A stretch of 64,000 nucleotides of DNA from an uncultured Planctomycetaceae bacterium. GTDB lineage: Bacteria; Planctomycetota; Planctomycetia; Planctomycetales; Planctomycetaceae. Where the stretch lies: contig CAWFAK010000017.1 in the NCBI GenBank assembly GCA_963813715.1, positions 672,001-736,000 on the forward strand, written 5' to 3'. Position numbers and translations under genes: made by a program. The notes under the pieces were generated by a model that made no database searches, was not told the origin of the DNA, and saw nothing but the letters and a program-made list of their open reading frames with translations. The stretch's first letter is position 1. Each line of letters opens with the position of its first letter. Shown here in pieces: positions 1-64,000 of this stretch.

Positions 1-92
1 TTGGCGGCCTGCGTCGTGGTTACTGTGGCAGCGTGACATGGTTATTGTGGGAGCGTGACGCAGTGTCCGCGTGACGCAATTCCAACGGATGG

Positions 93-590
93 ATGGCGAT
101 GGCTGGTCCGACGTGGCTGGACGAACTGTACCGGCAATATCGGCAGCCGTTGTTCCTGACGGCGTGGAACATCCTGCGCTGCTCCAGCCTGGCCGAAGAT
201 GCGGTCCATTGCGCGTTTGTCCGCCTGGCTGAGCTACGAAAAGTTCCGCGCGGGCCCAAGCTCTACGCCTTTCGCGCCGTGCGCAATGCGGCCGTCGACC
301 TGTCCCGCAACCGTGCCCGGCGCCGCGAAGAGCCAATCGGCGTCGAGGGGACTTCGGAGAGCGTCGGACCGGTGTCGGGCGACAAGGAATTGTCGATTGC
401 GGTGTCGGCCGCGTTAAACCAGCTCGATGACGCGGCACGCGAGATTGTCGAGCTGCATCTGCACTCGGGCCTGACCTTTCGCGAGATTGCCTCGGTGGTC
501 GAGGAGCCGCTGCAGACGGTCGCGTCCCGGTATCGGCGGGCATTGGAGAAACTGCGCCAGTTGCTGGAGGTGTGTGGTGAACGATCCTGA
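93..590 (+). CDS. ECF-type RNA polymerase sigma-70 factor
   Basis: Region 2 (AEDAVHCAFVRL...RNAAVD) and region 4 (GLTFREIASVVEEPLQTVASRYRRA) motifs; 165 aa. Confidence 0.9.
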   Translation: MAMAGPTWLDELYRQYRQPLFLTAWNILRCSSLAEDAVHCAFVRLAELRKVPRGPKLYAFRAVRNAAVDLSRNRARRREEPIGVEGTSESVGPVSGDKELSIAVSAALNQLDDAAREIVELHLHSGLTFREIASVVEEPLQTVASRYRRALEKLRQLLEVCGERS

Positions 591-978
591 CATTGAACGA
601 CTTATTTCGCGACTGGAGCGTCCCTCGCCGAGTCCGGAACTCGACGATCGGATCGCGGAAATCACCAGCCGGGCGCGTCCCCCGGGAACTGGCTCGTCCG
701 TTCGGAACCTCGTCCAAATCGGGGCCGCGTTGGCCTGTGCGGGGCTCGTTGGTTTCGTGCTGGGGCGGCAATCCGTGGCGACTCCGTCCGCGACGCCAAA
801 TGTTCCTCAGGTTCGGGGCCAAATTGCCGCGACGGTGCGGGAGCCGACACCAGAAGTCCGCGCCGTGGTTCCGGCCAGCGCTGCCTTCGTGCGACTCGTG
901 ACGAAACCCAAATCGTTTGTAAGCGTCTTTGGCGGCCAGTCGCTCGAAAAACGGGCTGGCGCCCTGGAAATCCAATAA
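577..978 (+). CDS. Putative anti-sigma factor, single TM protein
   Basis: GGAGG then GTG at 577, overlapping sigma stop; one hydrophobic segment (IGAALACAGLVGFVLG); position directly after ECF sigma. Confidence 0.6.
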   Translation: MNDPDIERLISRLERPSPSPELDDRIAEITSRARPPGTGSSVRNLVQIGAALACAGLVGFVLGRQSVATPSATPNVPQVRGQIAATVREPTPEVRAVVPASAAFVRLVTKPKSFVSVFGGQSLEKRAGALEIQ

Positions 979-1002
979 GACTGTCCCCCTGAGGAGAGTT
1001 CG

Positions 1003-1824
1003 ATGAAACTGTGGTTTATCGCCTGTCTAGGGCTCCTCTTTGCCATTTCACCGGGCACCGCGCGGAGCGACCAACCGAAAGAGGGAGCAGCGTCGAAGGC
1101 GCGTCCGATCCCTCCCGCTCCCGCTGGCGTCCCGGACGGTCCCGATACGGTTGAGGTCGATTTGCAGATCTGGCAAGTCTTTGGTGACGAACAGCGGGCG
1201 CTCAAGGAGGCCGGCTTCCGTGAAGTCGGCGGACTGCTGCGGTTGGGAGGCGGCGACGAGCGGAAGCACAACGGCATCCCCAATACCGTCGACCGCCAGC
1301 TTCAATTGATGAGGCCGCACGCCGAAAGACTCACCGGCGTGATGAGTCCGGGCATGAAGCTGCGTTTGGGGCACGTGGCTGGGCTGCAGATGGGCCTGGG
1401 CGTGACTAACACTCAGTTGTCCTACTTGGTGCGGACCGGTGAGAAGACGTTTGAACTGCAACATTTGTCCGCAGACGCGCAAAACACGCTCGGCCTCAAA
1501 GTCGATCTGACTCCCCGGGCCGTGCCGAGCGACCCCGAACTGATCAACATCGCGCCGCTCAAGATCTCGTTCACGACGGTCGACGGACGCGAACCGATTC
1601 CCGGCGTCGACTTGGAAATTGGCAAGCCGGTGATCTCCACTCGCACGTTGGAAACCTCGTTCACGTTGGTCGATGGGGGCGATGCCATCGGGATCGTGCT
1701 CCCGGGTCCTGAAGGGCGACAGCCGATTCTGTTCCTCACTGTGCACCGGGTTGCGGCAGCACAGCCAAGTGCTGCGACTCGTGGGCTCGCCACACCGGGT
1801 TCGTTCGCCAAAGGCCTGAAATAA
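1003..1824 (+). CDS. Hypothetical secreted protein
   Basis: RBS GAGGAG; N-terminal signal peptide (MKLWFIACLGLLFAISPGTARS). Confidence 0.7.
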   Translation: MKLWFIACLGLLFAISPGTARSDQPKEGAASKARPIPPAPAGVPDGPDTVEVDLQIWQVFGDEQRALKEAGFREVGGLLRLGGGDERKHNGIPNTVDRQLQLMRPHAERLTGVMSPGMKLRLGHVAGLQMGLGVTNTQLSYLVRTGEKTFELQHLSADAQNTLGLKVDLTPRAVPSDPELINIAPLKISFTTVDGREPIPGVDLEIGKPVISTRTLETSFTLVDGGDAIGIVLPGPEGRQPILFLTVHRVAAAQPSAATRGLATPGSFAKGLK

Positions 1825-1866
1825 CCTCGCGATGCAGAGGGCTGTCCGGTCGGCTAAAATGGGACG

Positions 1867-3005
1867 ATGCCCGGCAACTCTTTCGGACAGGCCTTTTGCA
1901 TCACCACAGCCGGTGAGAGTCACGGGCCCGCGAACGTGGTGATCATCGACGGCGTGCCGCCCGGCATCGAGCTGTCGGTCGACGATCTGATGGTCGACCT
2001 CAATCGCCGGCGGCCCGGCCAGAGCAAAATCGTCACGCAGCGTGACGAAGGCGACGTGCCCGAGATTCTCTCGGGCGTCTTCGAGGGGCGCACAACGGGC
2101 ACCGCGCTGGCCATTCTGATTCGCAACAACGACCAGCGCAGCCGCGACTACGAAGACATCAAGCACGTCTATCGCCCCGGGCATGCCGACTACACCTACG
2201 ACGCGAAATACGGCTTCCGCGATTATCGGGGTGGCGGCCGCTCGAGTGCTCGCGAGACAACAGTCCGCGTGGCGGCCGGCGTCGTCGCCAAAAAGCTGAT
2301 TCGCGCGGCCTTCGGCGGACTGGTCGTCGGATACGTCAAGCAGGTGGGCGACGTCGTCGCGGATGTGCCCGAGCCGGCCGCCGTCACGCTCGAGCAAGTT
2401 GAAAAGCTGCCGGACGGCGAACCGAACATCGTCCGCTGCCCCGATCCGCACGCCGCCGCTCGCATGGTCTCGCTCATCGAAAGTCTCCGCGGCCAAGGGG
2501 ACTCGATTGGCGGAGCGGCCGAGATCGTTGCGACGGGCGTGCCCCCGGGGCTTGGCGAGCCCGTGTTCGACAAGATCAAGGCCGACCTGGCCAAAGCCCT
2601 CTTCAGCCTGCCCGCGGTCCTCGGCGTCGAGTATGGGATCGGTTTCGGCTGCGTGACACTGCGCGGCAGCCAGAACAACGACCTGTTCCGCCCTGCGGAA
2701 AACTTGGCTCCGCGAAAGTCGGGCCAGCCGGCCGTCACCACGGAGACTAACCGCCACGGCGGCATGCTGGGCGGCATCACCAGCGGAATGCCGCTGGTCC
2801 TCCGCGCGGCGGTCAAGCCGACCAGCAGCCTGCCGATCGAGCAGAAGACTGTCACGGACGAAGGACAGCCGACGACGATTCGCACGAAGGGCCGGCACGA
2901 TCCGTGCCTGTTGCCCCGCTTCGTGCCGATGGCCGAGGCGATGGTGGCCATTGTGCTCGCCGACCATTGGCTGCGCTGGAAGGCCCAGATTGGGGACCCG
3001 ACCGC

Positions 3006-3009
<4 letters not shown>
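1867..3009 (+). CDS. aroC: Chorismate synthase
   Basis: GESHG, RPGHAD, GGRSSARET and GRHDPC signature motifs. Confidence 0.97.
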
Positions 3010-3425
<416 letters not shown>

Positions 3426-3554
3426 GTGCCCGCCGGTTGGCCCTGAAGTTCGCCGGATCCCTGCTATAATCGGGCGGAATTCGATCGAGCTGGCAGCACT
3501 GTTCGGCTGAACATCTGGCGAGAGGTTCTCGACACGACCAATGGGTGAGATTGC

Positions 3555-4830
3555 ATGCGGATCACACTCGACTACGGCAAAACGGGCATGGAAGTGGAAG
3601 TCCCGGACCGAAATTTGGTCGGTCCGCTGGGACTGCGGCCGGTCGAGCCGCTGGCCGATCCGGCCGGTAAATTGGCCGAGTCACTCGCCCACCCGATCGG
3701 GTCGGCGCCGCTGGTGGAATTGGCCCGCGGACGGAAGTCGGCGTGCGTCCTAATCTGCGACATTACGCGGCCCGTGCCGAATGAATTTCTGTTGCGCCAG
3801 ATCCTGCCCACGCTCGAGCGCGGCGGCATCCCGCGGGAAAATATCCTGATCCTGATCGCCACCGGCTTGCACCGGCCCAACGAGGGCGATGAGCTCGTCG
3901 AGTTGGTCGGAGCGGAAATCGCCGCCAATTATCGCGTCGAAAATCATGACGGTCGCAACCTGTGCCGAGCATGCCAACCTGGGCATGTCGCCGCGCGGCG
4001 TCCCCGTGTGGATCGATCGCCGCTATGTCGAAGCCGATCTCAAAATCGCCACCGGCCTGATCGAACCGCACCTGATGGCCGGTTACTCCGGCGGCCGCAA
4101 GCTGATCTGCCCGGGCATCGCGGCCCTCGAAACGGTGCAGTGCTGGCACGGTCCCGCTTTCCTCGAGCATCCACGGGCCGACTGCGGCATCCTCGAAGGG
4201 AATCCCGTCCACGAAGAGAACACGCGAATCGCCCGCATGGCTGGCTGCGATTTCATTGTGAACGTCTCGCTCGACAACGATCGCCGCGTGACCTCGCTCG
4301 TAGCCGGCGACATGGAGGCCGCCTTCGCCAAGGGAGTCGAGTTCGTCGAGTCGGTCTGCAAGGCACCCGTTCCCGAGGCGTGCGACGTGGTGGTCACCTC
4401 GAGCGCCGGCTATCCGCTCGACACGACGTTTTACCAGGCGATCAAAGGGCTCACCGGCGTGCTGCCCATCGTCAAACAGGGCGGCACCATCGTGATCGCC
4501 GCAGCCCTCGATCAGGGGATCGGCAGCCCAGAATTTCGCAGCCTGTTTAGCGAGAATGCCGATCTCGACACCTTCATGCGGCGAATCATGGGGAAAGACT
4601 ATTTCGTGCTCGACCAGTGGCAGCTGGAAAAGCTGGGCCACGTCTGCCGCAAGGCTCGTCCGCGGTTCGTCACGCAGGGCCTCAATCCCGCAACGATGAA
4701 GGGCCTCTTCGTCGACTCTGTCCCCAGCGTCGAGCAGGCGATTGCCGAGGCGCTGACGGAATACGGCCCGAACGCCCGCATCGCAGTGGTGCCGAAGGGC
4801 CCGTACGTGCTGCCGGTCGTGGCGGCGTGA
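3555..4830 (+). CDS. larA: Nickel-dependent lactate racemase (LarA) family protein, one frameshift near 3963
   Basis: DITRPVP, ATGLHRP in ORF 3555; [19 protein letters not shown] in ORF 3889; frames join at ~3960. Confidence 0.85.
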
Positions 4831-4862
4831 ACCGAGCACCAAGCTCCCGCGCCTGAGCTGCC

Positions 4863-4933
4863 GGGGATCTTTCTCTCCCTATTGCGCAAACGGATCCCCA
4901 TCACCGCCGGGGATCCATTTTTCATCCCCGGCG
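4863..4933. repeat. GGGGATC/GGATCCCC palindromic REP-like element; degenerate direct copy at 11945-11986
   Basis: GGGGATC..CTCCCTAT..AAA.GGATCCCCA.CACC at 4863 and 11945; perfect 10-bp hairpin CGCCGGGGAT/ATCCCCGGCG at 4905-4933. Confidence 0.55.
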
Positions 4934-5070
4934 AGTTCAGGGGTTTAATATCCTCTAAATCGTCCAACGTGCTCGCGGTCGGCGCTTGCAAGGGATGATG
5001 AAAACGCCCCGGTGACGTGGTTGCACACGGCAACGGGGCTGACCAAAACCTCGCTTAATAGGAGCAAGGC

Positions 5071-6177
5071 ATGGCTACGGCCATTCTGGGGGCTGCTCGC
5101 CCCACTGTCGAGCGGTCACGCTCGCCCCAATTCGTTCGCGTGCGGTGTTGTGCCCGATTGCTTGGGGTCTGTGTCCAAACGGTGCGAAATTACGCTGACG
5201 ACCCGTCGAATAGGGTTGAGGTACGCCGCACCCCCGGTGGTCATCGATTGGTTAACCTCGCACAGATTGCCGAGTGCTTTGGGGTGGACCTGGCCACCGA
5301 TGAAACGCCGACAGAGACCGCGCGGAGGCGCCTGATAATCGGGTACTGCCGTGTGAGCACATCCAAGCAAAAAACGGCAGGGAATTTGGCTCGCCAAGCC
5401 GAGCGGGTGAAAGCCTACATCGAAGAAAACTGGCCGGGAGAAAAGTACATCATCCTTTGCGAGCAACGTTCGGGAATCTCCACTGACCGGCCGGGCTTGT
5501 TAAAAGTGCTGGACCTATCGTTGGCGTCGAAGTGCAAAATTCTGTGTGCCGAGCATCCCTGTCGGGTCAGCCGTGGGAGTTTTGCCCTAATCTCGCGCGT
5601 TCTGCAACGGTGCGGCGTGGAAATTGTGTTGACCAAAACCGGCGAGAAAGAGAACGACGCAAAATCGCAGGAAGAAGAGACGCTCCACGACGCCATGAGC
5701 ATGATTTATTGCATGCAGGCGCGGGCGTGTGGTCGCCGTGCCCACGACAAAACCCGGTTCGTCCCCACCCAAGCCTTCCGCGACCGCGTTGCTGCTCTCC
5801 ACGGGCAGGGAATGCCGGTCGCCGCAATCTTCGCGGCGATTGCTGCGGAGGGGCACCGCTGTACCAACACGGGCCGGGAAGCGACCCTGAAATCGGTGTG
5901 GCGTGTGGTCAAGGATATCGAGAGGGGTGCGCTCAACGGGGTGCCGGAATCGGTGCGGCGGTTTGTGGGGGAAGCTTGTAGGCTGTCGCCGGGGTCAACT
6001 GTCCTCACTCGTTACGTCTGGCGGGCCTTCCAAGAGTTTTGCACCACGCACGGTCTATCCCCGGTAAGCCGGAATCGGCTGCCCGCCTTCATTCGGTCGG
6101 CGGCTCCATCGGTCCAAACCCGGCTAGCGCGTCATCATGCGGACGGATTTGAATTTGTGGGGCTGGCATTGGCTTAA
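5071..6177 (+). CDS. IS607 TnpA-like serine recombinase with C-terminal extension
   Basis: AGGAG RBS; N-terminal MerR-like HTH (ARLLGVCVQTVRNY...RTPGGHR); catalytic GYCRVST; SGISTDRPGL; ~145 extra C-terminal residues. Confidence 0.85.
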   Translation: MATAILGAARPTVERSRSPQFVRVRCCARLLGVCVQTVRNYADDPSNRVEVRRTPGGHRLVNLAQIAECFGVDLATDETPTETARRRLIIGYCRVSTSKQKTAGNLARQAERVKAYIEENWPGEKYIILCEQRSGISTDRPGLLKVLDLSLASKCKILCAEHPCRVSRGSFALISRVLQRCGVEIVLTKTGEKENDAKSQEEETLHDAMSMIYCMQARACGRRAHDKTRFVPTQAFRDRVAALHGQGMPVAAIFAAIAAEGHRCTNTGREATLKSVWRVVKDIERGALNGVPESVRRFVGEACRLSPGSTVLTRYVWRAFQEFCTTHGLSPVSRNRLPAFIRSAAPSVQTRLARHHADGFEFVGLALA

Positions 6178-6201
6178 ACCCAACAATCCCTTGCCTAACC
6201 C

Positions 6202-6227
6202 GAGCCGGCTTGCTGCCGGCTCTTTTT
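6202..6227 (+). terminator. Rho-independent terminator after recombinase gene
   Basis: GAGCCGGC-ttgct-GCCGGCTC followed by TTTTT. Confidence 0.8.
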
Positions 6228-6332
6228 ATGGCCGCCATCGTTTAGACGATTTAGAGGTTCCACTTGACCCGGCGGGGATCCGACCCCCACCGGCCAAGTA
6301 TTGTCCGAGCCACTTGGATGCCGGAAACGTCG

Positions 6333-6430
6333 GGTCCCGTCCCGCTTCAATCCCGTCCCGTCCCAGGCAAACGGACAATCGAAGTCTGGACGAATCTGTC
6401 GGGATCCGCTCGATAAAACAACGTGTCCCG
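6333..6430. repeat. GTCCC-rich repeat unit (continues at 10181-10374 and 11886-11921 once insertions are removed)
   Basis: Multiple (T)GTCCCGTCCC copies; shared block TCGGGAT(C/T)CGCTCGA(T/C)AAAACAA(C/T)GTGTCCCG at ~6399-6430 and ~10339-10370. Confidence 0.8.
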
Positions 6431-6453
6431 GGCTTTGCACAACGGAACGCATT

Positions 6454-7740
6454 TTAGCCGATCTGTTGTGCAATCCTCAGACTCGTTGTGCAGACCGGGG
6501 CGGATGCGAAGTCGGGCTGAATCCCAAGCTCGTGCATGGCGTGGATCAGTACGCTCAGATTGTGGCAGAGGATTTTCGCCAGCACTTCGTTCTTCATGGC
6601 GAGTTTGGTGCGGCTGCGAACCGCGTCCCCGAACTTGGCCTTAATTGCTCCGATTGCCGCCTCAATGTTGCTCCGCTTGTGGTAATGCCGCAGGAACTCT
6701 TCGCGGTGCAGGCTGAAGTAGTGGAAAGCCTTGGCGTACAGTCCGCCTACTGCCCCGGTTGTGCCTTGTCGAAACGGGATGTAGGTGCTCGCGTTGTGCT
6801 TGGCGATTGCCTCAAAGTTTGCCGTGCTGGCGTACTGCCGGTCTGCTGAGATTTCCGACACGTCGAAGTTCTTGGCGGTCGCGTCTAAGAGCACCGGCAA
6901 GAGCGGGCTGTCATTCGTGCAGCGCTCGTGAATCTCCACCGCTGTCACGACGTGGGTGGTCACGCCGATCATCAGGTGCGCTTTTACCCAGTCGGTTTCC
7001 TTCCGCTCGCCACCGCACGGGCCGTACTTGTGGTCATACCAGCGATAGAAGCGGCTGGCCGTGAAGCCAGTCGAGTCAGCCGCGAAGTCGCATTCAATCG
7101 CGGTCAGCGGCAGGCTGCTTTTGACGATTAGTTCGCGGAGAACTTCCGTCATGCGTTCGTCGTCAAGGTGATTGAAGATTGAGTTGAAGTGCGGAACGCA
7201 GCCGATGTGCCCCTTGGCGTGCGCGTTGCGTAGGTCCGACATAAAGCGCCGCCCCGACAACGTGCTGTAGACCTTGAAGCAGCAAGCGAACACTGCGTCA
7301 CACAACGGAATGCGGTGCTGTCCGCGACCCTTTTGCGGTTCTTCTACGATCCCCTCGCACAACGCAGCCAAGAGCGATTGGAATGTATCCTTCTCGCTGG
7401 TCTGGGCGCGGTTGTACGCGGGCCACTGCTGCGGATAGCTCTTGCGGACGATCCTCTCTTCGACCGTCACGCTTTCCGTAACGGTCTCCGACCCATCCGC
7501 GAACAATTCCCTTTGTCGCACGATTCGCACGGCCAAAATGTGTTTGCAGGTGCAGCCGCGAAGCTCGAAATCGGGGCAGGTGCAGTGAGGCGACTGATCG
7601 TCAGGATCGACCTTGTATCGCTTCTCGCCCGGCAACGATTGAGACGAGACGTACCACTGGTGTCCGATCTGCACGATCTTTTGCGTTGCCGCCAAGATCA
7701 TTGCCCGGTTTTCACGGTCCAGCAATTTCCAGTCTGTCAT
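6454..7740 (-). CDS. DDE transposase with N-terminal SWIM zinc finger
   Basis: CTCPDF...CKH SWIM motif; ADSTGF, SADRQY and Y-x2-R-x3-E-x6-K (YHKRSNIEAAIGAIK) catalytic motifs; intact 428 aa. Confidence 0.9.
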   Translation of the reverse strand: MTDWKLLDRENRAMILAATQKIVQIGHQWYVSSQSLPGEKRYKVDPDDQSPHCTCPDFELRGCTCKHILAVRIVRQRELFADGSETVTESVTVEERIVRKSYPQQWPAYNRAQTSEKDTFQSLLAALCEGIVEEPQKGRGQHRIPLCDAVFACCFKVYSTLSGRRFMSDLRNAHAKGHIGCVPHFNSIFNHLDDERMTEVLRELIVKSSLPLTAIECDFAADSTGFTASRFYRWYDHKYGPCGGERKETDWVKAHLMIGVTTHVVTAVEIHERCTNDSPLLPVLLDATAKNFDVSEISADRQYASTANFEAIAKHNASTYIPFRQGTTGAVGGLYAKAFHYFSLHREEFLRHYHKRSNIEAAIGAIKAKFGDAVRSRTKLAMKNEVLAKILCHNLSVLIHAMHELGIQPDFASAPVCTTSLRIAQQIG

Positions 7741-7780
7741 GGCCGTATCTCGTTAGTGGTGCCGTTGACTCAGCACCGTT

Positions 7781-7853
7781 ATTGTAGCAATATTATTGCT
7801 ACCAACAAGAGTCGGGTTGACAGTCTCCGAATAATTTTGCTACAAAAATTCAA
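7781..7853. promoter_or_regulatory. Divergent promoter region with palindromic operator
   Basis: GTAGCAAT-att-ATTGCTAC (7784-7802); extra TTGCTAC half-site ~7837-7843; TTGACA(7817-7822)-N18-TACAAA(7841-7846) just before ATG 7854; TACAAT on minus strand at 7781-7786. Confidence 0.6.
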
Positions 7854-8060
7854 ATGGCTGGACGCCCACCAAAAGACCCGGCACAACGGATGACCACGGA
7901 TCTTCGGATTCCGGTCACTCCTGAGCAGAAGCAGCTCATCGCAGAGGCGATGGCGGCGGAAGAACGCGAATTCGCGGGATGGGCGAGAGAAGTGCTCCTG
8001 AAGCACGCCCATGCGATCGTGGATGCCCCTATAGGCAGGAAACGCCGCAAATCTACTTAG
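7854..8060 (+). CDS. Small ribbon-helix-helix-like DNA-binding protein
   Basis: GRPPK AT-hook-like start, LRIPVTPEQKQLIAEA..FAGWAREVLL strand-helix-helix pattern; divergent from transposase. Confidence 0.7.
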   Translation: MAGRPPKDPAQRMTTDLRIPVTPEQKQLIAEAMAAEEREFAGWAREVLLKHAHAIVDAPIGRKRRKST

Positions 8061-8116
8061 CTTGCTAAGGATTGCGAGTTGTGGTGCATTGCGTGTGCGC
8101 ATCGGCGTTTTTGTAT

Positions 8117-8145
8117 TTGACTGCCTCTAAACAGGACGATACAGT
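8117..8145 (+). promoter_or_regulatory. Sigma70-type promoter for small RNA
   Basis: TTGACT(8117-8122)-N17-TACAGT(8140-8145), no plus-strand gene downstream. Confidence 0.65.
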
Positions 8146-8151
8146 TCGTGT

Positions 8152-8217
8152 GGAGTTGGAGTGGGGCCTGCCCGGTCCCAATTAGACGCCTGCCCGGCGT
8201 TGCCCAACTCTTTTTTT
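8152..8217 (+). ncRNA. Candidate structured small RNA convergent on DUF3800 gene
   Basis: Outer stem GAGTTGG/CCAACTC enclosing two 6-bp hairpins with identical TGCCC loops, followed by T7; promoter directly upstream. Confidence 0.7.
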
Positions 8218-8975
8218 ATTTCGAACTTTGGCAGACGACCAGTTTTCCCGAGCCGTCGTCCAACTGCCACTTTTGGATCCCAAACCGCTGGTAGCCGTTG
8301 ACCGTGCCGGACCATTCCAACGGCCGCAGCAGGTCGGTCCAAGTGCTGAATTTTTCGTCTCCGACTGCCCGCCTACCGAGAATGAACGCGCAGATATCTG
8401 CAAGCTGAATTCCGGGGGTCACGTGCGACACACCGACCAGCGGATAATGCGAAACGTTCGGCAGCCGCACGCCTGAAACAAATCTCTTGACGGCCGTCGC
8501 CATCCGTGGCTCTTGGCCACAAATCTGGCTGTCAAAGACAAGGTTAACGCGCCGTACGGGCTGACCTTGCAGGCACACGCTGACACCTTGTCGAGCACGT
8601 CGGCGAACGGACTGGCAAGCCTCTTCGTTCCGAGCCGGCTGAAGATTCCTTGCTCGCCGCGTACGATCGCTCCAAACAGCCAGATCGGATGCTTTCGGCG
8701 GTATCCCAGCAAAGTCTCGAATACGTGCTTGGTCAGGTCGTGATTTGTGGTGCTACCGAACTTCTGTGCTTGTCGGAACGATCCGTTTGATAGCAGGCGC
8801 TTCCCTTCAGCTCCTTAGTCATGTCCCTGGCGTGCTCGACCCCGAAAAACTGATACGCGCGCCTTGTAGAGCGTTAAGGCGAGCGCCGGACTGACCGGTC
8901 GTGCATGAGGCACCCGGCAATCGCCGTCGCCCCGCCGTTGCTGTCTTGGTAGGACTCATCGAAGAAACACCACAC
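8216..8975 (-). pseudogene. DUF3800-family (RNase H-like) protein, at least 4 frameshifts (decay or sequencing error)
   Basis: GTG 8975 gives MWCFFDESY; ELKG motif ~8805-8815; C-terminal SHVTPGIQLADICAF; pieces in ORFs 8419-8712 and 8216-8578. Confidence 0.75.
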
Positions 8976-9048
8976 AACTTGGACTCCGCCTTAGATGGTT
9001 TCGCAATCCCTGCCGACCAAATCACCGCGGTCACAGTTGCCGATCTCC

Positions 9049-9082
9049 AAAAACAAAAAAGCCCAGAGCCGATGCTCCGGGC
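9049..9082 (-). terminator. Intrinsic terminator-like hairpin upstream of DUF3800
   Basis: Minus strand GCCCGGAGC-atcg-GCTCTGGGC followed by TTTTTTGTTTTT. Confidence 0.6.
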
Positions 9083-9316
9083 GAATATGAGTCGCGTTCG
9101 GATGTGGCAATCATGCCACGTGCATCATGCACGGCCGCCTTCCTTGGCTCCTTAAATGAACTCGACCGCCCTGGCTGACTGCGAGATCAAGCGGGGGCGG
9201 TCGAATCGGCCCGAGGGCCGAATGCGCATACAACAGGTTGTGTCCGCCTGATCTCGCTATCACAATTATCTCGGACAAAACCTATCTGGCAATATCTTTT
9301 TGTTCACACGCGACGA

Positions 9317-9688
9317 TTACTTTTTGTACACAAATCGTAGGCGGGGCGACTTAAGAATCTGTTCCGACAGGACGATCAGGCCAAGTGTCAGCGAGCCAGT
9401 CGAGGCTTCCCGTTCAATCCAAAATGATGTGTCCTCGGGTTTCACCTGAAGAACTACCAGACCGGTCCTCGGTGAGACCTTGGCTCTAATTCGCTCAGAC
9501 CATTCTGCTGCGGATCGTCCGGCAGGGTCATTAATGAGCCATGCGAAATTGAACCAGTGCCACCATTCCACTCGGGGTTCATCTTCCAACATTTTGGTGA
9601 TGGCGTCGCGCTCTTCTGTGGGCGCTGTGTCGTCAACGAGAACCACGAACTTACGCACTGGTTGCGCTCCTGTTTCGCGATTTTTCAT
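9317..9688 (-). CDS. Small ferredoxin-like (Cas2/SinR-annotated type) hypothetical protein; probable 3' frameshift
   Basis: FVVLVD...EWWHWFNFAWLI...SAAEW...LVVLQV pattern; alternative frame ends LDWLADTW. Confidence 0.5.
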   Translation of the reverse strand: MKNRETGAQPVRKFVVLVDDTAPTEERDAITKMLEDEPRVEWWHWFNFAWLINDPAGRSAAEWSERIRAKVSPRTGLVVLQVKPEDTSFWIEREASTGSLTLGLIVLSEQILKSPRLRFVYKK

Positions 9689-10024
9689 TGACCTTTTTGC
9701 CGGCACTCTTGCGCCGCCCCTCGGTGGCCTCGCGAGTTCCGTGGAGATTGTCCCCGACCCTTGAGTTGTCTATTTCCCGAGCGCGGATCGAATGCCGATC
9801 GGACCCAGGGCGTCGCGATCGTAAATCAGCAGGTAGGCGGCCCATGCCGAGAAAAATACGACATACGCCGTGAATAGGGCGACAATCCAGATTTTAATGC
9901 TTAGTTCCGCACCCGAGACGGCAACAACCCCGGTCAGGACTGCGAGCACCGCTCCGAACCAAATCGTGGGGCTAAGCACGCTTGATCGCGGTGGATGCTT
10001 AAGAATGTCCGTAATGTTGCTCAC
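9651..10024 (-). CDS. Two-TM hypothetical membrane protein, one frameshift near 9805
   Basis: Two hydrophobic helices in ORF 9770-10318, then DRDAL joins SDRHSIRAREIDNSRVGDN in ORF 9651-9845. Confidence 0.55.
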
Positions 10025-10374
10025 GGATTGTCCGACCCATTCGGCAGGCTTTCTTGTGATCGAGCGGACACGATCGTACAGCGCGGAGCGGGCGGACTGT
10101 AGTGCATCGGCGATATTGAGAATCCCCGCCCGACGTTCCGTGTGCAGCGGGGTCGGGCAGAACCGTCCCGTGGCAAAGCCACGTGTCCCGTCCCAGTCCC
10201 GTCTCACCTGCGCCCGTCCAGTCTGGCGTCGAGCGCTCGGTTTGGCGTCGAATGTCCCGTCCCAATCCCGTCCCAATGTCCCGTCCCGAACAAACGGAGT
10301 CCGGACCGGCCGCGTCATCGCACCTCGCGTAGGGTTTCTCGGGATTCGCTCGACAAAACAATGTGTCCCGTCCC

Positions 10375-11885
10375 GAATGGCACTAACTTAAGGCGTTACT
10401 TGTTTGTGGATCAGGGCTTGTTGAAGTTGGCGACGTGGTTTGTTCATGAGATCGTATTGTTTTGGTCGTCGCTTAGAGGCGCGTGGCTCGCAACGACCTG
10501 GGCGGTGGGGAACAACGATCAGATTTCTGGGGGCCGCGTTGAGCGGGGCATGGCAGAGTCGTCGTTGGGCGTCGATGAAGCTGGTCCGAGTCACCGGCAC
10601 GCGCTGGCGTTTTGCCGAACGCAGCATCACGCAGCGCACCAGATTGTAAACGATGGCGAACATGGCCAGCTCTTTGTGAATCCCGTCGACTGTTTTGGTG
10701 CGCAGCACGTCCATGCGGAGCGTTTGTTTCAGATGCCTGAGATTCGTCTCGATCTGCCAGCGATTCAGATAGAGGTTGGCCAGTTCGACGGCCGGGTAAC
10801 GTCGTTGATCCAAGAGCGTCGTCACGAGGGTCACCTGGCGGACTCGAAACCCCCGTTGAGTGATGCGATAGCGCAGCTCCCGTAGGAGCAGGGATTCGGG
10901 CAGCCGTGCGAAGTCTTCCGGGGTGATCCACGATGGCCGTTGGGTCGGTTTGAACGCCTCGACGATTTGATCGTGTCGGCCCAGCGACTGGACCCAGCGG
11001 GACGTCGGTTGTCCCTTCACGCGTGGGACATTCTTCGCACGCTTCTGCGGCGAGTAAGGCCGCCTTTTTTGGAAGTTGACGATCGTCGCTTGATGGATGC
11101 GAAACACAGCAAAAACGCCGGCTAAATTGAGCAGTGCCAGATGTGCGTAGGAGCAGAATCCCCGATCGCCGACGACCACGTCGTTCGGCTGAAAGGCCTC
11201 GTGCACGCGCTGAACCCGCGACAGGTCATGCGACCGCAAAGGAGCTGGCAGCACCCGCAAGAGAAAGCCAGTGCTGGCATCAAACAGTGTCAGGAGACGG
11301 GCCACCGGAAATCCACAGCCGGGCCGCTGAGCCCCCGATTGCCCGAAGGCCTCCTGCAGCGAGGGTGTGTCGGGCATCGAACAGGCAGAACCATCCACGT
11401 GCCAAAGACGATGACCTCGCCAGCAGTTAGGCACTTGCGCACCAACAGCACGCGCCACCCCCTCCATCAGCCGTTGGAAGAGTTCCAGCGGCAATCGCGC
11501 GCGGGCCTTGCAGTAGGCCTCGCCGGTGACATCCAGATCCAGGAGATGGGGCACGTGATCACAGGCGATGTTGCCCGCCAAGACCTGCCGCAGGAACGCA
11601 TAGACGGTGGTGATCGGATTGAGTGTGCAGTCGCGCCACACGTGATTGAGTTCGCGACAGATCTGCTCGATCCGCTCGGGCGAAAGCGCCTCGGTCACAT
11701 CCCCCTTGACCTGCTCCAAAACAGACTCGATAAATGGCGCCATCCTTGGCCTCCTGTGGAAATGAGTCGTTTAGCAACCTCATTCTCGCAGGAGGCCGGG
11801 ATTCCTCAGAGACGCATTCCGTCACGCTCCTCACCCGACATAAACTTCCAACTGCCAACTCCTTCCGGCTTGAGTTAGTGCATTC
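10375..11885 (-). mobile_element. IS4-family insertion sequence (1,511 bp)
   Basis: TIRs GAATGGCACTAACTTAAG / CTTGAGTTAGTG-CATTC; 11-bp TSD TGTCCCGTCCC at 10364-10374 and 11886-11896. Confidence 0.92.
10388..11743 (-). CDS. IS4-family DDE transposase
   Basis: HVDGS, VGDRGF and YREK (YLNRWQIETNLRHLK) motifs; GGAGG RBS. Confidence 0.93.
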   Translation of the reverse strand: MAPFIESVLEQVKGDVTEALSPERIEQICRELNHVWRDCTLNPITTVYAFLRQVLAGNIACDHVPHLLDLDVTGEAYCKARARLPLELFQRLMEGVARAVGAQVPNCWRGHRLWHVDGSACSMPDTPSLQEAFGQSGAQRPGCGFPVARLLTLFDASTGFLLRVLPAPLRSHDLSRVQRVHEAFQPNDVVVGDRGFCSYAHLALLNLAGVFAVFRIHQATIVNFQKRRPYSPQKRAKNVPRVKGQPTSRWVQSLGRHDQIVEAFKPTQRPSWITPEDFARLPESLLLRELRYRITQRGFRVRQVTLVTTLLDQRRYPAVELANLYLNRWQIETNLRHLKQTLRMDVLRTKTVDGIHKELAMFAIVYNLVRCVMLRSAKRQRVPVTRTSFIDAQRRLCHAPLNAAPRNLIVVPHRPGRCEPRASKRRPKQYDLMNKPRRQLQQALIHKQVTP

Positions 11886-12272
11886 TGTCCCGTCCCAACC
11901 TCAAGGGGTCAGGTCCCAACCTCGAAGCCCCGTCTCGGCTTGCTGGGGATCCTGCGACTCCCTATGTGAAAAAGGATCCCCACCACCAGCAAACCGTCCC
12001 CTTCTTGTCCCGGCTCGCGTTTTTTGCCGGCGGACCGTCGGTGACCACGGTCCAGCTGCTGGCGGGGACATCCGCTCTTCGAGGTCGTGACTCGGACTAG
12101 GCCGCCAGCGCGCTCCGGGAGCGCGAGCGGAGGAGGTCCGCTTCACTCGATTCTGACAGGGTCGGCCAACGGGAAGAAGATCGCGTTTCTAGATCCGTAG
12201 AAACAACGCGCGAAATTGTCGGGCGGGGATTCAGGGAAGCGTCGTCGAGTCCGCAGGCCTGCGGTCGCGAAT

Positions 12273-13928
12273 TCAGTAGGCGTCCGGCACGGGTTCCGAC
12301 TTCTTGCGGTATTGACGCGTCGGCTTGTATTTGGCGTCGGGCAGCGTTTCGTAATCGACGACTCCGACGCGATTGGCCCACGCTTGCCACATGGCCTTCA
12401 GGCGGCGCACGTCATCCGGGCGCTGGGCGGCCAGGTCGTGCGTCTCCGGGCGATCGGCCTTCAGGTCGTAGAGCTGCCATGGCTGGCGGAACTGGGCGAC
12501 GAGTTTCAGATCGCCGTCGCGGATCGCACGGTTTCCCTCGTGCTCCCAGGCGAGCGTGCGAGGGACCGGCGCACGGCCTTCGAGCACAGGCACAAGGCTC
12601 ACTCCCTCCAGCGGCTTCAGCGTGCGTTCCTGAAAAACCTTCGGATATTCGACGTGCGCCAGCTCCAGACAGGTGGGCATCAGGTCGATGACGTGCCCGA
12701 CTTGTGACGTCCACGAACCCGGGTGCTTGATCATCCCGGGCCACGAGATGATCAACGGAGTCGAGATGCCCCCTTCGTGGACCCACATCTTGTGCTCGCG
12801 AAACGGCGTGTTGGCCGCGTTGGCCCAGCCGACTTCGAGGCAACGGTGCGATTCGGCGGTGCCGGTGACGCTTCCCGGTTTGTGCCCGCGCTTGGGATCG
12901 GGATAGGAGTCGAGCGCCTCGGCGCTAGCCCCGTTATCGGAGAAAAAAATCACGACCGTGTTCTCCGTCAGACCGGCTTGCCGAATCTCGTCCAGCACGC
13001 GGGCGATCCCGCGGTCGAGGCATTCGATCATTGCGGCATACACCGACATCCGCAGGTCCCACTCGTTCCGGTCGGCGGCCGGCGTCGCGTCCCAGGCCTT
13101 GGCGATCGGATCGCGCGGCGACAGATTCCATTGCGGATCGATCAGGCCCAACGATTTTTCCCGCGCGAATCGCTGCTTGCGCAATTCGTCCCAACCGGTT
13201 TTGTAGGTGCCGCGATGGCGATCGATGTCCGTCGGGTGCGCCTGCAACGGAAAATGCGGCGCCGTGAAACACAGGTGCAAGAAGAACGGGCGCCCGGCGT
13301 TTTCGCGCTGGTGCTGCCGGATCGCTTCCACGCCCCAATTTGCAAAGACGTCGGTGGCGTAGAAGCCGGGCCACGGCTGAATTTCTGTCAAATCGTCGTA
13401 GAGGGGATAGAGCTTGAAATAGTTGCCCCCGCCTCCCGTGCCGTGCGCATGATCGAAACCGCGATGGATCGGGTGGTTCCGCTGATCCTTCTGACCCACG
13501 CCTCCCACGTGCCATTTCCCGACGTGATACGTGCGATAGCCGTTCGCTTTAAGCAGTTCGGCGATCGTGGCACACTCTTCGTTGAGCCCGTGCGTGTAGC
13601 CGGGCGGGTGCCAGTCTTCGAGCATATGCCCAACACCCGCTTCGTGCGGATAAAGTCCGGTGAGGATCGCCGCCCGGCTCGGGCAGCAGCGGGCACAGTT
13701 GTAAAACTGCTTGAAGCGAATGCCGTTTTCCGCCAGGCGATCGAGCTCGCGCGTGCTGACCTCAGAGCCGTAGCAGCCGAGGTCGGAGAACCCCATGTCG
13801 TCCGCCACGATCATCACGATGTTGGGCCGCGGCTTGACCGGCTGCTCCTTGATCTGGGTCGTGCCGTTCAGCACGGCCAGCGCCATCACGCCGCCGGAGA
13901 TGACACGCAGCAAATAGGTCGGTAACAC
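12273..13928 (-). CDS. Arylsulfatase (FGly-type)
   Basis: PNIVMIVADDMG, CCPSRAAILTG (CxPxR), GKWH, FSDNG; start approximate. Confidence 0.93.
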   Translation of the reverse strand: MLPTYLLRVISGGVMALAVLNGTTQIKEQPVKPRPNIVMIVADDMGFSDLGCYGSEVSTRELDRLAENGIRFKQFYNCARCCPSRAAILTGLYPHEAGVGHMLEDWHPPGYTHGLNEECATIAELLKANGYRTYHVGKWHVGGVGQKDQRNHPIHRGFDHAHGTGGGGNYFKLYPLYDDLTEIQPWPGFYATDVFANWGVEAIRQHQRENAGRPFFLHLCFTAPHFPLQAHPTDIDRHRGTYKTGWDELRKQRFAREKSLGLIDPQWNLSPRDPIAKAWDATPAADRNEWDLRMSVYAAMIECLDRGIARVLDEIRQAGLTENTVVIFFSDNGASAEALDSYPDPKRGHKPGSVTGTAESHRCLEVGWANAANTPFREHKMWVHEGGISTPLIISWPGMIKHPGSWTSQVGHVIDLMPTCLELAHVEYPKVFQERTLKPLEGVSLVPVLEGRAPVPRTLAWEHEGNRAIRDGDLKLVAQFRQPWQLYDLKADRPETHDLAAQRPDDVRRLKAMWQAWANRVGVVDYETLPDAKYKPTRQYRKKSEPVPDAY

Positions 13929-14293
13929 CGTTCTTCTCCCGCGCCTGCGGTGGGGTTGAGGGCACGCGCAAGTCTGGTGGCATTTTTCACGCGTCTCGTG
14001 TTTGGGATATCCCGTCCGCTTGCGGCTGTCCAGTCGCAGCCTGCGGACGCACGGTGAAATGTGCGTCTTTTAACGACTACTCGAATCGCGGCTTTGTGCA
14101 TCCCGCGGATTGCCGGCAGCGTTGACGTGCGCGGCCGGCCGTATGCGATCAGCGTCAGGCTTTTCCGCACGCGCGGGGATCGTACAATCAGGCCATCGCC
14201 GAGCGGCGCGTCCCGTGCCCTGCGGCAGAGACTGGTCGACGTCGACGACGTCCGGGGCCAGCGCAACCCCACTCCAGATGAGAGACTTTGACG

Positions 14294-16571
14294 ATGCACC
14301 GCCGTTTTCGTTTCAGCCTGATCGCCTTACTGGTCGGTTTTGGCGTCGCTCCGGCGCGGGGGGCCGACAAAGTGCGGCTGGAGAATCTGCTCCCGCAGAT
14401 GACCGACTTGTCGCTTTTGAGCGAATATCCCGATCCGCCCTACGTCACCAAACAGTTCAGCAGCTACGACCGGGCCAGCGAACATCCCGGGGTGGAAAGC
14501 TGGTTCGCGAACGGCGATCGCGGCTTCATGCTCTACGACGGCACGATCAACACGGATGTCCCGTTCTTCCATCGCCGTCCGGTGCCGGGGCTGCCCGAAG
14601 CTGGTCGCTTTACGAAGGGCACACGGGTCGGCATTGCGCCAACGCACAAGCCGGTTGATGGTTATGTGTGGGCCTACACGACCACCGCGGACGGCCGCGC
14701 GCAGGACGGCAAGATTCCGCAGGGTTACGTCGTGCGGTCCGCGATCGAGATGGATCGGCAGGGGCACGTGCTGGCTGAGATGGACGGGCCCGGTTGCGTC
14801 GTACGCATCTGGTCCGCCAACCCGAAAGACGCCGGCAGGATTCGCATCTATCTCGACGGGGCCGAGCAGCCGGTGATCGAGGCGAAACTGGAAGCGCTCC
14901 TGGCCGGCAAGTGGCAGACCACGATCGATGGCAAGGAGACGACCCCCTTCCCGGACCCGGTCGCCTGCGAGCGCTCGCGCGGCTTCACGCTCTACTTCCC
15001 GATCGCCTACGCCCGCCACTGCAAGATCACGGTCGACCGCCCGAACATCTACTACCACGTCGACTACCGGACGTATCCGCAGGAGACCGAGGTCGAAACG
15101 TTTACCCTCGAAGGATTGGCTGCGAGAATCCCGCCAAGTGCATGAGGTTGTCGAAGAAGCTACGCCGGCCTGCCCGCAAGGAGCCACCGGTGCTGCAGAC
15201 ATTCGGGCCCGCCACTCTCAAGCCCGGTGATTCAATGCGTCTCGGGCCCTCGAATGCGGACAGTCTTCAAGCGATCAGAATGATTGGGGCGCGGCTCAAC
15301 GCTGCCGGGCCTCCTGCAGAAGCCTGGCGCGGGGTCGTGCTCACGATGACGTTCGACGGAGCCCAAAAGCCCCAGATTTCGTGTCCGCTTGGTGATTTCT
15401 TTGCGACCAGTCCCGGTTTGCAACCGTATACATCGCTTCCGTTCGACGTGGGCGGATCGGGCTCGCACGACCTGATGAAGTCGTGGTGGACGATGCCGTT
15501 CGAGAAGTCCGTGGACATCGAGCTGCGAAATCTTGGCAAAGAGCCGGTCAAAATTGAATTCCAACTCGGGATTAGCCCGCTACCACTGGACCGATCGCTC
15601 CATGCACTTTCACGCGAAGTGGCGGACCGAGACGCTGCACACCCGCCCGTTTCGCGATTGGACGTATTGCGACATCAAGGGCAAAGGGGTCTTTGTCGGC
15701 GACATGCTGACCCTCGTCAATTCGGTGCGCGACTGGTGGGGCGAAGGCGACGAGAAGATTTTCGTCGACGGCGAATCGTTCCCGAGCTGGTTTGGCACCG
15801 GCAGCGAGGACTATTACAGCTACGCCTGGAGCGATCCGAAGCCGTTCCAGCATCCCTACCATAACCAGACCCGCTGCGACGGGCCGGGCAACCGCGGTTG
15901 GACGAGCGTCAACCGCTTTCACATTCTCGACAATATCCCGTTCGAGAAGTCGTTCCGCTTCGACATGGAGTTCTGGCACTGGAAGCCGAACATCGACGTG
16001 CCCTACGCCGCGACGAGCTATTGGTACGCGCAGACCGGGCGCCAAGGACGATTTTCACGAGCCCGATGCCAAAACGCTGCAATCGCTGCCCAAGGCCCCT
16101 CCGCCCGCTCAGGCGTATCGCATCAAAGGAGCGCTCGAAGGCGAGAAGCTACGAATCGCGAAGAAGAGCAGCGATTTCGACATCGATCCGCAGAACATGA
16201 CCGCCTTTGGCGACGGCAACTGGAGCGGCGCGAGCCACTTGTGGGGCCGCCCCGGCAAGGCCGGTGAGTGGGTGGACCTCGAACTGCCCGTGAAGGCGAC
16301 GGGTCGCTATGGCGTTGTCGTCTATCTGACGAAGGCTCGCGACTACGGTATTGTGCAGTTCGACGTGAATGGCAAGCCGCTCGGTGAGAAGGTCGACTGC
16401 TGCCACGCGAACGGCGTCGTCGCCACGGGAGCGATCGACCTGGGCACCGTCGAGCTGCAGAAAGGGACGGCCACGCTCCGAGTTCAAGTCGTGGGCACCA
16501 ATCCCAAGTCCGATGGCCTGCGTTACATGTGGGGTCTCGATTGCGTAGTCCTCAAGCCGGCCGAGCAGTAA
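14294..16571 (+). CDS. Secreted DUF2961/GH172-like glycoside hydrolase, frameshifts near 15135, 15575 and 16035
   Basis: Signal peptide; FSSYDR, GPGCVVRIWSAN, CPLGDFF, WWGEGDEKIFVDGE, FGTGSEDYY motifs across ORFs 14288, 14794, 15533, 15792. Confidence 0.8.
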
Positions 16572-16692
16572 CGGCGGTAGGTTTGGGCGATCAGGCTCGA
16601 ATGATTCACCCTCGATAGGTGTTAATCCGTCACACGGTTCGCGGTCGTGATTGAGGGCGCACTTCGCGACGTTTGACGTGAGGGAACTTTGG

Positions 16693-17735
16693 ATGCCTGG
16701 TGCACACTCTGGCTCGATTGTGATTGCCGGAGGGAGTGGGTTTCTGGGCGTCTCGCTGGCGACCTGGCTTGCGAACCGTGGCCGGTCGATCGTGATCCTG
16801 TCGCGCCGACCGCCCGCGCTTGATGGTCCGTGGCGGCACGTGCGCTGGGATGCGCGTCGCCTGGGAGATTGGGGTCGAGAACTCTCGGGCGCTGCGGGAC
16901 TGGTGAACCTCGTCGGTCGTAGCGTCGACTGTGCGAAAACTCCCGAACATTGCGATGAAATCCTCCGATCTCGTGTGGAGGCGACGCGCGTACTCGGGCA
17001 GGCTCTCCGCACCGTCGAGGATCCGCCGCCCGTTTGGGTGCAAATGAGCACGGCTCACATCTACGGCGATCCGCCGAAAATCACTTGCACCGAAGATTCA
17101 CCGTTCGGCTATGGGCTTGCGCGCCGTTCGTTGCTCAGGCATGGGAAGACGAATTTCGGGCCGGGCTCTTGCCGACGCAGCGCGGCGTGGTGCTGCGAGC
17201 GGGCTTCGTGCTCGGGCGGAATCGGGGAGTGGGCGACGGGGCCCTGGGCCGTTTACAAATGGTCGTGCGGCTGGGCCTCGGGGGACGCATCGGACTCGGC
17301 ACGCAAGGCATGAGCTGGATCCACGAAGCCGACTTGAACCGCCTATTCGAGCGAGGCCTGGACGATCCCGCCATGCAGGGAGCCTACGTCGCCTCGGGCC
17401 CCAATCCGGTTTCACAGCAGATTTTCATGGAAATCTTGCGGCGAGCGCTCGGCCGGCGTTTAGGTTTGCCTGCTCCCGCATGGCTCGTCCGCTTCGGCGC
17501 CCGGTGGGTTTTGAGGACCGATCCGGAGTTGGCGCTTTCTGGGCGCTATGTCGTCTCAAAGCGCCTGCAGGACGAAGGGTTCGCGTTTCAGTTTCCGCAC
17601 CTGAGCGGTGCGCTTGCCGACCTGTTGATGCAAACGCAGCCTTCGCCGTCGCCGGAACCTGTTGCACGGCACGATTTCCGCGACGAATCGCCCCGGAGCG
17701 GATCAGTTGATGGTTCGCTCCAGCGGCTCGGCTAG
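16693..17735 (+). CDS. TIGR01777/YfcH-like NAD-dependent epimerase, frameshift near 17118
   Basis: [42 protein letters not shown]. Confidence 0.85.
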
Positions 17736-18725
17736 TTTGTGGAGTGAGGCGAGCAGCCGGTCGAAGCCGGCGAAGTCGAGAGATTGGGCTCCATCGGACA
17801 TCGCTCGATCGGGTTCGGGGTGAACTTCGATCAAGAGTCCGTCGGCGCCTGCCGCGAGGGAGGCGCGGGCCATCGCGGGGACATAGTCGCGCTTGCCCGT
17901 GCCATGACTGGGGTCGACCAGGATCGGCAGGTGCGAGAGGGCCTTGGCCGGGGGCACGACCGAGAGGTCGAGCGTGTTGCGGCTGTGATCCGAAAACGTG
18001 CGCACGCCCCGCTCGCAGAGGATGACTTCTTTGTTGCCGCCCGCCATGACGTACTCGGCGGCCATCAGCCATTCCTCCAACGTGGCGGCCATCCCCCGCT
18101 TCAGCAGCACCGGCTTGCGGGCCAGCCCCACCCTCTTGAGCAGGCTGAAGTTCTGCATGTTGCGGGTGCCGATCTGAATGATGTCGGCCGCTTGCTCGAC
18201 CGCGTCGGCGTTTTCGGTGTCCATCAACTCGGTGACGATGCCGATCCCTGTTTTCTTCCGCACTTTGGCCAGGATCTCGAGCCCTTCGACACCCAGGCCT
18301 TGAAAGGCATACGGGCTCGAGCGCGGCTTGAAGGCGCCGGCTCGAAGCAGGTTGACTCCGTGGCCGCGGAGAAACTCGGCCGTGCGTAGGATCATGTCCT
18401 CGTTTTCGACCGAGCACGGGCCGGCAATCATCGTGAAGGTGCCCGGGCCGATCGTCGTCTTCGTGTGGGGAATCTGAACATACGTGTCGGCCTCGTGCAT
18501 TTCGCGACTGGCCAGCTTGTACGGCTTCGTGACGCGGACGAGATCCTCGACGCCCGGCAGGACCTCCAGCGAGCGGGCGTCGATCGCCGTGTTGTTGCCC
18601 GTGATGCCGATGGCCGTCCGCGTCGGGCCGGGCATCGGATGCGGCTGCAGCTTCATCCGCTGAATCGCGGCGATCACCCGATCGATTTCTTCCGGGGTGG
18701 CATGGCTGCTCATCACGACAAGCAT
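17703..18725 (-). CDS. aroF: DAHP synthase (type I-beta) with N-terminal regulatory domain
   Basis: IAGPCSVE, GAFKPRSSPYAFQG, IGTRNMQN, LCERG, DPSHGTG. Confidence 0.95.
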   Translation of the reverse strand: MLVVMSSHATPEEIDRVIAAIQRMKLQPHPMPGPTRTAIGITGNNTAIDARSLEVLPGVEDLVRVTKPYKLASREMHEADTYVQIPHTKTTIGPGTFTMIAGPCSVENEDMILRTAEFLRGHGVNLLRAGAFKPRSSPYAFQGLGVEGLEILAKVRKKTGIGIVTELMDTENADAVEQAADIIQIGTRNMQNFSLLKRVGLARKPVLLKRGMAATLEEWLMAAEYVMAGGNKEVILCERGVRTFSDHSRNTLDLSVVPPAKALSHLPILVDPSHGTGKRDYVPAMARASLAAGADGLLIEVHPEPDRAMSDGAQSLDFAGFDRLLASLHKLAEPLERTIN

Positions 18726-18839
18726 GGCGATCGCTCCGGGCCGCGGGCGTGCGATGTGCGTCACCGCGGCTCGGCATTCAGAATACACGGCCGACGGAGG
18801 CCTTTGCAGTCGCCGCGAGATGCAACCGGTCGAATGGGA

Positions 18840-21800
18840 TCAAAACCGGGCGACGGCCAGCTTCCGACGCAGTTGGAGGACATACGCGTCGGGATCCATG
18901 AAGACGCGGTCGGGCTTGAAGGAGCAGTGAATCTTCACGTCTTTGGCCTCGCCGGCTCCCAGGTTCACAGTCGTGCGGGCATCCTTATAGTCCGGGTTCT
19001 CTTTGCCGTCCTTCTCGTCGAACCGCTCACCGGTTGCCGCGGCGACTTCGACCGTCATCCGACCGCTGCCGGAGTTCTCGACATGCGCGGTGACGTCCCA
19101 GACATCTTGATCGCCGGACTGCTTGCGCTCGGCGTTGGTCACGTGGTACTCGGGGACGACGACCTCGTAGAACCACTGCTTGACGAAGGCGTCGAAGGCG
19201 GGCTTGTCGGGGGCATAACGGCGCATGACCTCGATAAAGTCCTGCAGCACAGGGAAGTCCGGGCCATTGCGATATTCCTTGATGAAGGCCTGCAATCCGG
19301 CAAGCGCCTCCTTTCGGCCCATCTGATGCAACAGCATCCAGAAGACCCAGCCCCCCTTGTCGTAGGTGACGGTCGTGTCTCCGTTCTGCGTACCGTCGAC
19401 TTTCACCATCGGACGTTCGGAGTCCATGCGGCGGCTGGTTTCGTAGCTGTGCTCGATGCCTTTCAAGAATTCGATGCGCCCGCGCGGACCTTTGACCTGG
19501 TCGAAGAGCAAAGCGGTCGAGAAATGGGCCATGCCCTCGGAGAGGATATTGCCGCCGGGCCCCTTACCCGGCGTGAGGATATTGCCCCACCACTGGTGAG
19601 CCGATTCGTGAGCTGTGACCAAAAACGCGACCTGCGATACCGTGTCGCTCTTGGCCAGGAAGCCGATCCCTTCGGAAAACGTGATATCGGTCGCGAATCC
19701 CTGGGCGTAGCCGGCGATGTTGGGAAATTCACTGAGCTTCATTTCCTTCCACGGGTAGGGACAGAACCATTCGGAGTAATACTTGCGGGCCGCGTCGAGC
19801 GCCTCGGAGATCTCGTCGATGTTGTAGCCGTGGGCCGGATGATAGAAGACGGCCGTGTCGTGCCCGCGGCGCACGTCCCACTTGCCCGCGACGACGTTGA
19901 AGAAGCGCACCGGCTCGTCGCTGCGCCATTCGACGGTCCGTTTGCCGTCGGTCACTTCGTCTTTCACGAGCACGCCGATCGAATTGATCGTGTAGGCCTC
20001 GGGCGCGGTGATCCGCAAGTCCGTCTTGAAGGGGGCGCCATCGCCGAAGGCGGGATCGGTCTGTCCGACGTAGAAGTCGTCGGGATACTCCTTCGATTCA
20101 TAGCGGTTCTCCTTCTCGATTCCGACCTCCTCCAGGTAGCCCAGGACCGGGGCAATGCTGGGCGTAAAGCTAGTCAGCACGATGCCCGACGGGAGGATGA
20201 ACTCCATCCGGCCTTTGCCGTTCTCCGAGTTGCCCTTGGGGAATCGCCCCTCGCAAGAGAAGCCGATCCGCACCTTGCCGCCGGGGGGCAGCGCGGGCGA
20301 GAGCGTGAAGACGTAGAGCAACGAGCGGTTTTCGGGAGTGTACTCCTTCCCGTTCATCGTCCAATTGACATGTTCCCAATGATCGCCGGCCGTCAGCGGC
20401 ACCTGGCGCAGCGGCGTCTGCCGCTGGTTGACGATTTCGTAAGTGCCGGCCGAATGGAAATAATGACGTTCGGGATCGAGCGTCAGGTCGAGGTCGACGG
20501 CCGAGAGCGCCGGCTTCGGGATGTCCTTCCACGTCGCCAGATTCTTCCGCCAATAATCCTTCTGCGCCTTCTTCGCGGCCGCTCCCTCGAAGCCCTGATA
20601 AACCTGGGCATAGAGCGCCACGCCGGCGATCACGGGAACCGCGGCGTAGGGCAAGAGCTTGAGCCCGTACTTCAGCAGGGCGACCGGGTAGAGCCGCGTC
20701 CAAACCCGGCCCGGATCGACGTCGCGGCGGCGAAACAAGCCGACCGCGAGCACCGTGAAGAACACCGACAGCCCCAGAGACCATCACGCGGTTGAGGATG
20801 AGGGCCCAGCGGTCGAACTCCAGCACGCCCATGTCGGTCCAGTGGACGGAGCTCCAGATGAGCCAGTTGCCGACCCAGTTCATCTGCGTCGTCATCTGCC
20901 GATAGCCGGTGAAGATCAACACCCCCAGGCCGATTCCGTAGGTCGCTTCCCGGTTGTTGGTGAGCGAAAAGGCCGCAGTGACGAACGACGTCCACAAGAG
21001 AAACGTCGGCAAGAGCAAGACACCCCAGATCAGGGCAAACGGCCACAGCTGAAGCTGCACCTTTCCCTGCACCGCAATCACGATCAGACAGCCCACCAGC
21101 GTGGCCAGCACAATTGCCAAACCCACCAGGCTGTTGGCGAGCGCCTTGCCAAAAAGCAGCGCCGAGGTGCGAATCGGCGTCGCGTAATGGATCGACGCCA
21201 GGCCGGTCCCCTGCTCGCGCCGCACCGACTCGACGGTGTAGAACATGAGCAAGAGGCAAATCAAAAGTGTCAACGTGTTCATCGTGGCGACGGCCATCAT
21301 GCCGGGCGTCTGCAAGATCGGCGTGCCGAACGCCCCTTCCGCCAGGGTCGAGGTCCCAATGGTCTGCAAGAGAATCAACGGGACAAACAGGTAGAGCCCG
21401 GGCTGCGAGCGCAGCTCCCGTAGCTCGGTGCGGGCTACGAGCCAGAGGCTGCGCCAAAACGAGGGGACGCCCGAGCCCATGCCCAGAACGGCGACGGAGG
21501 CGGGGGCCGGTGCCGCGGCCGAGGGAACGGTCGACTCGGGCGCGGATCCTTTGCGCCGGCGCAAGACTTCGAGCCAGCTGCGAGCGGGACCGGCGGAGCC
21601 GCGGATCGTCCGGGTCAGGTGAAATTGCGCGAGGGCCACGGACCCGATCCCCACGGCGAAAAACACGATGCGGCTGGCGATCAGGCCGGCATCGAAGGGA
21701 ATGTGGGCCGTGTTATAGAAGTTGACTCCCCGATCGCCTTTGAGCCAGGTCTCGTTCAGCCACCGAAATCCGGACGGATCGATCAGCATCAGCACGCGGT

Positions 21801-22449
21801 TAATCCGCGGATCGAGCCACACGGGAGACCAGTCCCAGAGGAAAAAGCCGCACACGAGCAGCCCCGCGACCGGCAGCAGAAACAACAGGATGGGCCGCCG
21901 CGTCCACTCGCCGACCACGAACGACACGCCGGTAATGAACACGATCGTCGGCAGGGCAAAGACGACGGTCGGAATCAGATAATTAGTCAGCACGAAGGGT
22001 CCGCGAATTTCGAGCGACTTCTCGTTGGGCACGAAGTGGTTGCAAATGATCATGAACACGACGTGCGCGCCGAACACGACCAGAAACGCGGCGAGCACGG
22101 CCCCGAACTTGGCCCACACGTATTCGCCCACGGTCAGCGAGGAGGAGCGGAGCAAGTCGGTGATCTTCAACTCGTCGTCGCGGATCAGCGGCATGCCGGC
22201 CGCAACGGCGAGAAAGAATCCGTACCAGAGAAAAACCACGATGATCAGCATCTCGCCGACGGCGAATTCGGAGGTGACCCACGCCTTGGTGCCGCCCACT
22301 CGGCTGTCACCCGTGGCGATCTGCAGCGTCCCACTCGACAGCCCATACGAGGTGAATCCCAAGACCAGGATCAGGATCCAGAAGAGGGGCCGACGAAAGC
22401 TGTAGAGAAAGTCGAGCCGAAAGACCCGATACCAGCGAGCTGCGCTCAT
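18840..22449 (-). CDS. ABC-2 permease fused to M1-family aminopeptidase, frameshift near 20775
   Basis: Two permease repeats in ORF 20170-22449; AHESAHQWWGN...LSEGMA and YDKG in ORF 18840-20765. Confidence 0.85.
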
Positions 22450-22532
22450 ATGTGCTTTTCGATTCGTGACTCGGGAGGCGGAGGGAACCGGTCAATTCAT
22501 CGTGGCGGCGATCAGGGCGGAACGCGGACCCT

Positions 22533-23447
22533 TCAATACGCCACGGGAGCGGGCGTACCGTTTGCCAGTTCGCCTCGCATGGTGAGCAAGTAAGCGTCTT
22601 CGAGCGTCGGTTCTGCCGGCGAAAATCCCGCGGGGGGATCGCCGTCGGGCTCGTAGATCCGGACGCGATTCTTTCCCTCGAAGAGCACGGCCTGCGTCAC
22701 GAACCGCGACCGGCGCAGGTTCTCGAGCTCCTCGGCGCTCACGCTGGCTTCATAGATCGTGTCGGCAAGACGATTGAGAGCCTCGCTCGGCGACGTCTGG
22801 GCGACGAGGCGTCCGTGGCGGATCACGGCAAACCGCGTGCAGAGTACGGCCACGTCCTCGACGATATGGGTCGACAACAGGACGATCCGGTCCTGGGCCA
22901 GGGCCGCCAGCAGATAATAGAAGCGGAGCCGTTCCTCGGGGTCGAGGCCGGCCGTGGGCTCGTCGACGATAATCAGCCGCGGATTGCCGGCAATCGCCTG
23001 GGCGAGTCCCAGCCGTTGCCGCATGCCGCCCGAATAGCCTTTCACTTTGCGCTTGGCGGCAAAGGTGAGATTTACCCGTTCAAGCAATTCGCCGCATAGG
23101 GCCTTGATCCCCTGCGGCGCCTGCACTCCTTTCAGCTGCAGCAGGTAGGCGAGCATTTTCTCGCCCGTCAGGTGCGGATAGAAGCCAAAATCCTGCGGCA
23201 GGTATCCGAGCTGCTTCCACAGCTGCTGGGGATTGTTGAGCACGTCCTGGCCATCGAGCAGGACTTGGCCGGACGTCGGTTCCAACAGCCCGGAGAGAAT
23301 CCGCATCAGGGTGGTCTTGCCGGCCCCATTGGGCCCCAGCAGCCCGAACATGCCGTTGGGCAGATCGAGGCTGACCCCCTGTAACGCCGTGACCGGACCG
23401 GGATAGACCTTTACGAGATCGCGAATAGAGAGCACGGGATGGCCCAA
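22533..23447 (-). CDS. ABC transporter ATP-binding protein
   Basis: GPNGAGKT, YSGGM, IIVDEP, STH. Confidence 0.95.
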   Translation of the reverse strand: MGHPVLSIRDLVKVYPGPVTALQGVSLDLPNGMFGLLGPNGAGKTTLMRILSGLLEPTSGQVLLDGQDVLNNPQQLWKQLGYLPQDFGFYPHLTGEKMLAYLLQLKGVQAPQGIKALCGELLERVNLTFAAKRKVKGYSGGMRQRLGLAQAIAGNPRLIIVDEPTAGLDPEERLRFYYLLAALAQDRIVLLSTHIVEDVAVLCTRFAVIRHGRLVAQTSPSEALNRLADTIYEASVSAEELENLRRSRFVTQAVLFEGKNRVRIYEPDGDPPAGFSPAEPTLEDAYLLTMRGELANGTPAPVAY

Positions 23448-23923
23448 TTTTAAGGTTACGGCTGATCGGAACAGCCTGCGGGTCGCGAGCGAACGTATTT
23501 CGTTTGTCAGCGAATGTTCTTAGCTGATTCGGGTCGAAAATGCGAGATTTGCCGCGTTCTTGGCGGTCTCATCGTCACAGCCTCGCACGCTCGCCGAGCG
23601 GGAGTCGCTTGACCCAGTCACCGGGCGGCTGCCTGCCGCAGGCCAAAATCTGTGCAAACTCCCTTTGGTACATCGCTTGCACACCGTGGTGGGAATTCCC
23701 ACGTCGCCCGTGCGAAATGCACCAAACGGATGCTGCAACGAGTGGAGCACCAACCTCAGACCCGGCCATCTGCAAGTCAAGGTGGTTCAGCAGCACACAG
23801 CTCCGAGGGCCTGTCCTGAATTGCGGTCACAGGCGGAAGCGTTGGGGAACGGAGTGGCAAGCTGCGACCTCGCTGAACTGAGGAGAGTCGCAAAAGTCGA
23901 ACGACACCCGAGGATGATCAATC

Positions 23924-25558
23924 ATGGACGCGCGATTGGCGGAAGCGACCACGCCGGCGAGCCGGAATTCCAGTCGGCCTTCCGACCAACTTAGCCGCGA
24001 AAGCGAAGACGTCCTGACTCCGGAACCAACGCCCGTTCCCCGCAGCGCCCTTCACGACGGCAAGGCCAAGATCCTGCTCGTCGACGATCGCCCGGCTAAT
24101 CTCCTGGCCTACCAAGTTATCCTGGAAGAGCTGGGCGAAGAGCTGATTTTGGTGCAATCGGGCGAAGAGGCTCTCGAACAACTGCTTACCCACGATTTTG
24201 CCGTCATCCTGCTCGACGTCACCATGCCCGGCATGGACGGATTCGAGACCGCCAAGGCCATCCGTGCCCGGGAAACCCAGGCGCACACGCCGATCATTTT
24301 CCTGACGGCCTTTAGCGACGATTTGAAATCATCCGAGGCCTACGCCCACGGGGCCGTCGACTACATTCAGACTCCGGTCGTGCCGAACATCCTGCGGGCC
24401 AAGGTCAAGGTCTTTGCCGACTTTGTCCGGATGACCGAAGAGCTCAATCGTCGGCGCCATCAGGAAGTCGTGCAGGAGGGGGCCGAGCGGCTGAGGCTGA
24501 TCCTCGATTCGTCGCTCGATGCCGTCGTCTCAATGGACGAACAGGGCAAAATCACCGGCTGGAATCCCCAGGCGGAAGCCGTTTTTGGCTGGCCCCGCGA
24601 CGCCGTCATCGGCGAAAGCCTCGCCGATCTGATCATTCCCGAACCGTATCGGTTCGCTATGCAGCGGGGGCTTGACCTCTTCCGCACAACGGGCGAAGGT
24701 CCCCTGCTCCGCCGACGGCTGGAGCTGACGGCCCTCCGCAAGCTGGGCGTCGAATTCCCGGTCGAGCTGACGATCTCGCCGCTCCGGGTCGGGGACCACT
24801 ACGAGTTCTGCGCCTTCGTCCGCGACATCAGCCAGCGCAAGGCGGCCGAAGAGCAGATTCGCCGCTACGCGACGGAGCTGGAGCGGAGCAATCGGGAGCT
24901 CAACGATTTCGCCTATTCCGCCTCGCACGACCTGCGTTCCCCGCTGCGGGCGGTTGCCCAGATCGCCAGCTGGATCGCCGAGGATCATGCGACCGAACTC
25001 TCCGAGGAGGTCCGCAACGATCTGGACCTGATGCAGCGCCGCGTGCAGCGGATGCAGGCACTGCTCGACGACATGCTCGAATATGCCCGCGTCGGCCGGA
25101 GCGACGGGGATTTGAGCCACGTCGATTGCGAGGAGCTGGCGCGTGAAATTGTCGAGTCGCTGCCGTTGCCGCCGGGGTTCACGATCACGGTCGAGCCCTT
25201 GCCGACGCTCCTGACCCATCGCACACCCCTGCATCAGGTGCTGCGGAACCTGATCAGCAACGCGGTCAAGCATCACAACCGCCCCGACGGGCGGGTTGAG
25301 ATCCTCGCTCGCGATCACGGCGACCACATCGAATTCATCGTGCAAGACGACGGGCCCGGAATTGCGCAAGACTACCACGACCAGATCTTCCGGATGTTCA
25401 CGACGCTCAAGCCGCGCGACTCCGTCGAGGGGAGCGGCATGGGCCTCGCGCTCGTTAAGAAGATCGTCGAGGGCCGCGGCGGGACTATCACCCTGGAGTC
25501 CGCCGAGGGGAGAGGGGCGAAATTCCGCTTCACGTGGCCCCGGGGTGCCGAAGGATAA
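23924..25558 (+). CDS. Hybrid sensor histidine kinase (REC-PAS-HisKA-HATPase)
   Basis: ILLVDD/LLDVTMP receiver; PAS WNPQAE; SHDLRSP H-box; NLISNA, DDGPG, GMGL boxes. Confidence 0.93.
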   Translation: MDARLAEATTPASRNSSRPSDQLSRESEDVLTPEPTPVPRSALHDGKAKILLVDDRPANLLAYQVILEELGEELILVQSGEEALEQLLTHDFAVILLDVTMPGMDGFETAKAIRARETQAHTPIIFLTAFSDDLKSSEAYAHGAVDYIQTPVVPNILRAKVKVFADFVRMTEELNRRRHQEVVQEGAERLRLILDSSLDAVVSMDEQGKITGWNPQAEAVFGWPRDAVIGESLADLIIPEPYRFAMQRGLDLFRTTGEGPLLRRRLELTALRKLGVEFPVELTISPLRVGDHYEFCAFVRDISQRKAAEEQIRRYATELERSNRELNDFAYSASHDLRSPLRAVAQIASWIAEDHATELSEEVRNDLDLMQRRVQRMQALLDDMLEYARVGRSDGDLSHVDCEELAREIVESLPLPPGFTITVEPLPTLLTHRTPLHQVLRNLISNAVKHHNRPDGRVEILARDHGDHIEFIVQDDGPGIAQDYHDQIFRMFTTLKPRDSVEGSGMGLALVKKIVEGRGGTITLESAEGRGAKFRFTWPRGAEG

Positions 25559-25580
25559 CGTTGCGCGGAGGGTTGAAACC

Positions 25581-26018
25581 GTGTTCAGCGAGACGGTCAG
25601 CATCATGATCGTCGACGACGATGAAGTCGACGTGCGGGCCATCCAGCGTGGATTGAGGCAACAACGAATCGTCAACCCGGTCTTTGTCGCCAGCGATGGC
25701 CAACAAGGACTGGACATGCTCCGCGGAGAACAGGGGCACGAGAAAATCCCGCAGCCGGCGTTGATCGTGCTCGACCTCAATATGCCGCGGATGACGGGGC
25801 TGAAATTCTTGGAAGCGCTGCGGGGCGACGACAACCTGGCCAACAGCATCGTGTTCATCCTCACGTCGTCGAACGCCGACGAGGACAAGATTGCCGCCTA
25901 CAAGCACCACATCGCCGGATACGTCGTCAAGTCGGATGCCGGCGTCAGTTTTTTGAAAGCCGTCCAGATGGTGCAGAAATACGTGCTGTGCGTCCAATTC
26001 CCTCCGGAACACGGGTGA
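25581..26018 (+). CDS. Single-domain response regulator (Rcp1-like)
   Basis: IVDDD, VLDLNMP, LTSS, YVVK. Confidence 0.9.
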   Translation: MFSETVSIMIVDDDEVDVRAIQRGLRQQRIVNPVFVASDGQQGLDMLRGEQGHEKIPQPALIVLDLNMPRMTGLKFLEALRGDDNLANSIVFILTSSNADEDKIAAYKHHIAGYVVKSDAGVSFLKAVQMVQKYVLCVQFPPEHG

Positions 26019-26022
26019 CTCG

Positions 26023-27195
26023 ATGAACCAGGGCCAAGAAAGACTCTTGCAAATCTTGATGGTGGATGACGACCAAATCGATCGACGCAATGTGCAACGG
26101 GCGCTGGGCGGCGCGTATGGGCTGGTGGAGGCGGAAAACGGCCGCGAGGCGCGCCGCCTGGCCGACGCACATCAGCCCGATTGCATTTTGCTCGACTACA
26201 ACATCCCGGGAACCGACGCACTCGAACTGCTTGACGACTTGCGCTTGCATGCGCCCGTGGTGATGCTCACCGGCGCGGGGGACGAGGCCGTGGCCGTGGC
26301 GGCGATGAAGGCCGGAGCCCTCGATTACCTCAGCAAGAACGACTTTTCGGCCGACTCGCTCGACCTGGCAATCCGCGGGTCGATCGAAAAAGCCGATCGG
26401 CACCGCCGCCAGGTCGAATCGCGGGCGCGCTTGCAGAAGGAATATCGCTACGAGAAAGAGCGGCGGTTGGAGCTGGAGGGGGCGATGCAGGTCGCCCGCG
26501 ACATCCAACAGAATCTGCTCCCCGCCTCGGCCCCCCAAGTCAAAGGGTTCGACATCAGCGGCGTCTGCCTGCCGGCCGAGTCAGCCAGCGGCGACTTCTA
26601 CGATTACCTCCCTGCACCGGACGGAACGTTGGCGATTGTTGTGGGAGACGTTTCGGGGCACGGCGTCGGGCCGGCCCTTTTGGCGGCCGAAGCCCGCGCG
26701 TATATCCGCGCGCTCACTCGCATCGGCACGGATGTGGGACAGATCACCACGACCGTCAATCGCCTGCTCTGGGAAGATACGTCCGGCGGACGCTTCGCGA
26801 CGCTCGTGCTGACGCGGATCGATCCCGAACGCCGGACGCTGACTTACGCGGCCGCCGGCCACTGCGCGTACGTCGTGCACGATTCGGGCGAATTCACGCT
26901 GCTCAACAGCCAGTGCCCTCCGCTGGGCGTGTTGGAATCGACGGTGGTCCAAACCAGCGAGCCGTTCTTCCTGCGCCACGGCGATATCGTGCTCATCGCC
27001 ACGGACGGACTGTTCGACATTCGCTCGCCTGACAAAGCGGCCTTCGGCAAGGAACGGGTGATCGGCTTGATGCATGCCTTTCGGCATCAGCCGGCCGAAA
27101 AGATCATCGACGCGGTGCTGCTCTCCGCGCGGACGTTCGCCGAGAACGCGCCGCTGCCCGACGATGTGACGCTTGTTCTCGTCAAAGTGCTCTAG
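26023..27195 (+). CDS. Response regulator with PP2C/SpoIIE phosphatase domain
   Basis: Receiver domain then SGDFYD, GDVSGHG, ATDGL, DDVT. Confidence 0.92.
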   Translation: MNQGQERLLQILMVDDDQIDRRNVQRALGGAYGLVEAENGREARRLADAHQPDCILLDYNIPGTDALELLDDLRLHAPVVMLTGAGDEAVAVAAMKAGALDYLSKNDFSADSLDLAIRGSIEKADRHRRQVESRARLQKEYRYEKERRLELEGAMQVARDIQQNLLPASAPQVKGFDISGVCLPAESASGDFYDYLPAPDGTLAIVVGDVSGHGVGPALLAAEARAYIRALTRIGTDVGQITTTVNRLLWEDTSGGRFATLVLTRIDPERRTLTYAAAGHCAYVVHDSGEFTLLNSQCPPLGVLESTVVQTSEPFFLRHGDIVLIATDGLFDIRSPDKAAFGKERVIGLMHAFRHQPAEKIIDAVLLSARTFAENAPLPDDVTLVLVKVL

Positions 27196-27232
27196 AGGGC
27201 ACAAGCCTTCGACATCGCCTTAAGCGACGACG

Positions 27233-28792
27233 TTACGTCGAAGAGACGGCGGCCGGAGCGTCGACGGACTCGGCGTCGGCCGGCTGCACGCCGACCGAGT
27301 GTGGCTGCGACGCTGCCGCAACCGCGACGTCGTCTCCTCCCTTGGAGAAGACCATCGAGCCATCGTCGATCGCGCCGTAGCGCATCGTGAGCAGATCGCG
27401 CACGTAGTTCTGCCGCATGAGCCAGGGTGCTTTCGTGCCTTGCTTCGGAAACTGGTCGACGCCCCGCTGCACGTAGCCGGACGTCAGGCCCAACAGCGGT
27501 CCTGCTTGAACCTGCGCATCTGCGGCGCGGGGGACGCACTGTTTGTAGCCGCCCCGATCCATGAAGTTGAGCAGTCGGCAGACATAGGTCGAAGCCAGGT
27601 CGGCCCGCAACGTCCACGACGCCGTCGTATAGCCGACGCACGCAGCGCAATTCGGCACGTCGCTCAGCATCAGGCCTTTATAGGTGAGCGAACGGCCCGG
27701 CTCGACCGCCTTGCCGTCCACGGACAGTCGAATCCCACCGCACGAGAGCATCTTGAGCCCCGTGGCGGTGACAACGATGTCCGCTGGCAACTCTTTCCCG
27801 GATTCGAGCAGAATGCCCTGCTTCGTGAATTTGGCGATCTGGTCTGTCACAACCGAGACGCGTCCCGTTTTGATTCCCTGGAACAAGTCGGCATTGGGCA
27901 CCAGGCAGACCCGCTGGTCCCAGGGCTGATAGCGGGGCTTGAAGTGCGTGTCGATGTCGAAGTCCGGCGGCAGCTCCCTGGCGATGCCTTTCCGCAAGAG
28001 TCGCTTGGCTAGTCCCGGCGCCCGTCGGCAGAGCTGGTAGAAGTAAATGCCCAAGAGCACGTTGCGCCAGCGGAGCGCCCGGTGGGCCGTCCGCTCGGGC
28101 AAAATGCGGCGGATGAAATTCGCCATGCGATCCTCCGAGGGCATCGAGACGATGTACGAGGGGGATCGCTGCAGCATCGTCACGTGGGCGGCTTGCTCGG
28201 CCATCGCGGGAACGAGCGTCACGGCCGTGGCACCGCTGCCGATCACGACCACCCGCTTGTCACGATAGTCGAGATCCTTGGGCCAGTGCTGCGGATGCAC
28301 CAGGCGGCCCTCGAAGTCCTCGGTGCCGGCAAAGACCGGCTGATGACCGGCTTCGTAGTCGTAGTAGCCGCTGCAGAGGTACAGGAAATTGCCGGTGTAG
28401 CGAACGGGCTGTTTCTCCGGCCCGACCTCCGCATCGACCGTCCACAGCGAATTCTCGCTCGACCAGGACGCCGACTTCACGCGGTGGTTGAAGCGGAAGT
28501 GGCGATCGATGCCGAAGTCGTGGGCCGTTTCTCGCAGGTAGGCCAGAATGTCCGGGCCGTCCGCGATGGCCTTGGCCGCCTTCCACGGACGGAACGAATA
28601 ACCCAGCGTGAACATGTCGGAGTCGGAGCGGATTCCCGGATAGCGAAACAAATCCCAGGTGCCGCCGATATCGCTGCGTCCTTCGAGGATCGCATAGCTC
28701 TTGCCGGGGCAATGAGTCTGCAGATGGTAACCGGCCCCGATGCCGGAAATGCCCGCACCGACGATCAAAACGTCGAAATTCTGGACCGACAC
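27233..28792 (-). CDS. FAD-containing Baeyer-Villiger monooxygenase (EthA/AlmA-like)
   Basis: GAGISG, GGTWDLFRYPGIRSDSD, FEGRLVHPQHW, GSGATA; GTG start 28792. Confidence 0.92.
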   Translation of the reverse strand: MSVQNFDVLIVGAGISGIGAGYHLQTHCPGKSYAILEGRSDIGGTWDLFRYPGIRSDSDMFTLGYSFRPWKAAKAIADGPDILAYLRETAHDFGIDRHFRFNHRVKSASWSSENSLWTVDAEVGPEKQPVRYTGNFLYLCSGYYDYEAGHQPVFAGTEDFEGRLVHPQHWPKDLDYRDKRVVVIGSGATAVTLVPAMAEQAAHVTMLQRSPSYIVSMPSEDRMANFIRRILPERTAHRALRWRNVLLGIYFYQLCRRAPGLAKRLLRKGIARELPPDFDIDTHFKPRYQPWDQRVCLVPNADLFQGIKTGRVSVVTDQIAKFTKQGILLESGKELPADIVVTATGLKMLSCGGIRLSVDGKAVEPGRSLTYKGLMLSDVPNCAACVGYTTASWTLRADLASTYVCRLLNFMDRGGYKQCVPRAADAQVQAGPLLGLTSGYVQRGVDQFPKQGTKAPWLMRQNYVRDLLTMRYGAIDDGSMVFSKGGDDVAVAAASQPHSVGVQPADAESVDAPAAVSST

Positions 28793-29010
28793 GTTGTCCG
28801 CTCCCTGGGGAAAGACCGGTGCCGCTGCCGTTGAGATTCGGGGAGGCTCGTTCGCCCGCGTCTGTGCGCCGAGTGGCGACCCTCGAACTGAGGATCCGCG
28901 AGCTAGTGTGTATTGTCCAGCGAAGACGGGGACTTGGCGACCCCGGGGCCGCAAAAAGTCGGCCGCGAACCGATTTTGCCGCCGAACCGAGGTCTTCGCG
29001 TCGCCGCGGT

Positions 29011-29499
29011 TCAGTTCCCCGATGGCGTGCCGAACTGCGTTTCGAGCAGCTTCCGCATGCCGCGGAGAGAGGGGCGGATGCCAATCGAGATGGCCATGCC
29101 CGTGTGGCCGTTCACGACGGCCGTCACTTTGATCGTGACGCGGGTGGCTTCGCCCTCGCGCTGCACCTGAATCTCGGTTTCCTGCGAGACGAGATTCTCC
29201 TTGTCGCTCTTCAGCAGCACGGTCCGGATGAGGCCGTTGCGTTCCGGGTCGTGCTCGACGATGAAGGTGAAGGGCCCTTCTTTCGTCTCTTTGTGGAGCT
29301 TCGACTGTCGACCCTGGACGGCCAGCACTTCGGCGCCGGTGCTCTCGTCGATGGCGCTCGCGTTCTGCTCGATCCAGCGGCAGACGGTGCGTTCATCGGC
29401 GGCGAGCAGAAACGTGGTCTGCTGCCGGCCGGTGCCCGCCAAAACCGGATGCGCAACAACCAAAAGGCAGAGCAGCATCGCGTAGCGCGCCACGTTCAT
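29011..29499 (-). CDS. Hypothetical secreted protein
   Basis: Signal peptide; coding-like composition; possible START/SRPBCC-like fold (weak). Confidence 0.6.
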   Translation of the reverse strand: MNVARYAMLLCLLVVAHPVLAGTGRQQTTFLLAADERTVCRWIEQNASAIDESTGAEVLAVQGRQSKLHKETKEGPFTFIVEHDPERNGLIRTVLLKSDKENLVSQETEIQVQREGEATRVTIKVTAVVNGHTGMAISIGIRPSLRGMRKLLETQFGTPSGN

Positions 29500-29812
29500 T
29501 GGGTGATCCGTTTTGAAATCGCCGACACGAGCCGCGCTCCTCCGGAGATGTCCGCGGAGGTCACTCCCGTGTCAAATGCTAGGTTTCCGACCGCTTCTCC
29601 ACCAGTGGCCCCGCAACGATTCCAGCAGGATTGCCGGCGATCGCCGGTCGGACAGGAGCCGACCGCAAGAAAAGTGTCCGGAATTTGATTTGCCGGAGAA
29701 AAAACGACAAGACCAGTTTGGGGTAAAAATCGCTGTTAGCTGAAGACGGGATTGGTTTTCTCGCAGGCTCACGGACGTTCAACGGCCGCGTGTTGCAATT
29801 GTTTCTGCGAGT

Positions 29813-31493
29813 TCAGGAGGTCGGCGAGAGCAGGGACTGCACCGACCGTCCGAGTCCGTGAAGCGCCTCTTCCGCGGCACGCACGCCGTGATATACGGCC
29901 TCCTCGCAGAGCGCGATGCCGCTGAGGTCGGTGCCGGCGAAATGAATTGAGCCGAAGGGTTCAGCCGCGCTCCGGCGGGCGGCGCTCCACACAAAACCGG
30001 GACGCGGTCGGACCATGGCGTGGCCCCACTTCATCACGTCGAGCCGCTCGACCAGCGACCGAATCTCGGGATGGGCCGGCTCGAGATCGCTCAGCACCAG
30101 CTCCGCGGCCTCGGTCCAGGTCATGTCGAGCAACCGCTGCCGGGCGGCGGTCATTTGTCGCGACCGCGTCGCCGGGAGGGCCGTCGCACAACGCGGTGTA
30201 CCAGGTGAGCACAGTCGGACCGTAATCGAGGCCCGCTTGATGCGTGGCCGTCACGTACCCGAGCGAGCGACTGTCGTAGAGCACGTTGTCCCAGGCGAGC
30301 GGGAAGTCCCGTTCGGCCGGCCGCGCGCGAAGGTGCAGATTGGCGACCAGCCACGGGCTGTACTGGAACTCACGCGCGTGCCGTTTGCGTTCGTCGGGCA
30401 GATCGCGAATTAAGTACGGGGCGAGAAACTGCGAGCCGGCGAAGATCGCGCGCTGGGCCCGCACGCCGACGACCTCGCCGGTCGTCACGTCGAGGGCGGT
30501 CACCTCGACTCGCCCGGCGTCGTGAATCCTGGTCTGGGCCACGTCGACCACGGCCATCCCGCAGCGCAGCTGGCTGCGAACGCGGTCGGCGAGATAGCGC
30601 ACGATCCGGCCGTTGCCCTCCGGCCAGGTGATGAGCGGCTGCGCTTCGCTCGCCGGCCCGCGGACCCGCGACGCGAAATAAAACAATCCGGCCCAGGCGC
30701 TCGTTTGTTCGCTCGTCGCTCCGTAGTCGTCCCGGCACGAATAATCGATCAGCCACAACAGCCGTGCCGAAGTCCAACCGTGCCGCCGCACCCACTCCGC
30801 CATTGAGAGCCCATCGAGGGCGGTCACCTCCGGATCGTCCGAGCCGTGGGGAACGGGGATCGCAAAAGCGCGGCGCCCTTTGCCGTCACGCCACTGAACC
30901 CAGCGGGCGATCTCGGCCCGAAAATCGCGGAGTTCGTCGAAATCGCGCGGCGTCGCCCCGGCCGAGGGATAAAGTCCCTCGTACCACGTCCCGTCGACAA
31001 ACACGCGTTCGCCAGGGTCGCGACACAAATACTGCTCGGCGACGACCGGGACTCCGGCGGCGTCGACTCGCTCGATCACTCCCATTTCGCGCAAGAGGGC
31101 GATCAGCGAGCGATTCTCCGGCAGCGGCACGGGGACATAGTGCGCACCCCAGGGATAGGCCGTGAGCGGCGACTGCCCGGAGCGCGACGTGCCCCCCGGC
31201 GCGCTTCCAACTCCAAGATCAGAAAGCGCTCGAGGCCGCTGCGCTTCAAGGCCCAGGCGGCCGCGAGTCCCGACATGCCGCCCCCGATGACGACGACGTC
31301 GCGTCTCTTGCCAGCGGTTGTTTGCCGGTCGAGGCCGAAAGCCGTCGCGGATTCGATGGCCGACGGCATAGTTCGGCGCGAGAATTTCCCCGGCCGGTGG
31401 CAGCGATGCGGCGCGTCCTTCGCAGCCGGCCAAGAGCCCGGCCGACGTGCCGAGCAATCCGGCCAGCAATTCGCGGCGACTCAGTCGGGGCAT
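29813..31493 (-). CDS. FAD-dependent (amine) oxidoreductase with Tat-like leader; frameshifts near 31300, 31205 and 30160
   Basis: LSRRELL leader; VVIGGGMSGL in ORF 31103; YPWGAHY; WGHAM...FAGTDLSG..EEA in ORF 29813. Confidence 0.85.
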
Positions 31494-31570
31494 GGCTGTT
31501 TTGTGCCGAGAGATTTCGCGGGCTTTTCGATCGTCGACGACCGGTTTGCGTTAGACGGTGCCGAGCGCGG

Positions 31571-33094
31571 TTAGTCCCACTTCCGCCATTCGGCGTCGTA
31601 GTAGCGGACCAGCGCCTGGTTATCCAGGCGGTTGATTTCGGTCTCGACCCGCTTGAGGTCCGTAGGAAATTCGAACAGCCCGGCGAGGGCCCCGCGATCG
31701 AGGAATCGGAGCTGCGGCGCGAGCGAGGCGGGGATTTCCGTGGGCGCGGTCGCGGGCTGCGGTGTCGCCAGGGCGAAGCCCCAAATCCCGAATGCCGGCA
31801 CCGTGACCTGAAACGGATGGACCCAGAAGCCGGCAGCCTCGAGCGTGCGAATGATGCACCAATACGACTTCGGCGCCACCAGCGGCGACGTGCACTGCAC
31901 GGCGACCGCTCCGCCCGGCGCGAGACGCGCCTGCAAAAGTCGGAAGAACCGAGTCGTGTAGAGCTTGCCGATCGAAAACGTGCCCGGATCGGGGAAGTCG
32001 ATGATCGCCGCGTCGAAGGTGTCACCCGATTCTTGCACCCAGAGGAAGGCGTCCTGATTGATGACGTGGACGCGCGGGTCGGCGAGCGAGTGCCCGTTCA
32101 GCTCGGCGAGCGCGGGATAGCGGTCGGCGAGCGCGGTCATGTCGGGATCGAGGTCAACCAGCGTCACTGATTCCACCGATGGGTGTCGCAGAATCTCCCG
32201 CACGGCCAGGCCGTCTCCGCCGCCCAGCACCAACACGCGCCGCGGCGACCGGGCCGTCAACAGCGCCGGATGGACGAGCGCTTCGTGGTAGCGGTACTCG
32301 TCGACGGAACTGAATTGCAGGTTACCGTTGAGATAGAGCTGAAAGCCCCCCTGCCCTTTGGTGATCACGATCCGCTGATACGGGCTCGACTTCGCATACA
32401 CAATCGGGTGGGGCAGCGTGTTTTCCTCGGCCAGCATGGTGAGCGCATCGGCCTTGAACAGGGCGATGGCCAAGAGGCCGATCACGATCCACGCGCGGGC
32501 CCGCAGGGCTCGCAGTCCCCGCTGTGCGAGCAGCGGCCGCAACAAGAAGGTTCCCCACAGGCCGACAGCCGCGTTGCCGATGCCGAATAGGAGCGACGTT
32601 CGCACGAGCCCCAACCGTGGGACGAAGAAGATCGGAAAGAGCAGCGACGCCACGAGGGCGCCCAGGTAATCGAACGAGAGCACGCGCGAGACCAGGTCGC
32701 GGAAGTCGACGTGGTCCTTGAGGATTCGCATCAAGAGCGGCAGCTCGAGTCCGACCAGCGTGCCGATGACCAGCACGATCGCGAAGAGCGCCACGCGGAA
32801 CCAGCTCAGGTAGGCAAACGCCAAAAACAAGAGCGGCGCCGACGCTCCGCCGATGAGCGCGACGCCCAGTTCGACTTCGATGAACGAACGGGCCAGCCCC
32901 TCGTCGATAAACCGCGACAGCCACGCTCCGATTCCCAGGGCGGACAGGTAAATGCCAATGATCAGCGAGAACTGCGTGACCGAGTCGCCCAGCACGTAGC
33001 TCGCCAAGGTCCCGGCCAGGAGCTCGTAGATCAGGCCGCACGTCGCCACGGCCAGGACGTTGAGGTACAGCAGAAAGAATGGGGCGCGGTTCAT
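31571..33094 (-). CDS. speE: Membrane-anchored polyamine aminopropyltransferase
   Basis: N-terminal TM block; [27 protein letters not shown]. Confidence 0.93.
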
Positions 33095-33336
33095 GAGGGT
33101 CCGATTGCCGCCGCGATAATCAGCGAGACGCCGATGATGATCGCTCCGATGATGATGCCCAGGGCCGTGTTCTGGTCCTGTTCGATCTCACGGACGACGG
33201 CAAACGGCGCGAACTTGACGATCAGCCAGAACCAGACCGACAGCACGACGAGGCCGAGCGTGACGAACACGAAGGCCGCCACCAAGTGTTGGAACAGCAC
33301 CCGCATGAATTCCATGAAGTTCTCCCGATTGAGCAA
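33091..33336 (-). CDS. DUF350 membrane protein
   Basis: [30 protein letters not shown]; typical position before speE. Confidence 0.85.
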
Positions 33337-33388
33337 TCATTCGTTTGCATGAATCTCAGGCGACCGCCTGGCACATCGCCCGCCGAGC

Positions 33389-33601
33389 TTACTTGCCTCC
33401 GCCCCACGAACCGCCCGAGGAGCGTGACCCGCCGCTATAGGAAGGCCCGCCGAAATAAATGCCGGAGTAAGGCGAGGCGCGGTGAGCCCCCGCACCGGTC
33501 CCTGTAGCCGGGCCAGCTTTCCACCCGCGATACGCGGCCGTCGTCAGCCAACTCGTGGCGAACAGGCAGACGACGAGCTGCAGGATATTTAAGATTCTCA
33601 T
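33389..33601 (-). CDS. Small membrane protein with Gly-rich tail
   Basis: Hydrophobic N-terminus, ends SGGSWGGGK; lies within cluster. Confidence 0.7.
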   Translation of the reverse strand: MRILNILQLVVCLFATSWLTTAAYRGWKAGPATGTGAGAHRASPYSGIYFGGPSYSGGSRSSGGSWGGGK

Positions 33602-33649
33602 CGAGATCGGCCCTTCATTTTCACAGTCGGCGCATGACGCCCGAGATCG

Positions 33650-35167
33650 CTAGATCACGTTGCTGTTTTGCCAGCGGCGGCTCTCGAACGAGCCCCGATA
33701 AATCCAGGCGATGATCGGAATGATCGAAATCAACACGAGGGCGAAAAACAGGAAGCTCTGGTCAACCGGCGGCGTTTTGCGTGACGACAACACGATGTCG
33801 ATCAGGATCAGCACGATGCCGAACGCCACCCAGCTCAACGTGATCGGGCCGACGGCCGGCGCCGGTTGATTCATGCCGATCGACCAGCTCCGCCGCAGGT
33901 TGTGCACGCCAAACGCCTTCTCAATCTCGGCCGGTGGAACATAGACACCCAACGAGATGTTCTGCTCGCCTTGGCCCGTTTCGATCGAAAGGGCTTCCGG
34001 CGGGTGAATCAGGTCGCGGGTCTGCACTTCTTCGCCGACCTCAACCTTCCAGTAAAATTCGCCGATGACGTGCCGCACCGTCGCGAGGCCCGTTTGGAAC
34101 AAGCGAAAGGCCTTGCCGCCGTAGAAGGCGAAGTGCTGGCGGTCGTCGACGTCGCCCGGGGGGACCGGCGTCACGAAGTTCCAGTGGTCGTCACTGTGCA
34201 CGAGCCAGCGGAAGCCGGCGCTGGGGTTGTAGAGCAGGTATTCCTGCCAGCGATAAACGACTCCTTCTTCGGTGACGCTGCGCACCAGAAAGCCGATCAC
34301 GGTGTACGACGTGCCGGCGAACGTGCCCGTCGTGCCCATCGGGATCAAAGGCTCGATGCGGCTACGTTTCAGCGTCGATAGGTAGCGTAGATTGCCTTTC
34401 TCAACGTCGCTGAGGGCGCCGCAATACGGGCAGGCGATCCGCTGGGCGGCGTCCGGCGCGTGCAGTTCCAGCGAACCGCCGCACTGCGGACAGTTGAGCA
34501 ACAGCCCTTTGACTTCCTTGGGCGCCTTCGGTTCGGCGAACGCGGCGCTCGGCAAACCAAGACCCGCCAACGGCAGCTCGACGCCGATGTAGATCCGCGG
34601 CTCGGCATCGCTGTAGTCGAGCGTGGCGAATCGCTCCTGCGGACCGTAAAGATCGGCAAAGCGGACCGAAGTGCCCGGCTTGAATTGCCAGGGAATTTCC
34701 CCTTCTGCCGACCCCGCCACGGCCTCGTTCCGCTCTCCGACCTTCAGAACGCCGATCTTCTGACCCAGGTTGTACGATTGTCCGACGTCGAGTTGCTCAA
34801 AGGCCGGGACGTCGGTCGAGCTGTGCAGCGGCACTTCGAAGGTGACGTAAAACCGCCCCTGAGCCTCGGCCAGCCAGCCCCAACGTTCCCCGCCGAACGA
34901 CATGTACCATTCGTCCCACACGCCGCCGGCTGGATGCTGATATTGCACGCGGCCAACGAGCTCGTAGTTCTTGCCGCGATAGTTTCCCTGCAGGCCCAAT
35001 CGCAACGGCGATTGCGTGTCGACCAGGTCGGCGACTTTGCCTACGTCCTCGAGCGCCTTGTCACCCCGCGCGATGGCCGAATGGCAGTGCTCGCAGATCG
35101 TGACCAGCGACGACGCGACGTGAAACTCGACGATCGCCCCGCAGGACGGACAGTGCGCAACTTTCAT
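33650..35167 (-). CDS. DUF4178 protein (two Zn-ribbon + DUF4178 repeats, C-terminal TM)
   Basis: CPSCG..CEHC and CPQCG..CPYC ribbons; WDEWY/WQEYLL repeats; GEFYW. Confidence 0.85.
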   Translation of the reverse strand: MKVAHCPSCGAIVEFHVASSLVTICEHCHSAIARGDKALEDVGKVADLVDTQSPLRLGLQGNYRGKNYELVGRVQYQHPAGGVWDEWYMSFGGERWGWLAEAQGRFYVTFEVPLHSSTDVPAFEQLDVGQSYNLGQKIGVLKVGERNEAVAGSAEGEIPWQFKPGTSVRFADLYGPQERFATLDYSDAEPRIYIGVELPLAGLGLPSAAFAEPKAPKEVKGLLLNCPQCGGSLELHAPDAAQRIACPYCGALSDVEKGNLRYLSTLKRSRIEPLIPMGTTGTFAGTSYTVIGFLVRSVTEEGVVYRWQEYLLYNPSAGFRWLVHSDDHWNFVTPVPPGDVDDRQHFAFYGGKAFRLFQTGLATVRHVIGEFYWKVEVGEEVQTRDLIHPPEALSIETGQGEQNISLGVYVPPAEIEKAFGVHNLRRSWSIGMNQPAPAVGPITLSWVAFGIVLILIDIVLSSRKTPPVDQSFLFFALVLISIIPIIAWIYRGSFESRRWQNSNVI

Positions 35168-35634
35168 GGCTGGCACTCCTCGACCGGCAAGGAGTCGGCA
35201 GTTTGCACGCCGCGGGGGATCGCGCGGGCGACGACTTCTCCCGCTCCGAGCCGCCGCTCGAGAAATTCCTGCCAATCCCACGTGGGCCGCCGGCGACAGC
35301 AGTAGAGATTGAACGTCGCCCGGCCGTGCTCGGGAAAGGTATGGCAGGTCAGATGCGACTCGGCCAGCAGGTAGAGTCCAGTCACGCCGCCCGGTTCATC
35401 GCTCCCGGGGGGCGAGGGGAATTGATGCCAGTGCGGCTCGCCAATCACGCGCAACCGCAGCGCGGCCACCAGCTCTGCGCAGACATGCTGCAGATGGCGC
35501 AGGTCCGACAGCCGCCGTGCGTCACAGCCGGCCGCGTCGACAAGCCATTCGGTCCCCTCGAGCAGAGCCGCCGCTGTCGTCCCTGGGCTCTTCGAGCGCG
35601 TGGAGCGATCTTGCTCCGGGCGCAAACTTTGCAT
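35164..35634 (-). CDS. speD: S-adenosylmethionine decarboxylase proenzyme
   Basis: GGVTGLYLLAESHLTCHTFPE with ESH cleavage site; start approximate. Confidence 0.9.
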   Translation of the reverse strand: MQSLRPEQDRSTRSKSPGTTAAALLEGTEWLVDAAGCDARRLSDLRHLQHVCAELVAALRLRVIGEPHWHQFPSPPGSDEPGGVTGLYLLAESHLTCHTFPEHGRATFNLYCCRRRPTWDWQEFLERRLGAGEVVARAIPRGVQTADSLPVEECQP

Positions 35635-35737
35635 GGGCCAGATTCTGCCAAATCGGCAACGCTGCCGAAAGCACCTGTTCGTGAATTTCGAGGCACCCCG
35701 AAATTCAAGCAGTGTGCGAGACAACGCACGAAAGGGC

Positions 35738-36745
35738 CTAACGGTTCACGTTCTGCATGCCGCCCGGGGCATAGCGTTCTCCGGCGGCCGACCCGGAGGG
35801 AAGAATTGCATCGATCTGCGCCAGCTCGTCCGACGAGAATTTGATCTGTGCGGCCGCGAGGTTTTCGTCCAGATACTTGGACCGTTTCGTGCCGGGAATG
35901 GGCACGATGTCCGGCCCTTGGGCCAGCACCCAGGCCAGTGCCAACTGGCTTGGCGTGCAGCCCTTCGCGGCGGCCAGCTGCTTGATCTTGGCGACCAGCT
36001 CCAGATTCTTCGCGAAGTTCTCCCCCTGGAAGCGGGGCGAGTTGCGGCGGAAGTCGTCTGCCGGCAGGTCGTCAATCGTCTTGAACGCGCCGGTGAGAAA
36101 GCCGCGGCCCAGCGGACTGTAGGCGACGAACGCGATCCCCAGCTCGCGGACGGTGGGCAATAGCTCGACTTCGGGCTCGCGGCTCCAGAGCGAATATTCC
36201 GTCTGCAGCGCGGCGATTGGATGCACCTGGGCGGCCCGTCGAATCGTCGCCGGCGCGGCTTCCGACAGGCCGAGATAACGCACTTTCCCGGCCTGGACCA
36301 ATTCGGCCATCGCGCCGACGGTCTCTTCGATGGGCGTCTTGGCATCAACGCGGTGTTGATAATAGAGGTCGATCTGATCGACGCCGAGCCGCTTGAGGCT
36401 GGCGTCGCAGGCCTCTTTCACGTATTGCCGGTCTCCGCGGATCCCGAGAAATTCGCCCTTCGGTCCGCGGACGTTGGCAAACTTCGTCGCCAACACGACG
36501 TCCTGACGGCGACCGGCGATTGCCTTGCCCACCAGGACTTCGTTCTTGCCCGTGCCGTACACATCGGCCGTGTCGAGGAAATTTCCGCCCGCATCGAGGT
36601 AGCGGTGGATCACGCGGATCGACTCGGCATCGTCCATCTCGCCCGGCCCGTAAAACTCGCTCATTCCCATGCAGCCCAGCCCGATTGCGGAAACGCTCGG
36701 CCCGCGGGTGCCCAATTTGCGTGTTTGCGTCAATACCCGAGACAT
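35738..36745 (-). CDS. Aldo/keto reductase
   Basis: [37 protein letters not shown]. Confidence 0.95.
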
Positions 36746-36803
36746 TGGTTTCTCCCGATAATGGCCCGCACGGTCACGAGCGCAGTTCGCGAGCTGGAAC
36801 AAA

Positions 36804-37088
36804 ATGGTCGAACCCGAAGACGACGATTGGTGGAAGCACGGCCGCCCCCCCGACGAGTTCGAGGAAGAGCACGACGACGAAGTCTATGGATTGGAGGAGG
36901 ATGAGGACCCGGTCATCCCCTGCCCCAATTGCGGCAAGGAGGTCTTCGACGATGCCGAACAATGTCCGTCCTGCGGGCATTGGTTGGTCTCCGATCGCAG
37001 CCCGATGAGGGGCCGCCCGGGCTGGTTCCTCATCCTCGGCTTTGGCGGCGCGATCTTGGCAATTTTGCTGTGGCTGTTTTGGCGTTGA
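36804..37088 (+). CDS. Small acidic Zn-ribbon membrane protein
   Basis: CPNCG..CPSCG, acidic N-terminus, C-terminal TM. Confidence 0.7.
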
Positions 37089-37142
37089 TCCCGTCCGCGC
37101 GTGCGAGTCGTCTGCGCCGCCCGCCCTAGTCCTGACGTTCAC

Positions 37143-38064
37143 TTAGTGCTTGAGCTTGCTGTCGAAGAATTCAAACATCGCCTGGTCGGCGGCTACGGCG
37201 TCGTGACCGCGGAAGCCGTGACCGGCCCCGGGTAGCGTGAGCAGTTCAGCCTCGACAGTGGCGGCTTTCAATCGGTCGACGAGCCACTCGGCCTGCTCGT
37301 GCGCAACGTAATTATCCTTCGTGCCGTGAATGCACAGCGTGGGAGCGGCGTCGGGCGTCACCCAATAGAGCGGGCTGGCCTGAATGTGCAGTGCATGGGC
37401 GGTCTCCAGGTTGCCGCCCAGCCACAATGGCAGAACCTCGGCCGCGTCGACGCTCTTCCCGTACGACTTGGTGAAGTCGCTGGGGCCGAAGAAGTTCACG
37501 ACGCAGCTGACGCTGCTCGAATAATGCGGGTTGCCGCCGTGGCCCTCGAATCGCGGCACGTGCGCGGTCACGCCGAGAAACTGCGCGAGATGGCCGCCCG
37601 CCGAGCCTCCCATCACGCCGATCCGGTCCGGATTGATCTTGTAAGTGGCCGCGTTGGCCCGAAGCCAGCGGACCGCCGCCTTCGTATCGAAGATGGCGGC
37701 CGGAAACTTGTGCCGGGGAGCCAGGCGATACGTGATCGTCGCCGCGACATAGCCGCGCTCGGCCAACTTGATGCACAGCCCGTCGTACGACTGCCGGTCA
37801 CCCGCACGAAAGCCGCCACCGTGAATACACAAGAACGGCAGGGAACGGCCCCTCGCCCGTCTTGGGGCGAGCCAGATCGAGTTTCAAGGATTCGCCGCCA
37901 GGATTCGAGTATTCCACGTCGGGCTGCCAGATCACATCGTCCGGAACCTTCACGCCGTTCGGCAGTTTTTGTGCCGCGCCGGCCGCAGGCGAACCGGCGG
38001 TCGAGCAGAAGCCCCAAACGGCACAAACAAACAGGCAGCGGAACAGCGGGGAGATCGTCCTCAT
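37143..38064 (-). CDS. Secreted alpha/beta hydrolase (esterase), frameshift near 37832
   Basis: Signal peptide and LKLDLARP in ORF 37798; HGGGF, GGSAGG, HGTKD, GAGHG in ORF 37143. Confidence 0.88.
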
Positions 38065-38114
38065 TACTCTTACCTCGTGAAACAGGATCCATGGAGCCGG
38101 TTCGTCGGCTCGTC

Positions 38115-38861
38115 TCACAGCTGAATTCGCGAAAACAAATATCCGCCCAGGAACAACAGCAATGCCGCCACGGCGATCAGCACCGTGATATCGAGGGCCG
38201 GGTTGAAAAAGGCAACGCCGGTGAGCGCACCGCGCAGGCCGTCGACCCCGTACGACAGCGGGTTGAATCGCACCACGATGTTAAGCGCCGGCGGCAGATC
38301 GCGGAGCGGGAACAACGCGCCGGAAAGGAAAAACAGCGGCATCACCAGGAAATTCATGATCAGTTGAAAGCCCTGGAAGTCCGTCAGCATCGAGGCGATT
38401 GCCGTCCCCATCGAGGTAAACAAGATCGCCATCAAGGCCATAAACAGGAGAGCCAATGGCACCCCTGTCCAATCGACGATGCGGAAGCCCGCTGCGTAGC
38501 TGACGACGATCACCACCAGTCCCTGGAGAACGGCGACCGTCGCGCCCCCGAGCACGCGGCCCAACATGATCGTCAGCCGTGAGACCGGGGCTACCAGAGT
38601 TTCTTTCAAGAACCCGAACTGGCGGTCCCAGATCAGCTCGATGCCCGAGAAAACCGAAGTGAAGAGCACCGTCATGGCGACGATGCCGGGCGCCAGAAAC
38701 TGGATGTAGTTCCCCTGCCCCGCCTTTTGAAAAATGGGCCCCAGGCCGAAGCCCAGTCCGAGCAAGAACAACAGCGGCTGCCCCAGGGCGCCGATCACCC
38801 GCGCCTTCGAGCGGGCGTATCGCTTCAATTGCCTCAGCCAGAGTGCGGCAATCACGTTCAT
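38115..38861 (-). CDS. ABC-2 type permease
   Basis: FGFLKETLVAPVSR, FLSGALFP, NPLSYGVD. Confidence 0.9.
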   Translation of the reverse strand: MNVIAALWLRQLKRYARSKARVIGALGQPLLFLLGLGFGLGPIFQKAGQGNYIQFLAPGIVAMTVLFTSVFSGIELIWDRQFGFLKETLVAPVSRLTIMLGRVLGGATVAVLQGLVVIVVSYAAGFRIVDWTGVPLALLFMALMAILFTSMGTAIASMLTDFQGFQLIMNFLVMPLFFLSGALFPLRDLPPALNIVVRFNPLSYGVDGLRGALTGVAFFNPALDITVLIAVAALLLFLGGYLFSRIQL

Positions 38862-39655
38862 CGGCGTCTCCAAAGCCGGCTCATGTTCCGCATGCGATCG
38901 AGCGGGCTGGCCTCTTCGTCGCGGATCGATGAACCGGTAAGCGCCAGAAACGCCTGCTCGAGCGTCTCCGAACCGGTCTGCGTTTTGAGCTCGGCCGGCG
39001 AGCCCTGCGCGACGATCCGCCCGTGATCGATGATCGCCATCCGGTCGGCCACGCGGTCGGCCTCTTCCATGTAGTGCGTCGTGAGAAAGACCGTCACGTG
39101 CTGCTCCTCGTTGAGCTTGCGGACGTGCGTCCACAGATGGTTGCGCGTCTGCGGGTCGAGCCCGAGCGTCGGCTCGTCGAGAAACAGAATCTTGGGTGTG
39201 TGCAAGAGGCCGCGGGCGATTTCCAGCCGACGACGCATGCCGCCCGAAAACGTTTTGGCGCGATCGTTCCGACGGTCCCACAATTCGACGAGCTTCAGCA
39301 GCCCTTCGATCCGCTCGCTCCGGACCCGCCGCGGCACCTTGTAGAGGACGCCGTGAATATCCATGTTTTCGTAAGCGGTCAACTCGTCGTCGAGCGAGGG
39401 ATCCTGAAAGACGATGCCGAACCGCTTGCGGACCTCGTTTTGATTTGTGGTCGGATCGAGGCCGTCGATCTCCACCTTTCCGCTCGTCGCTTTCAAGAGC
39501 GTCGTCAGGATCTTGATGGTGGTCGTCTTGCCGGCCCCGTTGGGCCCGAGAAAGGCGAAGATCTCACCCGCCTCGACGTCGAACGAGATGTCGTCGACGG
39601 CCGTGAACGCGCCGTAGTTCTTGACGAGATGCTCGACGTGGATCATCGACGGCAT
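38858..39655 (-). CDS. ABC ATP-binding protein (DrrA-like)
   Basis: GPNGAGKT, FSGGM, FLDEPT, TTHYMEEA. Confidence 0.93.
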   Translation of the reverse strand: MPSMIHVEHLVKNYGAFTAVDDISFDVEAGEIFAFLGPNGAGKTTTIKILTTLLKATSGKVEIDGLDPTTNQNEVRKRFGIVFQDPSLDDELTAYENMDIHGVLYKVPRRVRSERIEGLLKLVELWDRRNDRAKTFSGGMRRRLEIARGLLHTPKILFLDEPTLGLDPQTRNHLWTHVRKLNEEQHVTVFLTTHYMEEADRVADRMAIIDHGRIVAQGSPAELKTQTGSETLEQAFLALTGSSIRDEEASPLDRMRNMSRLWRRR

Positions 39656-39785
39656 GCGGCCCCTCGGGCAAAGGCGTTCAGGCTATGTCATTGGTGTGCC
39701 ATGGTCCAGCGACGCCGCCCGATGAGACGTGGCTTGGTGGAGGCGCACTAAGGTTGGGCACTTCGAGCCCGCGGAGTCGTGGCAG

Positions 39786-41153
39786 CTATTCGGCGGCCGA
39801 CCCCGAGTCGACGTCCCGCGACGCTCGGCTGACGGCAACTGCGGGCAGCGGCTTGTTGTGCAACGCCGGAATCGAGAACGAAAAGAAAGCCGCCACCACA
39901 CCGCAGAAGATGAGATAGAAGGCGGGCGCAATCTCGTGGTGGGTGTGCTCGACCAGTGCAACCGCGACCAGGGGGGCCGTTCCGCTGAGCACGGCCTGGC
40001 CGACGTTGTACCCGATGGCAACTCCCGTGTAGCGCGTCTGCGTCGGGAAGAGTTCCACCATCGTCGCGCCCATGCAGCAACCGAACAGACTGCTCACCAC
40101 CGCGAAGGCCAGTCCGCCGGCAATCGCGGCTGCGAACGTGCCGCTGCTCATCATCGACATCAACGGGTACGACAACAGGGCGTAGCCGGCGGAGGCAGCC
40201 AAATACATCGGCCGGCGTCCCACGCGATCGGAAAGCAGCGCCAAGAGCGGAATCAAGACCAAGAGCGCGGATAGTGATATCGTACTGCTGGCAAAGGCCT
40301 GTTCCTTGGGCAGCGGGTGCGCGATCATCTGCGAGAGCCACGTCGGCAGCCAGACGAAAGGCAGGTAAAAGCCGACCGAGCTCAGCCCCGTCAGGCCAAT
40401 GGTCGTGATGATTGCGCCGCGGTCGCGGCGGAGCGCATCAGCGATCGGGTTGGCAGCCAGCTGTCCGGTTCGCCGCAGTTCGGCGAAATCAGGACTTTCG
40501 GCGATGCCCAACCGCAGCCAGAAGCCCAGCGCGCCGATCGCGAGTCCCGAAATGAAGGCCACCCGCCAACCCCAGGCGTGCAATTGGGTGTCGGAAAGCG
40601 CGAGTGTCGCCAGCGCCGCCACGGCCGAGCCGAGCAATGTGCCCAACACGACGGTGAAGCCGCTCCAGCTGCCATAAAAGGCTCGCCGATTCGGCGGCGC
40701 GTGCTCCGCAAGAAACGCGATCGATCCGATATACTCGCCGCCCACACTCAGCCCCTGCAGCATCCGCAGCAGCGTGAGCAAGATCGGCGCGGCCACTCCG
40801 ATCGTCGCATAGCCGGGCAGCAACCCCAGCAACGTCGTGGAGACGGCCATCACCAGGACTGAGAGTTCCAGCGCCCGTTTTCGGCCCAGCCGGTCGCCGA
40901 CTAATCCGAACAGCAGGCCACCAATCGGCCGCATCAAGAAGCCGGTGGCGAAGACCCCAAACGTGTCCAATAAGGACGCCATCCGGTCTCCGCCGGGAAA
41001 AAACTCGGCGGCGATGACGGAGGCGAAATAGCCGAACAGCCCGAAGTCGTACCACTCGAGCACGTTGCCGATCGCGCCGGCCAGGACCGTCCGCGTTCGG
41101 GAGGCCGATCGGGGCTGCTGATCGCGCGCCGTGCTGGGGTCAGCCTCCGTCAT
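39786..41153 (-). CDS. MFS transporter (ProP/MHS family)
   Basis: GNVLEWYDF, GDRLGRK, QGLSVGGE, ESPDF. Confidence 0.93.
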   Translation of the reverse strand: MTEADPSTARDQQPRSASRTRTVLAGAIGNVLEWYDFGLFGYFASVIAAEFFPGGDRMASLLDTFGVFATGFLMRPIGGLLFGLVGDRLGRKRALELSVLVMAVSTTLLGLLPGYATIGVAAPILLTLLRMLQGLSVGGEYIGSIAFLAEHAPPNRRAFYGSWSGFTVVLGTLLGSAVAALATLALSDTQLHAWGWRVAFISGLAIGALGFWLRLGIAESPDFAELRRTGQLAANPIADALRRDRGAIITTIGLTGLSSVGFYLPFVWLPTWLSQMIAHPLPKEQAFASSTISLSALLVLIPLLALLSDRVGRRPMYLAASAGYALLSYPLMSMMSSGTFAAAIAGGLAFAVVSSLFGCCMGATMVELFPTQTRYTGVAIGYNVGQAVLSGTAPLVAVALVEHTHHEIAPAFYLIFCGVVAAFFSFSIPALHNKPLPAVAVSRASRDVDSGSAAE

Positions 41154-41162
41154 GCGTGCCAA

Positions 41163-41870
41163 TCATCGCGAGGTGGTATTCTTCGGAGAAGAACTTAACA
41201 CCGGCGATGCGGCGTTGCAAATTCGGACGGCAGCTACAGCTTCGGAGTGATGCTCGTCTTCAGGCGCGTCGTGGCAAGGGGCCCGGGCGACTTTTACTGA
41301 TTCCTTTCCAACAACCTCAAGATTGAAGTCATAGTCGGCGCGTCCCGGCGCTGCGATTTCCACGACGAACTTCTGGTCGTCCTTGTTCCTTTCGGGGTCG
41401 TTGTAAAGATTTTTGAGGCCGTCCGGTCCGACGTAGTCATGGGTCATCGAAGGGCCGGCGATGCGGCGTCCGTGCCCGCCAGTGCCCCGCCCCTGATCAA
41501 TCTTGAGCTGAGCAAAGGTTACCACATACTTCCCGGTCGGGGCTCCGTCGCCCGGCAGATAGGTCGTGAAGGAGAAATTTCCCTGCTCGTCACAACTTGT
41601 CGAGCCCTTGCCACCGGCGACAAGGTGCGCGGGGTCGTTCAAGACCACGAACAAGGTGCCGTTGTCTTGTGAAGGAGGCTGGCCGTCGACGGTGACATGC
41701 CCCGCAAATTTCGCAACGGAGACCTTATTGGGAAGTTGGGCGACCTGCTCGACTTGGTCTGTCCGGGGGCCGCCAGAGTTATTGCAGCCGGAGAATGCAG
41801 CCACGGCGAGCAAAGAAACGAAAGCCCGGGCGAACGAACGGTCAAGTCGGCGCCGTTTGACGGAAGGCAT
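41163..41870 (-). CDS. Lipoprotein partner of DUF1559 (carboxypeptidase-regulatory-like); true stop may be ~41234 via frameshift
   Basis: FSGC lipobox; GHVTVDGQP, GDGAPTGKYVVTF; paralogous to 43986 and 46804 genes. Confidence 0.8.
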   Translation of the reverse strand: MPSVKRRRLDRSFARAFVSLLAVAAFSGCNNSGGPRTDQVEQVAQLPNKVSVAKFAGHVTVDGQPPSQDNGTLFVVLNDPAHLVAGGKGSTSCDEQGNFSFTTYLPGDGAPTGKYVVTFAQLKIDQGRGTGGHGRRIAGPSMTHDYVGPDGLKNLYNDPERNKDDQKFVVEIAAPGRADYDFNLEVVGKESVKVARAPCHDAPEDEHHSEAVAAVRICNAASPVLSSSPKNTTSR

Positions 41871-41996
41871 TTCTCGATCTCCAGTTGACCGGCGGTTTCA
41901 GATTCAAAAATGTGGCCCGAGCCGCGGCGGATGGTTCCATCACGGCTCGGACCCTCTTGCTTCAGACGAACAAAGCAGCTTGGCCCGCCAGGCAGA

Positions 41997-43265
41997 TTAG
42001 AACGAGCTGTCGGTGAGCGGCTTGGCTCCCTTATAAGTCTGTAGGCGGCACAGCACCGTAATGCCCGTGTTCTCGCTGATCATGCGCGCCGAACCGTCGC
42101 ACAGAGCGATGCCAACCGAGCCGGGGTGGAACGAATACCAGTTGTTCGACCAGACATTGATGCAATTGAGGAAGCAGACGGCCTGATTCAAAGTGTGAGC
42201 ATTCAGGGGAGTCGGGAATGCAGGCCCACCGGGGTTAAAGAAACTGGTGCCGGTCATGGTCTGAAATGCGCTGTTGTAACAAGACCAGCAGCCGCCCGGG
42301 TTGTGTTGGATGGTGCCGGGCCCGGTGCCAAAAACGGCGGCCAGAGAGGGCTGCTTGACGCCGCGAATCCACAAGTCCGGACGGCCGGCCAATTCGGCGA
42401 ACAACACGGTGGTCGACGTGCCGTCAGTGATCTTGTCGATCGAGACATTGAATTGGAATACGTTGATCGGCCCCGCACGGTAGGCCTCTGGCTGACAACT
42501 GTTTGCGAGCAAATAGGCGGCGCCGAGCGGCGTGCACTTGTCTTCGTAACCGCCCACGGCCGTGTAGTCCAAGGCCCCTGACAACTGCCGAGGACCGAAG
42601 GCGGCGGCACAGGGACTCGGACCCGCGAAGCAGGGGCATGTGTCCGAGCCGACCTCGACAAACGGATTCTGGGTTCGAGGAGCTGAAGGGCAAACGAACG
42701 CCGGAATCACCGCGGCTCCCGGACGCGTGGACGAGCACGGATCCTGGCACGGATCCGTCACGTTCTTATAGGTGTAGAGTTTTCCGCAGCCACAGCAGGC
42801 CAGCGGCTTTTGGTTCAAGAGCGCGGGGTGCTCACAGCACGGCGGCAGCATCGGACTGTTCATGCAGATCTTGTTGTAAACGGTCGTCGCTTCGATCAAG
42901 GGAAGCAGCCGTTCGCCCCAGTAGTGGAAGTTGAACGAAGACGTGAACAGGCCGGCTTTGCAAGGGCACGGGGTGTAGGGGGCAAGAGGCCCACCGCCGT
43001 TGCCAGGCGGGCAGCAGCAGATCAGGCACTTGGGGATCGCCGTTGGGAACGTGTAGCTGATCGCTGGCGTGAATTGGTTGTTGATGTCGTGATAGTTGTG
43101 CTCGGCCAACGCCATCTGCTTCAGGTTGTTGCGGCATTGCGTGCGGCGTGCCGCCTCGCGGGCCGCCTGAACGGCCGGCAGCAAGAGCGCGATCAAGACC
43201 GCAATGATGGCGATCACGACCAATAGCTCGATCAGCGTGAACCCTGACTTTCGTTGTCTTGGCAT
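41997..43265 (-). CDS. DUF1559 prepilin-type protein (Cys-rich), copy 1
   Basis: [46 protein letters not shown] (H-x9-DG). Confidence 0.95.
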
Positions 43266-43388
43266 AAACTGTCCCCTAATTCGGAAAGAAGGCCACAAAT
43301 TTGGAGCTGGCCCGCCGCCAGCCGTAAGAAACGCTCATTCGGCCTGGGAAAACTCCTCGATCGACCACTTCGCCCACGGACGCCCTCT

Positions 43389-43491
43389 ATCAAACATGCT
43401 AAAAAACTGGCTGTCAATAAATTGGCACATGGAAGTGGCGGGAAAATGTTCAAATGGCAAAAATTCTCCATGAAGTGTTAGTTTTATCACA
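43389..43491 (-). promoter_or_regulatory. Sigma70 promoter plus CRP-like site, copy 1
   Basis: TTGACA(43412-43417)-N17-TTTGAT; TGTTA-N6-TCACA at 43476-43491. Confidence 0.6.
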
Positions 43492-43985
43492 CTTCGGATG
43501 GGGTCGACGGCTGGTCGGCTGAAAAATGCGCACTTCGAAGGCCGCGAGGGGGCCACCGCGCGGGGACCATCTGCGGCGGCACGCAGGAGAGCGGGTTCCG
43601 GCGTTGACGGCTGGGGCGGTGTGTTACCGCTCGGATGCGACGGGGAGTCGAAGCGGCGGCGAAGAAACGCGGCGAGACGTCGGCCCGACAAAGAGGGGCG
43701 GAAACGCCAAATACTACGCACTGACGGGAGGGGCCGATCGGCGTCGCGTCGCGACGACGCGCTTGCCGATGCGTTCAATAACCACAACCGCGCATGCGAG
43801 GGGGCGACGGGCGTTTCGACTCGCTTGGGTCGCCCGCGATGGCCGGCGCTCGGCCGTCGGAGCCACACGGGCTCACCGTCGAGACAGCGAGGGAGCGAGG
43901 GAGCGGGCCGAGCGCTAAACGCGATCAGCCGTTCTGACCGAGCCGTTGGTCACGGCTCGAGAGCCTTGTGGGGGCACAAAGCCGC

Positions 43986-44593
43986 TTATCGCGACAAGCG
44001 CCGGACGGCGTACTGGCCGACGGGGACGCCCTCCTTGCCGGCAATCGACAGGTTGAATTCGTAGTCGCTCTTGCCCGGTTCCGCGACCTCGATGTTGAAA
44101 TCTTTTTCGTTCTTGTTCTTTTCCGGATCGCTGTACAGGTTCTTGAGCCCGTCCGGACCCACGTATTCCCGCGAAAGCATGCGCCCCACCGAGCGCGGCC
44201 CGGCAGTCTTCGGCACGTGCAATTGGGCAAACGTCACCACGTATTTTCCGGGAGGCACCCCATCCCCGTGCAGGTACGAAGTGAAGGTGAAGTTCCCGTC
44301 AGGGTCGCACGAGGCAACGTAGGCCGGTCCCTCCTTGGGGATGGCCAGGTGCGCTGGGTCGTTCAGAATCACAAATAGCGTGGTGTCTTTATCCGGAGGC
44401 TGGCCGTCGATGCTGGCATGGCCGGCGACTTTCGCCACCGGCTTCTGCTTGGCACCCTTGGCGGCTTGCGTAAGTTCGTCCTCCCGGGCTCCGTGGCTGC
44501 TCCCGGTGCAACCCGAGAAGACGCTCGCCGCCACCAGCGAAAGAACAATAAACGTCAGCGGATAAGCCGCGCGCGGCCCGCATTACGGAGCAT
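43986..44593 (-). CDS. Lipoprotein partner of DUF1559, copy 2 (start uncertain; leader out of frame)
   Basis: FSGC lipobox, GDGVPPGKYVVTF; GGAG+ATG at 44593 is out of frame with body (ORF 43986-44534). Confidence 0.8.
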
Positions 44594-44635
44594 AGCTCGA
44601 ACTCCAGTCTCCAAAGCCATTGTTAAAAAGCTGCT

Positions 44636-44683
44636 GCAAAAACAGGCCAAACCGGGATGGATTTCCTCCATCCCGGCTGGGCC
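44636..44683 (-). terminator. Hairpin between DUF1559 and lipoprotein genes (identical copy +2818)
   Basis: CCGGGATGGA-tttcc-TCCATCCCGG stem, T-run downstream on minus strand. Confidence 0.55.
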
Positions 44684-44742
44684 GAAACTACGAGATCAAG
44701 AGGCGGACCAGAGACGCCAGCCCGCCCACGGTCAAACACGAA

Positions 44743-45993
<1,251 letters not shown>

Positions 45994-46109
45994 AACCGTC
46001 CCCCTAATTCGGAAAGAGAACACCACCGACCCCGGACTGGCAAAAAACCAGCGTAAACACTTCACTGGACTGAGATTCGGATCTGAATGACAACGCCCGA
46101 ACAAGGCTC

Positions 46110-46213
46110 ATAAGAATGGATAAAATTTGCGCTGTCAATCAAAAAGGGGCGGCGAACGGAGCCAAAACGTCAAATTCCGGGAATTTATTGAAGGATTTGT
46201 GAACTGCCTCACA
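46110..46213 (-). promoter_or_regulatory. Sigma70 promoter plus CRP-type site, copy 2
   Basis: TTGACA(46133-46138)-N17-TCTTAT; TGTGA-actgcc-TCACA at 46198-46213. Confidence 0.7.
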
Positions 46214-46803
46214 TTTGGGCACTCCGTCGGCGTTGACTCGGCATTTAATGCCGCTGAACCGGACTTACGGCGAGTGCCGCCGCTGTAAGTTAAGAATTTG
46301 CCACTTTAATCGAGCTGCGGTCAGTCCGCGATGACAAGAGTGTCAAATATTCGGCATTCATTGCTACATTCTTAGCACGCAAAATGCGGCAAAATAGGCA
46401 CTATGTGCCATAAAATAAGCACAGTGCGCTGCATGGCAGTTTTCTAGCCAGAGAACGCGGGACCCCCGCAGGCCCCGACGGAGACGCGATGGTGCGCGAA
46501 TGTTGGCGCAGCCGCCCCCGACTTGTTCAGTGGTGCGGGCGAAAGAATCGCGCCGATCCGCCGCGTCGAGGGGATGCGCGTTTTAGCACATCCAGGCCGA
46601 TCGAGGAGTTCTGTTTCCCCCGAGCGTTGGTTTTGCGTGAGTCAAACACTGAGCGGCCGAGTCTCGCCTGCGCGAAATTTAAGGCGCGCGAGACCCATAG
46701 GCGGCCACGCGGACTCGGCCGCGCTAATTGGCGGAGATCAGCGTGGAGCAGTCAGTCGCGGCGCGTGCCGCGGTTCAAGAGCCTTGTGGCGGCGCAAAGC
46801 CGC

Positions 46804-47411
46804 TTATCGCGACAAGCGCCTCACGGCGTACTGGCCGACGGGGACGCCCTCCTTGCCGGCAATCGACAGGTTGAATTCGTAGTCGCTCTTGCCCGGTTCC
46901 GCGACCTCGATGTTGAAATCTTTTTCGTTCTTGTTCTTTTCCGGATCGCTGTACAGGTTCTTGAGCCCGTCCGGACCCACGTATTCCCGCGAAAGCATGC
47001 GCCCCACCGAGCGCGGCCCGGCAGTCTTCGGCACGTGCAATTGGGCAAACGTCACCACGTATTTTCCGGGAGGCACCCCATCCCCGTGCAGGTACGAAGT
47101 GAAGGTGAAGTTCCCGTCAGGGTCGCACGAGGCAACGTAGGCCGGTCCCTCCTTGGGGATGGCCAGGTGCGCTGGGTCGTTCAGAATCACAAATAGCGTG
47201 GTGTCTTTATCCGGAGGCTGGCCGTCGATGCTGGCATGGCCGGCGACTTTCGCCACCGGCTTCTGCTTGGCACCCTTGGCGGCTTGCGTAAGTTCGTCCT
47301 CCCGGGCTCCGTGGCTGCTCCCGGTGCAACCCGAGAAGACGCTCGCCGCCACCAGCGAAAGAACAATAAACGTCAGCGGATAAGCCGCGCGCGGCCCGCA
47401 TTACGGAGCAT
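46804..47411 (-). CDS. Lipoprotein partner of DUF1559, copy 3 (protein identical to copy 2)
   Basis: ORF 46804-47352 identical in translation to 43986-44534. Confidence 0.8.
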
Positions 47412-47560
47412 AGCTCGAACTCCAGTCTCCAAAGCCATTGTTAAAAAGCTGCTGCAAAAACAGGCCAAACCGGGATGGATTTCCTCCATCCCGGCTGGGC
47501 CGAAACTACGAGATCAAGAGGCGGACCAGAGACGCCAGCCCGCCCACGGTCAAACACGAA

Positions 47561-48811
47561 CTAGAAGCTGCTGTCCAGAACGGCCTTGCCACCCTTGTAG
47601 GTTTGCAAGCGGCACAGCACCGTCAGGCTGGTGTTCTCGCTGATCATGCGAGCCGAGCCGTCGCACAGGGCGATGCCCACCGAACCCGGGTGGAAGCTGT
47701 ACCAGTTGTTCGACCAGAAGTTGATGCAGTTCAGGAAGCAGACCGGCGTGCCGGTCTTGGCCTGAGCGACCGTGGGCTGCGGCAGACCCTGGTAGCCCGA
47801 ACCCGACATGACCTGGTACGTGTTGTCGATGCAAGCCCAGCATCCGCCCCAGCTGGCGTGAATATAAGTGATACCATTGGCGGTGAAATACGACGTTACC
47901 GAGGTCTGCTTTACGCCGCGGACCCACAGATCGGGACGACCGGCCAACTCGGCGAACAGGGCCGTGGTCGAGGTGCCGTCGGTGATCTTGTCGATCGAGA
48001 CGTTGAACTGCCAGACGTTGATCGGCCCAGCCCGATACAGTTCAGGCTGGCAGCTGTTCTGAAACAGATAAGCCGCCCCGAGAGGAGTCGCATCCTCATA
48101 GCCGCCGACCGAGGTGTAGTCCGACGCTCCGGCAAGCACCGGCGGCCCGAACAAGCACAGCGCCCCGGCACCCCCGAAGCAGTTGCACATGATCGAGGTG
48201 GTTTCGACGAACGGATTGTTCGTCCGCGGCGACGACGGGCAAACGAAGCCCGGAATGACCTGAGCGCCCGCGCGGATGTTTGCGCAGGTGTCTTTGCACG
48301 GGTTGGTGATGTTCTTGAAGGTGTACGGCTTGCCGCAGCCGCAGCAGGCCAGCGGCTTCACATTGAGCTGGCCGGCGTTCTCGCAGCAGGGGGCGAGCAT
48401 CGGGCCGTTAAAGCAGATCTTGTTGTAGACCGTTGTCGCCTCCAGGAACGGCAACAGACGTTCACCGTAGTAATGGTAGTTAAAGCTGGAAATCCAGATA
48501 CCGTTCTTGCAGGGACACGGGGTGTACGGCTTGCCGACGCAGCAGGCCGGGTCGCCGCAGTTGGCGGCAATTGCCGCGCAGATCACCTTCGGGAAGGTGT
48601 ACGACATGGCCGGCGTGAGCTGGCTGTTCACGTCGTGGTAGTTGTGCTCGGCCAGTGCCATCTGCTTCAGGTTGTTGCGGCACTGCGTGCGGCGGGCGGC
48701 TTCCCGCGCTGCCTGGACTGCTGGCAACAGCAAGGCGATCAGGACCGCGATGATCGCGATCACGACCAACAGCTCGATCAGTGTAAACCCTGACTTCCTC
48801 ATTCTCAGCAT
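47561..48811 (-). CDS. DUF1559 prepilin-type protein (Cys-rich), copy 3
   Basis: Same motifs; 416 aa, 26 Cys. Confidence 0.95.
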
Positions 48812-48928
48812 AACGACCCCCTAATCTGGATTAAGAGACATCCTCTAACGCTTCAGTGCTAAAAAATTAGCGTAACCATTTCGCTCAACTGGCTTTTTCA
48901 TTTCACGCCGCAATCGACGACGTGTCCT

Positions 48929-49033
48929 ATCAGAACGGCTGAAAAATTAACTGTCAATCAGGAAACACGTAGATGGATGCTGAAAATGTTTGTTTTCAGG
49001 AAAAAAAATGCGCGTTTTGTGAACTGCCTCACA
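48929..49033 (-). promoter_or_regulatory. Sigma70 promoter plus CRP-type site, copy 3
   Basis: TTGACA(48952-48957)-N17-TCTGAT; TGTGA-actgcc-TCACA at 49018-49033. Confidence 0.7.
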
Positions 49034-49402
49034 AGCGGGCAGGCCGCGCGGCAGAAAACTCGCACCGAGAAGCCGCTGCACACTGAATTCCTGCAGGAAT
49101 ACCGCGGAGGCCGGAAATTTGGCATTCCGCCTGGTCCAAAAAACTAGCATGCACATGCCGAAATGCCAAAAACTTGGCACTAACGTGCTGCTTTTCAAGC
49201 ATTACGGCCATGTCACCTTTGGCAAGTGCTGGAAAAGATGCACAACGTCGCACCCTCGGCAGCGCCACAATCGGGCACGCGACGGAATGGCAAAAATGCA
49301 GCCGATTTCGGGCATTCGACAGGCGAATGCGGTAAGACGGTGTCCGCACGAATTGCTAAGCGATTGACAGGCGATCTCAAATGGTGGATGATAGCGTCCA
49401 AT

Positions 49403-50005
49403 ATGGAAGACGACTCAGGGTTGCTCAATCAGCGGATCGCCCAGCGCGTTCGCGAGCTGCGTCGGGAACAAAATTGCTCGCTCCAGGACTTGGCGGAGCG
49501 TAGCGGAGTCAGTCGCTCGATGATCTCGCTGATCGAGCGTGCCGAGAGCAGTCCGACGGCCGTCGTCCTCGAAAAACTGGCCGCGGGGCTGAACGTGACT
49601 TTGGCCTCATTCTTCGAACGGCCCGCCCTGAGCAGCCAGCGGCACGACCATCCTGTCTCGCGGAGAAACGAACAGCCCGAATGGCGCGATCCCGCGTCGG
49701 GCTATCGACGACGAAACGTCTCCCCGGCAGGCGTTCAGCAGCCGCTGCAGATTACCGAAGTCCATTTTCCGCCGGGCGCTCGAGTGGCCTTTGAGAATGG
49801 GCTCCGTGATCGACCCGTCTATCAGCAGGTCTGGATGCTCGAGGGTGTCATTGACATTACGGTCGGAACGGAGCGGCATCGGTTGTGTGAGGGGGATTGC
49901 TTGGCCATGCAGTTGGATGCCGCCACCATGTTCCATAATCCGACGGAAGAGACGGCCCGCTATGCAGTTGTGATCGCAGCGGATCACCTCAGGAAAAGAC
50001 CATGA
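49403..50005 (+). CDS. XRE-family HTH regulator with cupin domain
   Basis: SLQDLAERSGVSRSMISLIERAESSPT; cupin C-terminus; TTGACA(49364)-N17-GATGAT upstream. Confidence 0.9.
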   Translation: MEDDSGLLNQRIAQRVRELRREQNCSLQDLAERSGVSRSMISLIERAESSPTAVVLEKLAAGLNVTLASFFERPALSSQRHDHPVSRRNEQPEWRDPASGYRRRNVSPAGVQQPLQITEVHFPPGARVAFENGLRDRPVYQQVWMLEGVIDITVGTERHRLCEGDCLAMQLDAATMFHNPTEETARYAVVIAADHLRKRP

Positions 50006-50532
50006 GCGGGCCTGTTTGGTCGCCGCGGAGGCTGCACTCCGTCACTGAATCTGAACTCGCTCAACTCGCCGATGTGCTGGTCGATTGCGTGGATGGGGGC
50101 GCGTCAGTCAGTTTCATGCATCCGCTCAGACGCGAGCAGGCTTTTGCCTTTTGGCGACGGGTCGCTGATGGCGTTGCCGCCGGTGAACGAGCCCTTTTGG
50201 TGGCGGAAGACACGGCCGGCATCTGCGGGACGGTTCAACTCGTCCTCCAGCAGCCGGACAACCAGCCGCACCGCGCCGACCTGGCGAAGATGTTAGTTCA
50301 CCGCCGGGCTCGCCGTCGTGGGCTGGGGGCCGCTTTGATGCAGGCCGCCGAAGCAGCCGCCCGCGAGTGCGGAAAAACGCTCCTCGTGCTGGACTCGGTC
50401 ACAAATGGCGACGCGGCCCGCCTTTACGAACGACTGGGCTGGGAGCGAGTCGGCGATATTCCCGACTACGCCTTGCTGCCGCGCGGTGGGCTCTGCAGCA
50501 CGACGTTCTATTTCCGCAAGCTGGGTGCTTAG
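50002..50532 (+). CDS. GNAT acetyltransferase (TTR-like)
   Basis: GGASVSF, NQPHRADLAKMLVH, RRRGLG, LYERLGW. Confidence 0.9.
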   Translation: MSGPVWSPRRLHSVTESELAQLADVLVDCVDGGASVSFMHPLRREQAFAFWRRVADGVAAGERALLVAEDTAGICGTVQLVLQQPDNQPHRADLAKMLVHRRARRRGLGAALMQAAEAAARECGKTLLVLDSVTNGDAARLYERLGWERVGDIPDYALLPRGGLCSTTFYFRKLGA

Positions 50533-50876
50533 CGGCGCTGCGTTTTGCTCTGTCGCGAAACCAGTGGTGAGTCGTCCATCCAGAGCCACCATTTGAGGTT
50601 CGCCGCAGCCGGCTTGGGATCCGACGCAAAATAGACGGCACAGCGAAACGTGTAGAGCACGCACCGATCGACGTGATTGCCGACGATCCGCTCCAATTTC
50701 CGATAGAGCCGTTCCGGATCGCGTCCCTGCAACGAGGCGACGTCTCGAATTCCCAGCAGATACAAATCGGCCGCCAGCGAGGGCCCAATTCCGGGAATGA
50801 CCGAGAGAGCGCGAATCGCTTCCCGCGGCACAGCCTTGCGTCGAGCCTGGTATGCGGTCGTGGCGGAGACACTCAT
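50529..50876 (-). CDS. Helix-hairpin-helix Cdd1-like protein
   Basis: IPGIGPSLAADL, DRCVLYTFRCAVYFA, KWWLW. Confidence 0.85.
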   Translation of the reverse strand: MSVSATTAYQARRKAVPREAIRALSVIPGIGPSLAADLYLLGIRDVASLQGRDPERLYRKLERIVGNHVDRCVLYTFRCAVYFASDPKPAAANLKWWLWMDDSPLVSRQSKTQRR

Positions 50877-51268
50877 GGCAACTCCGAGCAGATTTCGACG
50901 AGGAAGCCATTCGGGTCACGGACATAGCCGACGATCTGGCCCCAAGGCTTCGTTTCGGGGGATTTGACAGCGGAAGCACCGGCCGCCAAGGCCTGGCGGA
51001 ATGCGGCATCAACGTTTTGGGTGACCATTCCCAACTCACACGGCGGAGCGGGCTGCTGTGCGCCGGAGGGAGCGATCTCGATCGGCAACATCTGGCGAAC
51101 GAACGAGTTCGCCGCGAAGGCCAGGCGCGTCGCCCCGCTTTCCAGTTCGCCGTAGTTCTTTTCATCGTCCAGCATTCGCCGAACGAGCCCAAAAGCCCGT
51201 TCGTAGAAGCCGAGCGAGGTCTCAACATCGTCGACGTACAGAATCGTGTACCCAAACCTGGCGTTCAT
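50873..51268 (-). CDS. VOC/glyoxalase family protein
   Basis: YTILYVDD, FYERAFG, KPWGQ, RDPNGFLVEI. Confidence 0.92.
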   Translation of the reverse strand: MNARFGYTILYVDDVETSLGFYERAFGLVRRMLDDEKNYGELESGATRLAFAANSFVRQMLPIEIAPSGAQQPAPPCELGMVTQNVDAAFRQALAAGASAVKSPETKPWGQIVGYVRDPNGFLVEICSELP

Positions 51269-51403
51269 GGTGTTCCTTGTTCGCGATCTCGATGGGGAAC
51301 CGATCGGGACGTACCGGCACGGCCCGGCAGGCGATCCGCGTGCGGTCCGAGCGTCGACCTCAGAGCTTAGGCGACCAAGGCGGCGCTGGATTGGAAAAAA
51401 CGG

Positions 51404-52195
51404 TCATCCGCCGTTTTGCCGCAGATAGCGGAGCGGGCTGGTCCCGGCAAGCAGTCGGAACTCGCGAATCATGTGGGCCTGATCGTAATAGCCGCAGTCC
51501 AGGGCCACGCCGGCGAGATTCGCGGCACCCTCGCGCAGGAGTTTCGACGCGTGGCGGAAGCGCAGAATGCGGCTCAGGTGCTTGGGCCCCAAGCCCGAGT
51601 GTCGCAGGCAGGCCCGCCTGAGCTGACGGTTGCCGAGCCCGGCCGCACTGGCGAAGTCCGCCACCGCCAGATCACCGCGGCTCCGCACCAGCTGTGCGAT
51701 CGCCTGCTGCACCTCCGTGACATTTGGCCGCATGACGAGCCGCGATCCGAGCGCCTCGATGCGAGCTTCGATCGATGAGCACCGGGCCAGATGTTGAAAC
51801 AATAATCGGGTCGCGCGGCCTGCCACCTCTGCGAGCGGTGCCGTCGTATCGTTGAGCGATGGGAGGTCGCACGGCAGACATGTTCCCGCCATCCCCGGCT
51901 GGAAACGCACTCCCAAGATGGATTCGCCGCCGCGCAGAGAGACGTCGTGGAAGCAGGTCATCGCCCCGACGACGCGGGCGTCGACCAGCTGGCTGCCGCG
52001 GCTATAGAACAAGAGGTCGATACAGCCGTCGGGCAGGATCCGCTGGCAGCGGTCGGCCAAAGCCTCGCTGATCCAAAAGCACTCGACGAACGGTGCGAGG
52101 TCCGGCGGCGGATCGATTTCGCGATACACGGGGCCCTCGCCTGGCTCGAGCAATGTTTCCAACGACGCGGCAACACGCAGCTGGTAATGTGACAT
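51404..52195 (-). CDS. AraC-family transcriptional regulator
   Basis: ILPDGCIDL N-domain; GYYDQAHMIREF C-terminal HTH. Confidence 0.9.
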   Translation of the reverse strand: MSHYQLRVAASLETLLEPGEGPVYREIDPPPDLAPFVECFWISEALADRCQRILPDGCIDLLFYSRGSQLVDARVVGAMTCFHDVSLRGGESILGVRFQPGMAGTCLPCDLPSLNDTTAPLAEVAGRATRLLFQHLARCSSIEARIEALGSRLVMRPNVTEVQQAIAQLVRSRGDLAVADFASAAGLGNRQLRRACLRHSGLGPKHLSRILRFRHASKLLREGAANLAGVALDCGYYDQAHMIREFRLLAGTSPLRYLRQNGG

Positions 52196-52422
52196 CGCGC
52201 GACGAGGCGGGTCAACGCGGAATTTTTCTCAAGCGGACCAGCGAATTCCACCTGGACGCGCGGTGGGCCACGATGCCAGACGCTCTCAAGAAAAACGTAC
52301 GTCTGCAAACGACCAAGTGGGCTCTTCTCTTCGTTCTAGCGTGGGCGGATTAATCTTCGCCACGCCCTGCACGTTCATCAGCATGTATGAGCTGTTCGCG
52401 CTTTTCTCTTATATCTGTGGGC

Positions 52423-53841
52423 TCAGATCGTCTCCGGAACTACCTCCGCGCCGTCGCTGCCTGCTGGCTCGGCTGGCTCGACCGTGTGCGTCGGGTCAAT
52501 TAAGAGCCAGCTGCCGGCCGCCACGATCATGGCGATCGCCGCGAGAGCCAGGACCATGTTCCACCTCTTCTCGTCGGCGAGCATGCCGGCGTACCAGGTG
52601 AAGCCGGCCGCGCCGAAGCTGGCGCACATGTTGCCGACTCCGAGGACGGAGGCCACGTGCCGCCCGCCGATGTCCTGATACGTGGCCCACATTGCGCCTA
52701 AGCAAAAATCAATCGAAAGCGAGATCGCCGCCATCGCCCCCACGAACATCCACACGTTCTTCAACTGCGGCGCCATGAGGTAGATCGCCGCCACCACCAC
52801 GCCGCCAATCACTCCCGGCAAACGGCGGCCCCAAATCGAGCCGAAACGGACCACGAAGCGGTCGGTCGCCAGTCCGCCGAGCAGGGTGCCGATCATGCCG
52901 GCCAAGCCGGTTAATGCCGTCATCACTCCCGCCACAACTTCCTCGTCACCATTTTTATAAGGGCGATGAGTGATCGTCGTGATGACTTCTTTGAGCTGGT
53001 CGCCGTAAGTTTCGATCAAGTATTGCGGCAGCCAGGAGACGAGGAACACCCAGCCGACGTCGACGCAGAAACCGATCACGCACATCAGCAGCACTTCACG
53101 GCTCGTCAAGATCGAGAGCGGAGGCAGCGCACGGCGCAGGGGCACGCCCCTTATCCGCAAGGCGGGCGCGATCAGGGCGACCTCTTCGGCATTGCACCAA
53201 GGATGCTCGCGCGGCGAGTCGCGATAGAGCCAGACGAAAACGCCAACCCACACCAGCCCCAGCGCTCCGTAGGCCGCAAACACGAGCCGCCACCGTCCCG
53301 TTTCCCAACCGAGCAACGCTCCCACGAGCAGCAGGAGGGTCGGAGTGATGGCAAACGCGAGCAGGCCACCGGCGCGCCCCCCCATCGAGACGGCACTGCT
53401 GGCGCGACCGCGCGCGCCATAAGGAAACCAGCGTTTGATGATGCTGGCGGCCGTCGGATAGGCGCCCGCCTGCGAAATACCCAGCAGGAACCGCACGAAG
53501 AAGATCGCCGCCAGGCCGTTGACCAGGCCCATGCTGATCGTCGCCAGCGACCACACAGCGACATACAGGGCCAGCATTCGCCGGGCCCCCAAGGTGTCGC
53601 TCAGCCAGCCGGCCGGAACCTGCATTACGGCGTAGGCGAAGAAAAAGGAAAAAAAGACGCCGCGTCCAAGCTTTTCCTTGGACACGTGCAATTCGTTCAA
53701 GAGCGTGGTTGTGAGCGGGCTGAGCGCGTAGCGGTCCAGGTAGAGCAGCATCGCCATCGTGATGCACAACGTCAGCGTGAGGAAGCGGACGTTCGTGGGG
53801 CGACCGGCGGGAGCGGGGGCGGTGGACTGCAAGCGATTCAC
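52423..53841 (-). CDS. MFS transporter (ACS/sugar-acid type)
   Basis: YLDR, QVPAGWLSDTLGAR, RFLLG, WFP..RG, RDSP. Confidence 0.9.
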   Translation of the reverse strand: MNRLQSTAPAPAGRPTNVRFLTLTLCITMAMLLYLDRYALSPLTTTLLNELHVSKEKLGRGVFFSFFFAYAVMQVPAGWLSDTLGARRMLALYVAVWSLATISMGLVNGLAAIFFVRFLLGISQAGAYPTAASIIKRWFPYGARGRASSAVSMGGRAGGLLAFAITPTLLLLVGALLGWETGRWRLVFAAYGALGLVWVGVFVWLYRDSPREHPWCNAEEVALIAPALRIRGVPLRRALPPLSILTSREVLLMCVIGFCVDVGWVFLVSWLPQYLIETYGDQLKEVITTITHRPYKNGDEEVVAGVMTALTGLAGMIGTLLGGLATDRFVVRFGSIWGRRLPGVIGGVVVAAIYLMAPQLKNVWMFVGAMAAISLSIDFCLGAMWATYQDIGGRHVASVLGVGNMCASFGAAGFTWYAGMLADEKRWNMVLALAAIAMIVAAGSWLLIDPTHTVEPAEPAGSDGAEVVPETI

Positions 53842-54011
53842 CGTAGGCGAGGTGGCGAAAGGGTCGCGACCCGGACCCCAGCGCTAGATTCGGGACGCTC
53901 GAACATACCGGCCCGACCAAGTTGCCGCCAGTTCCAATCGTCCGTTCGGAAGGTACCACCGTTACGATTCGCCGCTTCACGTTCGGTGGCTTCTCCGGGT
54001 CGCTCATGCCG

Positions 54012-54422
54012 TCATCTTAGCGGGGCTCGACTCTCGCCCATTTGGCTTAATCCTTCCCATGGCCGCCCGCTCCAGTATCGCAGCTCGATGATCTCACCGT
54101 CCTGCGGGTAGGCTATGGCACTAGTCGGATCCTCCGACACCCAAACATCATCGACCCTGCCAGGCACGCCCCATACCGCGATGACCGATTTGTCGCTGAG
54201 TAGGTCGTTGACGAACTGTCGCACCGCGTCGGCCGCCGGCAATCCTGACAAGGCGGCGAGGATTTCGGCATGAGTGTGCCAGGGGTATCCGTCGAAGCCC
54301 AGCGCTGTGTCGCCGCTGGCGTCCACAACCACGAGGAACCGCAAGCGGCCGTCGGGGCTGACGTGCTCTTCGACGGTCTGCACGGCGACCTCGGGTACGA
54401 TCCATTCTTCGTTGTCGCTCAT
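54012..54422 (-). CDS. Hypothetical protein
   Basis: 136-aa ORF with ATG start and coding-like composition. Confidence 0.6.
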   Translation of the reverse strand: MSDNEEWIVPEVAVQTVEEHVSPDGRLRFLVVVDASGDTALGFDGYPWHTHAEILAALSGLPAADAVRQFVNDLLSDKSVIAVWGVPGRVDDVWVSEDPTSAIAYPQDGEIIELRYWSGRPWEGLSQMGESRAPLR

Positions 54423-54803
54423 GCCATCACCCTAGTCCGTGATAGTGTCCGGACCGGATTCAGACTTCGTCTTAAACCGCATCTGCAGCGCCTCTTAATT
54501 CCGGTCTAAATTTAAATTGTGAAGATGAGACCGGACAGGACCTGACTCGACGTTTCGTGCTCACCATTGAGCTCATTAGGGGGCTTGGGGTCGAGCCGTG
54601 TGACGTACCCACCGGTCCGCGACCGCCGGTTCTCCTGTCCAAATGACGGGATTATGCCGTTGAAAAAGCACAACGTGTCCGCGAAAAAACGGCCGGACTC
54701 CACTACGGATTGGGCGTGAGGAAGCGCCCTGACGGAAATCCGCCCCTTGGTGGTGGGATCTGTGTATGGTGCAGATCCATTTCCAACCACACGGAGCGGA
54801 TCA

Positions 54804-55936
54804 ATGGCAACGACGAAGCTGCGGGCAATTCAATGTGTACATTGCGGGAAGCAATTCAGCTACGTCCACGAGGAACCGGAAAGCCCGTTCTATATGAATG
54901 TCGGCTGGCTTGCTCTGTGCGACTGTGGAGGACGAACGGCAGTCCACGGGACGATCAAGAAAACGAACTTCGAATTTAGCGCCGTGTCTGGACTTGATCG
55001 GGGCCTTTATGTGAATGCAGAAATTGAATCCCCGCGGCTCAGATCCGTCTATCGCACCTTCATCAGGAACATGGATCAAGTGATCGCTTTTGGAAGGCTC
55101 CCCCACTTGTTCAAGCTACATTACGAATCATTTCTGCCCGTCTTTCAGATTACGGATCAGAGAATTATTGCGGACTCGGGCCTGATGGTGCGGTCGCAAA
55201 TTGGGCTTCCGATTGACCCGACAGTGATTGATCCGGACCTTAAGTATGTGATGTGTCGCGGCATGCGCAATGGATTGGCGGGACTGTTGTCGTCAATGAT
55301 CACCGGCACTTGGACGGCCTTTGAAACTTTGTCCGGGGACTTGTGGGAGGCGGCATTAAATACCGCTCCCACGAAGCTACGCTCTTGCCCGGCAGGCCAA
55401 ACAGGATCGAACGGAAGACCGGCTCGCGCTCAACCAAACAGCAAGATCCCGTCGGCCAGGCCAACGCCGAACAAAAACCTGAGGAAAAGACCGAGGAAGA
55501 TGCCCCGCCGGATAGAGCGGTTTCTCTTCGCTCGATGAGTCGCGCGAGCCGTGGCAAATTCAATCTTCGGCATCTGATGGGGACGGTTCAGCGAGAGCAA
55601 CTTGAATTGGACTCACTAAAAGGAATTCGAGAAGCCTACAGCAGGGCTTTTGATAAGCCCTTTGAGAAGGATATCGACGAATCTCTGGCTGATCGGGATC
55701 TTGACACGCTTCAAGCCGTGAGGAACCTGCTGGTTCATAGGGCCGGTGTTGCCGACCAAAAGTATTTAGATCGCAAAGATAAGTTTCCAGCGCTGCCGCG
55801 CCTCGCGAAAGGCGATCGCCTCAAACTGACGGGGGCATTTGCTGCTGATCGCATACTGCCCGTGATGAGGATTGCACCAAAGCTCGCCGTAGCAGTCGAT
55901 CGTCGCGTGCGACGGGAGGGCGCGGCCGGTGACTGA
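54804..55936 (+). CDS. Zn-ribbon + HEPN-like protein, frameshift near 55380
   Basis: CVHCG...CDCG; WTAFE helix; R-x4-H motif (VRNLLVHRAG) in ORF 55343-55936. Confidence 0.7.
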
Positions 55937-56111
55937 GAAATTAGAGATCAAGTGCGATTGGTGCGACGGCCAAGGACGGATCGATGCCGGGGACAACAGG
56001 CCGTATGAGTGTCCGGTGTGCCAAGGATCGGGGTTTGAGCCGACCGCAGATGGAGAGAAAACTCTCGCGCTCGTGCGTCACAACTTTCGCCCGATGTTTG
56101 GACGGAGGTAG
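55929..56111 (+). CDS. Anti-TRAP-like / DnaJ-type zinc finger protein
   Basis: LEIKCDWCDGQG...CPVCQGSG..PTADGEKTLALV; GTG start overlaps upstream stop. Confidence 0.7.
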   Translation: MTEKLEIKCDWCDGQGRIDAGDNRPYECPVCQGSGFEPTADGEKTLALVRHNFRPMFGRR

Positions 56112-57050
56112 AACCGTGACGATTAGTCCTAGGTCAGTCCCGTAAGCATTCGTTTATGGACAGGCTGGCGCCGAGCCGGTTCGCGCTTCCTCCATTGTCA
56201 CCGGCATAATCCCGCCAAATGAAAGTGTCCGGACCGGATTCAGACTTCGTCGTAAACCGCATCCGCTGTGTCCTTTAACTCCGGTCTAAATGGGAATTGT
56301 GAAGATGAGACCGGACCAGACCTGACTCGACGCTTTGTGCTCAAAGTCGAGCCCGCTCGGGATGGCTTGGATCGGGGCTGGCGGGTTCGCCCCCAAGGTC
56401 CGCAACGCCCGGTCTTCGTGTGCAAAAGAAAGTGTCCGGACCGGATTCAGACTTCGTCGTAAACCATATCCGCTGCGTCGCTTAACCCCGGTCTAAATCC
56501 GAATTGTGAAGATGAGACCGGACCGGACCTGACTCGCAGTTTTGTGCCCACAGTCGGGAGCCCAACCCGGGGGCCGGCTCGGGGGGCGACCCTTCAGGCT
56601 CGCTCACCGGGTCCGACCGCGGGTCTTCGGGTGCATATAAAAGTGTCCGGACCGGACGTGTCGCATCAGATGACCGAATGGACGGCGATCACCGAATGGA
56701 TTACGTCCCAAAAACTCCGTCGGTGCTCCACCGAGCGGCCCGTTGCGGCGATTTCATCCCCGGCGCAAGCCGATCTCGGCCGTCACGACGGGGCCAAATT
56801 CCATTCTGCCACAATTCGTTAGCCAACCAAGATCGGATTTCTACGCCGTTCAGTTCTGTGCAGTTGCGGCCAGAATGCAGACGGGAGATTCGCCTGGGTT
56901 GCCAAAGTTCGGGATGCTCGAACAGACCGGCCCGACCAGGTCGCCGCCAGTTCCAACCCCGCTTCCGGACGCGCGGAAATCGCATATTTCTTTCGCGCCG
57001 CGACGCGGTTAGGATCGGAGCGAATATTCGGAACTCAAGTGGCCGGGCCG

Positions 57051-57758
57051 ATGACCGACGAACTCCGCGTCTTGTGTCCCCACTGCGTGTCGCGGATCCG
57101 CGTGGCCACTCCGCGGATCCTGGGCAAGACGGTCCGCTGCCCCAAGTGCGAGGAGCCCTTCGTGGCGGCTACCGACGCGCCGATTCGCGCGGGCAGCCCC
57201 AGCCAGACCGCCCGCGTGACTCGCAGCTCCAGCCAAGCTGTCGCCCCGATTGACGACGAGTACGGAGCTCCCGCGAAGCCTCTCGGTGATCCGCGGAATC
57301 CCCCCAAGCGACCGGCTGAAACGCCCTCGCCCGAGCCGGCTACGGTCGAAAAGAAGCCTCGCAAGAAGAAGCGGAAGAAATCGCGCGACGTACCGGAGCC
57401 CTCCGGACTCCGGATGTTTTGCTTCGGCTTCATCGGCGGATCGATTGGCGGCATTGCCTGGGTCGGCTTTGCGTACGCTCTGCACGTCCACCTGGGCATC
57501 ATTGCCATCCTGGTCGGCGTGCTGACCGGCGTCGGCGTGCAGACCGGAAACAGCGGTGCTGACGATCACGGCCCCGGCGAGATCGCCGTCTTCACGGCGT
57601 TTGCCGTCATCGTGACGTGCAAATTCCTGGTGGCCTGCCTGCTGGAGCAAAGGTTCCTCGGCATCGAAGTGCTCCAGGCGTTCACACCGTACGACATCAT
57701 CTGGTGCGCGATCGCCGGCCGTTGGGCTTATCGAACGGCGTCCGGGGGGCTGTTTTAG
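57051..57758 (+). CDS. MJ0042-type Zn-ribbon membrane protein
   Basis: CPHC...GKTVRCPKC, low-complexity linker, KKKRKK, four TM helices. Confidence 0.75.
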   Translation: MTDELRVLCPHCVSRIRVATPRILGKTVRCPKCEEPFVAATDAPIRAGSPSQTARVTRSSSQAVAPIDDEYGAPAKPLGDPRNPPKRPAETPSPEPATVEKKPRKKKRKKSRDVPEPSGLRMFCFGFIGGSIGGIAWVGFAYALHVHLGIIAILVGVLTGVGVQTGNSGADDHGPGEIAVFTAFAVIVTCKFLVACLLEQRFLGIEVLQAFTPYDIIWCAIAGRWAYRTASGGLF

Positions 57759-57764
57759 CCGCTA

Positions 57765-58868
57765 CTACGGGGTGGCGTGTTCCGTTTCTTGCAGCAGCTC
57801 GGCGAGATAGTTTTTCCACACGGCGGCCAGAGTGTGCGTGCCGTGGCCGCGGGTCTGGTCGCTGAGCGGAATGACGATGGCTTTGCCGTGCTTCACGCGG
57901 GCGATCTCCCGTTCCAGAATTCCCAGTTCGGGGGGATTGATCAGGTCGTCGGCCGTGTTGATCGCCAGCAGGGGCGCCTGGATCTTCTCCAGGTCGGGAC
58001 CGGGGTCGTAATCGCTCGACGCATCCAGCGCGTACAGGGTGTTGTTGGCGTCCATCGTGCCGAGCGTCCGCGCAATGAACTGATCGATGGCCGCGTCCGC
58101 CTTCTCGCGCGTCGGCATCTCCTTTTGACGCTGGACGGGGTTGCTGCTCATGAACATCAGCATGAAGGCGGCCGTTCGCAGCCCGGGGGGCTGAGACGTG
58201 TATTCGCCGTTCTTCCACTCGGGGTCGTTGCGGATGGCATCGATGATGGCCCGCCGCCAGATGCGATTGCGTCCCGAGATCTGCGTGGGCAAGCTCGCGA
58301 GCGGCAGCAAAGCATCCATAAAGTCGGGATACTGTTCGCCCCAGAGCCAGGTGTGCATGCCGCCCATCGACGTGCCCATCACCAGCCGCAGGTGATTGAC
58401 CTTGAGCCCCTCGGTCAGCAGCCGATAGTCGGCCGCCACCATGTCGCGGTAGCCGTAATGGGGAAAACGAGCGTGCAAGCCCTCGCTCGGCCGACTCGAA
58501 CGTCCGTGGCCGATGCCGTCGGGCAGAATGAGATAGTAGCGCGTAGCGTCCAGGAGCTGCCCCTTGCCGAAGAGCTGCCCGGCAAATTCCGGACGCAGAA
58601 AGTTGCCCCCTTCGCCCGTCGTTCCGTGCATGATGAGCACCGCATTGCGAACGACGCCTTGGCCGTCGCGTGCGGGCGTGCCCAGCGTGCGATAATGCAA
58701 GCGCAGCTCGGGCAGCGTTTCGCCCGACGCGAAATGAAAGTCGCGAATCACAAAGTCGCCGGCCTGTGGGGCCGGGTGATCGTCAGCGCGCGATGGCGTG
58801 CCGCCGCGTGACACCGACAGACTGAGGATAACGATCGTCGCGACGGTACGCTTCATTGTCCGCTTCAT
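57765..58868 (-). CDS. Secreted homoserine O-acetyltransferase-like alpha/beta hydrolase
   Basis: SGETLPELRLHYRTLG, GTSMGG, ADDLINPP, GHGTH; signal peptide. Confidence 0.85.
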   Translation of the reverse strand: MKRTMKRTVATIVILSLSVSRGGTPSRADDHPAPQAGDFVIRDFHFASGETLPELRLHYRTLGTPARDGQGVVRNAVLIMHGTTGEGGNFLRPEFAGQLFGKGQLLDATRYYLILPDGIGHGRSSRPSEGLHARFPHYGYRDMVAADYRLLTEGLKVNHLRLVMGTSMGGMHTWLWGEQYPDFMDALLPLASLPTQISGRNRIWRRAIIDAIRNDPEWKNGEYTSQPPGLRTAAFMLMFMSSNPVQRQKEMPTREKADAAIDQFIARTLGTMDANNTLYALDASSDYDPGPDLEKIQAPLLAINTADDLINPPELGILEREIARVKHGKAIVIPLSDQTRGHGTHTLAAVWKNYLAELLQETEHATP

Positions 58869-58993
58869 GTGATGCCTCGCGCGGGCCCTGGAATGATTGT
58901 GATCCGCAGGATACTGTTGGGGCGACTGGTGAGGCATCTGTGATACCGTACGGCTGGCTCGCGAAAATCGCTAAGACACGATATCAAGAGATT

Positions 58994-60376
58994 ATGAACA
59001 CAATTCGGCTGTCAATCATCGCTGTCTCGGGAATTCTGTTGGCTGCGTTGGCGGGCCGCGCGAGTGCGGCGGATCAGCTCATGGATGCGGCGCGGAAGAT
59101 CGGCGCGGAGGCCACCGTGAACGGCAAGGCCTACGCCAACCTCAAGGAGTTGACGACGATCGGGCCGCGGCTCAGCGGTTCCGATGGGGCCGCGAAAGCC
59201 ATTGCGTGGGGCAAGCAGAAATTGGAATCGTACGGCCTCGATCGAGTCGTGCTGCAGCCGGCGATGGTGCCGCACTGGACTCGCGGCGACCGGGAAGAGG
59301 CGACGATCGTCTCGGCCACCAAACCAACATCCCTGAAAGTGGCGGCACTCGGCCCCAGCGTCGGCACGCCCAAAGAGGGAGTACAGGCGGGCGTCGTCGA
59401 AGTGCACGGGCTGGACGAGGTCGAAAAGCTCGGCTCGGCTGTCCGCGGAAAGATCGTCTTCTACAACCGGCCGATGACCTATGGGGGTCGCGGCGCGTAC
59501 GGATCGTATGGCCGGACTGTCGACCAGCGCTATCGCGGTGCGGCGGTCGCCGCGCGTCAGGGAGCGGTGGCCGTGCTCGTCCGCTCGATGACCGCCATGC
59601 CGGATGACGACCACCCGCACACGGGCATGCTCCGCTACGAAAATGGCGTCCCCATGATTCCGGCCGCCGCCCTCAGCACGCATGCCGCGAACGAACTGTC
59701 GGCGCAGCTGAAAACCGATCCCAAGCTCACCGTGAACCTCAAGCTGAGCGCGGCCCAGCATCCGGACGTCTCCTCTTATAATGTCATCGGCGAGCTGACG
59801 GGCCGCGACCTGCCGCAGGAATACGTGGTGGTCGGCGGTCATCTCGATTCGTGGGACCTGGCGACCGGCGCGCACGACGACGGCACCGGCGTGGTTCAGT
59901 CGATCGAAGTTGTGCGCGCACTGAAAGCTCTCGGATTGCGACCGCGACGCACGGTCCGCGTCGTGCTCTTTATGGCGGAGGAATTTGGAGGTCTCGGCGC
60001 GAAGGAATACGCGGACCAGGCGAAAGCGAAAGGCGAAAAACACTACGCGGCCATCGAGTCCGACAGCGGCGGTTTCGCGCCGCTCGGCTTCGGCGTCTCC
60101 GGCAGCGAACAACAAGTGGCGACGGTGAAGAGCTGGGCCCCGTATCTCGGCCTGTTCCATGCCGACGCGATCAAAAAAGGGGGCGGTGGCACGGACATCG
60201 AGCCCCTCGCTCCGCTGGGCGCCGTCACGATCGGCTACATCCCCGACGCGAGCCACTACTTCGACTTCCACCACTCGGCCCGGGATCGCATCGAGGCGGT
60301 GAACATCGAGGAACTTCAAAACGGCGCCGCGGCCATGGCGACGCTCGCGTACTTCATTGCGGAAAAAGGGCTCTGA
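58994..60376 (+). CDS. M28-family peptidase (carboxypeptidase Q-like)
   Basis: IGPRLSGS, GGHLDSWD, GAHDDG, AEEFG, ESDSG, YFDFHHS; signal peptide. Confidence 0.92.
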   Translation: MNTIRLSIIAVSGILLAALAGRASAADQLMDAARKIGAEATVNGKAYANLKELTTIGPRLSGSDGAAKAIAWGKQKLESYGLDRVVLQPAMVPHWTRGDREEATIVSATKPTSLKVAALGPSVGTPKEGVQAGVVEVHGLDEVEKLGSAVRGKIVFYNRPMTYGGRGAYGSYGRTVDQRYRGAAVAARQGAVAVLVRSMTAMPDDDHPHTGMLRYENGVPMIPAAALSTHAANELSAQLKTDPKLTVNLKLSAAQHPDVSSYNVIGELTGRDLPQEYVVVGGHLDSWDLATGAHDDGTGVVQSIEVVRALKALGLRPRRTVRVVLFMAEEFGGLGAKEYADQAKAKGEKHYAAIESDSGGFAPLGFGVSGSEQQVATVKSWAPYLGLFHADAIKKGGGGTDIEPLAPLGAVTIGYIPDASHYFDFHHSARDRIEAVNIEELQNGAAAMATLAYFIAEKGL

Positions 60377-60420
60377 CGGGACTCGACGACGTCCTCCTGC
60401 CCTACGGCTTAGCGCGCCCA

Positions 60421-60831
60421 ATGAAAGAGTCGGCAATTCTCGCGCGGCTGCGACCAATGTGCCTGGGCTTGCCCGAGGTGCGAGAGACCGTCAAGTGGGG
60501 ACATCCCACCTTCGAGGCCGGTAAGAAGATCTTCGCGGTGCTCGACCGCTACGAAGGGCGGCCGTGCCTTGCGTTTCGCGCACCGCTCGAAAAAGTTGAC
60601 GAGCTGCTGACCGACAGCCGTTTCACAGAAGCCCCTTACGCGGCTCGGTTCGGTTGGGTCTGCCTCGACGTGAGCGAGCAGATTGATTGGGCGGAGGTCG
60701 AGCGGTTGGTGGCCGACAGCTACCGCCTCGTCGCCCTCAAACGCATGCTGGCGGTGCTTGCCGCCCGCGAACCTGCGGCGACGACCTCGCTGCCGCGGCT
60801 TTCGCAGAAAAGACCGAAGCGCGCCCGCTAA
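60421..60831 (+). CDS. MmcQ/YjbR family protein
   Basis: LPEVRETVKWGHPTF..GKKIFA, GWV, SYRLVA. Confidence 0.88.
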   Translation: MKESAILARLRPMCLGLPEVRETVKWGHPTFEAGKKIFAVLDRYEGRPCLAFRAPLEKVDELLTDSRFTEAPYAARFGWVCLDVSEQIDWAEVERLVADSYRLVALKRMLAVLAAREPAATTSLPRLSQKRPKRAR

Positions 60832-61676
60832 TCGAGGACTCGCGTGCGGGGAATCTTGATTCGCAACTCTCCGGTGCCTTCGCAGGCCACGGCCGGCAGC
60901 GACAGCTTGAGATACTTGACGTACGTACCGGGCGGGTCGAAGACCAGGATGTCCACCAGCGATCCGGCGGGCTTGATCGTCGTGGAAGAAGTCTGACCGA
61001 CAATCTTCGATCGCCAAACGACTTGCTTGTGCGATTGACCCGTATCGTCCCGCATCCGGGCCGCGTGGTCATTCTTGTCCATGTCGTTGGCCCATCCCGT
61101 ATATTTCAGGTCCGCGCTGCCGAGGTTTTCGATCTTGAGGGCAATCTTGAGATAAGCGTTGGGCGTCTTCCGCGCCCCGTTCATGTTGACCGGGATGACT
61201 TCGATCGGCTCGGTCGTCACCGACTGCGCGGTCACCCGCACTCGCTCGTTGCCGTCGGCCGTGCCGACTCCGTCCCACGGCTCAAGGTCGACGGGCTCTT
61301 GGGTCGCAATCGGACCCTCCTGAGGCTTGCTCAGCGCCCACTTCGCCGTCGCGACGCCAACGTAGGCCGCCACCATGAGCAGCGCGACGAACAGGATGCG
61401 GATCGGACGCTCCGCCATCCAATCGAGCGAGCCCGAAAGTTTTTCAATCGAGCGATACCAGGCTTCGCTGGGGGTGAGAGGGCCGACTGCGATCTCGTCG
61501 GGCCTAGAGTTTTTGCCCGCGTCCTCCGTCTCGTCCTCGCCCTCCTTGAGCATCGCCGTGGGTTTGGGCACGCGGACGGCGTTGCCGCAGGCGTTGCACT
61601 TCGTGATGCGTCCCGCGGCATAATTTGAGACGCGAAGGCGCTGGCCGCAAACGGGGCAATTGACATGGATCGGCAT
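60828..61676 (-). CDS. Zn-ribbon single-TM protein with Ig-like C-terminal domain
   Basis: CPVCG..CNACG, one TM, beta-rich C-terminus. Confidence 0.7.
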   Translation of the reverse strand: MPIHVNCPVCGQRLRVSNYAAGRITKCNACGNAVRVPKPTAMLKEGEDETEDAGKNSRPDEIAVGPLTPSEAWYRSIEKLSGSLDWMAERPIRILFVALLMVAAYVGVATAKWALSKPQEGPIATQEPVDLEPWDGVGTADGNERVRVTAQSVTTEPIEVIPVNMNGARKTPNAYLKIALKIENLGSADLKYTGWANDMDKNDHAARMRDDTGQSHKQVVWRSKIVGQTSSTTIKPAGSLVDILVFDPPGTYVKYLKLSLPAVACEGTGELRIKIPRTRVLD

Positions 61677-62032
61677 GGGGGTCGAATCCCTCGCGGATTG
61701 GTGGACGCGGCCCGCCGGTCAGACACAACTTGATCAGATACAACCTGAAACGAGCAATCCTTTTGTGCGCGAGCAATCGTCGCGCCCGGAACATGCGGGC
61801 GCTTGACGCCCCTCAGACGTCTCAGAGTGTTCGGCTCTTCAGGTCTGCAGAAGAACGATACTGGGCCGAGCAAAAAGGTCCAGCGCCGCGTCTTGTTAAT
61901 TTTTGCGGAAGAGCGCACGCGTCAATTCAGCGCGTGATCGGAGCGGAGTAATTTGGATTCCCCGAACTCGCCCCTGCCCCGCGGACTGTCATTCGCTGGC
62001 TTTATTCTGGGGCGGCCCGGCTGCGGTGCCCG

Positions 62033-63897
62033 ATGTCCGATTCGATGGCCAACACGACTTTGACGCACAGCACGCTGATGGCCAACGCGACGAGCCGCGT
62101 CGGTCGGGCAGACTGGATCGCGGCTCTCGTGCTGGCGGTCGTGCTCGGCCTCGTTTACGGCCGGGCGGCCCGCGCACCCTTCGTTCATGACGACAACACG
62201 TCGGTCCTTCATAATCCGTCGATCGTGCGGCTCTGGCCTCCGTTCGGAACGGTCGCCCAGCCTGGGCCATTGCGACCGCCCCGGGACGCCGTCACGTCGG
62301 GTCGCCCGTTGCTAAATCTGACACTGGCTCTCAACTATGCCGCCGGCGGTTACAACCCGGTCGGCTATCACCTGGTCAACCTGCTCATTCACATCGGCGC
62401 GGCGATTTTGCTTTATGGGATCGTGCGACGGACATTGCTGCTCGATCGTTTTCGCGAGCGGTTCGGATTTGCGGCGTCCCAGTTGGCGCTGTCGGTGGCT
62501 TTGGTGTGGGCGATTCACCCGTTGCAAACCGATGCCGTCGAATACGTTTCGCAGCGGACGGAATCGCTGATGGGTTTATTTTACTTGGCGACGCTCTACG
62601 CCAGCGTGCGGTATTTGACGGCCGAAACCGGGCACGCCCGGACCCTGGCCGCAGTGGGGGCGACAGTCGCCTGCTGGGCGGGGATGGCCTGCAAGGAGGT
62701 GATGGTCTCCGCGCCACTCTTGGTCTTGCTGTACGACCGGGCGTTCGTGTGCGGCTCGCTCCGCCGGACGGTCAAGCACGCGTGGCCGCTTTATGCGGGG
62801 TTGGCGAGCGGCTGGGTGTTTCTACTGATCCTGAATCTCGATTCACCGCGGTCGCAAGCGGCCGGGCTGCAGGCCGGCTTACCCGCTTACGTCTGGTGGT
62901 TCACCCAAGCGAAGGTCGCCCTGATTTACCTCAAGCTGTCATTCTGGCCCTGGCCTTTAATCATTCATCATGAAACCCCCATCCTTTGGACGCTCGCGTC
63001 AGCGTGGCCGTGGCTGGTCCCGGTGCTCATCGCCGCGGTCGTCACCTTCATCCTCGTGTGCCGGCGACACGCCGTCGGTTACCTGGGGGCCTGGTTCTTC
63101 ATCATTCTTTCACCAACTTTCGCAGTTCCCATGCCGTCAGAAGTCGTCGCCGAGCGGCGGATGTATTTGCCCCTGGCCGCCGTGGTCGTCTTCATCATCT
63201 TGGGCGCGTTCGCGGCGCTGACGCGTCGCAAATCCGCCGCCGACGCGTTCGCAACTCCGGCTGGATCGCGAATCTTCGCTCGCCGATCGGTGCTGATTGT
63301 TTCGTGCGGGCTGGCGCTGATTTTCGCTGTCGTCACCAGCGTTCGGCTGGATGCCTATCGCGATGTGATCTCGATCTGGCGGGACGCCGTCGCGCACCAG
63401 CCGGACAACGTCCGCGCGACGATCAACCTGGGTTGCGCTCTGGACGATGCCGGCCAACCTCAGGAGGCCATCGCACAGTTCGAGCGGCGCTCGAGATCGA
63501 TCCGACACGCCCGGATGTGGGGCTGGCCCACCGCAGCCTGGGACTGACGTGGGCCAAGCTCGGGCGACCGGACAAGGCCATTCACCATCTCGAACTGGCG
63601 ATGCGCCTGCGTCCCGACGTCGCCGACGATCACGGTGCGCTCGGCTCACTGCTGCTCTCAGTCCACCGTTTCCCCGCGGCCGCGGAGCAGCTCGAGCTGG
63701 CCGTGCGACAGCAACCGAGCGACGTCCTCGCGCACGCGAATCTGGCGACGGCCTACGCGAATCTCGGGCGGCAATCACAGGCGCTCGCTCAGGCCGAAGA
63801 AGCTCGCTCGCTCGCCCAGGCCCAGGGAGCGGGCGTTTGGCTGGAGCAGATCGACGCCTGGCTGCGCGGCTACCGCGGCCGGCTGTCGCAGCGTTGA
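62033..63897 (+). CDS. TMTC-like membrane glycosyltransferase/TPR protein, frameshift near 63490
   Basis: FVHDD, GRPL, HP...AV.YVSQR, CKE, AERRMYLP; TPRs continue in ORF 62986-63897. Confidence 0.85.
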
Positions 63898-63937
63898 TTC
63901 GCGACCAATCAGGCAAGGATTTACTGGCGAAACCGAG

Positions 63938-64000
63938 CTAGTTCGCGCTCGGCGAGTCCGGGCTTTCGCGGAAGCGGTAGCCCACGCCGCGCACCGTTTC
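63938..64000 (-). CDS. 3' end of OmpR/PhoB-family response regulator (truncated by window)
   Basis: Reverse strand reads ETVRGVGYRFRESPDSPSAN*. Confidence 0.85.
   Translation of the reverse strand, partial: ETVRGVGYRFRESPDSPSAN

What the first reader, a model, noticed from the sequence alone, without database searches (positions are those of the whole stretch)
54639..56222. Transposase-less cassette carrying a Zn-ribbon/HEPN gene and a Zn-finger partner
Seen: 17-bp TIRs (16/17) and an exact 8-bp TSD CCAAATGA bound 1,568 bp. Removing it restores a 204-bp repeat unit matching the 207 and ~210-bp neighbours, which independently confirms the boundaries. Inside are only a two-gene overlapping operon: a protein with an N-terminal CxxC..CxC ribbon and R-x4-H motif (RNLLVH), and a 60-aa Zn finger. 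Known: 8-bp TSDs and CGG-ATTAT-type ends fit IS1595; R-x4-6-H marks HEPN RNases in toxins and abortive-infection systems. Inference: a mobile insertion cassette spreading an undescribed two-component toxin/defence pair, mobilised in trans.
Basis: partly seen in the sequence, partly recalled or inferred. Interest (0 to 1): 0.8.

Follow-up and report, generated by a model that had tools for sequence, protein, structure and literature searches.

The report
IS1595 cassette carrying unnamed HEPN RNase
This is a real transposase-less insertion cassette with the same ends as a full IS1595 element in a sister genome; it carries an intact gene for a large unnamed family of predicted HEPN RNases, likely anti-phage effectors, plus an anti-TRAP-like zinc protein that often sits beside them and may restrain them.

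Summary
Observation confirmed: 1,568-bp element (54647-56214), 16/17 TIRs, exact 8-bp TSD, interrupting a 204-bp repeat unit. A 2,928-bp IS1595 element with matching ends (59/66 and 24/26 nt) lies in sister genome G002 with other cargo. G000 holds one copy of the cassette and only a 33-aa IS1595 transposase remnant, so 'spreading' is not shown. The frameshift is very likely an assembly error: contigs of two runs restore the frame, and an intact 80%-identical homologue exists. The 375-aa protein belongs to an unnamed family (1,678 clusters, no Pfam) with invariant E174 and RNxxxH; the predicted fold fits HEPN but Z (8.0) ties with rhodopsins. The 60-aa gene is an anti-TRAP homologue; TRAP was not found in G000. 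It abuts the HEPN stop in 14 of 45 family loci, 8 of them convergent, while 31 lack it, so it is an optional partner, not an obligate antitoxin. Three such pairs sit inside complete IS1595 elements. The host repeat is an insertion hot spot for IS1595, IS1-like and IS110 elements. New variant of a known kind.

The parts
54639..54646 (+). left 8-bp target site duplication CCAAATGA
54647..56214 (.). non-autonomous IS1595-family cassette, 1,568 bp, no transposase
54647..54712 (+). end with 17-bp TIR; 59 of 66 nt identical to the transposase-distal end of the G002 element L103
54804..55936 (+). gene for a 375-aa class Zn-ribbon + predicted HEPN RNase (E174, R305-N306-H310 in P0002 numbering); split by a one-base gap at 55379/55380 in this assembly, intact in public contigs
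55929..56111 (+). 60-aa anti-TRAP-like zinc protein, overlapping the upstream stop by 8 nt
56189..56214 (-). other end with 17-bp TIR; 24 of 26 nt identical to the transposase-proximal end of L103
56215..56222 (+). right 8-bp target site duplication CCAAATGA
54444..54646 (+). interrupted first unit (204 bp) of a dispersed ~207-bp repeat, the insertion target
56224..56656 (+). two further repeat units (207 and 211 bp) and the head of a fourth

Best explanation
This is a transposase-less IS1595-family insertion cassette, likely formed by loss of the transposase region, that carries a predicted HEPN endoribonuclease likely acting as a stand-alone anti-phage (abortive-infection-type) effector, with an anti-TRAP-like protein as a likely optional inhibitor. 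Shown: ends, TSD, kinship of the ends with an IS1595 element, gene content, family conservation, partner adjacency. Inferred steps: (1) an IS1595 transposase inserted the element, or its full-length parent, at the AT-rich spacer before the repeat head, duplicating 8 bp; (2) the two genes are read inward from one end and are translationally coupled; (3) the large protein would dimerise so that two RNxxxH motifs form a composite RNase site, held inactive until a trigger, which in this subfamily would be sensed through the N-terminal zinc ribbon as in RAZR; (4) the small protein would, like Bacillus anti-TRAP on TRAP, dock on the RNA-binding surface and dampen self-toxicity. My odds: element real 0.97, HEPN fold 0.85, defence role 0.55, small protein regulates the RNase 0.4, cassette moved in its present transposase-less form 0.5.
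Confidence: 0.55

Rival explanations
1. Obligate type II toxin-antitoxin (addiction) pair: constitutively toxic HEPN RNase neutralised by the small zinc protein, stabilising the cassette.
For: 8-nt overlap with a ribosome-binding motif; 6 tandem pairs elsewhere; L021 carries only transposase plus the pair; anti-TRAP is a protein inhibitor of an RNA-binding protein (PMC11255114, abstract and passages).
Against: 31 of 45 loci lack the small gene; 8 of 14 pairs are convergent; the small gene lies downstream of the toxin candidate.
Confidence: 0.15
2. Two independent passengers: both genes favour IS1595/IS1 elements and end up adjacent without acting on each other.
For: Both orientations occur and both are scattered on the HEPN tree (3 changes each); the small gene also rides an IS1595 element without HEPN in G003; L103 has the same ends with other cargo.
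Against: Where both occur the small gene always touches the HEPN stop, in Planctomycetota, Alphaproteobacteria and Eremiobacteraeota records; 6 of the 14 pairs have an IS1595 or IS1 trace nearby and 8 do not; the small gene is rare (4 short-ORF hits in 400 genomes).
Confidence: 0.2
3. Immobile relic (a separate question from function): a full IS1595 element inserted here and later lost its transposase in place, so the cassette never moved in trans.
For: One copy only; G000 has just a 33-aa IS1595 remnant; only 26 nt of the transposase-proximal end are kept; run X1 contigs bridge both junctions at this same site and no empty-site joint was listed.
Against: Both TIRs and the TSD are intact; a second transposase-less element with other ends sits at the same register of the repeat; G000 is 82.6% complete, so a helper may be unassembled.
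Confidence: 0.5
4. The large protein is a helical-bundle protein of another function and RNLLVH is not an RNase site.
Against: R, N, H and an upstream E are the few invariant residues (4 invariant columns in 125 sequences) and fall at the HEPN positions of the bundle.
Confidence: 0.1

Closest known systems
Mobile insertion cassettes (MICs) and transporter IS of the IS1595 family (PMC3129680, PMC5704250, PMC8101967; passages read)
   Same: TIR-bounded, 8-bp TSD, passenger genes, no transposase, cognate full element exists.
   Different: Cargo is an unnamed predicted HEPN RNase with an anti-TRAP-like gene; insertion at a fixed register of a dispersed repeat; no full helper transposase found in the same assembly.
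RAZR / PD-T7-4, Zn-finger + DUF4145 HEPN abortive-infection RNase (PMC13017515, passages read)
   Different: No DUF4145 match; 375 aa with a ~100-aa insert; canonical Rx4H; zinc ribbon in only 28 of 125 members; optional small partner.
HEPN-MNT, RnlAB and AbiV two-gene HEPN systems (search listing and abstract starts)
   Same: HEPN effector with a small adjacent gene.
   Different: Partner is neither a nucleotidyltransferase nor RnlB but an anti-TRAP fold; it is absent at most loci and often on the opposite strand.
Bacillus anti-TRAP (RtpA; PDB 2bx9, 3lcz; PMC11255114, passages read)
   Same: LExxCxxCxGxG...CxxCxGxG-x-PT-x-G-helix along the whole length; Pfam above cut-off; TM 0.66-0.71.
   Different: Below the NCBIfam RtpA cut-off (36.8 vs 65); TRAP not found in G000; no trp-operon or T-box context; found on mobile elements.
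IS elements targeting REP sequences (PMC1525189, abstract and Results read)
   Same: Insertion at one fixed position of a dispersed intergenic repeat.
   Different: A ~207-bp repeat used by three IS families at different positions; the preference is not exclusive (L103 and others insert elsewhere).

Membership tests
IS1595 family (non-autonomous derivative) | 8-bp target site duplication | tested here: met
   CCAAATGA on both sides; 8 bp is typical per PMC8101967
IS1595 family (non-autonomous derivative) | terminal inverted repeats shared with a transposase-bearing member | tested here: met
   59/66 and 24/26 nt identical to L103, which encodes PF12760 + PF12762
IS1595 family (autonomous) | own DDE_Tnp_IS1595 transposase | tested here: not met
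   no such ORF in the element
Mobile insertion cassette (MIC) | passenger gene between IS ends, no transposase | tested here: met
Mobile insertion cassette (MIC) | mobilised in trans by a cognate transposase | tested here: inconclusive
   single copy; only a 33-aa remnant in the 82.6%-complete G000; cognate element in G002
HEPN superfamily | conserved Rx4-6H with polar residue after R | tested here: met
   R305, H310 in 125 of 125; N306 in 124, H in 1
HEPN superfamily | upstream conserved acidic residue, typically Ex3[KR] | tested here: inconclusive
   E174 invariant, but position +4 is mostly G, not K/R
HEPN superfamily | four-helix bundle with insert between helices 2 and 3 | tested here: inconclusive
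HEPN superfamily | dimer with composite active site and RNase activity | not tested
RAZR / DUF4145 | DUF4145 domain | tested here: not met
   0 of 125 members match PF13643 at E<=0.01; hhalign 0.5% against 5 fetched members
RiboL-PSP-HEPN (PF18735) | profile match | tested here: not met
   0 of 125 members; hhalign 10.7%, 37 columns around E174 only, control 6.9%
Anti-TRAP fold family (PF15777) | profile and fold match over the full length | tested here: met
   46.7 bits vs cut-off 32; PDB hits 3lcz, 2bx9 at E 1e-11 and 5e-11; six best Foldseek rows are anti-TRAP, best E 0.004
RtpA (true anti-TRAP regulator) | equivalog score and a TRAP partner in the genome | tested here: not met
   36.8 vs 65 bits; PF02081 not found in G000, control rings in B. 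subtilis
Type II toxin-antitoxin system | obligate co-occurrence in one operon | tested here: not met
   14 of 45 loci have the partner, 6 tandem and 8 convergent
Type II toxin-antitoxin system | toxicity neutralised by protein binding | not testable with these tools
   needs expression and binding assays

The most novel reading that the evidence does not exclude
IS1595 and IS1-like elements spread a large, unnamed family of trigger-activated HEPN RNases whose dedicated inhibitor is an anti-TRAP-fold protein; Bacillus anti-TRAP would then be a domesticated immunity protein of a mobile RNase, and the ~207-bp repeat arrays would act as integron-like landing pads where three IS families deposit gene cassettes.
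Probability: 0.25. Interest if true: 0.8.

Novelty: new variant of a known kind. Interest (0 to 1): 0.52.

Why it matters
It names a testable candidate defence family (1,678 clusters at 50% identity, no Pfam, PADLOC or NCBIfam model) and ties it to small IS1595 elements, which my literature searches did not show as carriers of HEPN systems. It gives the anti-TRAP fold, studied in Bacillus tryptophan control, a recurring non-TRAP context and a specific binding hypothesis. The repeat shows site-preferring insertion by IS1595 and IS1-like transposases, and cargo exchange between identical IS ends. The element type itself (MIC) and the logic (HEPN cargo on a mobile element) are known, which caps the surprise.

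Tried and rejected
Pseudogene reading: rejected. Repeat as structured RNA: no meaningful Rfam match, folding z -0.03; no RAYT/Y1 gene next to the arrays checked, though G000 has 8 PF01797 matches. Sigma-70 promoter scan: none found. Junction pattern in 150 family genomes (only 2 of the genus): no match outside G000. End pattern in viral contigs: 1 match inside a gene, not an element; single 1-mismatch match in G011 not followed up. Word-based homologue search for the small protein returned only itself; single-protein metagenome scan found nothing. PDB sequence search with the family profile: only spurious coiled-coil hits; viral fold library: no match at E<=0.001. Complex prediction for HEPN dimer plus small protein was not available, so binding and dimerisation are open. 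The protein atlas held neither sequence tried. Earlier scan findings were not open. Two of the four runs laid are RNA libraries whose contigs cover both genes, but contigs cannot show transcription and no silent control stretch was laid, so expression is open. Runs with small word shares were not used. Literature searches listed no paper joining HEPN with anti-TRAP or describing HEPN cargo on IS1595 cassettes; the library lacks most subscription journals, including the IS1595 family paper of Siguier 2009 (seen only as a reference), and no supplements were read. IS1595 subgroup end consensus (ISNha5-like CGGnnTT) is recalled, not tested.

Full report
Observation. The element runs from 54647 to 56214 (1,568 bp) with 17-bp ends that agree at 16 positions and the 8-mer CCAAATGA on both sides. 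The core 13-mer occurs twice in the 7.49-Mb assembly G000, at these ends, and the element has no second copy. Among 2,151 inverted [CT]GGnnTTA pairs only 2 carry an exact 8-bp flanking repeat, against 0.06 expected. Removing element and one duplication leaves a 204-bp unit beside units of 207 and 211 bp; it matches them at 160 and 157 positions. GC inside is mostly 51-57% against about 62% outside. The host is likely a planctomycete (inference from gene content and from named relatives of the cargo).

Family of the element. G000 has one IS1595 transposase trace, 33 aa, and is 82.6% complete; 5 of 11 other genomes of the genus have IS1595 matches. In G002, L103:6442-9369 is a 2,928-bp element with TSD TTGTTTTA whose ends match ours at 59 of 66 and 24 of 26 nt. 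It encodes the IS1595 zinc ribbon and DDE domain in two ORFs, split in that assembly, and other cargo, among it an MtlR-like ORF with RNRFAH (E 0.003, below cut-off). The end pattern found both ends only in G000 and G002 among 12 genomes. So the cassette is an IS1595 derivative that kept the transposase-distal end with its inward-reading cargo and 26 nt of the other end. Eight-bp duplications are typical of the family (PMC8101967, passages) and transposase-less cassettes activated by a cognate transposase are a known class (PMC3129680, passages). Whether it moved in this form or lost its transposase in place cannot be told; 'spreading' is not shown.

The small gene. It scores above the Pfam Anti-TRAP cut-off; a 14-sequence profile hits solved anti-TRAP at E 1e-11 and its model's six best Foldseek rows are anti-TRAP (best E 0.004, TM 0.66-0.71). 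It is under the RtpA cut-off and TRAP was not found in G000. Bacillus anti-TRAP blocks an RNA-binding protein by binding it (PMC11255114, passages), which suggests, but does not show, an inhibitor role here.

Do they belong together? From 58 loci found through the large protein I dropped 7 near-duplicates (L040, L041, L066, L072-L075) and L080 (no match), leaving 50; 45 have at least 300 nt downstream. In 14 the small gene touches the HEPN stop (about -43 to +13 nt): 6 in tandem, 8 convergent; one further weak hit (14.8 bits) is not counted. Twelve of these 14 were in the profile, so their scores are inflated, but they were first found with a 3-sequence profile and 5 of them match Pfam on their own. 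Thirty-one loci, among them both G000 paralogues, lack it. From the other side: 3 hits in 11 genus genomes, 2 beside HEPN and 1 on an IS1595 element without it; 13 hits in 400 phylum genomes, of which 9 in long ORFs were set aside as DnaJ-like by length, 1 is convergent with a family member beside an IS1 transposase and 3 have no HEPN near. On a quick tree of 40 rows each orientation needs 3 changes (P0002 labelled tandem on the window's evidence; careful search unfinished). The link is real but optional, and often not an operon, which fails the type II toxin-antitoxin definition.

Mobility of the cargo. An IS1595 transposase lies within 2.6 kb at 12 of 50 loci (9 of 26 with long flanks), against 17 matches in about 90 Mb of the genus. 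Fourteen more loci have IS4/IS5-type, IS110, Y1, resolvase, integrase or prophage genes (neighbours were chosen by a simple ORF filter). L021 is a complete 2,613-bp IS1595 element with only the transposase and the pair; L036 and L039 are complete elements that include the pair. Their ends differ from ours, so the pair moves between IS1595 subfamilies.

The target. The ~207-bp unit has 26 matches in G000, 7 in G002, 3 short ones in G007 and none in 9 other genus genomes. A 344-bp transposase-less element with CGGAATTA ends and a small membrane ORF sits at the same register in another copy (C7:435104-435447), and a transposase-bearing IS1595 end abuts a related repeat at that register in G002 (L105; its other end and TSD not found). 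With about 25 repeat heads among 956,000 AT-rich 8-mers this is not chance, but it is not exclusive: L102, L103, L106, L108 and L111 insert at other AT-rich 8-mers. IS1-like elements with a 9-bp duplication TCCGGACCG and an IS110 element also interrupt this repeat. Fixed-position insertion into dispersed repeats is known for other IS families (PMC1525189, abstract and Results).

Verdict. A genuine IS1595-derived cassette with an intact, unnamed, likely HEPN RNase and an anti-TRAP-like companion. Most likely a stand-alone defence RNase with an optional inhibitor (0.55). The class of element and of cargo is known; the protein family, the partner and the multi-IS target repeat were not found in print. 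No supplements were read; that of PMC3710099 may list members of this family under another name. New variant of a known kind; interest 0.52.

Noticed in passing
G000 C7:437078-437868, C8:490741-493662, C5:~559600 (L002, L004, L003); G002 L113; G007 L115: IS1-like elements (ends GGTAGTG/GGTAATG) inserted in the head of the same repeat with a 9-bp duplication TCCGGACCG; one has an IS1 transposase, one has none; loose ends in runs X3 and X4 show the same junction.
   Followed up: partly
L003:2344-4048, L004:4499-5114, window 54012-54422 (-): Arrays of small genes, many starting MSDEPK and membrane-like, each with a shared leader (..GACGGCATGAGCGACGAACCGAA) and often a shared tail, inside or beside the IS1-like elements; cassette-like, no integrase seen.
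   Followed up: no
G000 C7:435104-435447 (L002:8105-8448): 344-bp transposase-less IS1595-type element at the same repeat register as the finding, with one small membrane ORF.
   Followed up: yes
G000 C7:~435600-437000 (L002:8644-9720): IS110-family element interrupting the middle of a repeat unit.
   Followed up: partly
G000 C5:~1121600-1122840 (L006:2600-3842) and C5:~597700-598970 (L026): Two paralogues of the HEPN gene without the small partner; the first is split in the assembly and lies near an IS110 transposase.
   Followed up: partly
L103:8644-9279; L105:8605-9372; L108:8747-10140: Other IS1595 elements of the genus carry toxin-like cargo: an MtlR-like ORF with RNRFAH, a DUF433-DUF5615 pair, a DUF4145-like ORF with a PIN-like neighbour (the last by eye).
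   Followed up: partly
L021, L101, L111 element flanks: A second IS1595 subfamily (GGCATTAATATAC ends) inserts at AT-rich spacers of another short repeat (GTGACCC..CCC).
   Followed up: no
window 53889-53950 and 56908-56969: A 62-bp direct repeat (84%) brackets the whole repeat array and its neighbours, 3,019 bp apart.
   Followed up: no
G000 C7:195828-195926 (L001): 33-aa IS1595 transposase remnant between a small DNA-binding-like ORF and a 387-aa ORF; no ends found.
   Followed up: partly
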